This document shows positions 1 through 64,000 of a stretch of DNA of 64,000 bases, one piece after another. How positions within the stretch are numbered: the first letter of the stretch is position 1; every line of letters begins with the position of its first letter. The position numbers and the translations under genes are program-made. The notes under the pieces are model-generated. The model had not been told where the DNA came from and did no database searches. It saw nothing but the letters and a program-made list of their open reading frames with translations. The stretch comes from Myxococcota bacterium. GTDB taxonomy: Bacteria > Myxococcota_A > Polyangia > Nannocystales > Nannocystaceae. Location of the stretch: contig JBCCHT010000024.1 of the NCBI GenBank assembly GCA_039028615.1, forward strand, positions 1 to 64,000, given 5' to 3'.

Positions 1-258
1 CAAACGGTCAAATTCGAGTTGCCTCACCACTCATTCCTAAATTGAACCGGCATCAACTTCAGTTGAAAAACCGTACATGTCCTGAATGACTAGGCGCGTC
101 GGAACTCGACTCCGGCGGGGGAGCGAGCACGAGCCCGAGCACAATTGCTGCCACGCCGGTCATCGTGATGCCGCCTCCGGTCGCGAAACGGGCCAGGAGC
201 GTTCGCCCCAGGTCGATCGCGAGGACTGTCGCAGTGCTGCTACCATCGCCGGCCGACG

Positions 259-1971
<1,713 letters not shown>

Positions 1972-2000
1972 CCGCGGAGCATCGAGGCCGCCCGCGGGAC

Positions 2001-2681
2001 TCACCCCGGAACTCCGAGAATTACGCACCAGTTCTCGATCAGGCCCACGCCGCTCGCCGCATCGACGCGCAGCGTCCAGGTGCCCGCGACATTGGTCTGC
2101 CCCAGCAGCGGAGCCAGGGGCTGCACGGGGGTGACCATGCCTTGGACCGCGATGAACTCCCCGGGGATGCACAGCTCGGAGGCCGAGCCGCTGCCCAGGT
2201 CGTCGAACACGGCCTGGAGGTTCTCGCCCTCGCAATCGGGTTGGTCGAGCAGCTGGACGACGGTGCCGTCGGGCGCCACCAGCTCCAGGCGCAGCTCGGC
2301 CAGCAGCGGGTGCTGCATGCGGATGCCGATCGTCACGTCGACCACGTTCGCCGTGGCGGGCACGTCGAGGGGCAGCTCGAACGAGGGCATGCGGGCGTCC
2401 ATCTTGGCGCCCGCCGTGCAGTGCTGGATCACGGGCGGCGGCTCGCCGGTCGACGACGAGTCGGCCGGGGCGGGGCCCGTGCCCGGGTCGTCCTGGTCGG
2501 TGGTCACTCCCGTGTCGTCGAGCGAGCCCGACGCGGCGCTGGTCATCGCGTCGCTGGTGGCACCCAGGCTGTCGGTGGCACCGGTGCCTGCGTCCAGCTC
2601 GACCGGGACCTCTCGGATCTCACCGCAACCAAGGGCGGTACCCAGCACCACCAACGAGAGCCCGAGGGGACGAGTGCGCAT
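2001..2681 (-). CDS. Lipoprotein with proprotein convertase P-domain
   Basis: Lipobox ALGC, T/S/D-rich tether, P-domain motifs LRLELVAPDGTVVQL and GTWTLRV...IENW. Confidence 0.8.
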   Translation of the reverse strand: MRTRPLGLSLVVLGTALGCGEIREVPVELDAGTGATDSLGATSDAMTSAASGSLDDTGVTTDQDDPGTGPAPADSSSTGEPPPVIQHCTAGAKMDARMPSFELPLDVPATANVVDVTIGIRMQHPLLAELRLELVAPDGTVVQLLDQPDCEGENLQAVFDDLGSGSASELCIPGEFIAVQGMVTPVQPLAPLLGQTNVAGTWTLRVDAASGVGLIENWCVILGVPG

Positions 2682-2825
2682 GGACGAGCTACGGTATCAG
2701 CCCCGCCGCAGTTTCGTCCGTGTTTCGTTGCGTCCCGAATTCGCCACGAGACGGTTGACGGGCGGAAACCGGGAGGAAACCCGTCGTACCGCCCGCCCTG
2801 GCGCGTTTGGTGTGTTGGGCCTCGC

Positions 2826-3281
2826 TCAGTAGGAGATGCCCGCACGCCGATACACGAAGCCCAGCAGCCACAGCGGACCGATGAGCAAGAACTGGAGATC
2901 CTGGAAGAACGAGGGCTTTTTGCCCTCGATGATGTGACCGATGAACTGGCCGATCCACGCCACCACGAAGATGAGTAGCGACGACACCCACAGCGGCATG
3001 GGCAGGGCCTCGAGGGCGATGGCGCCCAGGTACAGCCCTGTGCTCACCACGAACATACCCAGGGCCAGTCGCACCGACATCAGCAGGTAAAAGCCCAGGC
3101 CCAGGCCCAGCACGAGCGTGGCCGGGTTGAGCCAGCTGGCGCCGAAGGTCACGGGGATGGAAGCGAGCAGGCCGAAGAGGCTGAGCACGATCGCGGGGAT
3201 GCAGAGCCAGTGGATCAGCTTGTTCGTGGCGTTTTGGTGGCTCTCTCCGTAGAGCTCGAACCATTGATCGGCGGTCTTCAT
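2826..3281 (-). CDS. DUF962 / Mpo1-like membrane protein
   Basis: YGESHQNATNKLIHWLCIP and QFIGHIIEGKKPSFFQDLQFLLIGP motifs. Confidence 0.9.
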   Translation of the reverse strand: MKTADQWFELYGESHQNATNKLIHWLCIPAIVLSLFGLLASIPVTFGASWLNPATLVLGLGLGFYLLMSVRLALGMFVVSTGLYLGAIALEALPMPLWVSSLLIFVVAWIGQFIGHIIEGKKPSFFQDLQFLLIGPLWLLGFVYRRAGISY

Positions 3282-3297
3282 GACGTTCGTTCCTTCC

Positions 3298-3939
3298 TCA
3301 GGGGGCCGGGGCCAGTAGGTAGCTCGTGAGCATGCGGGACAGCTGCTGGACGTGGGCGTCGCGGTCGGGCGCGCGCTCGGTCTGCCACAGCTCGGAAAAG
3401 ACGATGGACTCGCGGAGGTAGCCGGCCGTCATCAAGATGGCCTGCTCGACGGCGAGCACCGGGTCGGGGTGCTGCATCTGCTCGCGGTGCACGAGCCACG
3501 ACGACGCGGCCAGGCGCAGCAGCGAGGCATTGAACTCGCGGGTAGGGCCGGCGAAGGCGGTCTGGCGGCGGGCCTGCACGATGACCGCCCGCAAGACCCC
3601 GCGGCGCTCGAGGTGGAAGTCGACCAGGACCTCGAGCTGCTGCTTCAGCAGCTCGGACAGCGGCACCGACTGCGCACGGTCGGGAGCGAAGAGCGTGGCC
3701 AGGGTGACCGAGACCTCCTCGAACAGTCGCTGCCGCAGGTGATCGAGCAGCACGTCCTTCGACTCGACGCGACCGTAGAAGGTACCCACCGAGCAGCCCG
3801 CCTTCTTACAGATGGCACCGACGGTGACCTCCTCGAAGGTCTGGGTGTCCAGCGCGGTCTCGAACGCATCGAGGATGCGCTTGAGGGTGCGACGGCTTCG
3901 CTGCTGCCGGGGCTCGGCGATGGCGCTGGAGGAGGGCAT
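3298..3939 (-). CDS. TetR/AcrR family transcriptional regulator
   Basis: QQRSRRTLKRILDA...TVGAICKKAGCSVGTFYGRVESK HTH; start taken at ATG 3939. Confidence 0.9.
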   Translation of the reverse strand: MPSSSAIAEPRQQRSRRTLKRILDAFETALDTQTFEEVTVGAICKKAGCSVGTFYGRVESKDVLLDHLRQRLFEEVSVTLATLFAPDRAQSVPLSELLKQQLEVLVDFHLERRGVLRAVIVQARRQTAFAGPTREFNASLLRLAASSWLVHREQMQHPDPVLAVEQAILMTAGYLRESIVFSELWQTERAPDRDAHVQQLSRMLTSYLLAPAP

Positions 3940-3958
3940 GGCTGGTGTTCGATAACTC

Positions 3959-3982
3959 GAATCCGAATCCGTGTTCGGATTC
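3959..3982. promoter_or_regulatory. Candidate TetR operator (9-bp inverted repeat)
   Basis: GAATCCGAA-N6-TTCGGATTC about 20 nt upstream of the TetR start. Confidence 0.55.
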
Positions 3983-4067
3983 TGGCCGGGAACCCGGACG
4001 AACGCAATCGGAAATCTCGAGAATCGAGATCTCTCAGCGAATTCAAAGGGTTGGAGATGTGCGCGCG

Positions 4068-4970
4068 CTACACGTGGCGGGCGATTCCCGCCGCCAGGCG
4101 CTCGGCGGCGGCCGGGCAGAGCCGGAACCACAGCTCCGGTTCGACCAGCTCCAGCTCCATCACCGCCAGTTGTCCGTCGTTGTCACGGATCATGTCGACA
4201 CGACCGTAGAGCGGCGCGGGATCGCAGGCGGCCATGGCTTTCTCGGCGAACGCGATCTCTTCGGCCGTCGGCGTATACGGATGCACGGTGCCGCCGTAGT
4301 CGTCTTGCACGCGAAAGTCACCCGCCTTGGCGACCTTGCGCAGGGCGTGGGTGAACTGACCGTCGATCACCACCAGCGTGGTCTCGCCGTCCTCGATGAT
4401 GGCCCGCTGAAAGGGCTGGAGGATCATCGTCTGACGATCGAAGAGCTCTGCGACGGAGGCCTGCACCTGCGCGGCGTTCGAGGCATCGACGCGATGGGTA
4501 TGCCGCGCCGCGCCCGAGACGGCAGGCTTGAGCACGGCGCCCTCGAGCCCGTGCGCCTCCAGCATGGCCGCGAGGTCGACCGGCGTGCCTGGCTCGATGA
4601 ACAGGCTCGGCACCGTATGGACGCCGCGCTGCTCGAGATCCTGCAGGTAGTGCTTGTCCACGTTCCAGCGCACCAGCGGCGCGGGGTTGAACAGCGTGGT
4701 CTGCTCGGCCGCCCGATCCAGCCAGGCGAGGAATTCTTCGAAGCGTTCGAAGTAGTCCCAGGTGGTGCGAAAGACCGCGAGCGGGAAGTCGGACCAGCGC
4801 ACGTCCTCGCGGGACCAGGCGACCCGCCGCGACCCGATGCCCAAGGCCGTCAGCGCATCGATGACCAGCCCGTCTTCCTGCAGGATGTTGTCGGTGTACC
4901 AGTGCCCCGGCGACAGCTCCTCGAAGCGAGGATCCGTCAGCAGGGCGATGGTGGGCGTGGCACCCGTCAC
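4068..4970 (-). CDS. ATP-grasp (RimK/glutathione synthetase-like) ligase
   Basis: FRTTWDY, WNVDKHYL, LKPAVSG, GDFRVQDDYGG, YGRVD, MELELVEPEL; GTG start overlaps the upstream stop (GTGA, 4967-4970). Confidence 0.85.
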   Translation of the reverse strand: MTGATPTIALLTDPRFEELSPGHWYTDNILQEDGLVIDALTALGIGSRRVAWSREDVRWSDFPLAVFRTTWDYFERFEEFLAWLDRAAEQTTLFNPAPLVRWNVDKHYLQDLEQRGVHTVPSLFIEPGTPVDLAAMLEAHGLEGAVLKPAVSGAARHTHRVDASNAAQVQASVAELFDRQTMILQPFQRAIIEDGETTLVVIDGQFTHALRKVAKAGDFRVQDDYGGTVHPYTPTAEEIAFAEKAMAACDPAPLYGRVDMIRDNDGQLAVMELELVEPELWFRLCPAAAERLAAGIARHV

Positions 4971-7147
4971 GGCTTGGCCTCGACGCCGAGCTGATCGAAG
5001 AGGAACGCGAAGCCGTCGACCGTCTGCTCGACGCGAGCATGCAGCGGGGTCCCGCCGCCGTGCCCGGTATTGGCGCTCGTACGAAGCAGGACGGGCCGGT
5101 CGCCGCCCGTGGCCGCTTGTAGGCGCGCGGTCATCTTGCGCGACTGCATCGGGTCGACCCGCGGATCGTTGGCTCCGGTCATCATCAGCACCGCGGGGTA
5201 GGTCTTGCCGTCGACGACGTTGTGGTAGGGCGAGTAGGCGTGCAGGGCTTTGAACTGCGCGGGGTCCTTCACCGTGCCGTACTCGACGATGTTGAAGGCG
5301 CCATTGGACGAAAGCTCCACCCGCAGCATGTCGTAGATGCCCACGTGCGACACCACGGCCCGCATGCGGTCGGGGTGCTGGACCAGCGCTGCGCCCATCA
5401 GCAGCCCCCCGTTGCTCCCGCCCTCGATCGCCAGGTGCTCCGTGTTGGTGTAGCCGCCGTCGATCATGTGCTGGAGCGCCGCGTCGAAGTCGTCGAACAC
5501 GTTCTGCTTCTGGGTCAGTCGCCCCGCCTCGTGCCACGCGTCGCCGAACTCGCTGCCCCCGCGAAGGTTGACCACGGCCAGCACGAAACCGTGACGCAGC
5601 AGCACCGACCACGTCGAGCGCTGGCTGGGGGTGATGTTGACCCCGAAGCCGCCGTAGCCCGTGACCAGGCAGGGGTTGCTGCCGTCGAGCTTCGTGCCCT
5701 CGCTCATGATGATGTTGACCGGGATCTTCGTGCCGTCGAGCGAGGTTGCCATCTCGCGGCGGACGTCCACGCCGGAGAAGTCGGCGGGGGACGAGGCCGA
5801 CAGTGGGCTCTTGGTGGTGGTGCCCGCCTTCGCGTCCCAGCGATTCCAGGTCAGGGGCTCCACGAACGAGGTCGTATCGAAGAGCAGGTCGTCGCCACCG
5901 ATGGGGACCATGGCGTGCACGGCCGACACGGGAGGGCTGTCGGGGGTCGCGGCCGGCGTGCCGTCGAGGTCGAAGCTGCGCAGCTCCGAGGGCCCGCCCG
6001 TCTGGTACATGACGTACAGGCGCGAGTCGGTCGCCACCACCGTGCCGCTGCTCCAGAAGCTGGTGACCAGCGTGTCCGTACCTTCGGCGATGATCTCCTT
6101 GGCCGTGTCCACCTGAGGCTTCTTCGCCGAGGTCACCAGCAGGCGGCCCCGCGGGGCCTTGGCCCGCGACACCACGAAGAGCTTGTCGCGTGGCCCGAAG
6201 GCGAGGTGCACCACGCGGTCCCCGAACTCGCTGAGCTGAGTCCAGGTGCCGTCGGGCTGGCGCAGGTAGTGGCTGAACTCGCCGCCGTCGCCCTTTTGCA
6301 CGGTCGCCAGCACGCGGCCGCTGGCATCGTCGGCATCGAGCTGGATCTCCGCCACGCGCACGAAGTCCTCGCCCAGCTCGTAGCGATCGTCGGCGACCGG
6401 AGTGCCCAGCGCGTGAAAGTACAGCTGCTGGTAGAACGCCATGTCCTCGGGCGGTCGCTGCCCCTCGCGCGGGTACCGGGTATAGAAGACGCCCTTGCCG
6501 TCGGGGGTCCACGCCAGGTCGCCGCCCGCCGTGCCTCCGTTGACGCGCTCGAGGGTCTCGAACACTTCCTCGCCGCTGGCCACGTCGTAAAAGTGCACGT
6601 CGCCGCTCTCGCTGCCGCCCTTGGACAGCGAGACCGCGAGGGTCTTGCCGTCGGGGGAGGGGATGAACCAGTCGACCGAGATCGAGCCTTCGGCGTCCAG
6701 CGCCTCGGGATCGAGCAAGATCCGCTCGCTACCCAGGTCGTCGGGATCGTCGAGCACCACGATGAGGCGCTGGGGCTTGGGCGGCTGACGCTTGCTCGCG
6801 AACAGCTTGCCGCCGGCCGGGTGCAGGCTGCCGTACGACACGATGGGCGCCGCCAGGATCTTCTCGACTTGCGGTCGCAGGACCTCGGCTGCGGGCAGGC
6901 CGTCGAGGTAGTGGCGCGTGTATTCGTTCTGAGCCGCGGCCCAGGTGATCACCTGCTCGGCGCTGCCGTCCTCGAGCCAGCGGTAGGGGTCGGAGACCTC
7001 GACACCGTGGTAGTCGTCGACCACGTCGTCGGCCTGCGTGGCGGGCACGGGCGGTGGCCCGTGCATCGTCGCGGGGTCAGGCAGTGGCTTGCACGCCGTG
7101 GGAACGAAGCCGAGAGCGAGGACGAAAGCGATCGACAGGCGCCGCAT
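4967..7147 (-). CDS. Prolyl oligopeptidase (S9A), lipoprotein
   Basis: Lipobox PTAC; DPYRWLED; nucleophile GGSNGG; NDPRV Asp; GHG His. Confidence 0.95.
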   Translation of the reverse strand: MRRLSIAFVLALGFVPTACKPLPDPATMHGPPPVPATQADDVVDDYHGVEVSDPYRWLEDGSAEQVITWAAAQNEYTRHYLDGLPAAEVLRPQVEKILAAPIVSYGSLHPAGGKLFASKRQPPKPQRLIVVLDDPDDLGSERILLDPEALDAEGSISVDWFIPSPDGKTLAVSLSKGGSESGDVHFYDVASGEEVFETLERVNGGTAGGDLAWTPDGKGVFYTRYPREGQRPPEDMAFYQQLYFHALGTPVADDRYELGEDFVRVAEIQLDADDASGRVLATVQKGDGGEFSHYLRQPDGTWTQLSEFGDRVVHLAFGPRDKLFVVSRAKAPRGRLLVTSAKKPQVDTAKEIIAEGTDTLVTSFWSSGTVVATDSRLYVMYQTGGPSELRSFDLDGTPAATPDSPPVSAVHAMVPIGGDDLLFDTTSFVEPLTWNRWDAKAGTTTKSPLSASSPADFSGVDVRREMATSLDGTKIPVNIIMSEGTKLDGSNPCLVTGYGGFGVNITPSQRSTWSVLLRHGFVLAVVNLRGGSEFGDAWHEAGRLTQKQNVFDDFDAALQHMIDGGYTNTEHLAIEGGSNGGLLMGAALVQHPDRMRAVVSHVGIYDMLRVELSSNGAFNIVEYGTVKDPAQFKALHAYSPYHNVVDGKTYPAVLMMTGANDPRVDPMQSRKMTARLQAATGGDRPVLLRTSANTGHGGGTPLHARVEQTVDGFAFLFDQLGVEAKP

Positions 7148-7217
7148 GCCGTCGACTTATCACGGTTTTTCTCTGCCGCCGTGCCCTTGGTTGCGATCAC
7201 GTTATGCTGCGCGCGAC

Positions 7218-7538
7218 ATGTCCAACTCGGTCCGTGCTTCCCACATTTTGCTCATGTACAAGGGCTCGATGCGCTCGAGCGCCAGCCGCTCCCAAGACGA
7301 GGCGAAGGCGCTGATTCAGAAGCTGCACGACGAGGTCCACGGTGGCGGCGACTTTGCCGCCCTGGCCAAGCAGCACTCCGACTGCCCCTCGTCGGCCAAG
7401 GGCGGAGACCTCGGCAACTTCGGTCGCGGTCAGATGGTCGCCGCCTTCGAGGAGTCCGCGTTCGGCATGGACGTCGGCCAGACCAGCGGCATCGTCGAGA
7501 CGCCCTTCGGCTACCACTTGATCCAGCGCACCGGCTGA
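7218..7538 (+). CDS. Parvulin-type peptidyl-prolyl cis-trans isomerase
   Basis: VRASHILL, SDCPS, GGDLG, ETPFGYHLI; ATG 7218. Confidence 0.95.
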   Translation: MSNSVRASHILLMYKGSMRSSASRSQDEAKALIQKLHDEVHGGGDFAALAKQHSDCPSSAKGGDLGNFGRGQMVAAFEESAFGMDVGQTSGIVETPFGYHLIQRTG

Positions 7539-7544
7539 GCACCG

Positions 7545-7895
7545 TTGATTTACAAGATCTGCAGCGCCGAAGACTGGGCCGCGTGCCAGCGCGAAGGTCG
7601 GCTCCCCTGGGCGGAGGTCGATCGTCGCGATGGCTTCGTGCACCTGTCGGCGGCGCATCAGCTCCAGGGCACCGCGGCCAAGCACTTTCGCGGCCGCGAC
7701 GGCCTCGTCCTGCTCGAGGTCGACCCGCAGCGACTGCCGCCGGACTCCCTGCGCTGGGAGGTCTCCCGCGGTGGCGACCGTTTCCCGCACGTCTACGCGG
7801 ATCTCCCGCACACCGCCGTGATCCGGGCCGAACCCGCGCCCCTGGGCCCCGATGGTGTGCCCCAGCTGCCCTTCGGCCCGAACGATAAAGATTAG
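7545..7895 (+). CDS. DUF952 family protein
   Basis: IYKI, DRRDGFVHLS, LRWEVSRGGDRFPHVY. Confidence 0.9.
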   Translation: MIYKICSAEDWAACQREGRLPWAEVDRRDGFVHLSAAHQLQGTAAKHFRGRDGLVLLEVDPQRLPPDSLRWEVSRGGDRFPHVYADLPHTAVIRAEPAPLGPDGVPQLPFGPNDKD

Positions 7896-7928
7896 ATCGG
7901 TCGTCACACTCGGCCGTTGAGGGAAGCC

Positions 7929-8396
7929 ATGCGACTTCCCTCCAAGCTTCTCGGTCAGGTTCGCGTGGGTGTCGGTGTGGGCGCCGTCGTGCTCGGAGGC
8001 TGCGACCTCGCCGAGCCCGTGGCCACCACCGCCGCGGCTGAAGTCGCCGCCGAGGCCTCCGAGATGCAGCCGCAGGCGCGCCCCAAACACGAGCCCATGC
8101 TCCTGTCGCGCCACGTGGTCGAAGCTGCCGAAGAGGTCCGCACCAAGTCCGCCCCGCAGAAAGCTCCGACTATCCGGGCCGAGGTGAGTGCGCCGCAGTC
8201 GGTGCAGATCGGCGACGGCAAGGGCTTCGTGCCCTACATCGACCCGATTGCCGAAGGCATCATCGCGACCGCCGGGCCCACCCCACGGCCTCGTATTCGC
8301 CGGCATAAAAAGCAGGTCGACGAGCCCTGCGAGACCGGCAAGGTCGAGGTTGGCTCGCCGAGCGGCTGGGACTGCCCGGCCTGTGGCCGCGGCTAG
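7929..8396 (+). CDS. Candidate chryseobasin-like (ChrA-like) MNIO RiPP precursor, lipoprotein signal, C-terminal CPACGRG
   Basis: SD-like GAGGGA before ATG 7929; N-terminus MRLPSKLLG...VVLGGC (Cys25); ends WDCPACGRG-stop, one residue from the ChrA core CPACGMG; ChrH-like MNIO 1.8 kb downstream. Confidence 0.75.
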   Translation: MRLPSKLLGQVRVGVGVGAVVLGGCDLAEPVATTAAAEVAAEASEMQPQARPKHEPMLLSRHVVEAAEEVRTKSAPQKAPTIRAEVSAPQSVQIGDGKGFVPYIDPIAEGIIATAGPTPRPRIRRHKKQVDEPCETGKVEVGSPSGWDCPACGRG

Positions 8397-9994
8397 GGGT
8401 CTCCGCTGGCCATCGGTCGTGAATCCCCACTATCGTTGGCCGCTGTGCTCCCGAATACGTCGGGGTTTCGAAGGGCCTCGATGAGCCCCTTCATCGCTGC
8501 TCGATCGAGTTCATTGTCGACGGTCGTCGATGTATCCGTGGTCAGGGATGGATAGCTCTCCGCCAGCTCCTGCGCGACGTCATAGAACTGCATGCGGAGT
8601 GGGTTGTTGCCGTGAAGCGGGACAGTGGAGGGCGGCTCTCGTCGAGATCCCAAGCGGCTGAGCTTGTTCTTCATCCAATGCAGCCCCTTGCGAACCAACT
8701 TCTCGACACGGATGGACAACCGCTCGATTCGCTCGAATAGGGTGCGGGGCGGTATTCGAGGGACTTTCGGCAGAACCGCTCGTAGGTCGCGGCGCACCTG
8801 AGGCGTGATGAACTCTTGCCCGTCCGAGTTCGCGGGCCAGAAAGAATTCGCCGCTTTGGCCCGTTTCCCGAGCGCCTCCGCCCCGAACAGCACCTCGAGC
8901 GTCTTCGAGATCGACGTGTGGTCGAGCTGCGTGTCGAAGATGGTGCCCGCTCGGATCCACGGAGACATGATGATCGCGGGGACGCGTGGCCCCAGACGAT
9001 CGAATGCAAACTCGTAGCCGTCGTCCGTGGAGTACCGCACCTCGTCGGGCGGGACGGCTCGGGGGGGCGGCTCGTGATCGAAGAAACCACCGTGCTCGTC
9101 GTAGACGAGTAGGAAGAGGGTCTTGGAAAACAGCTCGGTGTTCGCGGTGAGGGCATCGTGAATCTTCGCGATGAGGCGCTCACCTTCGACGAACTCCTCT
9201 GCGGAGTCTGCTTGTCCCGGGTGTTGACTGTTTCCAGAACCGACCAAGCCGTAGTCGGGCTCTACCCACGCGAGGTGCGGGAGTGTGTTGTCTTCGATGT
9301 CGCCGAGGAGGTCCCGGTGGCTACGAAACCGACCCGCGGTACGAAGAGCAGGGTAGGTGGCGGCGAATGGGACGTCCTCGTGGTAGATCTTCCATTCGCG
9401 ACCCGTGGCTTCGACTGCGCTGAAGATCGTGGGGCGGCTCTTGCCGATGTTGCCGCGGACGTAGTTGTCGACTTCGCCGTTGGATGTTCCCGAGAACGCG
9501 TAGTCCCGGTTGGGAAAGGTCTGCCCGGGTACGGAGCAGAACCACCGGGTGCATACCGCATACTCCTTGGCCAACGTCGAGATGACCGGAATCTTCGATT
9601 CGTCCATGCACTGCATGACGCGAAGGGCATGTTTTCGCGCCGCGCCTCTGGAGAACAGCGGTCGCAACTTGCTGCTGTAGTAGTTCCGAACAAAGCCACG
9701 CATCTTCGGGGCTGGAAGTGGTTCGCTGGGGGCTGGCAGCCAGTCCTTGGGGGCGTCTTCGTTCCCGAAGATTTGCTGGATCGCGTCGATGTGGTCGTGG
9801 CCAGGGCCCACGATCTCGTAGCGGGCCTTGGCATCGACACCACGTCCCTTGCGCATCTCAGCAGAGTATTTGTTCGGGTGGGCGCCCGCCCGGAGGCGTG
9901 GATAGTTCGGCGACGGGTGGTCCAGAAAGCCGAGAAGATGATCGAACGACCGGTTCTCCATCATGAGGACGATGACGTGTTCAATCTGCGGCAC
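8393..9994 (-). CDS. Phosphoesterase / non-specific phospholipase C family, no signal peptide
   Basis: IEHVIVLMMENRSFDHLLG, SVPGQTFPNR, YDEHGGFFDH, RLGPRVPAIIMSPW; A/T-richer than flanks. Confidence 0.92.
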   Translation of the reverse strand: MPQIEHVIVLMMENRSFDHLLGFLDHPSPNYPRLRAGAHPNKYSAEMRKGRGVDAKARYEIVGPGHDHIDAIQQIFGNEDAPKDWLPAPSEPLPAPKMRGFVRNYYSSKLRPLFSRGAARKHALRVMQCMDESKIPVISTLAKEYAVCTRWFCSVPGQTFPNRDYAFSGTSNGEVDNYVRGNIGKSRPTIFSAVEATGREWKIYHEDVPFAATYPALRTAGRFRSHRDLLGDIEDNTLPHLAWVEPDYGLVGSGNSQHPGQADSAEEFVEGERLIAKIHDALTANTELFSKTLFLLVYDEHGGFFDHEPPPRAVPPDEVRYSTDDGYEFAFDRLGPRVPAIIMSPWIRAGTIFDTQLDHTSISKTLEVLFGAEALGKRAKAANSFWPANSDGQEFITPQVRRDLRAVLPKVPRIPPRTLFERIERLSIRVEKLVRKGLHWMKNKLSRLGSRREPPSTVPLHGNNPLRMQFYDVAQELAESYPSLTTDTSTTVDNELDRAAMKGLIEALRNPDVFGSTAANDSGDSRPMASGDP

Positions 9995-10192
9995 GGCGTC
10001 TCCAGGCTCTTCCGAAGTCGTGGAGCGAGCTCCGCGGTCTCGAGGAAGTGGTCGTGCCTGGTAGTGACCAGCGGCTACGATCCCGTCACGCCGAAGTCGA
10101 AATTCTCCGAAAGGGCGAAAAATCCGGCCTTTGGCGCCTTCACTCGACGATGGGACTGGTCCCCACCGCAGCGGCTATGCTGCTCGTTGCCC

Positions 10193-11065
10193 ATGGTCCA
10201 CGTCGGCCTGTCGTTGATGATCGAGGAGCCCTTTCGCCGGGCGGTGCTCCCGTTGTTCGAGGAGGGAGTCGTCGACGCGCTCGAGCACAGCTTCGAGGTC
10301 GGCTGGGGACGACAACCACGTCCAGACTGGGCGGAGGCGCTGATCGACCACTACGCCGCCGCCGGGCGCCTATGGGGGCACGGGGTCACGATGTCGCCGT
10401 TCTCGGTCGAGGCGCCCGAGCAGCCGACCTGGCTGTCCCGCGTTCGCGAGGCATGCGAGCGCTGGGCTCATCGCGGGGTCTCGGAGCACTACGGCTTCAT
10501 GGTGGCGGGCGAGCTCGATGGCGGCGCACCGATGCCATTGCCGACGGGCCCGGCTGCGGAGGCCGTCGGCATCCGAGCCCTGCGGCGACTGGCCAAAACC
10601 ACGGGAACCCCGGTGGGCCTGGAGAACCTCGCCTTCGCCCTGGGTCCAGCCGATGTCGAAGCCCAGGGCCCGCTGCTCACCACGGTGCTCGATGCGGTGG
10701 ACGGGTACCTGGTGCTCGATCTGCACAACCTCCACTGTCAGCTCGAGAACTACGGCGGCGACGCGATCGCTCTGCTCGAGTCCTTGCCGCTCGCTCGGGC
10801 TCGCTGCATCCATGTCTCGGGCGGATCGTGGTCCGAGCCGCAAGCGCAGGGTGTTGCGCGTCGCTTTCGCCGCGACACCCACGACGGCGACGTGCCCGAG
10901 CGGGTGTTCGAGCTGCTGGCGCAAGCGCTGCCGCGATGCCCCGCGCTGGAGTTCGTGGTGCTCGAGCGACTCGGCTTCACGATCGATGGCTCGATGGGCG
11001 CCGAGCGGGTTCGCGATGACTTCATGCGCTGCCGGGCGCTGGTGCAGGACCACGAGCATGGATGA
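10193..11065 (+). CDS. DUF692 multinuclear non-heme iron oxidative enzyme (MNIO), ChrH-like
   Basis: Ligand motifs GHGV, SEHYGF, LENLA, LDLHNL, IHVSGG, DTHD, LER; ATG 10193. Confidence 0.9.
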   Translation: MVHVGLSLMIEEPFRRAVLPLFEEGVVDALEHSFEVGWGRQPRPDWAEALIDHYAAAGRLWGHGVTMSPFSVEAPEQPTWLSRVREACERWAHRGVSEHYGFMVAGELDGGAPMPLPTGPAAEAVGIRALRRLAKTTGTPVGLENLAFALGPADVEAQGPLLTTVLDAVDGYLVLDLHNLHCQLENYGGDAIALLESLPLARARCIHVSGGSWSEPQAQGVARRFRRDTHDGDVPERVFELLAQALPRCPALEFVVLERLGFTIDGSMGAERVRDDFMRCRALVQDHEHG

Positions 11066-11258
11066 GGCGGTGCTCGGCCACTACCAGCGGCGGCTGCTCG
11101 CGCTGCTGGCGGCCCAGGCCTCGCCTGACGAGCTGATCGCGCAATTGCGGGCGGACCCCGTTTTGGAGCCCCTGCGCGACTACATCGAGCAGCTCGACCC
11201 GCATGCGCTGGTGGTCGCGGCCGAGCTGGTGGCGCGGTGGGCCCCCGACAAAGAGTGA
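11058..11258 (+). CDS. 66-aa helical protein translationally coupled to the MNIO (partner or split C-terminal domain)
   Basis: ATG overlaps the MNIO stop (ATGGATGA); GC3-rich codons; MDEAVLGHYQRRLL...LDPHALVVAAELVARWAP. Confidence 0.75.
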   Translation: MDEAVLGHYQRRLLALLAAQASPDELIAQLRADPVLEPLRDYIEQLDPHALVVAAELVARWAPDKE

Positions 11259-11291
11259 AACCAAGCGCGCGCTCGTGCGTCCTCTATAACC

Positions 11292-12068
11292 GTGGATTCC
11301 CAGACCGCGCTCGTACCCTCGTCGCCTGCGCCCGAGCGCGCGGCCTCCCACGTCATCGTTCGCCGGATCGCCGCGGTGGGCCTGCTCGGTGTGGCCGGCC
11401 TCTGCGGCTATATCGCGGCCGCGATGGCTCCGCTCAATACGGAGTGGATCCCCGGCTGGGTCGGGTTGGCGCTGGTGTGTGCGGTCGGAGCCCACGCGCA
11501 GTGGGTCGGTCGACCCTGGGCTCGCGGCTACGGCCTCGGCATCACCATCTGGGGCCTGATCGTCAGCGTGCAGGGGTGCTTCGCGTTGGGGCCCCATCCG
11601 TTCTTGCTGACGGGCGTGGCGGGGATGACGGTGTTGACCGGGCTTCAGCTGCTCGGTCGAGGCGAGTCGGAACCCGGCGGTCGTCATTTGCTGTCCATGG
11701 TGCTGGCCAGCGCCGCGGTCCCGTGCGCGACCATCTACGGTTTGGCGCCGCAGCACACGCTGCTCGTCAGCGGTGGGGTTCTGGGCGGCGCGCTGGTCGT
11801 GCTCGCCGGAGCATGGGGCGTGTGCCGGGGTCGAACCTGGGGCCTGTTGCTCGGCTTGGCGGGGTCGGTGGTCATGGGGCTGACGCTGGCTCAGGCACAG
11901 GCGGTGGGATGGTTGCAGCATCCGCACCCGGTGTTGCCGCAGACCAACCCGCTGGCGCTGTTGGCCCTGGGCATCGCGGGCGTCGGCCTGAGTTTCTCGT
12001 CCTCGGCGATCTTCCTGGCCCCCATGGTGCGCTTCGTCCTGCGGGGCGATGACGCGGCATCGAGCTGA
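11292..12068 (+). CDS. Multi-pass membrane protein of unknown function
   Basis: About 7-8 hydrophobic segments; co-oriented just after the MNIO pair. Confidence 0.7.
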   Translation: MDSQTALVPSSPAPERAASHVIVRRIAAVGLLGVAGLCGYIAAAMAPLNTEWIPGWVGLALVCAVGAHAQWVGRPWARGYGLGITIWGLIVSVQGCFALGPHPFLLTGVAGMTVLTGLQLLGRGESEPGGRHLLSMVLASAAVPCATIYGLAPQHTLLVSGGVLGGALVVLAGAWGVCRGRTWGLLLGLAGSVVMGLTLAQAQAVGWLQHPHPVLPQTNPLALLALGIAGVGLSFSSSAIFLAPMVRFVLRGDDAASS

Positions 12069-12087
12069 GGTCGATGCCGCGGGGCCG

Positions 12088-13125
12088 TCAGCACACGCCT
12101 TCGTCGATCTGTCCATCGCAGTCGTTGTCGAGGCCGTCGCACCGCTCGTCGATCGCGGTGGGTGACGCGATGGACGGCACGCACTCGACGTCGAGCAAGT
12201 CGGGCGAGCAGGTGAGCCAGCCCAGCACGGCGCAGGCACCGAGACCGTGGGTGCACGACTCGCCGTCTGGAAAGAAGTCCTCGTCGACCTCGCCGTCGCA
12301 ATCGTTGTCGATGCCATCGCACAGCTCGACCGACGGCACGCTCAGAGGCAACGGCTGACAGACGACGTCTCCCTCCTCTCCGCAGACCCAGGTGCCCAGG
12401 GCACACGCGCCGAGGCCCGCCTCGCAGGCCGCGTCGAGCTGGGTGAAGTCCTCGTCGATCGTGCCGTCGCAGTCGTTGTCGATGCCGTCGCAGCGCTCGG
12501 GCTCGGGCGTCGCCGCTTCGACGTCGCACTCGACATCGCCGTCGTCACTGCAGACCAAGGTCCCCTGGCGCATGCAGGGTCCGATGCCTTCTGTGCAGAG
12601 TTCGCCCAGCGCATACCCTTCGTCGACGTCGCCATCGAGATCGTTGTCGATGGCATCGCAGCGCTCGGGGCTCGGGATGGAGCCCTCCTCGACACAGTCG
12701 CGAGACTGCGTGTCGCAGACCAGGGGAAAGGCGCAGTCGCTGTCGGCTCGGCAGGCGACGGGGGTGCAGGTCCCTCGCTCTTCGTCGCACCACTGACCCT
12801 CTCCACAGGACTCCGGGGCACAAGCCACGGCCTGGCACACGCCTGTTTCGCAGTGCTGGGCGTCGCCGCAGTCGTCGTCGGTGAAGCATCGACCGGGCAG
12901 CAGGCAGCGATCGCCGACGCACGACTCACCCTGACCGCAGTCGGTATCGACTTCGCACGGAGCCCAGGCCGGAATGCACTGGCCTTCGCTGCACCCGTGG
13001 TCGAGCGGGCACTGCTGGTCGGTACGGCAGTCGGATTGCTCCGGGGCGGCCGCGCACGCGCCGACCAGCAGGGCGAAGAGGCCGGAGGCGATGCCTTCGA
13101 TGATTGGCTTCGATTGGTTGGTCAT
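12088..13125 (-). CDS. Cys-rich lipoprotein with 4 putative metal-binding (MopE-like CDGxDNDCDG) repeats
   Basis: Lipobox VGAC; several CxxDxxC modules; ERCDGIDNDCDGTIDE-type repeats; ATG 13125. Confidence 0.85.
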   Translation of the reverse strand: MTNQSKPIIEGIASGLFALLVGACAAAPEQSDCRTDQQCPLDHGCSEGQCIPAWAPCEVDTDCGQGESCVGDRCLLPGRCFTDDDCGDAQHCETGVCQAVACAPESCGEGQWCDEERGTCTPVACRADSDCAFPLVCDTQSRDCVEEGSIPSPERCDAIDNDLDGDVDEGYALGELCTEGIGPCMRQGTLVCSDDGDVECDVEAATPEPERCDGIDNDCDGTIDEDFTQLDAACEAGLGACALGTWVCGEEGDVVCQPLPLSVPSVELCDGIDNDCDGEVDEDFFPDGESCTHGLGACAVLGWLTCSPDLLDVECVPSIASPTAIDERCDGLDNDCDGQIDEGVC

Positions 13126-13127
13126 GA

Positions 13128-15995
13128 TCACTGCTCCACCAAAAAGCCCTGCACACGGACGTGCGAGCCGGAGTTGCCGTCGCTGACGGATACGAGACAC
13201 ACGTAGTCGGCCCCGTCTGGATGGCAGTTGATGTCCCACGACGCATCGTCGTCGCCGTTGGTCTCGTAGGCGCTCACCGAAAGCAGCGGATAGGCCTGGC
13301 CGATGCCGCTCCAGGTAATGAGTTCGGGGGCGTCGTTCCAGACGACCTGGTTGACGGGGAAGACCGCGGTGGCGGAGGGAGGCACGACCCGGGCGCCGTA
13401 GCCCGCGGCCTGGCTGCCGCCGTTGCCCCCGTGACCGCAGGCCGACAACGAGCCGGGCACGCCGATCTCGGAGTTGAAGCTGAAGTCGTCGTCCGCCCCC
13501 GTCAGGTAGCGCTGGAGCCCGATGAACGAGTGCGAGGGGTCTGCGACGGGGAACGCATCGATGCACTGCCCGTTGAGGACCTGCCACGTGCCGAGGAACT
13601 CGGCCGTGGCGTTGGGCCCGGCCCCCATAGCGACGACGCGCCCTTCCACCTGCGAGCCGCCGTTGCCGAAGCCGGTGACCACGCTGCAGGTATAAAACGC
13701 CCCTTCGTCGGAGCAGGCGACGTCGAACTCGAAGTCGTCGTCGGAGTGCGTGTAGTACTGATCGACGAGCACGAGCGGAATCACCGTGTCGGTGGCGGGC
13801 TTGGGCACGACCACGATGTCGGAGTTGTTGCCGTTGAGCTCGAAGTGCTCCTCGTGGATGACGAGGCCGCAGTTCGGCACGCCCTCGTCCACGAGGCCAT
13901 CGCAGTCGTTGTCGACGTCGTCGCAGACTTCCGTCGGGGCGGGCCCGCAGGTGCCACACGCGTTCTGCTGGCCGTACTGCACCCCGGCTTCGTCTTCGTC
14001 GACGAGGCCGTCGCAGTCGTCGTCGACCCCGTTGCAGACTTCGAGAGGAACTGGGCCGCACTCACCGCAAGCGTTGAGCAGGCCTTCGTCGACCACGCCG
14101 TTGCAGTTGTCGTCGACGCCGTTGCAGGTCTCGAGGGTGGGCTGATGGCCATCGCAGGTACCCCAGGCGCCCGCTGAGCAGACCTGCTGGCCCGCGGTGC
14201 AGGCCCCCACGTCGATGCCACACGGGCGGGTGTCACCGGCCGGACAAGGGCATCCCTCGTCGATGCTGACGTCGCAGTCGTCGTCGATGCCGTTGTCACA
14301 CACCTCGACCGAGGGGCCTTCACCGCCCACGCACCCGAGGATCCCGTCGGTGCAGTCGATCTGGCCGCTGTGGCAGGCGCCGATGTTCGAGCCACAGGCC
14401 GCGCCGACCCGGAAGTCGTCGTCGTCCACGACCTCGTTGCAGTCGTCGTCGAACCCGTTGCACAGATCGATGCTGGGCTCGGTGAACCCGGTGCACTCGA
14501 GCGCTCCGCCCGGACCGCAGACCCAGGCCCCGGGCTCGCACACCGGGCGATCGGGCGCGCAGGCCTGGCCGACCATCGGGTCGGCCTCGTCGACCTCGCC
14601 GTCGCAGTCGTTGTCGAGGCCGTCGCAGTACTCGCTGCTGCCTGCCACGCACTGGTCTACGGTGAGCAGCGAAATCGACAGGCCATCGGCCATGTACGTA
14701 TGCGGCTGTTCGAGCGTCTCGCCGCGCTGCACCTCGAACAGGGCGATGGGGTCGTCCGAGAGGCCGACGCAGAAGATGAACCAGCAAAAGCCCTCGTCGG
14801 ACTCGTACAAGAACACACCCACCGACTCGTCTTCGGTCTGGGTATCCCACGACCACTGGCCGCTGTTGGTGTAGCTCAGGCGGTCGACCTGGTCGTTGGC
14901 CGGCCACTCGCAGAAGTTCTCCGGCCCTCGCCGCACGGGCCCACGCAGCGAACCGCTGTGGGCGTGGGGCGGGATCCACTTCTCGAGCTGAGGGTCGTCG
15001 AACGAGATGTAGGGCCCATCCAAGTCCACGAAGGGAACGAAGGAATCGACCAGATCCGCGAGGCTACCCACCAACGGAGACCCGGGCAGGTGCAGGGGAA
15101 AATCTCGCTCGGGGATGACCCACATGCGCAGGTTCTGCTCCGCATTCCACGGCTCCCAGCTGGCGTGCACCTCTGCTTGTTGCAGCGTGAGCAGATTGTT
15201 GCCGGACACGAAGGCCTGCGCGGCACAGTCGACGATGATGGGTCCATCGTCGGTCATCACCGTCTCGAACCCGCTGGTGCGATAGGTGAACGGGTCGGTG
15301 CTGGTGTCCACGCAGGGGCAGAACTCGGGCGAGCTCGGGTCCACGGTCACCGATCGAGCCTCGGCCTCGGCTCCGTCGACGGCCAGCGTGATCGGGTGGG
15401 CGCTGACGATCTTGTTGGCCTCGTATTGACTGAGCCACGCGACGAGCTGCACCAGACGCGCGGCTCGTTCCGTGTCGTAGACGAACTCCGCGAAGGGGCC
15501 ACCGACGTCGGCTCCCCATCCATCGGGGACCTCGTCCCAGTCGATCTCGAGCACGACATCGACCTGGTGGCGGAGGATCTCGCCCCCGAGCTGTAGCGTC
15601 ACATCGGAGGCCGGATAGGTGCGTGGACCCGTGCCGTCCTCGAAGTCCAGCGGCTCGTGACGCAGCAGGAACGGGTAGGTGCGGAGCAGCTGCTCCAGCC
15701 CTTCCACCGTCCGCGGTCGCACGTGGATGAAGTCCCGCAGATAGCGAGCGCCAACCCCCTCGTCCGAGTAGGCGACCCCGGTGGGCAGCGCTTCGCGAGG
15801 CCACGGAAATCGTGGGTCGTGCGGGCGGACCTCGTCCGAGACGGTGGGGTCGAGCCGGACCGCGTCGTGGGTCCGCGTTCGGAGATCACCGCATGCCAAT
15901 AGCAGCAGCGCGGCCACCGACGCCGTCGTCAGCCCGAAGGCGGCGCGGTGTGAAGTCGTGAGAGAAACCGACGGCAACGAAGAACTGGATGTCAT
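13128..15995 (-). CDS. Large lipoprotein with 6 CxGxDxDCDG repeats and a threefold-repeat C-terminal beta domain
   Basis: Lipobox LLAC; six repeats such as EVCNGVDDDCDGLVDE; three C-terminal YxTxxDDD...GNxGS units. Confidence 0.85.
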   Translation of the reverse strand: MTSSSSLPSVSLTTSHRAAFGLTTASVAALLLLACGDLRTRTHDAVRLDPTVSDEVRPHDPRFPWPREALPTGVAYSDEGVGARYLRDFIHVRPRTVEGLEQLLRTYPFLLRHEPLDFEDGTGPRTYPASDVTLQLGGEILRHQVDVVLEIDWDEVPDGWGADVGGPFAEFVYDTERAARLVQLVAWLSQYEANKIVSAHPITLAVDGAEAEARSVTVDPSSPEFCPCVDTSTDPFTYRTSGFETVMTDDGPIIVDCAAQAFVSGNNLLTLQQAEVHASWEPWNAEQNLRMWVIPERDFPLHLPGSPLVGSLADLVDSFVPFVDLDGPYISFDDPQLEKWIPPHAHSGSLRGPVRRGPENFCEWPANDQVDRLSYTNSGQWSWDTQTEDESVGVFLYESDEGFCWFIFCVGLSDDPIALFEVQRGETLEQPHTYMADGLSISLLTVDQCVAGSSEYCDGLDNDCDGEVDEADPMVGQACAPDRPVCEPGAWVCGPGGALECTGFTEPSIDLCNGFDDDCNEVVDDDDFRVGAACGSNIGACHSGQIDCTDGILGCVGGEGPSVEVCDNGIDDDCDVSIDEGCPCPAGDTRPCGIDVGACTAGQQVCSAGAWGTCDGHQPTLETCNGVDDNCNGVVDEGLLNACGECGPVPLEVCNGVDDDCDGLVDEDEAGVQYGQQNACGTCGPAPTEVCDDVDNDCDGLVDEGVPNCGLVIHEEHFELNGNNSDIVVVPKPATDTVIPLVLVDQYYTHSDDDFEFDVACSDEGAFYTCSVVTGFGNGGSQVEGRVVAMGAGPNATAEFLGTWQVLNGQCIDAFPVADPSHSFIGLQRYLTGADDDFSFNSEIGVPGSLSACGHGGNGGSQAAGYGARVVPPSATAVFPVNQVVWNDAPELITWSGIGQAYPLLSVSAYETNGDDDASWDINCHPDGADYVCLVSVSDGNSGSHVRVQGFLVEQ

Positions 15996-17208
15996 GGTGA
16001 TGGCTCCGGTCGACGCGAAGAGGGATGTGAGTGGCTTGGAAGGCGAGAAAACCGTGGTGGGGGGCGGGACGACGCCAAGGCAAGACGTCGAGGCGGAGGG
16101 ACAATCCCCAGGCCGGGGAGTGGCTGCGCTGTCGTTCGGGGGTCGGGCTCAGCACGTCGACCCGCTCGAGCTGACGCTGCGTGAAGACCCAGCCCGCATG
16201 CGCGCCCAGACCCAGGCGTTGGCGGGTGGCCGGCAGCATGACCGCTGCGGTACCGAAGGCACCGACGCGCATCATGAGCTGGTCGGTGGTGACTCCGTTG
16301 AAGGGTGCCGCGGTGTTCGTGGCGGACACCTCCATCCTCGGACCGAGCACGATGGCGCGGTCGACCAGGCGTAGGCCCAGCATGGCCTTGCCGCCGACAC
16401 CGAACAGCTCGCGGCGAGTGGAGGGGCGAGCCGGCACCGTGGGGCCGGCCGCGACCTCGATACCCCACCGCAAATGGCTAGGCGGGGCAGGGCCCCGCGT
16501 CTGTGGTTTTGGTTCTTCGGGGGGCGGAGCGGGGTCGCGTGGTGTCGGTTCGGGTCCTCGAGGGCCCTCGACCGGGTCCTCCGGGGCCGTCGCTTCGATC
16601 GGCGCCGGGGCGGGGGGTCGCTCGACCACGAACAGCTCCACGCCCCGGTCTCGGGGTTGGGTACCGTCGCGACGACGGCCCTGGAGCACCGTTCGCGTCG
16701 CGTTCAGATCGAGGTCGTCGCCCACGACCACCTGCGGTTCCCCGGAGAAACCGGGAAGGCCGTTGCGGCGTCCGAGCTCGAAGACCAGGGCCGCGCGAAA
16801 CAACCCCACCCGCAGGTGCATGCGGACGTCTTTGGGTATGGTCGTCGTGGTACACGGCGACTCGATCGGCACCGGGCGCGCACGCGGATCGGTCTGGTCC
16901 GAATAACCGACGAGCACGATGCTCGAGTCGGGGGACAGTTCGGCGGTGAGCGTCCGCAGCTCATCGACGAGCGCCACCTCGGCTTCCGCAGCGAGACAGA
17001 TGTCGCCCGTCTCGGCGAAGGTCGCGACGACACCCCGCGAGGAGAGCCTCGGCCCCGTGGCGGCATCGGGCGCGGCACGGGCGAGCCGGCCATCGCCGAG
17101 CCACAACATCGAGGCAATGCCGGCCGCCACTGGGAGGCTACGTCGTGCATGACGCACCAGGGGCGACGACGTGCACCCCGTCGGGAGCGTTCGTTTCGAG
17201 TCGAGCAC
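15886..17208 (-). CDS. Exported protein: OmpA-C-like domain, Pro linker, probable C-terminal beta-barrel
   Basis: Signal-like N-terminus; SIVLVGYSD...RDRGVELFV resembles OmpA-C; amphipathic strands ending FFVAVGFSHDF; start uncertain. Confidence 0.55.
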   Translation of the reverse strand: MLDSKRTLPTGCTSSPLVRHARRSLPVAAGIASMLWLGDGRLARAAPDAATGPRLSSRGVVATFAETGDICLAAEAEVALVDELRTLTAELSPDSSIVLVGYSDQTDPRARPVPIESPCTTTTIPKDVRMHLRVGLFRAALVFELGRRNGLPGFSGEPQVVVGDDLDLNATRTVLQGRRRDGTQPRDRGVELFVVERPPAPAPIEATAPEDPVEGPRGPEPTPRDPAPPPEEPKPQTRGPAPPSHLRWGIEVAAGPTVPARPSTRRELFGVGGKAMLGLRLVDRAIVLGPRMEVSATNTAAPFNGVTTDQLMMRVGAFGTAAVMLPATRQRLGLGAHAGWVFTQRQLERVDVLSPTPERQRSHSPAWGLSLRLDVLPWRRPAPHHGFLAFQATHIPLRVDRSHHHDIQFFVAVGFSHDFTPRRLRADDGVGGRAAAIGMR

Positions 17209-17585
17209 ATCGGGTAGTGCGGGCTCGATCGCGAATCTTCACCGCCTCCGAAAAAAAATCCGCGTTTGTTTCGGACGTCTTTGTCCCCCCATTTCGCGCC
17301 GCGCGATTCGTGACGATCAGTTCCGGCCAAAGGGCAGTGGGTTGTTCCCGCGCTTCATTGCACTGCAACGCAGCCGATGAGCGGAGCCGATCGAGTTCGT
17401 GAACCTGACGATGACGACCGGGCCACCACGCGCGTAGAAAGTCGGCGTCGCGCGCGCCAATGCGCGTCGGAATGCTGTTCAATGCCGCGTCGGCGGAATT
17501 GAATGGAACCCCTGAGGATTATTTCCGGGGCTCCCAGACCCCCAACGAAACGCCTTCCGCCGGCACGAAGCAAGAGGAGCATCGA

Positions 17586-19370
17586 ATGAAACCCACCCTT
17601 CGAACGACCAGCGTGATGACCGTCGCCCTGTCGCTTGCCGCCTGCCAGGCTGCGGACGAGGCCTCCGAGTTTCGCAGCACCTACACCACCAACTCCACGC
17701 TCTCGGGCGGGGACTCTGGTGGCCCGAGCTGCGAGCCGGATCAAGTCTTCGACGTCGACTCGCGTCGCTCGCTGTTCGAAACCCACCAGGACGCGCTCAC
17801 TCCGTTCACGATGGAGTCCGTGCTGCACGCGGTGTCCGTCAACGCGGGCCTCGTCTCGCAACCCGCGACCACGCACGATCAGTTCGTCGATACCTATAAC
17901 CCTGGGCCCGGCCTCGACCTCGGTGGTCACTGTGACGACGAGGTCGCCTTCGACGGCACCGACGGACTCAACGGATATCCGCACGAGTGTGGCCGCGCCG
18001 AGGGCAACCAGATCGGCAACATGGGGGAGTGGTTCCCCATCGCCGCGGTCAATCGCTTCGACCTCGCGCCGTCCGACGGATCGAACTGCGGCGAGGCGCG
18101 GCTGGTCATGGCGAACAACGCCGCCAACCGCATGTTCGTGATCTTCGAGGCGCAGATCCCCAACCCCGATCCCGAATGCGGCATCTCGGCGTGTGCTCCC
18201 GTGCAGGAGTTCTGGGCGAGCCTGACCGACATCGACGACCCCGCGGCTCGGGCCGACGAGCTGCGCATGGCCTATATGGATGGCCACCCCGATCTCGACG
18301 CGGCGGGCTTCGGTCCCTTCCTGAGCAAGGGCAACCTGACCTTCGGCACTGGCCAGATTCGCACCAACAACTTCGACCAGTTCCCCTGGTCGCTGCGCGA
18401 GTTCAAGGCGATCGCCGTGACCGAGGAGGTCGCCATCGGTGGCGGTGGCATCAAGCCCACCCCGGTGCCCGGACCGGGCCCCGTGCTCGAGCAAGAGGTC
18501 CAGATGGGCTTGGCCGCCGACGGCTCGGCGCCTGCGGCCGCGCCCGCTCCCTTCCCGCAGCCCGTGCCGCTCCCGCAGCCGCTCCCCGTGAGCATCAACG
18601 TCTTGCGCCTGGTCCAGGTCCCCGTGGCGGCCAACCCCTTCGGCGAGCTGTGGAACGACAACCTCTCGCTGCCCGAGTCCGATGCTTGCCAGGACGCCAT
18701 CGTCGATACCGTCCAGCACCTCATGACGGACAACCCCAACCTCATGGGCGTGTCCGTGCCGCACGAGTGCCTCGCGGCGGAGAGCCCCGACGAGTTCGTG
18801 CAGCAGTACCACCTGCAGCTGGCCAATGGCTCGTCGGGCCCGGGCTCGCTGACGCAGCGGATCCAGGACGAGATCTTCGCCCTCGATCCCGGCAGCACGC
18901 TCACCCCCGCCAACATCGCGCGTCGGGCTGCCTTCGCGGGGGGTTGCATCGGGTGCCATCAGCAGACCAACGGCGCCAACCTGGGCAACGGCGTCATCGC
19001 CCCGTCGTCCGCGTTCTTCGTGCACACCCACGAGGGGCAGCTCGAGGATTGCGGCAACGGTGACATCTCGTGCTTCCGCATCTCCGACGGCCTGAAGGAC
19101 TCCTTCCTTCCCCACCGCAAGGACGTGATGGACACCTACCTCAACGGTGGACCCTGCTGCGAGGAAGACGACGGCATCTCGATCGGGCCCATCGGGCCGA
19201 TCGAGCCCATCGATCCGATCGGTCCCGTGCGCCCCGGCATCGGCCTCCCCGTCGAGCCGATCGCCATGGAGGACGTGGACATCGAGGCCTTCATCGAAGC
19301 CGAGCAGGAGGTCGAAGCGACGCGGTCGCCGACCACCATCGGTGGTGGTCTGTCGAACCGATCGCACTGA
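17586..19370 (+). CDS. Lipoprotein with single CxxCH heme c motif
   Basis: SD GAGGAG; lipobox LAAC; GGCIGCHQ; many further Cys; Pro-rich insertions. Confidence 0.75.
   Translation: MKPTLRTTSVMTVALSLAACQAADEASEFRSTYTTNSTLSGGDSGGPSCEPDQVFDVDSRRSLFETHQDALTPFTMESVLHAVSVNAGLVSQPATTHDQFVDTYNPGPGLDLGGHCDDEVAFDGTDGLNGYPHECGRAEGNQIGNMGEWFPIAAVNRFDLAPSDGSNCGEARLVMANNAANRMFVIFEAQIPNPDPECGISACAPVQEFWASLTDIDDPAARADELRMAYMDGHPDLDAAGFGPFLSKGNLTFGTGQIRTNNFDQFPWSLREFKAIAVTEEVAIGGGGIKPTPVPGPGPVLEQEVQMGLAADGSAPAAAPAPFPQPVPLPQPLPVSINVLRLVQVPVAANPFGELWNDNLSLPESDACQDAIVDTVQHLMTDNPNLMGVSVPHECLAAESPDEFVQQYHLQLANGSSGPGSLTQRIQDEIFALDPGSTLTPANIARRAAFAGGCIGCHQQTNGANLGNGVIAPSSAFFVHTHEGQLEDCGNGDISCFRISDGLKDSFLPHRKDVMDTYLNGGPCCEEDDGISIGPIGPIEPIDPIGPVRPGIGLPVEPIAMEDVDIEAFIEAEQEVEATRSPTTIGGGLSNRSH
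19182..19226 (+). repeat. Five imperfect 9-bp tandem units (ATCGRNCCS) encoding IGP-IGP-IEP-IDP-IGP
   Basis: atcgggccc atcgggccg atcgagccc atcgatccg atcggtccc. Confidence 0.85.
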
Positions 19371-19451
19371 TCGGTCTCGCCCGCTGAGCGCCGCTGCGGT
19401 GGCGCGGTCAGGAGCCCGAGCGTTGTTCTCGACGCTCGGGCTCGTTTGTGC

Positions 19452-20216
19452 TCACTCGCGGCGGCCGTCGGCCTCGCGCTTCACGGGCCCGATGAACACG
19501 TCCTCGGGATCCATGTCCGGCCCCCCGCACTCGTCTTCGAGCGCGCCCGGATCTTGATACGCCGTCGAGCGCTCCCCCGCGAAGTACAGGTCGCCACACC
19601 CCCCACGACCGAGCGGATCGCCCGGCACGCACGGCACACACCGATGGTCACTCGCGCGGCACGCAAACCCGATGTCGCAGTACATCGCGCGACAGAACTG
19701 ATCGAGCACGTCCTGCCCCGACACGAGCGGCTCGGCTCCAATCGCGGGCGGAGTCATCGGGTCCTGGTCGTCGCAGCGCCGCGATGCATCGTGGAGGCTC
19801 AACCCTCCCGCACACCCATCGTCGGAGGGCGAGCACCCCTGCACGCCGGGCTCGGTGGAGCAGTGCTCGTCGTAGCGATCGAGCTGCGCGGTGGCTTCGC
19901 GAAACCGAGTCGCGATCGAGCTGTCGAAGGCATAGGCCCGCGGGTCACACGACACGGACGTCCGCGGCGCGCAGATGCGGGGGAAGTCGAGCTCCTGATC
20001 CTCGTACTCCTCGGAGACGGTGCAGTAAAGCTCGTAGCGGGGGTCGTCGGCGAGGGGGCAGTCGTCGTCGAAGCGGCAGCGGGCGACGTCGTCGGAACGC
20101 TCGGGGTCGAGCAGCAGGGTGCACGCGCTGCCCTGGCTCACGGTGCCCAACGCGATGCCGAGCCACAGCCACCGCAGGCGGAGCGGGGCGGACGGCATCG
20201 AGCGAGGGCGGGCCAT
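19452..20216 (-). CDS. Cys-rich hypothetical lipoprotein
   Basis: Lipobox-like GSAC; many Cys; starts 10 nt after the amidase stop. Confidence 0.7.
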   Translation of the reverse strand: MARPRSMPSAPLRLRWLWLGIALGTVSQGSACTLLLDPERSDDVARCRFDDDCPLADDPRYELYCTVSEEYEDQELDFPRICAPRTSVSCDPRAYAFDSSIATRFREATAQLDRYDEHCSTEPGVQGCSPSDDGCAGGLSLHDASRRCDDQDPMTPPAIGAEPLVSGQDVLDQFCRAMYCDIGFACRASDHRCVPCVPGDPLGRGGCGDLYFAGERSTAYQDPGALEDECGGPDMDPEDVFIGPVKREADGRRE

Positions 20217-20226
20217 GGAGATCGAC

Positions 20227-21714
20227 CTACTGGAGGAACGCGGGCCGGACGTCGGTCCACGCCAGCTCCGATTCTAGCTGGCTAGCGACTCGCAAGAGGG
20301 TGGCTTCGTCGCCGAAGGGCGCCACGAGCTGGACGCCGACGGGGAGGCCATCGCTGCTGCAGTGGACGGGCAGCGAGATCCCGGGCTGGCCCGTGATGTT
20401 GAACACCTGGGTGTTGGGGTAGGCGGCGAGCTGCTTGCGTGCGGAGACGAGGGCCTGCTGGAGCAAGGGCCGCCAGGGGAGCCGCCGCAGGAGCTCGAGG
20501 CCGAGCCGCTCGAGGCGGTTGGGCAGCAGCTCGCCGATGCGGGCGGGAGGGCGAGCGAGGGTGGAGGTGAGCAGCAGGTCGTAGCGGCGGTGGAACCGAG
20601 CCATGGCGCCCGCCGTCTCGGCCTGCAGACGCTGCAGCTCCATCAGGCGCCCGGCGGCCATGGTGCGACCGAGCTGACGCATGACCCAGGTGGGTAGCTC
20701 GATGTCGTTGCCGCGGATGCGTCGGCCGAGCTTGCGCTCGGCGTAGGCGAGGTCGCCTTCGACGTTGGCGGCGACGGTGGTGAGGTACGCCTCGATCATC
20801 GCCTCGCGATCGAACTTGGGGGTGGCTGGCTCCACGTCGTGACCGAGCGCGGACAGCTTCTCGGCGGTCTTCTCGACGGCGGTTCGGCAGTCGGGGTGCA
20901 GCTCCCCCAAAAGGAGGGCCTCGGTGGTGAAGGCGATGCGCAGCCGACCGGGGTCGCGGCCGACCTCCTCCACGAAGGGGCGCTCGGGCGGCGGGGCGTG
21001 GTAGGGGGCGTCGGGCTCCGGGCCCGCGGTGACGTCGAGCAGCCCGGCGCTGTCGCGGACGCTGCGCGTGAGCACGTGCTGGCAGACGTAACCCGACCAA
21101 CGCTCACCTTTGTCGGGGCCCATCGGCGTGCGGCCCCGTGTGGGCTTGAGCCCCACCAGGCCGCAGGCGGAGGCGGGAATCCGGATCGATCCCCCGCCGT
21201 CACCCCCGTGCGCGGCGGGGACGAGCCGAGCGGCGACCGCGGCCGCCGAGCCCCCGCTGCTGCCCCCGGGCGTGCGGTTGATGTCGTAGGGGTTGCGGGT
21301 CGGACCGTGCAGCTCGGGCTCGGTGACCCCCATGAGCCCGAGCTCGGGGGTATTGGTCTTTCCGACGACCAGCAGCCCGGCCGCCTGGTAGCGCCGCACC
21401 AGCTCGCTGTCCTGGGCGGGCTGCTCGTGGGCAAAGAAGCGGCTGCCGTTGGTGGTGGGCACCCCGCGGACGTCGGCGCCCAAGTCCTTGAGAAGGAAGG
21501 GAACCCCCTGGAAGGGGCCCTCCGGCGGGCCCGCCTTTGCCGCGCTACGGGCGGGCTCGAACATGCGGCGGATCACCGCGTTGATCCGAGGATTGTGGGT
21601 CTCGATCTGTGCGATCGCCCGCTCCACCAGCTCGGTGGGGGAGACATCGCCCTTGCGGACGAGCTCGGCGAGGCCGGTGGCGTCGTATTCGAGGTACTCG
21701 GCAGCCTCGATCAT
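20227..21714 (-). CDS. Amidase signature family protein
   Basis: [40 protein letters not shown] 21714. Confidence 0.95.
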
Positions 21715-21818
21715 AGCGGCGCCTTTTATCACGTCGGGTCTCGGGCCGGGGTGGCCAGGTCTTCGCGCGTGAGATCGCTGCCTGGACACGCTGCCGGGGG
21801 CGAGCCAAAGTCCGCCCC

Positions 21819-23723
<1,905 letters not shown>

Positions 23724-23742
23724 GACGCCCGGGGCTGGCGCT

Positions 23743-25308
23743 CTAGAAGCGCTTGCCGATGCCCACGAAGGGCCTCGCCGTAAACGAGGCCTGCAGGGTG
23801 GGCTCGCCTGCGCCCGCCTCGGTCTCGATCACGTACACCTGCCCGGCCGCCTCGGTGAGCAGGTAGACCCCGCGGGGCAGGTCCCATGCGAGCGAGAGCA
23901 CCGCGTCGGCGTGGCCGGCCACGGTGTGCCGCGTGGGGGCGAGACCGGTGGTGGTGAAGCTCTGGCGGAAGTAGCTGACGCCCGCCGCGACGCCCAGGCC
24001 GATGCTGACCACGGGGACGTCGAAGACGTAGGTGACCGCGACATCGAGGTCGATCTCGTCGGCGATGACATCGACGCGATCGGCCGCGAACTGGGCCCGA
24101 CAAAAACCCACGCGCGGGGTCACGCTCACCCGGCGAGTCTCGACCGGGTAGCCCAGCCGCGCGCCGTGGCACAGGCCGGTGTCGGGCCCTACGGGTGTAC
24201 GGAGCTGGTAGCCCGCCTGAGGACCGTGGGCGAGAGGCTTGGTGTCGCTGCCCTTGCGTACGAGCCGGGCGTAGTCGACCCGGGTCAGTCGGTCCTCGTC
24301 GACGGTGAGCACTTCGCCGCTGCGGACTCGGACCTGCCCTTCGAGCAGGTGGTCGCGGGCCCGGCCGCGCACGAAATAGCGACCGGCGGCGACGTTGATC
24401 TGGCGCGTGCCATCGAGCGCGCCGACTTCGGCGATGACCGTGCCGTCCTCGTCGCCCGCGAACACCAGATAGGCGCGCCCCTCGGGAAAACCCAGCCGGG
24501 CGCGTCCCTGGCCCATCGTGCGCACGCGGGTGAGGACCACGTCGCCCTGACCCCGCATGTCGTACTCGAAGGTAGGGTGGTGCGTGCCGATGAGCGTCTT
24601 GCTGCTGGCGCGGATCGTGTTGTCGTAGGCGTAGCCGTAGGCCTCGGCCAGGGTCACGTTGCCGTCCTGGTCGACGTCGGCGGGGCCCACCATGCCGGAG
24701 ACCAGGTAGTGCGTGAAGAACGACCCGCCGAGTTCGTCGGATTCCTGCGCGTCTTCGTCGGCCGAGCTCGAGGTCAGGAATACGACGCCTTCGCCTGCGA
24801 GGCGCTCGTCGAGATCGATGGCCAGGGGCCGCACGTGGCGGCCTCCCTTGACCCGGGTGAGCGAGCCGGAGCGACACGAGTCGAGCACCAGCAGGCGCAG
24901 CTCCGCCGAGGAGCCCCGCACCAGCTGCCGCAGGCGGCCGACCTCGAGGCGGTCGGAGCCCAGGTGGAGCGCATCGGCGTCGGCGTGCCCGGAGTAGAAC
25001 ACGAAGAGCACGGCCTGATCGGTGGACGGGGTCTGGCGGATGCGGTCGTTGGTGGCGATGAGCACCCGCTGGATCGCATCGGCGCCCCGACCCTGCAGCA
25101 GCACCATGTTCTCTTCGTGGAAGTCACCGAGGGCGCGCAGGACCTCGTAGACCCGAGCCGCGTCGGTCTCGGCGAAGCGCAGCGTGGGCTCGTCGCTGGC
25201 GCCCTCGTCGTTGCCGATGAGCACCGCGTAGCGAACGATGCTCGCCTCGGCGATCCCGGGGGCGAGGATCGCCGTGATGGCAACGACGAGGGCCAGCCAC
25301 CAGCGCAC
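23743..25308 (-). CDS. Exported caspase-family (C14) protease with C-terminal outer-membrane beta-barrel
   Basis: Signal peptide RWWLALVVAITAILAPGIAEA; RYAVLIGND; catalytic FYSGHA and LDSCRSG; GGSFFTHYL; amphipathic strands ending in Phe (IGKRF). Confidence 0.88.
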   Translation of the reverse strand: MRWWLALVVAITAILAPGIAEASIVRYAVLIGNDEGASDEPTLRFAETDAARVYEVLRALGDFHEENMVLLQGRGADAIQRVLIATNDRIRQTPSTDQAVLFVFYSGHADADALHLGSDRLEVGRLRQLVRGSSAELRLLVLDSCRSGSLTRVKGGRHVRPLAIDLDERLAGEGVVFLTSSSADEDAQESDELGGSFFTHYLVSGMVGPADVDQDGNVTLAEAYGYAYDNTIRASSKTLIGTHHPTFEYDMRGQGDVVLTRVRTMGQGRARLGFPEGRAYLVFAGDEDGTVIAEVGALDGTRQINVAAGRYFVRGRARDHLLEGQVRVRSGEVLTVDEDRLTRVDYARLVRKGSDTKPLAHGPQAGYQLRTPVGPDTGLCHGARLGYPVETRRVSVTPRVGFCRAQFAADRVDVIADEIDLDVAVTYVFDVPVVSIGLGVAAGVSYFRQSFTTTGLAPTRHTVAGHADAVLSLAWDLPRGVYLLTEAAGQVYVIETEAGAGEPTLQASFTARPFVGIGKRF

Positions 25309-25309
25309 G

Positions 25310-26077
25310 TCAGAGGCGCTCCCGCTTGGTGTTGCGCAGCGTGACGAGGTCGCATCCGGCGGGGGAGGCCGGAGCGTCGGGGCTTTGTTCGACCGCGCTG
25401 CGCAACGTCTCGAGCGCGACCGGGTCGTCGCAGAAGACGCCGTAGACGAGCTCTTCGCCGAGTGTGTCGTCCAGCTCGATGCCATCGCCGACCTGAACGA
25501 CCGCGCCGGCTTCGATGGGCTGCGGGGGCAGGTACACGCTCACCAGGCCGGCGCCGTCGCGACCGAGGACGGCGAGGTGGCGGGGACGATCGGACGAGTA
25601 GGTGAAGCCGAGCGTGTCGCCAGGCACGAGGAACTCGAGGTCGTGCGCGGGCACGACTGCGTCCCGTCGGCGTACATAAAGCGCCAACGTGGGCTTGGAC
25701 CCCTTGGCGCGAGTGGCGGGGGCGTCAGGCTCGCTCGTGGGGGCAGGGCGAGTCGACGGGGCCTCGGGGGTGCCCGCCTCGGGTTGGGGCCACACCACCA
25801 CCGCGATCGCAGCGGCTGCGGCCAGGCTCGCCAACGCGGGCCTCCACCACCGTCGGGGCACCTCGGCGGGCGTCGGAAAATCTAGCTCGGGAAGGTCGGC
25901 GGCCTCGTCCTGTGCTCGCAGCGCCTCCGCCCGCGCATGACACCGCTCGCACTCGGCGATATGAGTGCGAGCCGCCATCGCCTGAGCCGAGTCGAGCTCG
26001 CCGACGCGGAGCTGGTCGAGGCGCAGGTCCGAGAGACAAGACTCGGAGCGACCGCGGCGGGACAGGTCGAGGTTCAT
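25310..26077 (-). CDS. zf-HC2 (ZAS) anti-sigma factor with TM helix and periplasmic domain
   Basis: HIAECERC (HxxxCxxC); TM WWRPALASLAAAAAIAVVVW; ATGA overlap with the sigma gene. Confidence 0.85.
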   Translation of the reverse strand: MNLDLSRRGRSESCLSDLRLDQLRVGELDSAQAMAARTHIAECERCHARAEALRAQDEAADLPELDFPTPAEVPRRWWRPALASLAAAAAIAVVVWPQPEAGTPEAPSTRPAPTSEPDAPATRAKGSKPTLALYVRRRDAVVPAHDLEFLVPGDTLGFTYSSDRPRHLAVLGRDGAGLVSVYLPPQPIEAGAVVQVGDGIELDDTLGEELVYGVFCDDPVALETLRSAVEQSPDAPASPAGCDLVTLRNTKRERL

Positions 26078-26547
26078 GCCGGGTGGGCCTCCCCCGCGGC
26101 GGATTGCTTCACCCGTTCGAGCAGGTTCCCCACGTGTCGTCGCGAGCAACCCAGGATCTCGGCGATCTCGGCCTGGGACATTTCGTCGACGTAGTAGTAC
26201 ACGAGGGCCTTGGCTTGGTCGGGGGGGAGCTGGCGCAGCAGGTCGGTGACGATGGCTTGTTCTTCCGCCCCGCTGCGCTCGGTGGAGTCACCCGGGCCGC
26301 GTTCCTCCAGGAGGCGGCGTCGGGTCTTCGTGTTCCGTAGGTGGTTCAGGCATCGATTGGTGGTCGCCCGATACAGGAAGGTCATCAGCGAGCTGCGACC
26401 GGAGAACTGCTCCGGCTGATCCACCAGCGACATGAATACATCCTGTACCACCTCGCGCGCGTCCGCCTCGTTGCCCAAGATCCTCCGCGCGCGGCGAAGG
26501 ACCGAGGGTCCGTGGGTTCGATACGCCGTGGCGAGCGTGACGGACAC
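26074..26547 (-). CDS. ECF RNA polymerase sigma factor
   Basis: Region 2 DAREVVQDVF...TFLYRATTNRCLN; region 4 EMSQAEIAEILGCSRRHV. Confidence 0.93.
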   Translation of the reverse strand: MSVTLATAYRTHGPSVLRRARRILGNEADAREVVQDVFMSLVDQPEQFSGRSSLMTFLYRATTNRCLNHLRNTKTRRRLLEERGPGDSTERSGAEEQAIVTDLLRQLPPDQAKALVYYYVDEMSQAEIAEILGCSRRHVGNLLERVKQSAAGEAHPA

Positions 26548-26592
26548 GAAGTCGAGCTTGTAGCAGGCCCAGCGGGCAGCCGGGAGAAACCA

Positions 26593-27456
26593 TCACACCA
26601 CGGGCCACGCGATGTCGTAGAACGAACCCAATACGAGCTCGATCTCCGTGGCGAGGTCATTGGGCGCGGGCGCCAGCGTGGGGGGATGGAACCAGCAGTT
26701 GTCCGGGTTGTCCGGCACGTCGCACACCTGCATGCCCTGGACGACCTGCACCACGTGATAGCCCGGGGTATAGGCGCCGCCCAAGAACTCACCCCACGGG
26801 GAATCGGCCGGGACGTCTTGCGCGGCATAGATGAGCACATGGGTCTCCGAGCCGCCCACGATGCCCTCGGGCGGGGCGTCCTCGATGGCGCTGAAGTCGA
26901 TGGCGCTGAGGTCGTCGTCGGCGGCGATGAACCACCCGAACGCGACGGCCAGGCCGTCCTCGCCGGTCAGCAGCGCTTCTTCGGGCGGCGGCTGGAACAG
27001 GTCGAGGGTGAACGCCGCGGGGAACTGTCCGGTGACGGGGACCATTTCTCCGACCGCCGAGTCGACGCAGAGTTCCCAGCTGACACTGAAGTCCGCCGAG
27101 GCCTCGCCGCCGCAGGCGTCGACGCAGGCCTTCCACTCGGTGAGGATCTCTTCGTCGCATTCGAAGGGGTGCCCACAGGCTTCGATGCACTCGAACTGGT
27201 CTTCCGGTCCGCCCGCCCCGATGGCGCAAGCCTGAGAGGGGCCTTCGCATTCATACTGATCCGACGACGAGAACCACAGCACGGCCACGTTGGCATCGGT
27301 GCTGCCTCCCGCATCGCGGGTCGAGACTTGGCCGCTGATGGAACCCAGCGGCTCGCCTTGATAGTCGGCGCCGACCTGCGGATCGCAGGCCAGCTGCACC
27401 GCGGCACACAGCGCCAGCGAGGGGACGAGAAACAAGGATGAAGAGCTCGCGTGCAT
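26593..27456 (-). CDS. Hypothetical acidic Cys-containing lipoprotein, first gene of the ECF-caspase operon
   Basis: Lipobox QLAC followed by DPQVGADYQGEPL; ATG 27456. Confidence 0.75.
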   Translation of the reverse strand: MHASSSSLFLVPSLALCAAVQLACDPQVGADYQGEPLGSISGQVSTRDAGGSTDANVAVLWFSSSDQYECEGPSQACAIGAGGPEDQFECIEACGHPFECDEEILTEWKACVDACGGEASADFSVSWELCVDSAVGEMVPVTGQFPAAFTLDLFQPPPEEALLTGEDGLAVAFGWFIAADDDLSAIDFSAIEDAPPEGIVGGSETHVLIYAAQDVPADSPWGEFLGGAYTPGYHVVQVVQGMQVCDVPDNPDNCWFHPPTLAPAPNDLATEIELVLGSFYDIAWPVV

Positions 27457-27595
27457 TACGTCGGGTTGGGACCGCGAGCCCCCCGGTTTGGGCACGACCC
27501 CGCGCTCTTTTTTTACCTTTTTCGAATAGCCCCCGTCCCACGCCCGATCTCGGCGAAGTCGCACCCCGCGCAAGAGGGCCTGCTACCGTCCCGAG

Positions 27596-28378
27596 GTGCT
27601 CGCCGAAGCCACCCTCGCCGGCTTTCCCCCGTGGGTCGGCCTGGTCGCCCTCGCGCTGGCCGCCATGGCGGCGGGCGTGATCAACACCATGGCGGGCGGG
27701 GGCTCGCTGCTCATCATTCCCGTGATGATCGCGCTCGGCCTGCCCCCGGGCGTGGCCAACGGCACCCTGCGCGTCGGCATCGTCGTGCAGAACACCAGCT
27801 CGGTACTCACCTTCCACCGACGAGGCGTTCGTCCCTATCGGAGGCTGCTACCGCTTCTGCCTCCGATGGTGCTCGGCGCAGCGTTGGGCTCGTGGTTGGC
27901 CACCCGCTTACCCGATGATTCGCTGCGCGTAGTGTTCGGTGTGGCCTTGGCCGGCTGGGCGGTGGTGCTCGTGGTGCGGCCCGGCCGATTCCTCGCGCCG
28001 CCCGAAGAGCCCCGGAAGGTCGGCGTCGTCGCGATCGTGCTCGCCTCGCTGGTCGGGCTCTACGGTGGGTTTCTGCAGGCGGGCGTCGGCTTCCCGATGC
28101 TCGCCCTGCTCGTGCTCTTCCTCGGCCACGACGCGGTCGAGGCCAACGCGATCAAGGTCGCACTGGTGCTGGCCTACACCCTGGTCTCGCTGCCGATCTT
28201 CGCCTTCGCGGGGCAGGTGGCGTGGGCGGAGAGCCTGCCCCTGGCCGCGGGCGCCATGCTGGGCGGCTGGCTCGGCACGCGGCTGCAGATCAAGGCCGGC
28301 GCCAAGCTGGTGCGCTGGGTCGTGGTGGTGATGGTCGCCTGCAGCGGCATCGCGATGCTCCGCGGCGTGCTGGGCTGA
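27596..28378 (+). CDS. Sulfite exporter TauE/SafE family membrane protein
   Basis: AGVINTMAGGGSLL, VANGT, GLYGGFLQAGVG, ANAIK. Confidence 0.92.
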   Translation: MLAEATLAGFPPWVGLVALALAAMAAGVINTMAGGGSLLIIPVMIALGLPPGVANGTLRVGIVVQNTSSVLTFHRRGVRPYRRLLPLLPPMVLGAALGSWLATRLPDDSLRVVFGVALAGWAVVLVVRPGRFLAPPEEPRKVGVVAIVLASLVGLYGGFLQAGVGFPMLALLVLFLGHDAVEANAIKVALVLAYTLVSLPIFAFAGQVAWAESLPLAAGAMLGGWLGTRLQIKAGAKLVRWVVVVMVACSGIAMLRGVLG

Positions 28379-28486
28379 GCGGCAATCGCCGCACGAATGT
28401 GCCAACGCACCGGAAAGTGGTTCGTTGCTCTTCGTAGCGTGGTCTTTTTTTCAACGGGTAGGAGGACTGCGAACACTACCCAAAGC

Positions 28487-29443
28487 ATGAACGCTCGAAC
28501 TTCGACGATATGTGCTTTGGCGGCCATCTTCGTCCTGACAGCCTGCCAGCGCGAGACCGAACCCAACAAATCGGAAGAAGGCGTCGCCGAGGTCAAGTCT
28601 GAATCGCGGAATGACAGTGAGCGGCGCAGAGCATCCAAGCGCAAGCAGCAAGAAAATACTCGATATCTGACGATTGTCCCCAGGCCTCCGAGTGACAAGC
28701 GCGGAAAAGGCTTTCACCAGGAGCAGCTTCGGGTTGTCGGAGGGCGACCCGCGAAGGCCGGGGACTTCCCATTCGCGACCCCATTGCTCGCCGACGCTGG
28801 CGAAGGCGAGTGGTACCAGTTCTGCGGGGCAACACCCATCAGTCCTACCTGGTTGGTTAGTGCCGCACACTGCGACGCGAGAAAAGGGGACGTGGCCGCT
28901 CCGGGAAGCCTGAACCTGAACGAGATCGAGGCTCCGATCAAAATCAAGCGAGTCGTCTCTCATCCGGGCTACGACGAAGGCGTGGCACCGCAGTTTGACA
29001 ACGATATTGCACTGATAGAGCTGGAAGAAGAATGGACCGGTCCTGTGGCCAAAGTCGTGGACGCCACGCCTGGGGCCGGAACGGACGTGGTGGTCATCGG
29101 CTGGGGAGCCACACATTCCGGTGGTACTACTCAAAATCGCCTTCGATTCGCGGAGTTCGACATCTTGGATTTTGGAGGATGTCAATTGGCGTACGGTGAT
29201 CAACCGGGCTCGGAACCACCGACGCCATCGATCTCGGAGCGTATGCTCTGCGCGGCAGGTCCTTCAAAGGATTCGTGCCAAGGTGATAGTGGGGGACCGT
29301 TGCTCGCCAATGTTGGTGAGGACAACGTGCTCTTGGGTATTGTGAGCTGGGGGTATGGGTGTGCAGATCCGCAATTCCCAGGGGTATACACTGATGCTGC
29401 CGACTATCGTGAGTGGATCACGAAGACGACCGGTGGAAGTTAG
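28487..29443 (+). CDS. Trypsin-like S1A serine protease, lipoprotein
   Basis: Lipobox LTAC; activation site R/VVGG; AAHC, NDIAL, DSCQGDSGGP, VSWGYGC, PGVY; A/T-richer codons. Confidence 0.93.
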   Translation: MNARTSTICALAAIFVLTACQRETEPNKSEEGVAEVKSESRNDSERRRASKRKQQENTRYLTIVPRPPSDKRGKGFHQEQLRVVGGRPAKAGDFPFATPLLADAGEGEWYQFCGATPISPTWLVSAAHCDARKGDVAAPGSLNLNEIEAPIKIKRVVSHPGYDEGVAPQFDNDIALIELEEEWTGPVAKVVDATPGAGTDVVVIGWGATHSGGTTQNRLRFAEFDILDFGGCQLAYGDQPGSEPPTPSISERMLCAAGPSKDSCQGDSGGPLLANVGEDNVLLGIVSWGYGCADPQFPGVYTDAADYREWITKTTGGS

Positions 29444-29487
29444 GTACGCGAAGTGGGCAGGGGCGAGTCTCGGGGGAGGGCCCATGG

Positions 29488-30963
29488 TCACGGCTGCCGC
29501 TGGTACTCGAGCACCATCATGCCCTGAGCCATCCGCACCAAGTCGACCGTCCCGTCCTCCTTCGTCTCCCAGGTCAGCGTGACGTTGGCGACGCGGGTGA
29601 CGAGGTTGCCCTCGGGGCTGGTGTACAGGGGCAGCGGCAGCTGTCCGTTGGGCTTGAAGCTCATCGAGCCCTCTTCGAACTTCACCTCGATGGCCTCGAT
29701 GGTCTCGATGACCTCGGCCGGAGTACCCAAGGTCTCGAGCTTCTTCCGGGACGCAGCCGTCATCGCGAAGTTCCCCACCAGCGTCTTCGCCAGCTCGGGC
29801 TCGACGGGCGACATGTCGGCTTCGACGTGGGGGACGACGGTGTCGCCGACGCTCACGGCCAGGGCCGCATTGCCGATCTGCCCCACTTCGAAGGTGTCGT
29901 GGTTGGTCCACGCCACGATCACGATGTCGTCCTCGGGCAAGCGGGCGTAGTAGGTGTTGAACCCGAAGATCCCGCCGCCGTGGGTAATGAGCCGCTTGTC
30001 TCCGGCCTTGGTGATGATCCAGCCGTAGGCGTAGTCGTTCTTGGCGGGTTTGTAGAGCACCTCGCGGGAGGAGGCGCTCAAGATCTGGTCGCCATCGAGC
30101 ATGGCGTGCCAGGCGAGCAAGTCGGCGGCGGTGGAGCGGACGGCACCCGCCCCGTGGGGCACGGACATGTCGATGGCGCGCGCGCCTTCGATCTTCTCGC
30201 CGGGGGTGACGGTGTAGCCTTCGGCGCGGTCGGTCAGCTCGGTCGCGTCACCGACCCGGGTTCGGGTCAGCCCGGCGGGCTCGAAGAGCTGCGCGGCCAA
30301 GACCTCGCCGTAGGGCTTGCCGGTCGCGGCCTCGATGATCGCACCGAGCATGACGTAGCCCGAGTTGCTGTACGAGAACTGCTCGCCGGGCTCGAACTCC
30401 AGCGGCGTGTCGCGAAACACGGCGAGCATCTGGTCGGTGCTGTGATACTCGTGCGCCTTCGCCATGAAGTCGGCATCGGAGGTGTAGTTCCACACTCCAG
30501 CCGTATGCGTCAGCAGGTGATGAATGGTGATCTCCTCGCCGCGCGGCCAACCGGGCAGGTACTTGCTCACCGGGTCGTCGACGGACAGCACGCCGTCTTC
30601 GGCCAGCGCGAGGATGGCCGCGGCGGTGAACTGCTTGGTGACGGAGCCGACGCGAAAGTTGGTGTCGATGTCGGGGACCTGCCCCGTCTCGCGGTTGGCC
30701 TTGCCGAAGCCCTTGGCGTAGACGGGCTCGCCCTTCTCGGCGACGAGCACGAAGCCGCTGAAGGCATAGGGCTCGCCCCACTTCGCGCCGAACGACGCGA
30801 CGTGGGCATCGAGGACTTCGGCGACCGCAGCGGGGTCGAGCACGCGCTCGGCCGCGGGCGCTTCGACGGGAGCCTGGGGCGGAGTGGAGGCCGGACTCTG
30901 TCCCTTGCCGCAGGCGGCGAGGACGAGCGAGAGGACCAGGGCGCGGGGCAGTCGAAGCGGCAC
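29488..30963 (-). CDS. Serine hydrolase (beta-lactamase class C / S12 family) lipoprotein
   Basis: SVTK, LLTHTAG, YSN, HGG motifs; lipobox LAAC; GTG 30963 (or 30972). Confidence 0.92.
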   Translation of the reverse strand: MPLRLPRALVLSLVLAACGKGQSPASTPPQAPVEAPAAERVLDPAAVAEVLDAHVASFGAKWGEPYAFSGFVLVAEKGEPVYAKGFGKANRETGQVPDIDTNFRVGSVTKQFTAAAILALAEDGVLSVDDPVSKYLPGWPRGEEITIHHLLTHTAGVWNYTSDADFMAKAHEYHSTDQMLAVFRDTPLEFEPGEQFSYSNSGYVMLGAIIEAATGKPYGEVLAAQLFEPAGLTRTRVGDATELTDRAEGYTVTPGEKIEGARAIDMSVPHGAGAVRSTAADLLAWHAMLDGDQILSASSREVLYKPAKNDYAYGWIITKAGDKRLITHGGGIFGFNTYYARLPEDDIVIVAWTNHDTFEVGQIGNAALAVSVGDTVVPHVEADMSPVEPELAKTLVGNFAMTAASRKKLETLGTPAEVIETIEAIEVKFEEGSMSFKPNGQLPLPLYTSPEGNLVTRVANVTLTWETKEDGTVDLVRMAQGMMVLEYQRQP

Positions 30964-31146
30964 GGACGGCACTGTAGCCGCATCGACGCGCTCGCTCACC
31001 GATGCCCACAGGCCGGTTGTCGACCGTCGTTCAAACGCAGGGCATTCGCGTTCTCGTCCCACGAAGAACGCCGCCCCGTAGCGCCTCGTGCATTGGCACG
31101 GGCCACGGTGGCGGCGTTGTTCGTGAGTGGATTGTAAGTCGCGGCG

Positions 31147-31800
31147 CTAGACGAGCACGACCCCCAGCTGCATCGCGCGGACGACCGCTTCGGTGCGGCT
31201 GTGGACGTCGAGCTTGCCGAGGATCGCGTTGACGTGGAACTTGACGGTGTGAGCACTGATGCCGAGCTCGGCGGCGATCTGGCGGTTGGAGAGGCCAGAG
31301 GCGACCAGCTCGAGGACCTCGGTCTCGCGCGCGGTGAGGGGTTCGACGTCGACCTCGGGCACGGTGGTGGTGGCCGGCTGCGCGGGGCGGCGCTCGTCGA
31401 GGAGCGCGGGGTCGATGACGGCGAGGCCGTGGCGCACGGTGCCGAGGGTTCGTAGCAATCGCTCGGTGGAGACGTCGCGGCGCAGCACCCCGGTCGCCCC
31501 GGCGGCGAGCAGGTCGCTGGCGGAGCTGCCGTGCGGCGCGAGGGCGACGAGCGGGACGGCGTAGTCGAGAGAGCCCGGGGAGGGGGACACGGGGCGGGGA
31601 CCGAGATCCCACAGCACCATGTTGGCCTCGGTGTCTTCGAGCGCCTCGGGGATGTCTTCGTGGGCCGACGCTTGGCCGGCCGCGGCATCACCCAGGCGCG
31701 CGACGAAACCCTGCCGCACCAATGGATCGTCGCCGACCACCAGAGTGCGGACCTCGGGTTGGAGCTCCAGCAATGGATCGGGAAGAGAATGGCTCTGCAT
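31147..31800 (-). CDS. NarL/LuxR-type response regulator with atypical receiver domain
   Basis: LTARETEVLELVASGLSNRQIA...TVKFHVNAILGKL HTH; receiver GDD...WD but Arg at the conserved Lys position. Confidence 0.92.
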   Translation of the reverse strand: MQSHSLPDPLLELQPEVRTLVVGDDPLVRQGFVARLGDAAAGQASAHEDIPEALEDTEANMVLWDLGPRPVSPSPGSLDYAVPLVALAPHGSSASDLLAAGATGVLRRDVSTERLLRTLGTVRHGLAVIDPALLDERRPAQPATTTVPEVDVEPLTARETEVLELVASGLSNRQIAAELGISAHTVKFHVNAILGKLDVHSRTEAVVRAMQLGVVLV

Positions 31801-31936
31801 GAGGTGGCTCCAGGGTTGCGACCGCGAAGGGGCTCACGGGGATTCTATCCCGTAGGGCGAGGTCGAAAGGCAGGGGACCAACATGGGTCGGCGCGTTTTG
31901 CGGTCAAGCCCCGAATGCGCATTGGAGGGCTCGCCC

Positions 31937-31954
31937 CACCCGGTCGACCGGGTG
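31937..31954. promoter_or_regulatory. Perfect 18-bp palindrome, candidate operator
   Basis: CACCCGGTC|GACCGGGTG centred in the divergent LuxR / protease intergenic region. Confidence 0.45.
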
Positions 31955-32059
31955 CGACCTCCAGACGGGGAGCGAGCGGCGGGGGGGCGGACCCCCCGAT
32001 TGGCCGATACCGTGGCGAAAACGCGGGCCTAGCTTGGTCGGGCAAGAGGCACCGACCCC

Positions 32060-32956
32060 ATGAACCCGTTCTCCTCCGACACCTTCATTTCCCTGGTCGA
32101 CCAGCTCGGTCCCGCCATCGTGCGCATCGAGGCGCCCCGCCAAGGGGGGACCACCGGTCTGCTCTGGTCCGATGACGGGCTCATCGTCACGGCCCACCAC
32201 GCCCTGCGCCGCGACGAGTCGATCCGCGTGGTTATCGGGTCCAACGAACCCCGACCCGCGCAGTTACTGGGGCGCGATCCCGCCACCGACCTGGCGGTGC
32301 TGAAGGTCGACCTCGAAGGCCTGGACGATCCACCCGCCGCGCCAAAGTGGCGCGAGGTGGGAGCGGTCGGCGTGGCCGAGGTGGGTCTCGCTCTCGCCCG
32401 CCCGGGGCAGACGATTCGCGCCGCGCTCGGGTTGGTCGCGGTGGTCGGCGAGCGCCTGCACACCCCCCGCGGTCGCGCGCTCACTCCGTATGTCGAGCTC
32501 GACCGCGTGCTGCCGCGAGGCTTCTCCGTGGCGCCCTTCGTCGACTTGCAAGGGCAGGTGGTGGGCTTGGCCACGGCCGGGCTCGCCCCCGACACCACCG
32601 TCCTGCTCACCGCGGCGAACATTCGCGAGTCGGTCGAGGCCATCGTCGAGCACGGTCGCGTACCCCAAGGGTTCTTGGGCGTGGGGGTCTCGCCCGCGCG
32701 CCTGCCCTCGACGCTGCGCGAGTCGGTCGGCCAAGGTCGCGCCCTCGCCATCGTCGGCGTGGCCGAAGGAGGTCCCGCCGCGGACGCCGGCCTGCTCGTC
32801 GGTGACTTGATCCTCGCCGTCGACGGCGGCGCCGTGAAGTCCCCCGCGGGGCTGCGTGCGCAGCTGTCCGACCGCGCGGGCCAACCCGTGGCCCTTCGCC
32901 TGCTTCGCGGCGGCGAGACCACCGAAATTCAGATCACCGCCGGAGAACGCCGGTAA
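32060..32956 (+). CDS. HtrA-like (S1C) serine protease with PDZ domain, no signal peptide
   Basis: IVTAHH, DPATDLAVLKV, PRGFSVAP (divergent Ser motif); PDZ GFLGV...GPAADAGLLVGDLILAVDG. Confidence 0.85.
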   Translation: MNPFSSDTFISLVDQLGPAIVRIEAPRQGGTTGLLWSDDGLIVTAHHALRRDESIRVVIGSNEPRPAQLLGRDPATDLAVLKVDLEGLDDPPAAPKWREVGAVGVAEVGLALARPGQTIRAALGLVAVVGERLHTPRGRALTPYVELDRVLPRGFSVAPFVDLQGQVVGLATAGLAPDTTVLLTAANIRESVEAIVEHGRVPQGFLGVGVSPARLPSTLRESVGQGRALAIVGVAEGGPAADAGLLVGDLILAVDGGAVKSPAGLRAQLSDRAGQPVALRLLRGGETTEIQITAGERR

Positions 32957-33038
32957 CGACGACCTCGGGGACGACGGTCAATTGGATGCCGCTGCTCCCC
33001 GCACTCGCCCACATCGCTTCATCAAGGAACAGCCAGCC

Positions 33039-35420
33039 ATGTCCACGCACAACTATCCCAGCACCTTCGCCCTGCTTCCCCTTCGCCGCGGCGTCCTGCT
33101 GCCCGGCACTACGCTCAGCGTGCCCATCGGACGCAAGCGCTCCGTCGCCTTGGTCGAGAGCCTGCACGTCGGCGACATCATCGGCGTCGTCGTCCAGCGC
33201 GACCCCGCCACCGAGGAGCCCGTGATCTCCGATATCCACGGCGTGGGCACCTACGCCAAGGTCTCGCGGATCGGCAAGTCCCGCGACGGGCGAAGCTATC
33301 GCCTGGTGCTCGAGGGGCTCGATCGCTTCGAGCTGCGAGAGATCGAACAGTCCGACCCGTACTGGTTCGGACGCGGTGACCCGGCCATCGACGACGACAG
33401 TAGTGACGAGGCCGAGGTCCTGGCGGACGAGATTCGCTCCTACCTGCGCAAGGCGGTGGGCAACAAGAACAAGACCCTGAGCGAGATTCTCGAGTCCGGG
33501 TCCGAGCCAGGACGGCTCGCCGATCGCTTGGTCTCCGCCCTCGATGTGGATCGCGATCGCGAGATCCAGGTCCTGCTCACCCTCGACGTCCCCGCGCGGC
33601 TGCGCTTGGCGGTGGAGATCGGGGCCGAGGCCAAGGCCCGCTGGGAGCTGACCCAGAAGATCGGCCACGAGGTGCGGCGCGAGCTCGAGAAGGACCAGCG
33701 CAAGCACCTGCTGCGGCAGCAGCTGCGCGCCATCCAGAAGGAGCTGGGCGAAGGTGAGGAGGGCGGCGACGCCCAGGACAAGCTCGAGGCCAAGCTCGAC
33801 GCGCTCGAGCTGCCCGAGGAAGCCCGCGAGGTCGTCGAGCGCGAGATGGGGCGCCTGCGGAGCCTGGGCGGCAACTCGCCCGAGACGCACGTCATCCGCA
33901 ACTACCTCGAGTGGATCGCCGAGCTGCCCTGGGATACCCGCGCAGAGCTGTCCGAGGACATCGACGCGGTGGCCGAGAAGCTCGACGAGGACCACTTCGG
34001 CCTGGAGAAGGTCAAGCAGCGGATCCTCGAGCACCTCGCGGTGCGACGGCTGTCGGGCAGCAACAAGGGCTCCATCCTCTGTCTCGCGGGCCCTCCGGGG
34101 GTCGGCAAGACCTCGCTGGGGCAGTCCATCGCCGACGCCACGGGGCGACCCTTCATTCGCGTCGCGCTGGGCGGGGTCCGAGACGAGTCGGAGATCCGCG
34201 GTCACCGACGCACCTACGTGGGGGCCCTGCCCGGCCGCATCGTCAACGCGCTGCGCAAGGTCAAGGTGAAGAACCCGGTCATCTTGCTCGACGAGGTCGA
34301 CAAGCTCGGCCAGGGCTGGATGGGCTCGCCCGAGGCGGCGCTGCTCGAGCTGCTCGACCCCGAGCAGAACCAGACCTTCACCGACCACTACCTCGAGCTG
34401 CCCTTCGACCTGTCCGAGGTGCTGTTCATCGCCACCGCCAACAGCCTCGAGCCGATGTCGGCCCCGCTGCGCGACCGCATGGAGATCATCCCGCTGTCCG
34501 GGTACACGCCGCCGGAGAAGCGACAGATCGCCCGCGGGCACCTCATCCCCAAGCAGCTCGCCGACCATGCCCTCGACGCCGATGCGCTGACCCTCGACGA
34601 CGAGATCCTCGACACCATCATCCGGGACTACACCCGGGAGGCGGGCGTGCGTCAGCTGGGGCGGCAGATCACCAACCTGTGCCGTACCCTGGCGTTGCAG
34701 GCGGTGCGTAGCGCCAGCGCCGATGCACCCAAGCTCGAGGTCACCCTCGACGTGCTGCGGGAGTCGCTGGGCAAGCCGCGCTTCTTCAACGAGGTGGCCG
34801 AGCGCAGCTCGGTGCCGGGGGTCGCGACCGGCCTGGCCTATACCCCGGTGGGCGGTGACATCCTGTTCATCGAGACCTCGCGGATGAAGGGCAAGGGCGG
34901 CCTGCAGATCACCGGGCAGCTGGGTGACGTGATGCAGGAATCGGCCAAGGCGGCGCTGACCTTCGTGCGCAGCCACGCCGACCGGCTCGGCATCGACACG
35001 GCGGCGCTCGAGTCCCACGACGTGCACATCCACGTGCCGGCGGGGGGCATCCCCAAGGACGGGCCCTCGGCGGGGGTGACCATGTTCACCGCGCTGACCT
35101 CCCTGCTGTCGGGGAGAAAGGTCCGCTCCGATACCGCGATGACCGGCGAGTGCTCGCTGCGCGGTCGGGTCCTGCCCGTGGGTGGGATCAAGGAGAAGGT
35201 CATGGCCGCCCACCGGGCGGGCATCGAGCGGGTCATCCTGCCCGCGCACAACGAGCGGGACGTCGACGACATCCCCGAGGAGACGCGAGCGGCACTGGAG
35301 CTGATCTTCGTCAGCGACATGCTCGAGGTGTTGGACGCCGCATTGGAGCCGGTCGGAACGGCGGGCGCCGACGGGGCCGGCTCGATGGACGCCCACTGGC
35401 AGGGAGGTACTGCCGCATGA
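33039..35420 (+). CDS. lon: ATP-dependent protease La (Lon)
   Basis: Walker A GPPGVGKTS, GHRRTYVGALPG, Walker B LLDEVDK, PKDGPSAG catalytic Ser, GGIKEK; ATG 33039 after AAGGA. Confidence 0.97.
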   Translation: MSTHNYPSTFALLPLRRGVLLPGTTLSVPIGRKRSVALVESLHVGDIIGVVVQRDPATEEPVISDIHGVGTYAKVSRIGKSRDGRSYRLVLEGLDRFELREIEQSDPYWFGRGDPAIDDDSSDEAEVLADEIRSYLRKAVGNKNKTLSEILESGSEPGRLADRLVSALDVDRDREIQVLLTLDVPARLRLAVEIGAEAKARWELTQKIGHEVRRELEKDQRKHLLRQQLRAIQKELGEGEEGGDAQDKLEAKLDALELPEEAREVVEREMGRLRSLGGNSPETHVIRNYLEWIAELPWDTRAELSEDIDAVAEKLDEDHFGLEKVKQRILEHLAVRRLSGSNKGSILCLAGPPGVGKTSLGQSIADATGRPFIRVALGGVRDESEIRGHRRTYVGALPGRIVNALRKVKVKNPVILLDEVDKLGQGWMGSPEAALLELLDPEQNQTFTDHYLELPFDLSEVLFIATANSLEPMSAPLRDRMEIIPLSGYTPPEKRQIARGHLIPKQLADHALDADALTLDDEILDTIIRDYTREAGVRQLGRQITNLCRTLALQAVRSASADAPKLEVTLDVLRESLGKPRFFNEVAERSSVPGVATGLAYTPVGGDILFIETSRMKGKGGLQITGQLGDVMQESAKAALTFVRSHADRLGIDTAALESHDVHIHVPAGGIPKDGPSAGVTMFTALTSLLSGRKVRSDTAMTGECSLRGRVLPVGGIKEKVMAAHRAGIERVILPAHNERDVDDIPEETRAALELIFVSDMLEVLDAALEPVGTAGADGAGSMDAHWQGGTAA

Positions 35421-35520
35421 AGTGACCGACTACGTTTCGTTTCGCAGGCAGAATGAAAGCGGCGGCGATGGGCACGGGAGGCTCATCGTCGCCGCTCTCT
35501 ATTTGCGGCCGTGGAGGCCG

Positions 35521-36141
35521 TCAGCAGATGCCCCGGACTGCTTCCTTGATCTTCACGCCTGCGAGGTACTTGAAGAACTCGCGGCTGTCCTCGTTCTGCA
35601 TGAGTTCTTTGAAGGCGGGGTCGCGGACGAGCTCCTCGAGCGGCGGCAGGTTGGCGCCTGCGAGCCCGGTGAGCCCGAACTCCTTCATGACCTCGAGCGC
35701 TCGATCGGTCTCGAAGCTCATGCCGAGCTCGGATCTGCCGCTGCTGACCATCGAGCCCAGGCCCTCGGAGCGGCTGTCGACGAACTGCTCGAAGCCCGAC
35801 TCGGTCGAGGTCTCCACATAGCGGGCCGTGGTCGTGCCCAGGTTCCAGAACCCGTGCGAGATGCCGCGCGGCTTGAGCACATGACAGCCAGGCCCGGCCG
35901 TGAAGCGAATGCCATCGACCCCGCCGACCTCGAAGTGCAGCTCGCCCTCCATGATGTACATGTGCTGGTCTTCGTTGGCGTGGGTGTGAAAGGCCAGCAG
36001 CTCCCGCGGCCGCACTTCGCCCTCCATGATGGAAAAGTGCCCCGCGAGCTTGGCCGAGCGATAGATCATCACCATGTCGGCCGAGGTCTGCTCGCCGGCC
36101 CCGGGTAGCACCACCAGATTGTCTGCATCGAGATTCGCCAT
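35521..36141 (-). CDS. Cupin domain protein
   Basis: FHTHANEDQHMYIMEGEL and KPRGISHGF cupin motifs. Confidence 0.85.
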   Translation of the reverse strand: MANLDADNLVVLPGAGEQTSADMVMIYRSAKLAGHFSIMEGEVRPRELLAFHTHANEDQHMYIMEGELHFEVGGVDGIRFTAGPGCHVLKPRGISHGFWNLGTTTARYVETSTESGFEQFVDSRSEGLGSMVSSGRSELGMSFETDRALEVMKEFGLTGLAGANLPPLEELVRDPAFKELMQNEDSREFFKYLAGVKIKEAVRGIC

Positions 36142-36478
36142 GATTGTCTGCTCCCACGACGGCGCCGCGCCTCGCTCCCGTCCCGGACGCGCCCCACCTC
36201 GGGGCGCCTCGTCCGGCCTCGGGAGCCGATGACCGCCGCGCGTCGTTGTCTGTGGTTTAGACCTCGGGCCGGGTCGGGGTCAGGGACAATGGGCGCCGAA
36301 GACCGGGCAATTGACGTCCGGCCGCACTCGAGGCCGTCCACGAGCCGATACGAGTCCGCTCGGTTGCCGCATACGGAGAGTGGACGGGTTCGAAAACGAA
36401 AGCGCGGAGGCCTCGAACCGCGATTGAAACGGTGAGGCTCCGCGCTGTCGGTGACCGGCGCTGCCGGTCCGGGCTGGC

Positions 36479-37033
36479 CTACTCCTCGGTGCAGCTGTCG
36501 AGGCAGCAGTCCGGCATCAGGCACATCTTGGGGTCTTCGGGCAGAGCGATGAGCGGCAGCTGCCGGCAGATGTAGCCGTCGCGGTTGCACTGCGCGTCGT
36601 CGCTGCACACGATGCCGCAGCGCTGGAAGGTGCCCATGACGCCGATGCAGGCGACGCCGCCGTCGGGGTCGCAGCCGGGGTCGTCGAGCACGGACTGGGT
36701 CTGCATGTCCGGGAGCTGGCAGGGCTTGGTGCAGTAGCCACCGGGCAGCTCGTAAACGACCGCCATGTCGTCGCAGATGGCTTCGGGGTCGCCGATGAGG
36801 TCGATGCAGTCTTGGTCGGAAGTGCACGGCGCACCCCAGGTCTGCATCAGCGGATCGGCGGCCCCGTCGGTGCCCATGCCTACGGCACCGGCCGCACAGC
36901 CGAGTTCATCGACCGTGCCCGCAGTGTCGTCGGCCCCCGTTTCTCCGTCGTCGTTTTCCGTGGTGCAGGCGAGCGGCAGCTGCAGCGCGAGAGCAATGAG
37001 GGCCACAGGCCAAACGAAGCGCATCCGGATCAT
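36479..37033 (-). CDS. Cys-rich hypothetical lipoprotein
   Basis: Lipobox PLAC; CxxDxxC and PGGYCTKPC modules; ATG 37033. Confidence 0.75.
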   Translation of the reverse strand: MIRMRFVWPVALIALALQLPLACTTENDDGETGADDTAGTVDELGCAAGAVGMGTDGAADPLMQTWGAPCTSDQDCIDLIGDPEAICDDMAVVYELPGGYCTKPCQLPDMQTQSVLDDPGCDPDGGVACIGVMGTFQRCGIVCSDDAQCNRDGYICRQLPLIALPEDPKMCLMPDCCLDSCTEE

Positions 37034-37039
37034 GCGGTG

Positions 37040-37069
37040 ACCGTACGAAGGCATCCCAAGGCCGGTCAA
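37040..37069 (-). promoter_or_regulatory. Sigma70-type promoter TTGACC-N18-TACGGT, 6 nt before the ATG (leaderless type)
   Basis: Minus-strand TTGACC (37069-37064) and TACGGT (37045-37040); no SD before ATG 37033. Confidence 0.55.
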
Positions 37070-37261
37070 TCGTTGTTCGAGGGCCTACTGTGCTGTAGGC
37101 CACAGCGTCGTGAGCCAACGCGAAACCCGGCTCCAGGTTCACGGCGCAACCGTGCAGAGCAATGCACGGCGCGCGGCAGGGTTCGGCTCGGGATGGACGT
37201 CGTTCGAGTCGAACCGATGCTGCCCGGTCGGGTCGGCCACCACGGTGACCGACCCTTCCCA

Positions 37262-40200
37262 TCAGACCGGAGGCCCGGAGGTGAGCGTCAACGTTTTTCC
37301 TCCGGTGAGCCCCAGCTTGAGGGTGGTGCCGGGCGGAACGCGGAGCAGCTTGTCGTAGCGACCGCTGTTGAGCGCGGTCACGTTCATGCCATCGATCTCG
37401 ATGATCTCGTCGCCGACGGCGAGACCCACCTTGGACGCGGGCCCGCCGGGACGCACGAACGCGACGATGTTGCGTGCCTCTTCGGGCTCGATGTCGGGGT
37501 CGAGAGCCTTGCGCTTGAACCCGAGGTCGCCGGCCTCCTTGCCGCTGTCGAGCCGTTTTTTGACGAGCTCCACCTTGCCGATGTCCTGCTCGCGGGGCTC
37601 GGTGGGGATCCGGCGTGCCATCCAGGTCCAGCCGTAGTCGCTGTCGTTGAAGCTCGGGGCCATGACCATGACGGTGACCTTGCCCGTGGCGGCGTTCTCG
37701 ACCTCGAAGCGACCCTGCTCGTCGGAGATGTCCTTCTGGTCGCCCTTGGTGTCTCGCATGCCGCCGAACGAGAAGCCGCCCGCGGACGCGGTGACCCGCA
37801 GCCCCGAGACCGGCTCGCCCGTCTCCGCATCGACGAGCTGCCCGATGAGCTTGACCCGAGGCTTTAGCACGATCTCGGCGGTGGCGACCCCGGCCTCGGC
37901 CGTGAGCTCGACGGTGACCTTGGCGTTGCCTTCGTCGGAGTTCGCTTGGACCTCGTAGGTGCCCGGGGCGAGGTTGTCGAACTGGAGCTTGCCATCGGTG
38001 CGGAAGAAGTCGTCGCTGGCGTAGTTGCCCTTGGTGCGGTCGCTGACCTGGACCCGGAAGGACTCGGGGAAGCCCCCGCCTTCGAGCTTGACGATGCCGT
38101 TGATCTCACCCGTCTCGGCGATGGAGACCTCGACGTCGGTGCCGACCGCGACGTCTTCGGTCATGCCTCGACCGCCGCCCTTGCGGTTGGCCACCACGAT
38201 ATAGGTGCCTTCGGCCGCGAGGTGCTCGAGTTCGAATCGGCCGTCTTCGTCGGTGAGGATCGGCTTTTCGTTCCAGTTGCCCCAGCGAGCCATACCGCGG
38301 CCGCCCTGCTTGGAGGCTGCGACGCTGTCGCTCTGCCGCGAGGCATGCACGAAGGCGTCGATGACCGGCTCACCCGACTCATCGACGACGCGACCCGTGA
38401 TCCGGCCGTTCTGCGACTCGACCACGAGGTCGACGGTGGTGGTCTCTCCGGCGGCGATCTGGATTCGCTCGCCCGCCTGGTCGTCGTCGGAGGCCCCGGG
38501 CGCGCGCATCTTCTCGGACCACCCGCGGCGCGCCTGGATGCGGTAGTCGCCCGCGGCCGCGTTCTCGATGACGAACGCGCCTTCGTCGTTGGTCTGCACG
38601 CCGCCACCCCAGCGCGGGCCCTGCAAGAACACGTTGACCTGGGCGACGGGGGCCCCGTTTTGGTCGCGCACCGTCCCCTCGACGTTACCGCCCGTGGGGA
38701 GCTCGATCTCGATGTCGGACGTATCGACGCCGGCCTCGACGGAGGCTTCGATCGGATCATCCCGTCTCGGGTAGTCGTCGTGGGAGGCGCCGACCTCGTA
38801 CTTCCCCGGGAGCAGGCCTGCGATCTCGTAGTTCCCTTTGCCGTCGCTGCGCGCCCCGTAGGCGTTGACCCGGCGCCCGCGTGGGTCATTTTCGTCGGCC
38901 TTCATGTTGGCGCTGACCCGGGCGCCCTTGACCGGCTCGCCCTTGTCGTCGATCACCCGCCCGCGGATTGCCCGGGCCTCGTGGACCGACCAGCGCAGGC
39001 CGTCGACGGAGGCATCGGCGATCACGATGTCTTCGTATTCCTCTTCGCCCAGGTAGCCCTCGCAGGTCACGGTGACCTCGTAGGTGCCCGGGAGCACGCC
39101 GGACACGAGGATCGACCCGTCTTCCTCGGCCCCGGAGCGGTAGCTGCGATTGCCCTCGCTCTTGGGCTCGGCCAGCCTGACGGTGGCGAACGAACAGGGG
39201 GTCTCGTCGTCGACGAAGACCTGGCCGCGCACCGAGACGGCGCCGTGGACCTCGATGATGATGGTCTCCGAGGTCTCGCCCATGCCCACGTGCACGCGCT
39301 TGTCGGACCGACCGGTGAGCTCCGGCCCGGAGACGCGGACCTTGTAGGACCCGGGGTTGAGGCCGTCGAGGCGGAACACCCCGTTGGCGTCGCTATAGGT
39401 CGAAGCGCCGCGCCATTGTCGGGCCGAGACCTTGGCGTCGGCGACGGGTTTGTTCGTCCCGGCCCAGACCAGCTTGCCCTCGATGACCGACTCGGGCGTC
39501 AGGAACAGCTCGACGAAGGTGCCGGGCACGGCCACCTCGCGCGAGCCAGTGGCGTAGCCATCGGCGAAGGCCTTGACGTCGACCTCGGGTCCCGCGACCC
39601 ACAGGGAGAAGCGGCCCTCTTCGTCGCTGCGGGTGAAGGACCCGCCGACGCCCCGCCACCACGAGCCTCCGGTGGAGACATAGGCCCCGTCGACCACGCC
39701 GCCCGCGATGTCCTTGACCACGCCGGCCACCTCGACGCCGCCCTCCTTCAGGACGAAGTCGATGCCTTCGCGGGTGTTGCCGGCGAGCAGGTCGACCCGG
39801 GTGCTGAGGGTCTGTTGGATTCCAGTGCGGGACTCGTAGCGCGTGGGGATGTAGCCCTTGGCCGAGGCGAAGAGCCGATGCTCGGCCCCCAGCAGCTCGC
39901 CCAGGCGATAGGTGCCGTCGTCGCGAGTGACGGTGCAGTCGGGGGGCCGACGATCGGTGCCCGCGAGGTCGCGGTCCTCGACGCGAGCGCAGACCTGCGC
40001 GCCCGCGATGGGCTGGCCCGCTTCGTCGCGGACGGTGCCCGCGATGCCGGCCTTCGCAGCCTTGAAGGGATCGATGTCGCTGCGCCGCAGGGCCTTGGGA
40101 GCCAGCCCGCCGCCGGCCGCTGCATCGCCCGCCTTGGCGGTGGCAGCCGCTTTGTCGCTGCCCTTGGCGTCTTGGTCGTCGTCGCCCGACATCCACCACC

Positions 40201-40267
40201 ACAGGCCGAGCGCCAGACCAGCCAGCAGGAGTACGCCGTAGATTTTCGTCTTGCTGCTATCTGCCAT
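37262..40267 (-). CDS. Membrane-anchored protein with carboxypeptidase-regulatory-like repeats and C-terminal PDZ
   Basis: N-terminal TM; repeated I/V-x-GxVxDxxGxPV...GxY units; PGGPASKVGLAVGDEIIEIDG PDZ. Confidence 0.88.
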   Translation of the reverse strand: MADSSKTKIYGVLLLAGLALGLWWWMSGDDDQDAKGSDKAAATAKAGDAAAGGGLAPKALRRSDIDPFKAAKAGIAGTVRDEAGQPIAGAQVCARVEDRDLAGTDRRPPDCTVTRDDGTYRLGELLGAEHRLFASAKGYIPTRYESRTGIQQTLSTRVDLLAGNTREGIDFVLKEGGVEVAGVVKDIAGGVVDGAYVSTGGSWWRGVGGSFTRSDEEGRFSLWVAGPEVDVKAFADGYATGSREVAVPGTFVELFLTPESVIEGKLVWAGTNKPVADAKVSARQWRGASTYSDANGVFRLDGLNPGSYKVRVSGPELTGRSDKRVHVGMGETSETIIIEVHGAVSVRGQVFVDDETPCSFATVRLAEPKSEGNRSYRSGAEEDGSILVSGVLPGTYEVTVTCEGYLGEEEYEDIVIADASVDGLRWSVHEARAIRGRVIDDKGEPVKGARVSANMKADENDPRGRRVNAYGARSDGKGNYEIAGLLPGKYEVGASHDDYPRRDDPIEASVEAGVDTSDIEIELPTGGNVEGTVRDQNGAPVAQVNVFLQGPRWGGGVQTNDEGAFVIENAAAGDYRIQARRGWSEKMRAPGASDDDQAGERIQIAAGETTTVDLVVESQNGRITGRVVDESGEPVIDAFVHASRQSDSVAASKQGGRGMARWGNWNEKPILTDEDGRFELEHLAAEGTYIVVANRKGGGRGMTEDVAVGTDVEVSIAETGEINGIVKLEGGGFPESFRVQVSDRTKGNYASDDFFRTDGKLQFDNLAPGTYEVQANSDEGNAKVTVELTAEAGVATAEIVLKPRVKLIGQLVDAETGEPVSGLRVTASAGGFSFGGMRDTKGDQKDISDEQGRFEVENAATGKVTVMVMAPSFNDSDYGWTWMARRIPTEPREQDIGKVELVKKRLDSGKEAGDLGFKRKALDPDIEPEEARNIVAFVRPGGPASKVGLAVGDEIIEIDGMNVTALNSGRYDKLLRVPPGTTLKLGLTGGKTLTLTSGPPV

Positions 40268-40344
40268 GGACCCCAGTCGTCTCGGCTATGAAACCACGAC
40301 TTTGGCTCTTGGTTTCAACCCCGCGGCAAAACGACCCCTTGGCG

Positions 40345-41265
40345 TCAGTCGGACGCCGGCTCCGTATCGAAGACCCACTGGGAGGGTTTGACCTTTTCCG
40401 CAATGAAATCCAGGAACGTGCGGACGGCGGGGCTCAAATGATGTCGGCTGGGGTACAGCGCATGCACGGTGCTATGCGTATCGCCCCACTCACGTAGCAG
40501 GGGCACGAGGGTTCCCGCGCGAAGGCCCTCGCAGCACAAGAATCCGGGCAGGTGCGCGATGCCGAGCCCCGCCTGGCAGGCCTGGAGTGCCACCGGGTAG
40601 CTGTTGACGACGAGCTTGCCCGTGATCGGCACCGAAAACGACTGGCCGTCGGCGTCCTCGAACACCCACGGCGTGCGGGTGCGGTCGGGACTGAAGGCGA
40701 CGCACTGGTGGTCTCGCAGATCACGAGGCGTCTGCGGTCGGCCGTGCTCCTCGAGGTAGGCCGGGCTCGCGCAGACGTAGCGAGGGGCGGGGGCCAGCTT
40801 GCGCACGATGTGCCCCGAGGGCTCCAGCGGCCCCACGCGAATCGCGAGATCGAAGCCCTCCGCGACCAGGTCCACCCGACGGGTGGCGAGGTACATGTCG
40901 AGCTCGACCTTGGGGTACTGCCGCAGATACTCGAGGCACCACTCCCCGAGGTAGGTCTCCGCCATCAGCACCGACGTGGTGAAGCGGAGCTTGCCCTGCG
41001 GCTCGACGCCCTGCGAGCTGATGCTGGCGGTCGCGTCCTCGAGCTGCCCGATGAGCTCCCGACACCGCTCGTAGTAAGTGCGCCCCGCTTCGGTCAGGCT
41101 GAGCTTGCGCGTGCTGCGTTGGAGCAGCCGCACACCCAGCGAGGCCTCGAGCTCATCCACCCGGCGGGCCACGGTGGACTTGGGGATCTCGGCCGCCCGC
41201 GCGGCGCCCACGAAGGTGCCCGCCTCGACGACCTTGACGAAGATGGTGATGGCGTTGAGATCCAC
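40345..41265 (-). CDS. LysR family regulator (CrgA-like)
   Basis: FVKVVEAGTFVGAAR...LEASLGVRLLQRSTRKLSLTEAG; DLVAEGFDLAIR. Confidence 0.95.
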   Translation of the reverse strand: MDLNAITIFVKVVEAGTFVGAARAAEIPKSTVARRVDELEASLGVRLLQRSTRKLSLTEAGRTYYERCRELIGQLEDATASISSQGVEPQGKLRFTTSVLMAETYLGEWCLEYLRQYPKVELDMYLATRRVDLVAEGFDLAIRVGPLEPSGHIVRKLAPAPRYVCASPAYLEEHGRPQTPRDLRDHQCVAFSPDRTRTPWVFEDADGQSFSVPITGKLVVNSYPVALQACQAGLGIAHLPGFLCCEGLRAGTLVPLLREWGDTHSTVHALYPSRHHLSPAVRTFLDFIAEKVKPSQWVFDTEPASD

Positions 41266-41379
41266 GGCCCGCGTCGACCATAGCCAATCTTCCCAGCCGC
41301 AGGAATCTGCTTCCCACCCGTGGGTCGATGGCCCCGGGCTGCCCCGTGGCATGGTGGTGGCTCCGGCGAGGAGGAGACC

Positions 41380-42318
41380 GTGGCCCTACCGATTACGCTC
41401 GATCAGCTCGAGGTGTTCAGCGTCGTTGCCCGCACGGGAGGGTTTGCCGACGCGGCGCGGGAGCTGTCTCGGACCCAGTCCGCGGTCAGCAAGGCCATCG
41501 CGGCCATGGAGAGGCTGCTCGACTTCAAGCTCTTCGTTCGCTCCGCGCAAGGGGCCCGCTTGACCACCGAAGGCGTGTCCATGCTGGCCAGCGCGCGATC
41601 GGTGCTGGACACCGCCAGCATGTTCCAGGCCGACGCCTCGCGGGTGGGCTCGGCCGCGGCCGAAGGGGTGATCTCGGTGGCCATCGACGTCTTCTGCCCC
41701 GGGGCGCCCGTATTCGACGCCCTGGGCGCGCTCGAGCAGCAGTTCCCGGGGACGGCGGTGGTCGTGCGCACCGAGCAGCTGGCCTGGCTGTCGCGCCTGG
41801 TGCAGGGCGGGACCTGTGCGCTCGGCGTCTGCGGTCCGCGGGGGGTCGACCATCGCGAGCTCGACTCCGAATTCTTGGGCACGACCTGGATGGTGCCCGT
41901 CTGCAGCGCGGAGCACCCGGTGGCGGACCTCATGGCCGAGCGCGGGGCCGTCTCGCGGGAGGCCCTGGCCGCGCACACCCACCTTTACCTCACCGAGCGT
42001 GCGGACTGGCAGGAAGAGTCCGCGCCCGCACCCAACGAGGGGGTGACCGAGCGCCGCTGGTGGAAGCTCAGCGACCTCCACACCAAGCACCAATGCCTCC
42101 GCCGCGGCTTCGGCTGGGGGATGATGCCGCTGCACGTGGTGCAGCCGGAGCTCGACGCAGGAACGCTCGTTCGCTTGCGCATCGAAGGGCGAAGGGAGCA
42201 GTGGCCGCACGAGCACTACCTGGTGCGTCGGAGGGGCGAAGCCATGGGTCCGGTGGCTGAATTCCTCTACGCGCGACTGCGGGAAAACCTGCACCAGGGC
42301 TCGAAGACGGCCGAGTAG
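41380..42318 (+). CDS. LysR family regulator
   Basis: TLDQLEVFSVVARTGGFADAARELSRTQSAVS; SD GAGGAG before GTG 41380. Confidence 0.93.
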   Translation: MALPITLDQLEVFSVVARTGGFADAARELSRTQSAVSKAIAAMERLLDFKLFVRSAQGARLTTEGVSMLASARSVLDTASMFQADASRVGSAAAEGVISVAIDVFCPGAPVFDALGALEQQFPGTAVVVRTEQLAWLSRLVQGGTCALGVCGPRGVDHRELDSEFLGTTWMVPVCSAEHPVADLMAERGAVSREALAAHTHLYLTERADWQEESAPAPNEGVTERRWWKLSDLHTKHQCLRRGFGWGMMPLHVVQPELDAGTLVRLRIEGRREQWPHEHYLVRRRGEAMGPVAEFLYARLRENLHQGSKTAE

Positions 42319-42412
42319 AGGGGGTATTCCACCGGCTCCGGGGAGGCGAGAACCCTATTCGCTACCGGGCTCGACAGGTCGTCGCTATCCCGAGGATCGA
42401 AGGAACGATCCC

Positions 42413-43612
42413 ATGAACGACTTCCACTTCATGCGTCACACTCTCGCGTCCGTTGCCGCCATGAGCTTGCTCGCCGCCTGTCCCTCCGACGACGGCGAGG
42501 GGCCCGAGGACGCCCAAGAGGCCAGCACCAGCGAGCCGGCGACCGAGCCCGCCGAGAGCACGGGGGGCGAGCAGCCCGGCACCAGCGATGGCGAGGCGAC
42601 CGACGCCACCGAAGGCGAGACGGCCGACTCTTCCGAGGGCGGCGACACGACCGGTGCCTTCGGAGACTACGAGCCCAACTGTGATGGCACCTTCGAGGTG
42701 ACCGCGCCCGATCCCAACTATCCGTGGACGCCGCTGTCCATCCAGCTCGCCTCCGAGGAGCTGAGCCCCGGCGTGTTCGTGGCCTACGACGAGCGTGCGC
42801 TCGAGCTGACGCCCGAGCAGGCGCCCTTGGCCACCAGCGCGGGCTTCATCATCGGCGAGGACGGGGTGTTGCTCGTCGAGTCGATGATCAACCAGCAGCT
42901 CGCCTGTCAGCTCTACGACCTCGTGCGCGAGCAGACGGAGCTGCCCATCCTGTACATCGTCAACACCAGCCACCACGGCGACCACAGCTACGGCAACCAC
43001 TTCTTCGGCCCCGACACGCAGATCGTCCAGCACGAAGAGACGGCCGACTTCATCAGCCAGCACTTCGAGGCCGACCGCGCCTGGATGATCCAGAACTTCG
43101 GCGCCAACCAAGGCATGGAAGAGGTGCAGCCGCGCGAGGCCGACGTTCGCGTGGGCGAGGAGGGCTGGTCGGTCGATCTCGGTGGCGTGACCGTCGAGGC
43201 CCGCTACTTCGGCTTCGGCCAGACCCACGGTGACCTGTGGGTCTGGCTCCCCGACCAGCACGTGCTGTGGGCCGGCAACGCCCAGGTCAGCGGCAACCCG
43301 GGCTTGCCCTGGTTGCTCGACGGCAACGGCGAGGCCTCCATGGCCACCACCCAGAACGTGGCCGACTTCTTGCCGCCGGATGCCATCGTCATCCCCGGGC
43401 ACGACGCGCCGCAGACCCCGGACGTCTTCGACTTCACCATCGACTACCTGCAGACCTTGCTCTTCGAGGTCGGCGAAGCGGTCGATGCCGGCCTGAGCCT
43501 CGAGGAGACCCTGGCCACGGTGACGATGGACGACTTCCGGGGCTACGTGCTCTTCGACTGGGTGCACCCGGTGATCAACGTGACCAATACCTACGGCGAC
43601 CTGACCGAGTAG
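42413..43612 (+). CDS. MBL-fold metallohydrolase, lipoprotein
   Basis: Lipobox LAAC; acidic tether; NTSHHGDHSYGN, GQTHGD, WAGN, IPGH. Confidence 0.88.
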   Translation: MNDFHFMRHTLASVAAMSLLAACPSDDGEGPEDAQEASTSEPATEPAESTGGEQPGTSDGEATDATEGETADSSEGGDTTGAFGDYEPNCDGTFEVTAPDPNYPWTPLSIQLASEELSPGVFVAYDERALELTPEQAPLATSAGFIIGEDGVLLVESMINQQLACQLYDLVREQTELPILYIVNTSHHGDHSYGNHFFGPDTQIVQHEETADFISQHFEADRAWMIQNFGANQGMEEVQPREADVRVGEEGWSVDLGGVTVEARYFGFGQTHGDLWVWLPDQHVLWAGNAQVSGNPGLPWLLDGNGEASMATTQNVADFLPPDAIVIPGHDAPQTPDVFDFTIDYLQTLLFEVGEAVDAGLSLEETLATVTMDDFRGYVLFDWVHPVINVTNTYGDLTE

Positions 43613-43623
43613 CGGAGACGGTA

Positions 43624-43658
43624 GAGCACGGGGCGGGGGAGTCCCTCGCCCCGTGCTC
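43624..43658. terminator. GC-rich hairpin between convergent genes
   Basis: GAGCACGGGGCG...CGCCCCGTGCTC 12-bp perfect stem; no U-tract. Confidence 0.6.
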
Positions 43659-43675
43659 GAAATTCGGGCCGAGCT

Positions 43676-45013
43676 TCAGGCGGTGGGGTCGACGACGCGA
43701 CCCATGAACAACACCGCGCCCGAGACCCGGTCACGCACGAAGAAGAGGAAGGGCCGGTCGACGATGAACTCGGCCGGGTCCTGAGGCATCGAGGTGGGGA
43801 CCATCATGTCGGCGGTGGCGGCCGCCGCCTCGGTGCCCTGCTCGTCGACCTCGATGAAGGCCTGGTGGTACGCGTCGTGGATGTACAGGCCCTTGTTGCC
43901 GGGGAGCATCCCGTAAAACTCAGCACGGTGGGCCTCGAAGGCCCGGTGCACCCCCATGGCGTTCAGCGTCTTCCGCAAGGAGATGGACGGCGGGGTGAGC
44001 TTGAACTTGGGCAGTCCCACCTGCACGGCCCGCATGGCGCTGCGGTCCTCGAGCGTTTCGACCCATCGCGCCAACGTGGCCTCGCTCAGGCCGGCCTCGA
44101 CCGATGCGAGCCCCGTTGGTTCGGTGGGGCGCACGATGAGCATCGCGAGCCGGTCGCCGAGATAGGGGAGCTGCACGAAGTCGACGCCCGCGTCGGGGTC
44201 TTCGGCGTAGGCCAACGAGCGCATCAAGGAGCGCATCATCGGGACCTCGACATCGCCGCGGGGGGTATGGAAGGCCTGAGGGCGAGTCTTGCCGGGCATG
44301 AAGGGGCGGTGCCACCCCGCCTTGAAGTAGATGGCGTTGACCAGGGTCAGGCGGGTCTCGCTGCTGACGGAGCCCTCGGGCAGCACCTCGACGATGCGGT
44401 CTCGTGTTTGCTCGGCGACCCACGCGTTGATGCTGCGCCGAGATCCATCGGCGTCGTGGCGGAAATCCATCGTGACCAGCGGCGCTCGGTAGGCGGAGTC
44501 GGTGAACTCGATGAACTCGGGATCGATGGGCTCGGACTGCTCCCCGTAGAGTCGGTTGGCGATCGTCAGCTCGAGTTGTTTGAGGGTGTCCCAGTCGGTC
44601 AACAGCCCCGAGAACCCGTGGTGGATGGTGGCGGCGTCACCTCGCGGGGCGGGCGGAAAGTGGAAGGCCCGCGCCAGCTCCTCGGCGGTTTCGCCATTAC
44701 TGCCACCGAAGGCCATGCCGAACGCCATGGAGATGCTGGCGGGCGAGAACACCAGGTTGCTGGCGTTGCCCGTGGCGAGGGCCTGGCGGTGGAAATCGAT
44801 GGCGAACGCGTTGATGGAGGTTGCGGCGTCCGCTGCCACCACGGGGTCGCTCGGTAGGGATGCGGGCGGCTCGGACGGGGCCGGCGTGCCGGGTTCAGAC
44901 ACGGTTGCGGGGGCGCTCGGGCTCGCGCTAGGCGGAGCGGCGGGCCGGCATGCGGAGCCGACGAGCGAGACCAGGGACAACGAGAGCGGGAGGAGCCGAG
45001 TACAGCGAGACAT
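43676..45013 (-). CDS. Serpin, lipoprotein
   Basis: NLVFSPASI, LVNAIYFKAGW, hinge EQGTEAAAAT, FIVDRPFLF, LFMGRVVDP. Confidence 0.96.
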   Translation of the reverse strand: MSRCTRLLPLSLSLVSLVGSACRPAAPPSASPSAPATVSEPGTPAPSEPPASLPSDPVVAADAATSINAFAIDFHRQALATGNASNLVFSPASISMAFGMAFGGSNGETAEELARAFHFPPAPRGDAATIHHGFSGLLTDWDTLKQLELTIANRLYGEQSEPIDPEFIEFTDSAYRAPLVTMDFRHDADGSRRSINAWVAEQTRDRIVEVLPEGSVSSETRLTLVNAIYFKAGWHRPFMPGKTRPQAFHTPRGDVEVPMMRSLMRSLAYAEDPDAGVDFVQLPYLGDRLAMLIVRPTEPTGLASVEAGLSEATLARWVETLEDRSAMRAVQVGLPKFKLTPPSISLRKTLNAMGVHRAFEAHRAEFYGMLPGNKGLYIHDAYHQAFIEVDEQGTEAAAATADMMVPTSMPQDPAEFIVDRPFLFFVRDRVSGAVLFMGRVVDPTA

Positions 45014-45096
45014 GGGGGTGCGGGTCGGAACGCATCGTAGAGACTTTCGCTTTCAGAGAACGTCGATTTGCGTCCCTGATGGGGCAAAACCGGCCC

Positions 45097-46170
45097 TCAT
45101 CGCTTGCGGCGGTCGAGCACCACCCGGTAGGCGGGGGTCCGAGTCTTCCGCCCGTTGGCCTCGGTGGCCCGGGCGAAGAACTTGCGGGCACCGCCCGTGC
45201 TCGGGGTCAGCGTGAACACGTAGGTCGAGCCGCGTCGCTCACACTCGAAGGGGATGGGCCCCGCCTCGCCACACTTCAGCGTGTAGCCGCGGCGGGCGTA
45301 CCAGAACAGCTCCACCGTCTCGACCTGGGCATCGCCCACGTCGACGTAGACGGAGAACTCGCGGCCGGCCATGGCATCGGCCGAGCGGCGGACCTCCATG
45401 TGGGGCCGCACCGAGGCGAGCTGGGTGGGCGGCTGCGCGGGGGCGAGGGGCTCGACGACGCTCGGCGTCCGGGTGCCCACCGCGTGCGCCAGGTGGTGGT
45501 GCGAGTTCTGGGAGTGCTCGCCGTTTTCACACTCGCGGTCTTCCCACTCGCCGCAGGGGGCGTGGGCGAGCCGGAACTCCTTGGGGCCACACTGCTCGTA
45601 GCTCATGATGTCCGAGCAGTCGCGGGAGTGATCGAGGCCGAGGGTATGGCCGATCTCGTGGGCGGCCGTCTCGCACAGGGCCCGGGTGTTCACGCCGCGC
45701 GGCTGGAACACGAACACGACCGAGTTCTCGAGCACGCGATTGGCGTGGGGAGCGATGCCGCCGACGGTCTCGGCGAAGCCGAGCAGGTCGGGCTTGCCGC
45801 CGACGTAGGCAACGGAATACGCACCACTCTCCGGGGCCTCGTCGACGACCTCGACGTCGAAGCCGTCGAAGCGATCCTGGACACAGCGGACGAAGCTGTC
45901 CCACTGCGCGTCGCTGCCCCGGAAGGCGGGGATCTGCGCCGAGTGCATGCCCTGGCGCGATAGGATTCCCGACAGCGCGCGACTGGGATCGTCGTCCTCG
46001 GCGGCGTAGACGGTGCCGCCATCGCGGTGCAAGACCACGGTGACGGGAACGGGACCGCGCGCGAGGCCGGGCAAGGCCCATCCGCGGTCGTGTGCAACGG
46101 CGAGGGTGGCGACGCCGACCGCTGCCGTCGTCGTCAATCCCGCGAGCACTCCAAGTAAGACCCTGGCCAC
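45097..46170 (-). CDS. Matrixin-like zinc metalloprotease (metzincin)
   Basis: HEIGHTLGLDH and Met-turn DIMSY; N-terminal signal or TM. Confidence 0.85.
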   Translation of the reverse strand: MARVLLGVLAGLTTTAAVGVATLAVAHDRGWALPGLARGPVPVTVVLHRDGGTVYAAEDDDPSRALSGILSRQGMHSAQIPAFRGSDAQWDSFVRCVQDRFDGFDVEVVDEAPESGAYSVAYVGGKPDLLGFAETVGGIAPHANRVLENSVVFVFQPRGVNTRALCETAAHEIGHTLGLDHSRDCSDIMSYEQCGPKEFRLAHAPCGEWEDRECENGEHSQNSHHHLAHAVGTRTPSVVEPLAPAQPPTQLASVRPHMEVRRSADAMAGREFSVYVDVGDAQVETVELFWYARRGYTLKCGEAGPIPFECERRGSTYVFTLTPSTGGARKFFARATEANGRKTRTPAYRVVLDRRKR

Positions 46171-46321
46171 GAAACGATCGACGTGAGGCGGCGCTGGTCA
46201 TTCGTAAAGCGGGCGCAAAGCGCACCTTGCCCCACCGTGGCGCGTCGCCACACATGCCGATAGGGCCACGATCCATGGGTCCTATGCCCCATTTGCACTC
46301 CCTTCGTGGTACGGAATCGAC

Positions 46322-48811
46322 ATGAAGTACGGATGGCTCGGGGCGGCGGCGGGGTTGGCGTTGGCGTTGGGCGGCTGTGGCGACGACGCGCCGGCCATGG
46401 CCGAGGGCAGCGCCTCGTCCAGCGGTGGTGCCGTGGGGACCTCGACCTCCGGGGCGGCCGATTCCACGGGGACCGACGACGGGCCGGCCGACAGCTCGTC
46501 GGGCGAGGAGCCCGAGCCCGTGCCCGAGCCGCCTCCGGTCGCGCCATTCTTCGAGCCCGAGATCGTCGAGGTGCCGGTGTGGATCACCGCGCCCGTCGAC
46601 GACAACCCCGACCTCGTACGCGAGGCCATCGACACCGGGGTGTTCACGCTGCCCGAGGTGGGCGAGGCGTACGGCTCGACCTGGTCGGAGCACGTGCCGG
46701 GGGAAAACGGAGAGCTCATCGCGGCCTCGGCCGATTCGCTCTACGCCGCGGCCGAGATCGAGGTGCCGGACGACCGCTTCGTGTTCGTGCGCGACGACAC
46801 CGTGCGCACCATGTTCACCAACAACACCAACCCGCAGCCGGGGGACGTGTATGCGAGCGGCCGAACGCGGGTGCCCTTGGCGGTGCAGGGCGACCCGGCC
46901 ACCGACTTGGTGATCGTGCAGGCCTACGGGCGTCGCGGTACGCCCGAGGTCCAGCTATGGAGCACGCCCGACGAGCTGTCCTTCAACTTCGCCGACATGA
47001 CCCTGCCGCAGTACCCGGTGGGGGATGGTTCCGAGCAGTACGTCGGGGTGCCGATCCTCAACAACACCTCGAGTGACACCCGGCATCTGCGGGCGCACGT
47101 GATCGAGAACGAGTACTTCGAGGAGACGATCATCGAGTACCCGGGGCTGCCCGCGATCTCGGCCTCGCAGATCGCCTTCCGGCTGCAGCCCAAGGCGCCC
47201 TTCGACACCGAGGGCATGGAGGTCCCCGCGATCCTGCGCATCGAGCCGCTGTGGTTCGAGCACTCGTACGAGCGCGAGGTCATGGTCCAGACCGTCTCCG
47301 ACGACGCGGTCTACCGCCGCACCCGACGCTCGGAGGTCGATGGCTCGGTGCAGTTTTACGGCGTGCGGCCCCCGGTGGAGGTCGAGCCCGAGCACAACTA
47401 CGGGCTCATCCTCACCCTGCACGGGGCGGGCGTCGGCGGGGCGGGGCAGGCCGCGGCGTACTCCTCGAAGCAGTGGGCGTACATCATCGCGCCGACCAAC
47501 CGCCGCCCCTTTGGCTTCGACTGGGAAGAGTGGGGCCGGCTCGACGCGCTCGAGGCCCTCGAGCACGCGGAGTCGTTCTTCTCCATCGACCCGCAGCGGA
47601 TTCACCTCACCGGACACTCGATGGGCGGCCACGGCACGTGGCAGCTCGGCGTGCACTACCCGACTCGGTTCCGCGTGATCGCCCCGAGCGCAGGCTGGAT
47701 CTCGTTCGATACTTACGGCTCGCTGGGCATTCCCGACGGCGTGCCCGGGGCGGCTCGGGCCGCGAGCAAGACCATCGAGTACATCACCAACTTCGAAAAG
47801 AGCCCCGTCTACATCATCCACGGCACGGCCGACGACAATGTGCCGTCCTTTCAGGCGCAGACCATGTTCGACGCGCTGCAGGGCATCGCGCCCGAGCTTT
47901 GGTACCACGCGCAGCCGGGGGCGGGGCACTGGTGGGACGCCGACCCGACCGAGCCGGGGGCGGACTGCGTCGACTGGGAGCCGATGATCGACGTGATGCG
48001 CGACCGGGCCGTCGACCCCGATCCGCTCGACTTCCGCTTCATCAGCGCGGGGGCCTGGGTCAACCCCGAGCACTCGTACGCGCGGATCTTGTCCGAGGAC
48101 AGCCCGCTGGCGCACCCCGAGCTGCTGTCGACCCTCGACGGCGACGCGGTCACCCTCGAGACCACCAACGTGCGCTCGCTCGAGATCGACGTGGCGCAGC
48201 TTTTGGGGCAGGGCATCACGTCGCTGACCGTCGACGGTGACGATGTGCCGCTGGACGGCAACGTGGTCACGCTGGGGCCCACCACGGGCAAGACCCCCGA
48301 GGTGCACGGACCGCTCAACCAGGTGTTCCACGAGCCGGTCTGCTTCGTCTACGCCGAGGACGGGGCGCCGCAGTATCGCGAGTACGCGGCCTTCCTGACC
48401 TCGTGGTGGTCGGTGATCGGCAACGGCCAGGCGATCACGGTCGAGGTCGGGGACCTGACCTCGGAGATCGAAGAGAACTACAACATCATCCACCTCGGGA
48501 TCCCGCGCGACGAAATCCTCGACTTGCCCGATGCGATGGATTTCGAGCTAGTCGACGGCGGGCTCGTGTTCGGCGGCCAAGAGTTCACCCAGGCCGCGCT
48601 GGCGTTCGTGTATCCGGCCGCGACGGGACGCTTGTCCGCGGTATGGACCACGGCGCCCGGCTTCGAGTACCTGCTGTTCCGCTACATGCCCTTCAGCTCG
48701 CGCAACGGGCAGCCGGACTACTACATCTGGCGCGCCAACAACTTCACGCGGGTGGGCGGCTTCTTCGACGCCGACTGGGAGTTCGATCCGTCGCTGGCCG
48801 AGGTGTACTGA
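46322..48811 (+). CDS. Alpha/beta hydrolase (esterase / S9-like) lipoprotein
   Basis: Lipobox LGGC; LHGAG, GHSMGG nucleophile, HGTADDNVP, GAGHWW. Confidence 0.85.
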   Translation: MKYGWLGAAAGLALALGGCGDDAPAMAEGSASSSGGAVGTSTSGAADSTGTDDGPADSSSGEEPEPVPEPPPVAPFFEPEIVEVPVWITAPVDDNPDLVREAIDTGVFTLPEVGEAYGSTWSEHVPGENGELIAASADSLYAAAEIEVPDDRFVFVRDDTVRTMFTNNTNPQPGDVYASGRTRVPLAVQGDPATDLVIVQAYGRRGTPEVQLWSTPDELSFNFADMTLPQYPVGDGSEQYVGVPILNNTSSDTRHLRAHVIENEYFEETIIEYPGLPAISASQIAFRLQPKAPFDTEGMEVPAILRIEPLWFEHSYEREVMVQTVSDDAVYRRTRRSEVDGSVQFYGVRPPVEVEPEHNYGLILTLHGAGVGGAGQAAAYSSKQWAYIIAPTNRRPFGFDWEEWGRLDALEALEHAESFFSIDPQRIHLTGHSMGGHGTWQLGVHYPTRFRVIAPSAGWISFDTYGSLGIPDGVPGAARAASKTIEYITNFEKSPVYIIHGTADDNVPSFQAQTMFDALQGIAPELWYHAQPGAGHWWDADPTEPGADCVDWEPMIDVMRDRAVDPDPLDFRFISAGAWVNPEHSYARILSEDSPLAHPELLSTLDGDAVTLETTNVRSLEIDVAQLLGQGITSLTVDGDDVPLDGNVVTLGPTTGKTPEVHGPLNQVFHEPVCFVYAEDGAPQYREYAAFLTSWWSVIGNGQAITVEVGDLTSEIEENYNIIHLGIPRDEILDLPDAMDFELVDGGLVFGGQEFTQAALAFVYPAATGRLSAVWTTAPGFEYLLFRYMPFSSRNGQPDYYIWRANNFTRVGGFFDADWEFDPSLAEVY

Positions 48812-48838
48812 GGGCGAACGGAACGGTCGCGGCCGCCC

Positions 48839-49771
48839 TCACGACGGGGTCGGCGCATCGGAGCGGTGTGCGAGTTCGTTGACGATGCCCGCGACGCACA
48901 TATAGCCGTCGTGGGCGGCCGCGGTAATGCCTCCGAAGACCCGCTTGAGATCACCGACGACATACACGCCGTCGACGGCGGTCTTTCCGAAGTCGTCGGC
49001 CTCGTAGTGCTCGGCTCCCATGAAGGGGTGGAGGGCCGTGGGGACCCCCAGGCGCGCGGGTAGGTCGGTCCCCAGTTCGGCATGCGGCTCACCCAAGAAC
49101 CCGACGTCGCGCGCCACGCTGCGCCCATCGGCCAAGACCACGCGGCTCATTTTCCCTTCTCGGTGCTCGAGCCGGTCGATGGGTGCGTCTTCGATCGGGA
49201 TGGCGCGGGCGTCCAGCTGCTCGCGGTCTTCCGGGGTGAGCGGGTGTCCGTTGGTGAACACGATGACGTCGCTCGACCACATGCGAAGCAGGGGCCCCAT
49301 GTGAGCGGCGGCGACCGAGGCGAACACCGCGACGCGGCGATCGGAGAACTCGAAGCCGTCGCAGAACGGGCAGGGGAACACCGTGCACCCGTAGACCGCC
49401 TCGATGTTTTCGATGCCCACCGGGCGCAGGTCGGTCCGAAACCCGGTGGCGAACACGACGCGCTCGGCCAGCCGCTCGTGTCCGGCCGTGGTCACGAGGC
49501 GAAAGCCGCCGTCGGTGGGCACCACGTCTTCGACGCGCTCGGCCACGGTGCGGACGGTGGGGTACTTGTGCAGCTGTGCCTGGGCGATGTCGTGGAGCTC
49601 GGAGGCATGGGCCCCGTCGCGGGTCAGGAAACCGTGGCTGGCGTGGGCGACCGCGTTTCTCGGGTCATTGGCGTCGAGCAGCAGGGCGTTCAGTCGAGCA
49701 CGGCCGGCGACCAGTGTCGCCGCCATGCCCGCCGGACCGCCGCCGATGATGGCGAGCTGAGTGTGGGTCAT
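48839..49771 (-). CDS. NAD(P)/FAD-dependent oxidoreductase, thioredoxin-reductase-like
   Basis: IIGGGPAG, SHGFLTRDG, CPFCDG, GVYVVGD. Confidence 0.9.
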   Translation of the reverse strand: MTHTQLAIIGGGPAGMAATLVAGRARLNALLLDANDPRNAVAHASHGFLTRDGAHASELHDIAQAQLHKYPTVRTVAERVEDVVPTDGGFRLVTTAGHERLAERVVFATGFRTDLRPVGIENIEAVYGCTVFPCPFCDGFEFSDRRVAVFASVAAAHMGPLLRMWSSDVIVFTNGHPLTPEDREQLDARAIPIEDAPIDRLEHREGKMSRVVLADGRSVARDVGFLGEPHAELGTDLPARLGVPTALHPFMGAEHYEADDFGKTAVDGVYVVGDLKRVFGGITAAAHDGYMCVAGIVNELAHRSDAPTPS

Positions 49772-49853
49772 GGAAATGAGCGTGGGTCGCCGCGAGGCCC
49801 GGGCAAAGTGGGCGGGCTTGGCATTCGATCGGCCGATCTTTAGATTCGTCCCC

Positions 49854-50699
49854 ATGGGTCGAGCCGAGGCGCCGGGGGTCCACGCGATCGCCGTCCATCA
49901 CCGAAGCGGTCGGCTCGAGCCGCATGCCTCTCGGAGCCACTCATCGCATGTGCTCGGCTACATCGTGACCGGCGAGCTGCGGCTGCAGTACGGCGCCGTC
50001 ACGAGCGCCACCGCGGGCTGCATGGGCGTGATGCCGGCCGGCGTCCCGCACGAAGCCCTCGGAGGTCGTGGGGAGTGGTGGTTCGCCGAGTTCTGTGCGC
50101 CCTGTCATCAGCTCGACGAGATGCAGGCGCTCATGCGGCCCTTCGATCGCGTGCGCCGGGGCGCGACCCCCATCGTGCCCATCGCTGCGTCGCGTCGACG
50201 AAGGGTCGTTCGCCTGTTTCGCGACCTGCAGGAAGAATGCGAGCGGCGCGAGCCGGAGTCGCTGGACTTGGCTCGGAGCCTGCTCAACCTTTTGCTGGGC
50301 GAGGCGTGTCGCGCTGCGCCTCGCGTCGATCCGCCTGCGCCCAACGGCCTGGTCATCGACGCGCTGCAGTTCATTCAGCGCCGCGCGCTCGAGCCCATCT
50401 CGCTGCGCGACGTCGCCCGGGCGGTGCACCGCAGCCCCGCGCACGTGGCCGCCGTGGTCAAAGACGCGACGGGCCACACCGTGGGTGATTGGATTCGAGC
50501 CGCTCGGGTCGCCGAGGCCGCGTCGCTACTGGAGCACAGCAACGCCTCGCTCGACGCAATCGCGGAGCGGGTGGGGTGGCGCGACAAGACGCACTTCATT
50601 CGCCAGTTTCGCAAGGTGCAGGGACAGACTCCAGCCGCGTGGAGGCGAGCGCATCGACTCGGTGCGGCGGGGGATGGCACGAATGATCACGGGGATTGA
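49854..50699 (+). CDS. AraC family regulator
   Basis: Cupin N-terminus HASRSH; ISLRDVARAVHRS...IAERVGWRDKTHFIRQFRK. Confidence 0.92.
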   Translation: MGRAEAPGVHAIAVHHRSGRLEPHASRSHSSHVLGYIVTGELRLQYGAVTSATAGCMGVMPAGVPHEALGGRGEWWFAEFCAPCHQLDEMQALMRPFDRVRRGATPIVPIAASRRRRVVRLFRDLQEECERREPESLDLARSLLNLLLGEACRAAPRVDPPAPNGLVIDALQFIQRRALEPISLRDVARAVHRSPAHVAAVVKDATGHTVGDWIRAARVAEAASLLEHSNASLDAIAERVGWRDKTHFIRQFRKVQGQTPAAWRRAHRLGAAGDGTNDHGD

Positions 50700-53600
50700 C
50701 TGACGGAGGATCCCCTCGTTCCGCGGAGGCGCGTGAGGCCCGAGGCGATGCGGATCCGGCAGGGATGGCTTCAGGTGCGCCCCCGCCGGGGCCTGCTAAA
50801 CTCCCTGCCGGCGGAAGAGGTCCCCCTCAGGTCGTGAATTCCGAGTTCGATGAATCGCAAGACCTGGTAGAGACGCGGACCGGAGCCACCCCGTCCGCTC
50901 GCAAGGGCTCGCGGCGGCGCTCCGATGCGCTCGTACCCGGTATGCCGCTCGGTCGGTACACCATCCTCACCACCATCGGGGCGGGGGGCATGGGGGTCGT
51001 CTACGCTGCGTACGATCCCAATCTCGATCGCAAGGTCGCGATCAAGGTGCTCGGCTCCGAAGACAGTGACGCGGCCGCCCGGGCTCGGCTGGTTCGCGAG
51101 GGGCAGGCGCTCGCTCGGCTGACACATCCGAACGTGGTCACCGTGCACGAGGTCGGCGAGGTCGACGGGCGGGTGTTCCTCGCGATGGAGTATGTGCGGG
51201 GCTCGTCGCTCCTGGAGTGGCTGGCCGAGCGCCCCGACCCGGCGACGCGCCGCAAGGACGGCATCGCCGATCTGTTGCTGCAGGCGGGGGCGGGGCTCGA
51301 GGCAGCCCATCGCGCGGGGCTCATCCACCGCGACTTCAAGCCGGGCAACGTCATGGTCGGCGACGACGGGCGCGCCCGCGTGGTGGACTTCGGCCTGGCG
51401 CGGGCGGCCGAGAATGAAGGCATCCCGTTCGTCACCATCTCGAACTCCGAGCCGAGGTCGCCCGGATCCGGCGAACTCACGGCTACGGGCAAGGTGGTGG
51501 GCTCGCTGAAGTACATGGCGCCCGAGCAGTACGCCGGAGAGCGCCTCGACGCGCGCTGCGATCAGTTCTCGTTCTGCCTGGTGGTTCACGAGGCGCTGGC
51601 CGGGGTCTACCCCTTCACCGGGCGCACGCCCTTCGAGCTTCGCGAGGCGATGGAAGAGCGGAGCATCGAGCCGCCCTCGGCCGTCGACATGCCGGCGTCG
51701 TTGTGGAAGGCGGTCGAGCGCGGTTGTGCGTGGAAACCCGCTCGCCGCTTCTCGTCGCTCGAGCCGATCTTGGACGAGCTGCGGGCCTTCGCGGGCATCC
51801 AGCGTATCCGGGACCGCCCCATCTGGCGGGTCGCGGCGGTGTCGCTGGTGGTGGCGGGCGCGGTCGCCTTGGGCTCACGCGTGGCCGCGACCGACGAGGG
51901 CCCGACCTGCGACGACGGGGTGAGCCAGCTCGAAGTCGCCTGGGGAGCCGACCAGCGGGCGAAGGTCGAGGCGGCGCTGAGCAAGCCCGAGCTGAACGTC
52001 TCCGAAGATTCGACCGCGCGGGTGGTGGCGGCCCTCGACGACTACGGGCGGCGGTGGGCCGAGGTCTACGACGACTCATGTCGGGCGACCTGGCATCGCG
52101 GCGAGCAGTCGTCGGCGATGCTCGATCTCCGATCTCGCTGCTTGCGAAAGGCTCGCGCCGGTTTCGGCACGGTGGCCGAGCTGCTCGGCGATGCGGATGC
52201 CAGCCTCGCGGGCGGGCTCGACACGCTGCTCGAGTCGTTGCCATCGCTCCAGCGTTGCGTCAGTGAGACCGAGCTGGCCGCCATCCGGCAGCTCGACGAG
52301 CGGTACCCACCCCCTCCCCAAATCGACGAGTGGGAGCAAAAACTCGCTCGCGCCAACGTCCTGACGGTGGCGGCACGGGATTCCGAAGCCGAAGCGCTGT
52401 GGGCGGAGATCGAAGCGGGGCTGCAGACGCAGCCCTATCTGCCCGTCGAGGTCTCGATGCGGTCCGCTCGCTTGTTTCCGATCGCGATGGATCGCTCCGC
52501 CAAGGCGCGGACGGAGCTCGAGGAGACCTTTGCCGCTGCCCTCGAGACGGACCAGGTGTCGATCGCGATGGAGGTCGCCGCCCTGGGGGTCGTTCGCTCC
52601 ATTCAGATCGACGAGCGGTCGCAGGCCGAGTTTTGGATGCGCCTGGCCACGAGCCTCATGCAGCGCATCGACGACCCCATGGAGCACATTCGCATGGGGT
52701 TCATTCAGGGGTGGCTCGCCTCCACCGAAGCCCGCTACGACGACGCCAAGGAGCACTTCAATCGGGTCCTGAAGCTGACCGACGAGCATCCGTACCCCGA
52801 CTATCGCTCGCAGGCGCAGCAGGGGTTGGCGAGGATCCTTCGCAGCGAGGGGGCGTTGGTCGAGGCCGAAGCGATGGCCAAGGCCGCGCTGGAGACCATT
52901 CGCAGCAGCTACGCGCCCAACCAACAGATCGTGGCGCAGCAGCTCATGGCCCTGGGGTCGGTGGCTCACGATGCGGGGCGCCACGACGAGGCGCTGGCCT
53001 ATCGGCAGGAGGCGGTGAAGTTGTTTCGCGAGCACGGTCGCGGCGGCATGAATCTCTGCCTCGCGTTGGCGAGCCTCGGCGATTCGTTCCTCGTGCTCGG
53101 GTCCTATCCCGAGGCCCACGCCGCCTATACCGAGGCCAGAGACGAAGCGGCGGTGACCAACGGCCCCGACACGGAGCTGGTGGCCCTGAGCAACGTGGGG
53201 CTCGGCCAGGTGCTCTTCGAGCAGGGGCAGCTCGACGAATCTTGGTCGAACTTGCAGACGGCCTCGCGGCAGTACGAAGCGGCGGTCGGACTCGAGCATC
53301 CCGCCCTGGTCACGCTGCACCTGTCCGAGGGCGCGACCCTGCTCGAGCTCGGTCGCTTCGAAGACGCTGTACGCAAGTACGAGCGGGTGAACGAGCTGGC
53401 GGAGGAGGCCGACTACAAGACGGAGCTGGTGCTCGGCCACCAGGGTCTGGGTCTGGTGTATGAGCGCAAGGGCGAGCTTCCGCGTGCCACGGACTCGCTG
53501 CAGACCTCTCTCGCCGTGCTGGAGAAGATCGGCAGCGGCGGTCCGGGGGTGATCCTCGGGACTCGCCGCGCCCTGGGCGTCGTGCTGTCCAAGCGTGGCG

Positions 53601-53854
53601 AGTGGGCCAAGGCGGTCGAAGTGCTCGAGCCGCTAGTGGCGATGCACGTCGAGCAGGACAACGACCCCGGCGAGCTCACGCTGGCCCGCGGCCTGCTCGG
53701 GTGGGCATTGATCAACGCTGGCCGCGACGAGTCGCGAGGGCGTGCCTTGCTCGACGAGGCGCTGAAGGCTCGCGAAGGTCTGAAGCTGCCCGTCCAGCCC
53801 ATGGCCGCGTTCGAGTGGCTGGTGGCTGCCCAGCGCGAGCGCACCGAGCCCTAG
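50696..53854 (+). CDS. Ser/Thr protein kinase with TM helix and C-terminal TPR repeats
   Basis: IGAGGMGVVY, HRDFKPGN, DFGLAR, YMAPEQ; helical TPR array; true start uncertain (50696, 50765 or 50834). Confidence 0.93.
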   Translation: MTDGGSPRSAEAREARGDADPAGMASGAPPPGPAKLPAGGRGPPQVVNSEFDESQDLVETRTGATPSARKGSRRRSDALVPGMPLGRYTILTTIGAGGMGVVYAAYDPNLDRKVAIKVLGSEDSDAAARARLVREGQALARLTHPNVVTVHEVGEVDGRVFLAMEYVRGSSLLEWLAERPDPATRRKDGIADLLLQAGAGLEAAHRAGLIHRDFKPGNVMVGDDGRARVVDFGLARAAENEGIPFVTISNSEPRSPGSGELTATGKVVGSLKYMAPEQYAGERLDARCDQFSFCLVVHEALAGVYPFTGRTPFELREAMEERSIEPPSAVDMPASLWKAVERGCAWKPARRFSSLEPILDELRAFAGIQRIRDRPIWRVAAVSLVVAGAVALGSRVAATDEGPTCDDGVSQLEVAWGADQRAKVEAALSKPELNVSEDSTARVVAALDDYGRRWAEVYDDSCRATWHRGEQSSAMLDLRSRCLRKARAGFGTVAELLGDADASLAGGLDTLLESLPSLQRCVSETELAAIRQLDERYPPPPQIDEWEQKLARANVLTVAARDSEAEALWAEIEAGLQTQPYLPVEVSMRSARLFPIAMDRSAKARTELEETFAAALETDQVSIAMEVAALGVVRSIQIDERSQAEFWMRLATSLMQRIDDPMEHIRMGFIQGWLASTEARYDDAKEHFNRVLKLTDEHPYPDYRSQAQQGLARILRSEGALVEAEAMAKAALETIRSSYAPNQQIVAQQLMALGSVAHDAGRHDEALAYRQEAVKLFREHGRGGMNLCLALASLGDSFLVLGSYPEAHAAYTEARDEAAVTNGPDTELVALSNVGLGQVLFEQGQLDESWSNLQTASRQYEAAVGLEHPALVTLHLSEGATLLELGRFEDAVRKYERVNELAEEADYKTELVLGHQGLGLVYERKGELPRATDSLQTSLAVLEKIGSGGPGVILGTRRALGVVLSKRGEWAKAVEVLEPLVAMHVEQDNDPGELTLARGLLGWALINAGRDESRGRALLDEALKAREGLKLPVQPMAAFEWLVAAQRERTEP

Positions 53855-55086
53855 AACCCGCGTCGACGACGGAGGCCCGCCACTCCGAGCAGGGCGAGAG
53901 CCATCAGCCACGGCGACGATCGGCGCTCGCTCGGGTCGCTGTTGCACGCACAGCCCTCGCTCGCACCGTCTCCCGTCGCGTTCGGGCCCACGCCCGTGTC
54001 TTCGGCACCGCCCGCGCTCGAGTCGAAGCCGTGCCCGGTCAGGCCTTCGTCAGCGCTTCCCGAACCGCGTGTATCGTCGCCGCTTTCGTCGGCCCCGGGC
54101 ACGGGATCGCCCCAGGGATCACATCGCTCGGAGTCCCAGCGATCGCCGTCATGCTCGCAGACGTAGGGCTGACCTTCGCAGCCGAAGAGCCCCCCCGGAT
54201 TCTCGATCGGGTGGTCGCCCAACACGTCGGCCATGCCCTCGCCAAAGCACTGCTCGGGCCCCTCCCAGAGCACACCGCGGGCGAGGCTCACCACTTCCAT
54301 GCGCGCGCACATCGGTTCATGGGCCCACAAATCGGCCGTGGTTTCCCCTCGGGGAGCGTTGTCGAACTCTTCTCCGTCGGTCCTCACCATGCGCACGACG
54401 ATGTCGGCTTCGACGTGGGACTCGAGCTCGATTGGGGGCAGCTCGCCGTGGACATGCAACGTGCCGCGGTTCACCACCGACGAACACTCGCCTTCGAACC
54501 AGCGCAGCTCGCCACAGTCGTCGAGGCTCGGGTACGCGTCGTCGCAGCACACGACCGTATCGAGGTCGTGGGCCTCGGCCACGGACGATTCCTCGCTCAT
54601 GACGGGGTCCTCGAACGCAAGCTCGGGCAGCGGCTCCAAGGTGGTCGTGACGCTGCGGGCCGCTTGCGAGTCGCCGATGCAATGAACGCCCTCCGGATCG
54701 ACCGCGTCCGAGATCGCGTCGTTGTCGATGCCGATGCTGACCGAGTGCTCCGTGCCCGGCGCGAGGGGGGCATTGGGGCGCCACACCACGATGTCGAGGG
54801 CTTCGTCGTACTCGAGGGCCCCGTCGACGGCGCTGGAGTTGGCGAAGACGCGTACGTCCACGAACGGCAGCACCGGTTCCAGACCTGCCGAGCCCCCGTA
54901 TTGCACCGCGTGGAAGCGAATGACCCCATCGGGGGCGAGGGTCGACACGGCGGGCTCGAATTCCTCCAATCCGTTGGAGCAGGAGCACTGATCGAAGGTG
55001 GGGCGACACTGAGTCGATGCCCACGCGGTGGCGGGAACCGAGGCCACGAGGGCCATGACGACGACGACGAGCGAGGGACGGAGCAT
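53851..55086 (-). CDS. MYXO-CTERM sorting-domain surface protein
   Basis: Signal peptide; Cys-rich body; C-terminus EGCAC...PWLMALALLGVAGLRRRR. Confidence 0.85.
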   Translation of the reverse strand: MLRPSLVVVVMALVASVPATAWASTQCRPTFDQCSCSNGLEEFEPAVSTLAPDGVIRFHAVQYGGSAGLEPVLPFVDVRVFANSSAVDGALEYDEALDIVVWRPNAPLAPGTEHSVSIGIDNDAISDAVDPEGVHCIGDSQAARSVTTTLEPLPELAFEDPVMSEESSVAEAHDLDTVVCCDDAYPSLDDCGELRWFEGECSSVVNRGTLHVHGELPPIELESHVEADIVVRMVRTDGEEFDNAPRGETTADLWAHEPMCARMEVVSLARGVLWEGPEQCFGEGMADVLGDHPIENPGGLFGCEGQPYVCEHDGDRWDSERCDPWGDPVPGADESGDDTRGSGSADEGLTGHGFDSSAGGAEDTGVGPNATGDGASEGCACNSDPSERRSSPWLMALALLGVAGLRRRRGF

Positions 55087-55292
55087 CGGTATCTCGTGGG
55101 TGTCCGCCCGATTGCGTTTCCGTCACGGGCCTACGGCAATGATTCGAAGGGACTCCGCGTGATCGGCTCGGCAACCGCCGACGGCGAGACGGCGACGCAT
55201 GGGAAGGGCGGCCGGTCGACCGGGCGAAACGTCGCGGACCCGTGATCCGATCCTGGCCTCGGGGCTCTACCCGGGCGAAGGACGACATCTCG

Positions 55293-55877
55293 ATGCCCTG
55301 GTCCCACTCCGTCTTCGACACGCTGATCGAGCACTACGTTCGTGAGCTGCAACCTTCTTCGATGCTCGACATCGGTGCCGGGGCCGGAAAGTACGGCGCC
55401 ATGGCGCGGCGGGTGAGCCCGCAGACCTGGACGGTCGGGGTCGAGATGCAATCCGAGTACGTCGAGCACTTCGAGCTCGAGAGCATCTACGACGAGGTGG
55501 TGGTGGGCCGAGCCGAGGACATCTTCTTGGACGAGCCCGACGTGGTGACGGACCTGGTGATCTTCGGCGACAGCATCGAGCACATGCGCAAGTCGGTGGG
55601 CGTCGACTTGTTGCATTACTTCGCCTACCGCAGTCGGTGCATCATCTGTGTGTACCCGACCAAGTACGTGCAGTACTCGCTCGACGGGCGTGCGGCCGAG
55701 GCCCATGTCTCGGTCTGGGGCCCCCAGGATTTCGGGTACTTCGACACCGAGCATCGCGAGCACGAAGGCATGAATCTCGCGCTGGTGACCGGCTTTCTCG
55801 CGGACCCCGAGGCCACGCTGGCCACCGACGGCGCCCAGCCGCTGGGGCCCACCCCCGGGGTCGCCAAGGCCAGCTGA
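55293..55877 (+). CDS. Class I SAM-dependent methyltransferase-like protein
   Basis: MLDIGAGAGKYG motif I; DLVIFGDSIEHM. Confidence 0.85.
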   Translation: MPWSHSVFDTLIEHYVRELQPSSMLDIGAGAGKYGAMARRVSPQTWTVGVEMQSEYVEHFELESIYDEVVVGRAEDIFLDEPDVVTDLVIFGDSIEHMRKSVGVDLLHYFAYRSRCIICVYPTKYVQYSLDGRAAEAHVSVWGPQDFGYFDTEHREHEGMNLALVTGFLADPEATLATDGAQPLGPTPGVAKAS

Positions 55878-55991
55878 CGGCGGCGTGCCCCGCTCGGTCG
55901 ACGCTGAAGCAATCGGGGCAAAACCGGCCGTTTTCCCGCGGTCGGCCCTCTCTTATGCTCCGATTCGCCTGCGGGCCCTCGGAGCCACGTC

Positions 55992-56930
55992 ATGTCCACC
56001 AACGAGATCATCCACGTCTTGGGCGTTCCCATGGATCACGGTGCCGGGCGCCGCGGAGTCGGCATGGGCCCTTCGGCGATACGGGTGGCGGGGCTGCACG
56101 CTCGGCTCGAGCGCCTGGGCTACCGGGTGACCGACCACGGCGATCTCAGCATTCCCGCGCCCGAGACGGAGCCGCACGGGGAGGAGAATGCCAAGTTCCT
56201 GTCGCTCATCACCGCGACCTGCGTCGAGCTGGCCGAGGCCGTGCCCGGGATGTTCGAGGGCAGCGGGCTGCCGCTGGTGCTGGGTGGTGACCACTCGATC
56301 GCGGTGGGGACGATCGCGGGGGTCGCTCAGGAGCTTCATCGTCGCGAGGGCACCACGCCGGAGGGGCCGCCTCCGCTGGGGGTCATTTGGTTCGATGCGC
56401 ACGGCGACATCAACCGCCCCGAGACCTCGCCCAGCGGCAACATTCACGGCATGCCCGTGTCCTGCTTGTTGGGGCAGGGGCCGGCCTCGCTCACCGATTT
56501 GGGTTATCCCGCGCCCAAGGTCACGCCCAAGACCTTCTGCCAGATCGGCCTGCGCGACATCGACGAGGTCGAGCGTCGCCTGCTGCTCGAGTCGGGGATC
56601 CACACCTTCACCATGTCGGACATCGACCGCCGCGGCATGTTCTCCGTGATGGAAGAGGCGTTGCGCCTGGCCACCGACGGCACCTCGATGCTGCACTGCA
56701 GCTTCGACATCGACTCGGTCGATCCGCGCGTGGCTCCGGGCACGGGCACGCCGAAGCTGGGCGGCCTGACCTACCGCGAGGCGCACCTGGCCCTGGAGAT
56801 GATCGCGGAGTCGGGCAAGCTGACCAGCATGGAGATGGTGGAGGTCAACCCCACGCTCGACGACGCCAACAAGACGGCCGAGCTGGCGGTGGAGCTCATC
56901 GGCTCTGCCCTCGGGGCTCGGATTCTCTGA
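55992..56930 (+). CDS. rocF: Arginase
   Basis: GVGMGPSAIR, LGGDHSIA, DAHGDIN, SPSGNIHGMP, SFDIDSVDP, PGTGT, VEVNP. Confidence 0.95.
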   Translation: MSTNEIIHVLGVPMDHGAGRRGVGMGPSAIRVAGLHARLERLGYRVTDHGDLSIPAPETEPHGEENAKFLSLITATCVELAEAVPGMFEGSGLPLVLGGDHSIAVGTIAGVAQELHRREGTTPEGPPPLGVIWFDAHGDINRPETSPSGNIHGMPVSCLLGQGPASLTDLGYPAPKVTPKTFCQIGLRDIDEVERRLLLESGIHTFTMSDIDRRGMFSVMEEALRLATDGTSMLHCSFDIDSVDPRVAPGTGTPKLGGLTYREAHLALEMIAESGKLTSMEMVEVNPTLDDANKTAELAVELIGSALGARIL

Positions 56931-56954
56931 GCCCCGGGCGTCGGGTCTCGGGCC

Positions 56955-57404
56955 TCAGGCCGCGACCGCGTTCTCCTGGAAGCGGGTCTTTCGCTTGGTC
57001 GCGAAGCGCACGATCACGTAGGCCAGCAGCCCCAGGGGTCCGAGCATCAGCGTCAGGATGAGGCAGGGGACGACGAACAAGTGCGGCACCCCGTGGCGTC
57101 GCGCGTCGCGAGACTCCCACGCGCCGATGAACAGATCGAAGATCAGGTAGTGGATCCAGCCGCCCACCACGTTGTGCGGCACGCTGAAGCCTCGGACCAC
57201 GGCATCGAGGGTCGAGAAGTCGAGGGGCTCGGAGGGGCCGGGGTAGCCGAAGAGCATATAGGCGTAGAGGGGTGCCAGCAGCACCACCGCGATGGGTCCG
57301 TGCACGAGGACGTCGGTCCCGCGCCACCGCGGGGCGACGAGCAGCAGGAGCCAAAAGGGCATGACCGAGGCGTTCGCGATGGAGAAGATCGTGTCGGCGT
57401 TCAT
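56955..57404 (-). CDS. ABA4-like (DUF4281) membrane protein
   Basis: PFWLLLLVAPRW, GWIHYLIFDLFIG, LTLMLGPLGLL. Confidence 0.9.
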   Translation of the reverse strand: MNADTIFSIANASVMPFWLLLLVAPRWRGTDVLVHGPIAVVLLAPLYAYMLFGYPGPSEPLDFSTLDAVVRGFSVPHNVVGGWIHYLIFDLFIGAWESRDARRHGVPHLFVVPCLILTLMLGPLGLLAYVIVRFATKRKTRFQENAVAA

Positions 57405-57747
57405 GATGGGGCGACTTCACCGAAGTCGAACTCGATCTTCCCACGCCTGGTCGAAGGCTGCTGGGCGGCTGCGAACATCGCCCCCAGGCGGCGAAAAACC
57501 GCAGCCTCGGGCCGTTGTCGATGCCGATCGATCGAGCGGCCGAGCAGCGTCGCGCACTCCCGGTTTTCCCTGATCCGCTGGCCCCTTTCGGGCGACCGCC
57601 ATCGGTGGCTTTTGCGTCCTCGGCCACGGCGCCGTGCGGGAGTTGCCGCGGCGCTGGAGCCTCCGGGTACCTTCAGTCGACCACGTTCTCCTACAACGTT
57701 GCGGGATCGTTTTCTTCTCGTCGTCGGCACGTCGTGGGGGTCGTGAC

Positions 57748-57763
57748 TGGCACACCGACTGCA
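57748..57763 (+). promoter_or_regulatory. Candidate sigma54 promoter
   Basis: TGGCACACCGACTGCA: GG-N10-GC spacing with TGGCAC at -24, about 130 nt upstream of ATG 57890. Confidence 0.55.
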
Positions 57764-57889
57764 CATTGGTCGCGCGAATCGAACCGAGGGTCCCGGTCCG
57801 TGGTTCGCACGTCTCCCGTGTGCGAGCCAGTCGCGAGTGTTCGTCGGCGAGGCCTGCGGTTCGGCACGCAACGCAAAAGCGAAAACCAC

Positions 57890-59302
57890 ATGATCAACGG
57901 AACTCTCCTCGTTTCCCACCAAGTGTCCTTCCTCGTTCGAATCTCTCCCGCGGCCGCGCTCGGAGCCATGCTCTGGGCTCCGCTGGCCACGGCCCATGCC
58001 GCCACGTTTCATGTCGATGGAGCGGCCGGCTCGGATGCCAATGGCGGCACCTCGGCCGCTCCCTTTGCCACCATTCAACGCGCCATCGACGAAGCCGACG
58101 AGTCCACCACGCCTGGCGCCGACACCATCATCATCGAAGAAGGCACCTATGAAGAAATCCTGACCATCGAAGACGACGACGCGCTGACGCTCCAGGGCAA
58201 CGGTGACGTGATCTTCGACGGTGACGAAGATGCCGACGGCTACTATGGGTTCAACGCCATCATCGTCACGGATACCGACCTGACCCTGGAGCGGATGACC
58301 ATCACCGACGATGCCAACGAGGCGACCTTCCATGTCGACCAGGATGGGGGGGCGCTGACCCTGACCGATGTCGACTTCATCGGCGGCGGGCGCTTCGCGG
58401 TGATGGCCCGCGGCCTCGATGCGCTGACCGTATCCGGCAGCACCTTCACCGGTTTCTACCAGTCGGCCATCGATGCCGAAGCGGACGCGATCACCATCAC
58501 CAACAGCACGCTGTCCGACAACGGCTGGTACGGGCTCTATCTCGGCGGATTCACCACGCTCCAGCTCACCCAGGTCGACGCCGACGACAACGGACAATCG
58601 GGCATCTACATGTCGGCCAGCAGCTCGGAGACGGAGGACGTCACCATTCAGAACAGCAGCTTCGACGGCAACGGGATTCACGGCATCTCGGGCAGTCCCG
58701 ATACGATGACGATCAGCAATACGACCGCGAGCGACAACAACGCGTTCGGCCTGAGCATGTATGTCGATGACCTGACCTTGTCCAATGTCGTCGTCAGCAA
58801 CAACCTGAGCAACTTCATCGGGGGCGAGCTGATCGACATCTCCAACCTGACGGCCAACGCCAATACCTATGCCGGCTTGAGCCTGAGCGCCGACGATGTA
58901 TCCATCTCCTCGTTGACCCTCGACGGCAACGGTAGCTACGGGACGTATATCAGCGGTGGTGCCCACGACTTCGCCAATGTCCAGGCCACGAACAACGTGG
59001 CGGGCGGCGTGTTCATCGACCGCGCCGACGACGTCTCGCTGTCGGCGATGAACATTCAGAGCAACGGGGGCGACGGGCTGTTCATCGACCGCTCGGGTGA
59101 CGTCGTGCTGCAGAACCTCAACGCACCGAACAACGGGGGCGACGGCATCCATGTCGAGGATTCCGGCACGGTCGACCTGTCGGGCGCCAACGCCAACAAC
59201 AACGGCGACGATGGCCTCGAGGTGCTGCGCTCGGGAGCGGTGACCCAGTCGGGCTCGAACTTCAACAACAACGGCGGGGACAACGTCTCCATCGTCCCCT
59301 GA
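57890..59302 (+). CDS. Secreted right-handed parallel beta-helix protein (DUF1565-like N-terminus)
   Basis: Signal ending AHA; GSDANGGTSAAPFATIQRAI; EGTYEE; about 22-aa repeats with NxGDGL/I. Confidence 0.88.
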   Translation: MINGTLLVSHQVSFLVRISPAAALGAMLWAPLATAHAATFHVDGAAGSDANGGTSAAPFATIQRAIDEADESTTPGADTIIIEEGTYEEILTIEDDDALTLQGNGDVIFDGDEDADGYYGFNAIIVTDTDLTLERMTITDDANEATFHVDQDGGALTLTDVDFIGGGRFAVMARGLDALTVSGSTFTGFYQSAIDAEADAITITNSTLSDNGWYGLYLGGFTTLQLTQVDADDNGQSGIYMSASSSETEDVTIQNSSFDGNGIHGISGSPDTMTISNTTASDNNAFGLSMYVDDLTLSNVVVSNNLSNFIGGELIDISNLTANANTYAGLSLSADDVSISSLTLDGNGSYGTYISGGAHDFANVQATNNVAGGVFIDRADDVSLSAMNIQSNGGDGLFIDRSGDVVLQNLNAPNNGGDGIHVEDSGTVDLSGANANNNGDDGLEVLRSGAVTQSGSNFNNNGGDNVSIVP

Positions 59303-59323
59303 GCCGCCGCGGCCGACCCGGCC

Positions 59324-61672
59324 CTATCCGGCGATATTGCACTGGATGGGGCCGTGCGTGCGGTTGTTCTCCGCCCGACACTCTTCCCAGGGGTGCTCGG
59401 GCATGCCGTCGTCCACGACGACCCACACGTCCACGTCGCCCGCCCGCAGGGCCTCGGAGGCGTCGGGGAGCAGCAGGTCCAGGTCCTCGGCCTCGGCCGG
59501 GTAGAGGGTCTTGGTGGTCAGCAGCGAGCCCAGCAGGCTGCCGCCCGCGGCGGGGTCGCCCTCGTAGAAGCCGACCACCACGCCCTCGGGCACGGCGGCT
59601 CGGCCGAGGTTGCGGATCCGTGCGGTCACGCCGAACTCGCTCGGCGAGCAGATGGGCAGGATGCTCGCGACCAAGTCGGGCGCGGCGAACTCCCCCTCGG
59701 GCTGGACGTTCTGGCGGAAGTTGTTGAGCCCGGTCACCGACCAGTTGCTGGTCTCCATCACGGGCACCACCCCGTTCTCCTCGATGTTGGTCACGTGATA
59801 GGCGTGCTGGTTCCACACCGGCCGCGTGCGGACCCACTGGTCGTCGCCGAAGACCCGCAGGCCACGCTGCTGAGACCCATCGAGGGGGCAGGTGATGCTG
59901 TGGTAGTCGTTGCTGATCACCACGATGTCCGCGTGCCCGTCGTTGTCGACGTCGGCGACCAGCGGGTACTCCTCGAGGGTCCCGGTGGTGTTGCACTCCT
60001 CGAGCACCACCGCCCCCGTCGCTCCGTCGTAGATCCGCAGGTACTGCTCGTCGCCGTACACGACCTCGGCGCTGCCGTTGCCGTCGAAGTCGAACACCGA
60101 GGAGCCCGTGCGCCGCGAAGAGCAGTCCTGGGCAGGCGTGATCCACATCAGCGTATCGGCGTCGGCGATTGCGGGGTTCATGAGCGCCGCGCCGTCGAAC
60201 ACCGCATAGCCCACGCCCGCGGCCACGCCGACGTCGGGCGTGCCGTCCCCGTTGAAATCGGCGATGGTGGGCGGGCCGCCGCCCGTGCCGCCCGTACAGG
60301 CCCCCAGCGCACCGTTGATGTTGATGTTCTGGCGGATGATCTGCGCCCCGCCCGGCATGGCCGGGTCGACCCGCCACAGATACAGGGTGTGGTTGTTGGT
60401 CTGGATGACCGCGATCTCGGCCCCGCCGTCCCCGTCGAAGTCAGCCACTGCCGCGTGCTGCCCGTTGATGCCCACGTCGGCCACCTGGGTGCCATCGGGG
60501 TCGAAGACGTAGCGCGGGCCCACGACCTCGAGCTGGCCGTCCCCGTCGACGTCGGAGGTCACCACCGAGAACTGCGAGGCGAAGGTGATCTCGGTCATGC
60601 CGGTCACGCCGTCGATGATCCCCGCCTGCTCGATGATCTCGGCCGTGCCGTCCTGGTCGAGGTCGGCGATGGAGGGCATGAAGCAGCCTCCCGAGTAGTC
60701 GGAGGTCCACAGCTCGCTGCCGTCGTGATCGAAGGCGCGGACGCGGCCGGTGTTGGTGCAGGTGACGATCTCGTTGCCGGGGGTGCCGTCGATGTTGCCG
60801 CCCGCGATCGAGCGCCCCGGGTGGATCTGGTTGGCGTCGCCCGCGGTCACCGACCACTTGTCGACGAGCACGCCGTCGACGATCGAGATCGCGTGCAGGG
60901 TGCCGTTGTTGTTGTAGTCGTTCCCGAGGAAGGTGGTGAAGATCATCTCCGGGAGGTCGCGCTCGTCGACGACGGCGTCGCAATTGTCGTCGTCGAGCTG
61001 CACCACGATGGGGGCCATCATCGAGTTGCCCTGGTCCCAGTGGTACTTGAGCTCGGGCGCGAAGCTGGTCTCGGGGATGACCTCGCACTGCGGCAGGCAG
61101 TCGATGTCCTCGCCCTCGGTCGGCTCGACCCCGGCCGGGCACTCGGGGGGCTCGGGCAAGCAGCGACCGGTGGCCGGGGACACGCCGCCCTGGCACATGC
61201 CCCCGCCGCCGCCCTTGCCCGGCTCGCCCAGCGAGTACTCGCAGTAGTGATCATCGGGGCACTCGCTGGCGTCGACGCACTCCTCTCCCGGCACGACGCA
61301 CTGCTGGAACGAGCACACTTCGGTGTCGCCACAGCACACCTCGTCGCAGGCTTGCTCGACGGCACAGCACACGCCCTCGATGCACTCGCCCTCGCATTCG
61401 TCTCCGCAGGTCGGTCCGGTCTCGGTGCCCGTGTCGTCGACGCCTTCGGTGTCGCTCGCGTCGTCGGTCTCGCCGCCCGTGCTCGTGCCCCCGCCCGCGG
61501 TGATGATCCCGGGATCGGTGCCGCCTCCCGCTCGGCCGTCGTCGCCGGAGCACGCAGTCAGCGCCAATGCAGCGCAGGGCAGGCAGACAATGAGGAAGGG
61601 GCGGGGGCGGAGGGGCAGGCGCAGGACTCGAGGCACGATGGGGGGCTCCAATGTATGACCTTTGGACACCAC
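59324..61672 (-). CDS. FG-GAP/VCBS beta-propeller lipoprotein with C-terminal CARDB-like domain
   Basis: Lipobox LTAC; Cys-rich region; DLDQDG, DVDGDG, DFDGDG, DFNGDG, DVDNDG repeats; EECRAENN; start uncertain. Confidence 0.88.
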   Translation of the reverse strand: MVSKGHTLEPPIVPRVLRLPLRPRPFLIVCLPCAALALTACSGDDGRAGGGTDPGIITAGGGTSTGGETDDASDTEGVDDTGTETGPTCGDECEGECIEGVCCAVEQACDEVCCGDTEVCSFQQCVVPGEECVDASECPDDHYCEYSLGEPGKGGGGGMCQGGVSPATGRCLPEPPECPAGVEPTEGEDIDCLPQCEVIPETSFAPELKYHWDQGNSMMAPIVVQLDDDNCDAVVDERDLPEMIFTTFLGNDYNNNGTLHAISIVDGVLVDKWSVTAGDANQIHPGRSIAGGNIDGTPGNEIVTCTNTGRVRAFDHDGSELWTSDYSGGCFMPSIADLDQDGTAEIIEQAGIIDGVTGMTEITFASQFSVVTSDVDGDGQLEVVGPRYVFDPDGTQVADVGINGQHAAVADFDGDGGAEIAVIQTNNHTLYLWRVDPAMPGGAQIIRQNININGALGACTGGTGGGPPTIADFNGDGTPDVGVAAGVGYAVFDGAALMNPAIADADTLMWITPAQDCSSRRTGSSVFDFDGNGSAEVVYGDEQYLRIYDGATGAVVLEECNTTGTLEEYPLVADVDNDGHADIVVISNDYHSITCPLDGSQQRGLRVFGDDQWVRTRPVWNQHAYHVTNIEENGVVPVMETSNWSVTGLNNFRQNVQPEGEFAAPDLVASILPICSPSEFGVTARIRNLGRAAVPEGVVVGFYEGDPAAGGSLLGSLLTTKTLYPAEAEDLDLLLPDASEALRAGDVDVWVVVDDGMPEHPWEECRAENNRTHGPIQCNIAG

Positions 61673-61806
61673 CCCCGCCGAAATCTCCGTCCGAACCCGT
61701 ATTGAGCCATGGGACGGTGTTTACGGCGCTCTATTCGCGATGAGACCGGCCAGCGATGGCACGGTGCTGGTCGCTCGGCGCAGCCTCGGGCTACTCTGCC
61801 GCCGCC

Positions 61807-62595
61807 ATGAAGCCTCCGCGAACAGCGCAGCTGCTGACCGTTTCCGCGCTGGTCACCGCGTTCGTCGTGGGGCCGGTGCCGGTCGCCATCGCGGCGCCCG
61901 CGGCCGAGGGCAGCACGGCCGAGCCCGAGACGGTCGACGCGGCCGAGAGCACGGACGCGCCTGCGGACGACTCGGCGCCCGAAGCCGCGGGAGAACCCGA
62001 GGCGGAGCCCGCCGCCGAGGCGGAGTCCGAGTCGCCGACAGAGGGCGAAGGGACCGAGCCGGACCCGGCCGCAGTCGAAGAGCCTGCACCCGAGCCGGAG
62101 CCTGCACCGGAGCCGGAGCCCGAGCCGGAGCCCGAACCCGAGGCTGCACCCACGGTCACGGTGAAGCCGGGCGAAGTCTCCATCGGTCCGTCGGCGGGCA
62201 AGTCCACGGGCGACGTGCCTCCGCAGGAGAGCCTGGTCGACGAGCGTCGCACCCGGGCCGACGAGCGGATGTTGCTGCGCGCGAGCGGTCTGTCGTTCGG
62301 CGTGGCCGCGGTGGCCTTGGTGCCGATGATTGTCGGATTGCAGCAAGCCAACGCGGCGCAACGCGAGCGCTCGGCGCTCGGCGGCAGCGATCCGGCCATG
62401 GCCGCCGATCTCGAGAACACCGAGCAGCAGATGACGACGCTGGCCATCGCCGGTGGCGTGGTCGCGGGCGCCCAGCTGGTGACCGGTGCGGTGCTGCTGG
62501 GCTTGGCCCTGCGACGTCCCGCGTCCGAGCGCCACGCCTTCGCGCCCGCGGTCGGTCGCGGACAGCTCGGCGTCGTCTGGCGGGCTCGCTTCTAG
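61807..62595 (+). CDS. Exported hypothetical protein with PE repeats and C-terminal hydrophobic hairpin
   Basis: Signal peptide; EPAPEPEPAPEPEPEPEPEPE; two hydrophobic helices; ends in RF. Confidence 0.7.
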   Translation: MKPPRTAQLLTVSALVTAFVVGPVPVAIAAPAAEGSTAEPETVDAAESTDAPADDSAPEAAGEPEAEPAAEAESESPTEGEGTEPDPAAVEEPAPEPEPAPEPEPEPEPEPEAAPTVTVKPGEVSIGPSAGKSTGDVPPQESLVDERRTRADERMLLRASGLSFGVAAVALVPMIVGLQQANAAQRERSALGGSDPAMAADLENTEQQMTTLAIAGGVVAGAQLVTGAVLLGLALRRPASERHAFAPAVGRGQLGVVWRARF

Positions 62596-62596
62596 C

Positions 62597-64000
62597 TCAC
62601 TGGCACTGCTCGCCGCAGGGCCCGAACACACACTCGAGCAGCGCGTCGAAGAGCGGGGGCGTGCGGGTGAGTCCGCAGGGCTCGAGGCACTGCTCGACCG
62701 GCTCGTCTTCGGCGACGCAATCGGCCACGCACTCGCAGTCGGCGTCGCGGTAGCACGCGACGAGCTGAGACTTGCAGGTGGTGTCGATGCACGTGTCGCA
62801 CTCGTCTCGCCCGCCGCCCTCCACGAACTCGGGGCAGGTGTCGATGCCCCCCGCGATGGCCTGAAGCTGGAGCTGCACCCGCAAGTCGATCGCGTCGCGC
62901 AGCTCTTGCACCGCCCCGGCATCGACCGCGTCGCCCAGGACCGGAAGCACCGCGTCGAGCCGGTCACTGAGGCTCTGCGGCGACGCGGCGCCCATCAAGA
63001 AGCCCTCGAGGATGCCCAGGTACTCCTGCACGCGCGTGGGGTCGGCGAGCAGCTTGTTGGAGATCGGCCACTCGGTGGTATTGCGCCCGTAGCCGCAGGG
63101 ATCGGGCAGGACCCCCTGCGAGAAGTTCATGTCCCACGGCAGCATGATGAAGCGCCCCGGGGTGGACTCGTACAGGTAGTAGTTGTGCCCGAACGAGGCG
63201 TAGTAGTCGTAGTTGCCCACGCCCACGTTCATGGCGTGATAGGTCAGCGCCTGGGTCTCGTCGAGCACGGGGGCGAAGGCCTCGACGCCCTGCTCGTTGA
63301 TCACGGTCAGCAGCTGGAGCAGCGAGGCATGGTCGGTCCCGGAGGCGTCGGGCCACTTGAACTGGATCTCGGGCTCGTAGTCGCCGATGGTCGGCCCGCG
63401 CCACGCCAGGTTGCCGATGGGTTCCTCGGGCTTGTACAGGTCGCCGAAGGGCTCGTCGTAGTGGCAGCGGATGAACTTGCCCTGCAGGTGCTCGACCATC
63501 GTGTACAGGCCGAGCTCTTCTCCGTTGACGGTCACACGGGCAAAGCCCACTCGGGCGGTGGGCACCCCGTGGGCCCGGATGGCGCCGTAGCTCAGGTACT
63601 CGTTGACGGTGGTGATGCCATCGAGGTTGGTGTGGAGGTTGAGCTTGGTCAGCCCGTCGAAGGATTGTTCGGGGTCGACCCGGTCGAAGTCCAGCTTGAG
63701 CGGGAACGAGTGCCCTTGCTCGCGGGCGACGAGCAACGACGAGTGACCTTTGAGCCGCACCGCCAGCGGCGAGGCCAGGGGCACGCCGTCGAACTGGAAT
63801 TCGGCGTCGAAGTAGGTCTTGTCGGGGCCGCCGTACTCGGGGCTGTCCTCGGCCTCTTGGATCATGGCGGCCCAGTCGGCGTCGGAGAGCTGAAGGCTCA
63901 GCTCGTGCACCACGGTCTCGTCGAAGACCATGGCCCCGCGGGCGCAGGCCTCCACGTCGCCGCCGGTCGGGTTGCTCCCCGTGTCGTCGGCCATGCCTTC
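62597..64000 (-). CDS. CotH kinase family protein with Cys-rich C-terminus (probably 5' truncated)
   Basis: VRLKGHSS, PLKLDF, LGLYTMVE, HNYYLY, PWDMNFS; frame open to the window edge. Confidence 0.9.
   Translation of the reverse strand, partial: EGMADDTGSNPTGGDVEACARGAMVFDETVVHELSLQLSDADWAAMIQEAEDSPEYGGPDKTYFDAEFQFDGVPLASPLAVRLKGHSSLLVAREQGHSFPLKLDFDRVDPEQSFDGLTKLNLHTNLDGITTVNEYLSYGAIRAHGVPTARVGFARVTVNGEELGLYTMVEHLQGKFIRCHYDEPFGDLYKPEEPIGNLAWRGPTIGDYEPEIQFKWPDASGTDHASLLQLLTVINEQGVEAFAPVLDETQALTYHAMNVGVGNYDYYASFGHNYYLYESTPGRFIMLPWDMNFSQGVLPDPCGYGRNTTEWPISNKLLADPTRVQEYLGILEGFLMGAASPQSLSDRLDAVLPVLGDAVDAGAVQELRDAIDLRVQLQLQAIAGGIDTCPEFVEGGGRDECDTCIDTTCKSQLVACYRDADCECVADCVAEDEPVEQCLEPCGLTRTPPLFDALLECVFGPCGEQCQ

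Follow-up and report, generated by a model that had tools for sequence, protein, structure and literature searches.

The ChrH/DybH/MelH subfamily of MNIOs was published in 2025-26 with members from Myxococcota, Cyanobacteria and Planctomycetota and a CPxCGxG consensus (PMC12636315, PMC13056109). Myxococcota members, CPxCGxG variants and a split form of the enzyme are already in print (PMC13056109), the small subunit MelHc of the split form has been demonstrated to be required (PMC12636315, PMC13056109), and one myxobacterial pair, Archangium ArlAH, has been assayed (PMC13056109). In the main texts of PMC12636315 and PMC13056109, every two-Cys substrate characterised has its ring closed by the first core Cys.

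The stretch of DNA analysed here (the window) comprises 64,000 nucleotides of a Nannocystaceae genome (contig JBCCHT010000024.1), and it contains a cassette that is an ordinary new member of this published family, known from myxobacteria, and split by an unrelated inserted gene. The original prediction described a chryseobasin-type pathway outside Bacteroidota with a Met-to-Arg core and a different architecture. The subfamily was correctly named and the Arg core is real, but the novelty was overstated: Myxococcota members had been described (PMC12636315, PMC13056109), the split enzyme had been published, and Arg is common at this position (32 of 86 cores). The open reading frames it listed are likewise real, including the 155-aa ORF, confirmed by translation, and the 258-aa hydrophobic membrane protein, but it omitted the lipobox at Cys25 and the antisense phosphoesterase gene in the gap. 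The features are as follows.

7929-8396, + strand: precursor, 155 aa, ending DCPACGRG-stop, with signal residues 1-25 (LGGC, Cys25)
8373-8393, + strand: core CPACGRG, predicted modification site; CxxCGRG-stop also in 10/10 relatives
8393-9994, - strand: phosphoesterase / phospholipase-C-family gene, 533 aa (PF04185, 205.5 bits)
10176-10181, + strand: TATGCT, candidate -10 of an internal promoter, 11 nt ahead of the MNIO ATG
10193-11065, + strand: ChrH/DybH/MelH-subfamily MNIO, 290 aa, TIM barrel only (PF05114, profile ranking, tree)
11058-11258, + strand: detached C-terminal helical domain of the enzyme, 66 aa, MelHc homologue by similarity
11292-12068, + strand: hydrophobic membrane protein, 258 aa, an unrelated neighbour with no Pfam or NCBIfam match

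The enzyme starts 1796 bp downstream of the precursor, contains all of the DUF692 motifs originally quoted and scores 85.1 bits against PF05114 (cut-off 25). The predicted iron ligands H63, H99, E144, D176, H207, D228, H230 and E258 are intact, and all eight are invariant in 86/86 rows of the subfamily alignment, with the mapping to DybH numbering inferred via the Bacteroidota locus L106. NF050165 (ChrH) is the best model, at 233.6 bits over profile positions 3-286 only; this does not reach the curated cut-off of 600 bits, which is set for a fused 363-position enzyme, and the characterised MelH, to which the enzyme is 45% identical, also scores below it (325). Matches to BufB (66.7 bits, cut-off 310), HvfB (59.8, cut-off 360) and ApyH (27.5, cut-off 400) are all under threshold, and the family HMM search gave no match to the MbnB model at E 0.1. 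The host genome has eight PF05114 matches, of which only this one is ChrH-like, and in quick tree searches carrying SH-aLRT support only, and lacking ChrH, DybH, TglH and MbnB sequences, it falls within the 86-row subfamily clade (SH-aLRT 99), apart from the genome's seven other MNIOs, and inside a 23-row, mostly Nannocystaceae clade (SH-aLRT 99). ChrH and DybH are missing from the trees because the Bacteroidota family searches returned no enzyme above the ChrH cut-off (0/185; 0/401 at E 1e-140). By profile ranking and tree placement, the enzyme groups with ChrH rather than with MbnB, TglH or BufB, as originally proposed.

The 66-aa ORF shares its first 8 nt with the end of the MNIO frame and had been anticipated as a coupled gene. 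We rejected a role for it as a ChrI-like partner: it is the detached C-terminal domain of the enzyme, 38% identical to MelHc (locus L084) over 61 aa (pairwise E 3e-14) and 45% identical to the tail of the enzyme of Paraliomyxa miuraensis, in which, as in others, the domain is fused to the MNIO. Its similarity to Bacteroidota fused tails is weak (7.0 bits).

The precursor consists of a lipoprotein-type signal, an Ala/Pro/Glu-rich tether of ~123 aa that carries an additional Cys134, and the C-terminal core C149-P-A-C152-G-R-G. Of 190,431 ORFs of at least 25 aa, read stop to stop in all six frames of the 12.27-Mb genome, no other ends in CPxCGxG-stop or CxxCGxG-stop, which rules out a second such ORF acting as a substrate in trans. 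The signal has a short, Gly-rich hydrophobic stretch (12 residues), and Cys25 satisfies a lipobox pattern by a PROSITE-type rule rather than by SignalP; 17 of the 20 recovered Nannocystaceae-clade precursors satisfy the same pattern and the remaining three keep a Cys at about position 30. Matches to Lgt (five) and LspA (four) are present in the host genome, and the precursor is probably a DybA-type lipoprotein (DAG-RiPP), judging from its signal. The ChrA-related peptide model NF050125 (56 positions) gives 21.4 bits over the N-terminal 38 residues, below its cut-off of 40, as does a short Bacteroidota precursor (31.9). A single-sequence fold of low confidence (pLDDT 52) is compatible with a disordered tether but is no proof of it.

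In all ten relatives a precursor ending in CxxCGRG lies 9-192 bp upstream of the enzyme. Since the CPACGRG ORF is the genome's sole CPxCGxG-stop ORF and the relatives' precursors adjoin the enzyme, it is likely to be the MNIO's substrate. More widely, terminal CxxCGxG motifs are present at 69 of 80 loci, gathered by an alignment-based scan (a single-protein locus scan gave nothing) and counted after one chance match at L092 was removed by hand. The X residue across 86 cores is M in 45, R in 32, K in five and another residue in four. Arg was considered as the mark of a specialised enzyme and rejected, because Met and Arg cores stand beside one enzyme at six loci and alternate within the Nannocystaceae clade of the tree. 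The main texts of PMC12636315 and PMC13056109 report no test of an Arg-core substrate, and HymA, with CPGCGLG, is the sole change at the X position found in them.

We consider it quite probable that the locus is a RiPP cassette whose ChrH/DybH/MelH-subfamily enzyme is split and whose substrate is a lipoprotein (a DAG-RiPP), with predicted chemistry like that of DybH. The cytoplasmic MNIO would pair with the 66-aa helical subunit, and this heterodimer would recognise the CPACGRG at the precursor's C-terminus, with the enzyme presumably accepting the Arg. By analogy with homologues, from which both the macrocycle chemistry and the lipidation are taken, Cys152 would be oxidised to a thioaldehyde, as shown for DybH (PMC12636315, PMC13733907), a hydantoin would arise from the amide nitrogens of Gly153 and Arg154, and a thioether from Cys149 would close the macrocycle, with a net change of -4.03 Da and a free thiol remaining. 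After Sec export, the modified precursor would receive its lipid from Lgt, at Cys25, and be processed by LspA, leaving a cationic macrocyclic head on a disordered tether of ~123 aa anchored in the envelope. The product would most likely be a surface or periplasmic binding module.

A different end product from the same enzyme class, in which Cys134 or the Arg steers the reaction elsewhere, for instance to a larger thioether ring or to a disulfide or metal site with the product thiol, appears improbable. An extra Cys does occur 15-18 residues ahead of the core in five of six genus members, a Trp lies 2-5 residues ahead of it in 11/11 precursors, and DybA-C44A forms a glutathione adduct, so the intermediate can be trapped by thiols besides that of the first core Cys (PMC13733907). 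However, the extra Cys is missing from one congener and from all five precursors of other genera, and the adjacent Cys149, the ring-closing position of characterised two-Cys substrates, is present.

The 1.8-kb gap between precursor and MNIO is filled by the antisense phosphoesterase gene, whose frame meets the precursor stop codon head-on. Its GC content is 0.60-0.64 and its GC3 0.76, compared with 0.82-0.92 in the neighbours; it is found at 0/10 related loci, and its best congener matches reach merely 33-35%, in three of five congeners. No repeats of at least 8 nt were found at the insertion edges tested. Composition and distribution identify it as a later insertion, not part of the pathway, which would have come to lie between precursor and enzyme after the cassette was in place. 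One 7,085-nt Logan contig covers 7000-12303 with zero differences, although the run may be the source sample rather than an independent one; the layout is thus not a join error. Genome-wide, 14.5% of 386 TATGCT hexamers sit 5-14 nt before a coding-like ATG, compared with 1.4-2.5% for seven control hexamers, and similar hexamers precede the enzyme in 5/5 congeners. We infer that the MNIO has its own promoter, with TATGCT as the candidate -10. A sigma-70 scan returned no promoters, and two terminators against 2.4 expected. The insertion was probably tolerated because of this putative promoter.

We judge it distinctly improbable that in this strain the insertion has instead broken the cassette's coupling or silenced it, leaving the genes as intact remnants. 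A foreign-looking 1.8-kb gene does part genes that are close neighbours in all ten relatives, and its frame collides with the precursor stop. Nevertheless, all three cassette frames are intact with every ligand kept, the -10-like hexamer stands before the enzyme here and in congeners, and the pN/pS of the enzyme shows no clear rise (0.37-0.44 against congeners, uncorrected; 0.31-0.43 among them).

Of the other neighbours, the membrane protein had been listed with the system, to which it does not belong: its gene is at 0/10 related loci, it was not found in the five congeners searched, and its atlas matches are unnamed, at 0.87 or lower. We therefore rejected it as ChrI, since it has no Pfam match, whereas ChrI carries DUF1772, and is not conserved; no chrI (DUF1772), chrE or chrP is among the eight proteins scanned at the locus. 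The upstream prolyl oligopeptidase, considered as a releasing protease and rejected, is treated as a syntenic neighbour because it is adjacent in two of five congener loci (two contigs being short) and at 0/5 loci of other genera. A chryseobasin-like pathway with the membrane protein acting as ChrI and an S-methylated product is scarcely plausible: the enzyme is ChrH-like, a membrane gene comes next, in the position of chrI, and ArlAH yielded some methylated product in E. coli (PMC13056109), but the membrane protein is as just described, and ChrI is dispensable, methylation proceeding with SAM alone (PMC12636315, PMC13733907). The thiomethyl group is probably non-enzymatic (PMC13733907); S-methylation of the product is unlikely, and any S-methyl on it would be adventitious.

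Outside the window, ten Polyangiales-order genomes form a sister branch whose lipoprotein precursors have xxxCGRG at the C-terminus and naturally lack the first, ring-closing Cys, and in which a zinc/NAD(P)-dependent alcohol-dehydrogenase domain is fused to the ChrH-type enzyme or to the helical subunit. Such a domain is present at 0/62 two-Cys loci with room downstream. We did not find this branch in the literature searched, which included the main texts of PMC12636315 and PMC13056109. DybA without its first core Cys gives an electrophilic -4 Da intermediate that is trapped by glutathione, the first step being the thioaldehyde (PMC13733907). Tentatively, the fused reductase may quench one of these two intermediates with hydride, leaving Arg-core lipoproteins with a so far undescribed kind of MNIO modification that lacks the macrocycle. 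If so, the two-Cys, reductase-free cassette of the window would be its natural control. The sister branch carries more weight than the window, as it suggests MNIO chemistry that is new and a naturally occurring counterpart of a shunt intermediate already published.

The window's own value is modest. With the cassette, the family gains a Nannocystaceae-wide form that combines a split enzyme with a long-tether lipoprotein, together with a likely natural substrate bearing the common Arg core. Since an inserted gene can come between precursor and enzyme, adjacency mining can miss the pair. A cationic head that is conserved and borne on a long tether speaks for a role in surface binding.

The cassette is best modelled on Dyb for its lipoprotein and on Mel for its split enzyme, rather than on the chr operon. 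MelA1/MelH/MelHc of Candidatus Melainabacteria SJ512 (PMC13056109, PMC12636315; locus L084) likewise has a barrel and a separate helical subunit with an identical 8-nt gene overlap (barrels 45% and helical subunits 38% identical), and both substrates are protein-sized with a C-terminal motif; however, MelA1 folds as a 34-kDa TPR protein, carries an SPI signal and has Met in its core, whereas the precursor here, 155 aa long and disordered, is probably a lipoprotein and has Arg in its core. DybA/DybH of Dyadobacter crusticola, the founding DAG-RiPP (PMC13056109), shares the lipobox Cys, the C-terminal CPxCGxG, the absence of ChrI and the predicted -4 Da product, but its helical domain is fused to the enzyme, and DybA-type precursors are short with a Met core, in contrast to the ~123-aa tether, Arg and inserted gene seen here. 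Archangium ArlA/ArlH (PMC13056109), also a myxobacterial subfamily member and already assayed, differs in that ArlA has an embedded CPACGMMM motif rather than a terminal CPACGRG. With ChrA/ChrH/ChrI of Chryseobacterium, which makes chryseobasin (PMC10214503), the cassette has the enzyme subfamily and core type in common, but ChrI (DUF1772), ChrE and ChrP are absent from the scanned neighbours, the enzyme is split and scores 233.6 bits against the 600-bit cut-off, and the precursor carries a lipoprotein rather than an SPI signal.

The ChrH/DybH/MelH subfamily comprises MNIOs that act on a C-terminal CPxCGxG motif, and the genes below very likely form a cassette of this type, with a split enzyme and a lipoprotein-type substrate. 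The ORFs and motifs of the original prediction were re-located in the sequence at the positions it gave.

7929-8396 (+), precursor, 155 aa, with core CPACGRG
8393-9994 (-), phosphoesterase, 533 aa (PF04185)
10193-11065 (+), MNIO, 290 aa
11058-11258 (+), 66-aa ORF
11292-12068 (+), membrane protein

Of 190,431 ORFs read in six frames from the 12.27-Mb genome, the precursor alone ends in CPxCGxG-stop. It lies 1796 bp from the MNIO, and none of the other seven PF05114 matches in the genome (eight in all) is ChrH-like. With a unique ORF of this kind lying near a unique enzyme, pairing by chance is not credible.

The MNIO scores 233.6 bits against the NCBIfam ChrH model (cut-off 600; profile positions 3-286 of 363), as compared with 66.7 for BufB, 59.8 for HvfB and 27.5 for ApyH, and its nearest named relative is in Paraliomyxa miuraensis (74%). 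An alignment-based scan yielded 336 related stretches, the best 80 being kept, and includes the Melainabacteria SJ512 locus (L084) encoding MelH and its detached helical subunit MelHc, both assayed in PMC13056109. MelH itself scores 325 bits against the ChrH model and is 45% identical to the MNIO. A quick maximum-likelihood tree, built without the ChrH and DybH sequences, places the MNIO in a subfamily clade of 86 rows (SH-aLRT 99) that excludes the genome's seven other MNIOs and, inside it, in a 23-row, mostly Nannocystaceae clade (SH-aLRT 99). Residues H63, H99, E144, D176, H207, D228, H230 and E258 are invariant in 86/86 rows and by their spacing appear to correspond to the DybH ligands named in the main text of PMC13733907. 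Uncorrected pN/pS of the MNIO is 0.37-0.44 against congeners versus 0.31-0.43 among the congeners themselves, with no clear relaxation.

Judged by sequence, the 66-aa ORF is the detached C-terminal helical domain of the enzyme. It is 38% identical to MelHc, and overlaps the MNIO stop by 8 nt just as MelHc overlaps MelH; in relatives such as P. miuraensis, its counterpart and the barrel form a single polypeptide. Without MelHc, MelH is described as inactive (PMC12636315, main text).

A homologue of the precursor ending in CxxCGRG-stop is present 9-192 bp before the enzyme in all ten relatives found among 60 genomes; both ends, N-terminus and core, are conserved, the stretch between them varies and is of low complexity, and a single-sequence fold of the window precursor has almost no structure (pLDDT 52). 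The N-terminus is a lipoprotein-type signal ending LGG-Cys25, which the original prediction overlooked. A PROSITE-type lipobox rule fits Cys25 and 17 of the 20 precursors of the Nannocystaceae clade whose start could be recovered, and both Lgt and LspA are encoded in the host genome. At the N-terminus (7929-7952 in the window), 59 of 86 precursors from several phyla begin M-[KRHQMT]-[LIV]-[PSTA], and 50 of these have Leu at position 8, a constancy unusual in signal peptides. Within 8229-8396, the variable tether has an F[IV]P[YF] motif conserved in 9/11 precursors, a Trp just before the core in 11/11, and a Cys (Cys134) in five of six members of the genus.

A terminal CxxCGxG occurs at 69 of the best 80 loci, where the penultimate residue of 86 cores is Met (45), Arg (32), Lys (5) or another (4); at six of these 80 loci Met and Arg cores sit beside one enzyme. 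Since the hydantoin is built with the backbone nitrogen of this residue (PMC12636315, main text), Arg is probably accepted by the enzyme. The same text reports that for DybH the core alone suffices as substrate. Tandem arrays of two to four precursors beside one enzyme are present at L055, L056, L076, L079, L085, L088, L106 and L108, and differ in this residue (Met, Arg, Lys, Leu).

The gap between precursor and MNIO is filled by the antisense phosphoesterase gene, also overlooked originally. It has a lower GC content, is present at 0/10 related loci, and has matches of only 33-35% in three of five congeners, by which evidence it is a later insertion. One Logan contig, possibly the source sample, spans 7000-12303 with zero differences. 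TATGCT lies 11 nt upstream of the MNIO ATG, and 14.5% of the genome's 386 copies fall 5-14 nt before a coding-like ATG, compared with 1.4-2.5% of the copies of seven control hexamers. All five congeners have a related hexamer ahead of the enzyme, but the pattern was chosen after the fact, and CATGCT and CATCCT are barely enriched (3.1-3.5%). A candidate internal promoter here would account for the insertion being tolerated.

Two candidates for a ChrI-type protein were rejected: the 66-aa ORF, as a MelHc homologue fused to the barrel in relatives, and the membrane protein, which gave no family match in profile searches, whereas ChrI contains DUF1772 according to published main text, and was found in none of five congeners. 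Upstream (4967-7895) are a lipoprotein-like prolyl oligopeptidase, a parvulin PPIase and DUF952, syntenic in part of the genus, and beyond the membrane gene (12088-15995, minus strand) are two large Cys/Asp-rich proteins with CDGxDNDCDG-type repeats.

By the chemistry described for homologues in the main texts of PMC12636315 and PMC13733907, the MNIO and helical subunit would oxidise Cys152 to a thioaldehyde, a hydantoin would form, and Cys149 would close the ring, with a net change of -4.03 Da and a free thiol. S-methylation proceeds with SAM alone (PMC13733907, main text) and by analogy is probably not enzymatic. Sec export followed by Lgt and LspA would yield a lipid-anchored protein, as reported for DybA, and the predicted product most likely serves as a binding module displayed on the envelope.

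Outside the window, a zinc alcohol-dehydrogenase domain is fused to the enzyme or helical subunit at four of the best 80 loci, all with lipoprotein-type precursors ending xxxCGRG with a single core Cys, and at none of 62 two-Cys loci having at least 1.3 kb downstream. A further search of the Polyangiales order (301 genomes) gave 22 loci, 13 with the dehydrogenase. Nine of these have single-Cys CGRG precursors; the other four (L143, L144, L145, L148) are MNIO-dehydrogenase fusions with no CGxG precursor within 1.5 kb upstream and a Trp/Gly-repeat (propeller-like) gene directly upstream. The five two-Cys loci among the 22 are without dehydrogenase, one having only 731 bp downstream. Both features occur together in ten distinct genomes, with one to four precursors per locus.

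L064, L065 (3540-6154, for example), L067, L092, L136, L138-L142: single-Cys precursors with dehydrogenase, Polyangiales order

The zinc and nucleotide-binding motifs appear intact in 14/14 aligned dehydrogenase domains. A 99-support branch, in a tree whose rows are related genomes and not independent, sets the 14 dehydrogenase loci, the truncated L086 and L105 (a long-branch two-Cys exception) apart from 24 further rows, the window among them. Both types coexist in two genomes (L064 with L110; L065 with L153). Together with the C44A (DybA) shunt chemistry published in PMC13733907 (main text), this pattern tentatively suggests that reductive quenching may replace macrocyclisation, a reading we place slightly below even, and makes the sister branch a candidate for new MNIO chemistry. 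Single-Cys CG[M/G]G precursor ends without dehydrogenase (L096, L107, L023, L034) count against a strict link of the two features. The L096 and L107 precursors are ~330-aa paralogues in which a further Cys, some 15 residues before the core Cys, is also conserved and might give a larger ring.

The host genome also holds a separate RiPP-like cluster elsewhere.

L001:5596-10975 (minus strand, about 17600-22970 of G000:C17): precursor-like short ORF with Cys, radical SAM, divergent 498-aa MNIO, YcaO-like frame (by eye), TfuA

The literature compared was the main text or passages of PMC12636315, PMC13733907, PMC13056109, PMC10214503, PMC12452194 and bioRxiv 2025.11.18.689057. Within it, Myxococcota members, the CPxCGxG consensus and the split domain (PMC12636315, PMC13056109), the dispensability of ChrI (PMC12636315) and the assay of a myxobacterial member (PMC13056109) are already published; among the papers searched, mainly by listing, none is devoted to the Arg core or to the dehydrogenase fusion in this subfamily. 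The original prediction of a chryseobasin-type pathway survives in its ChrH-like MNIO and CPACGRG precursor, but chryseobasin proper is not matched, as the enzyme falls below the ChrH cut-off and none of the eight proteins scanned at the locus corresponds to chrI, chrE or chrP. The cassette has every feature of the ChrH/DybH/MelH subfamily that sequence analysis can test, shares the sequence features of DAG-RiPPs, the lipoprotein type founded by DybA, and, judged from its genes, would work in like manner to the Dyb and Mel systems.
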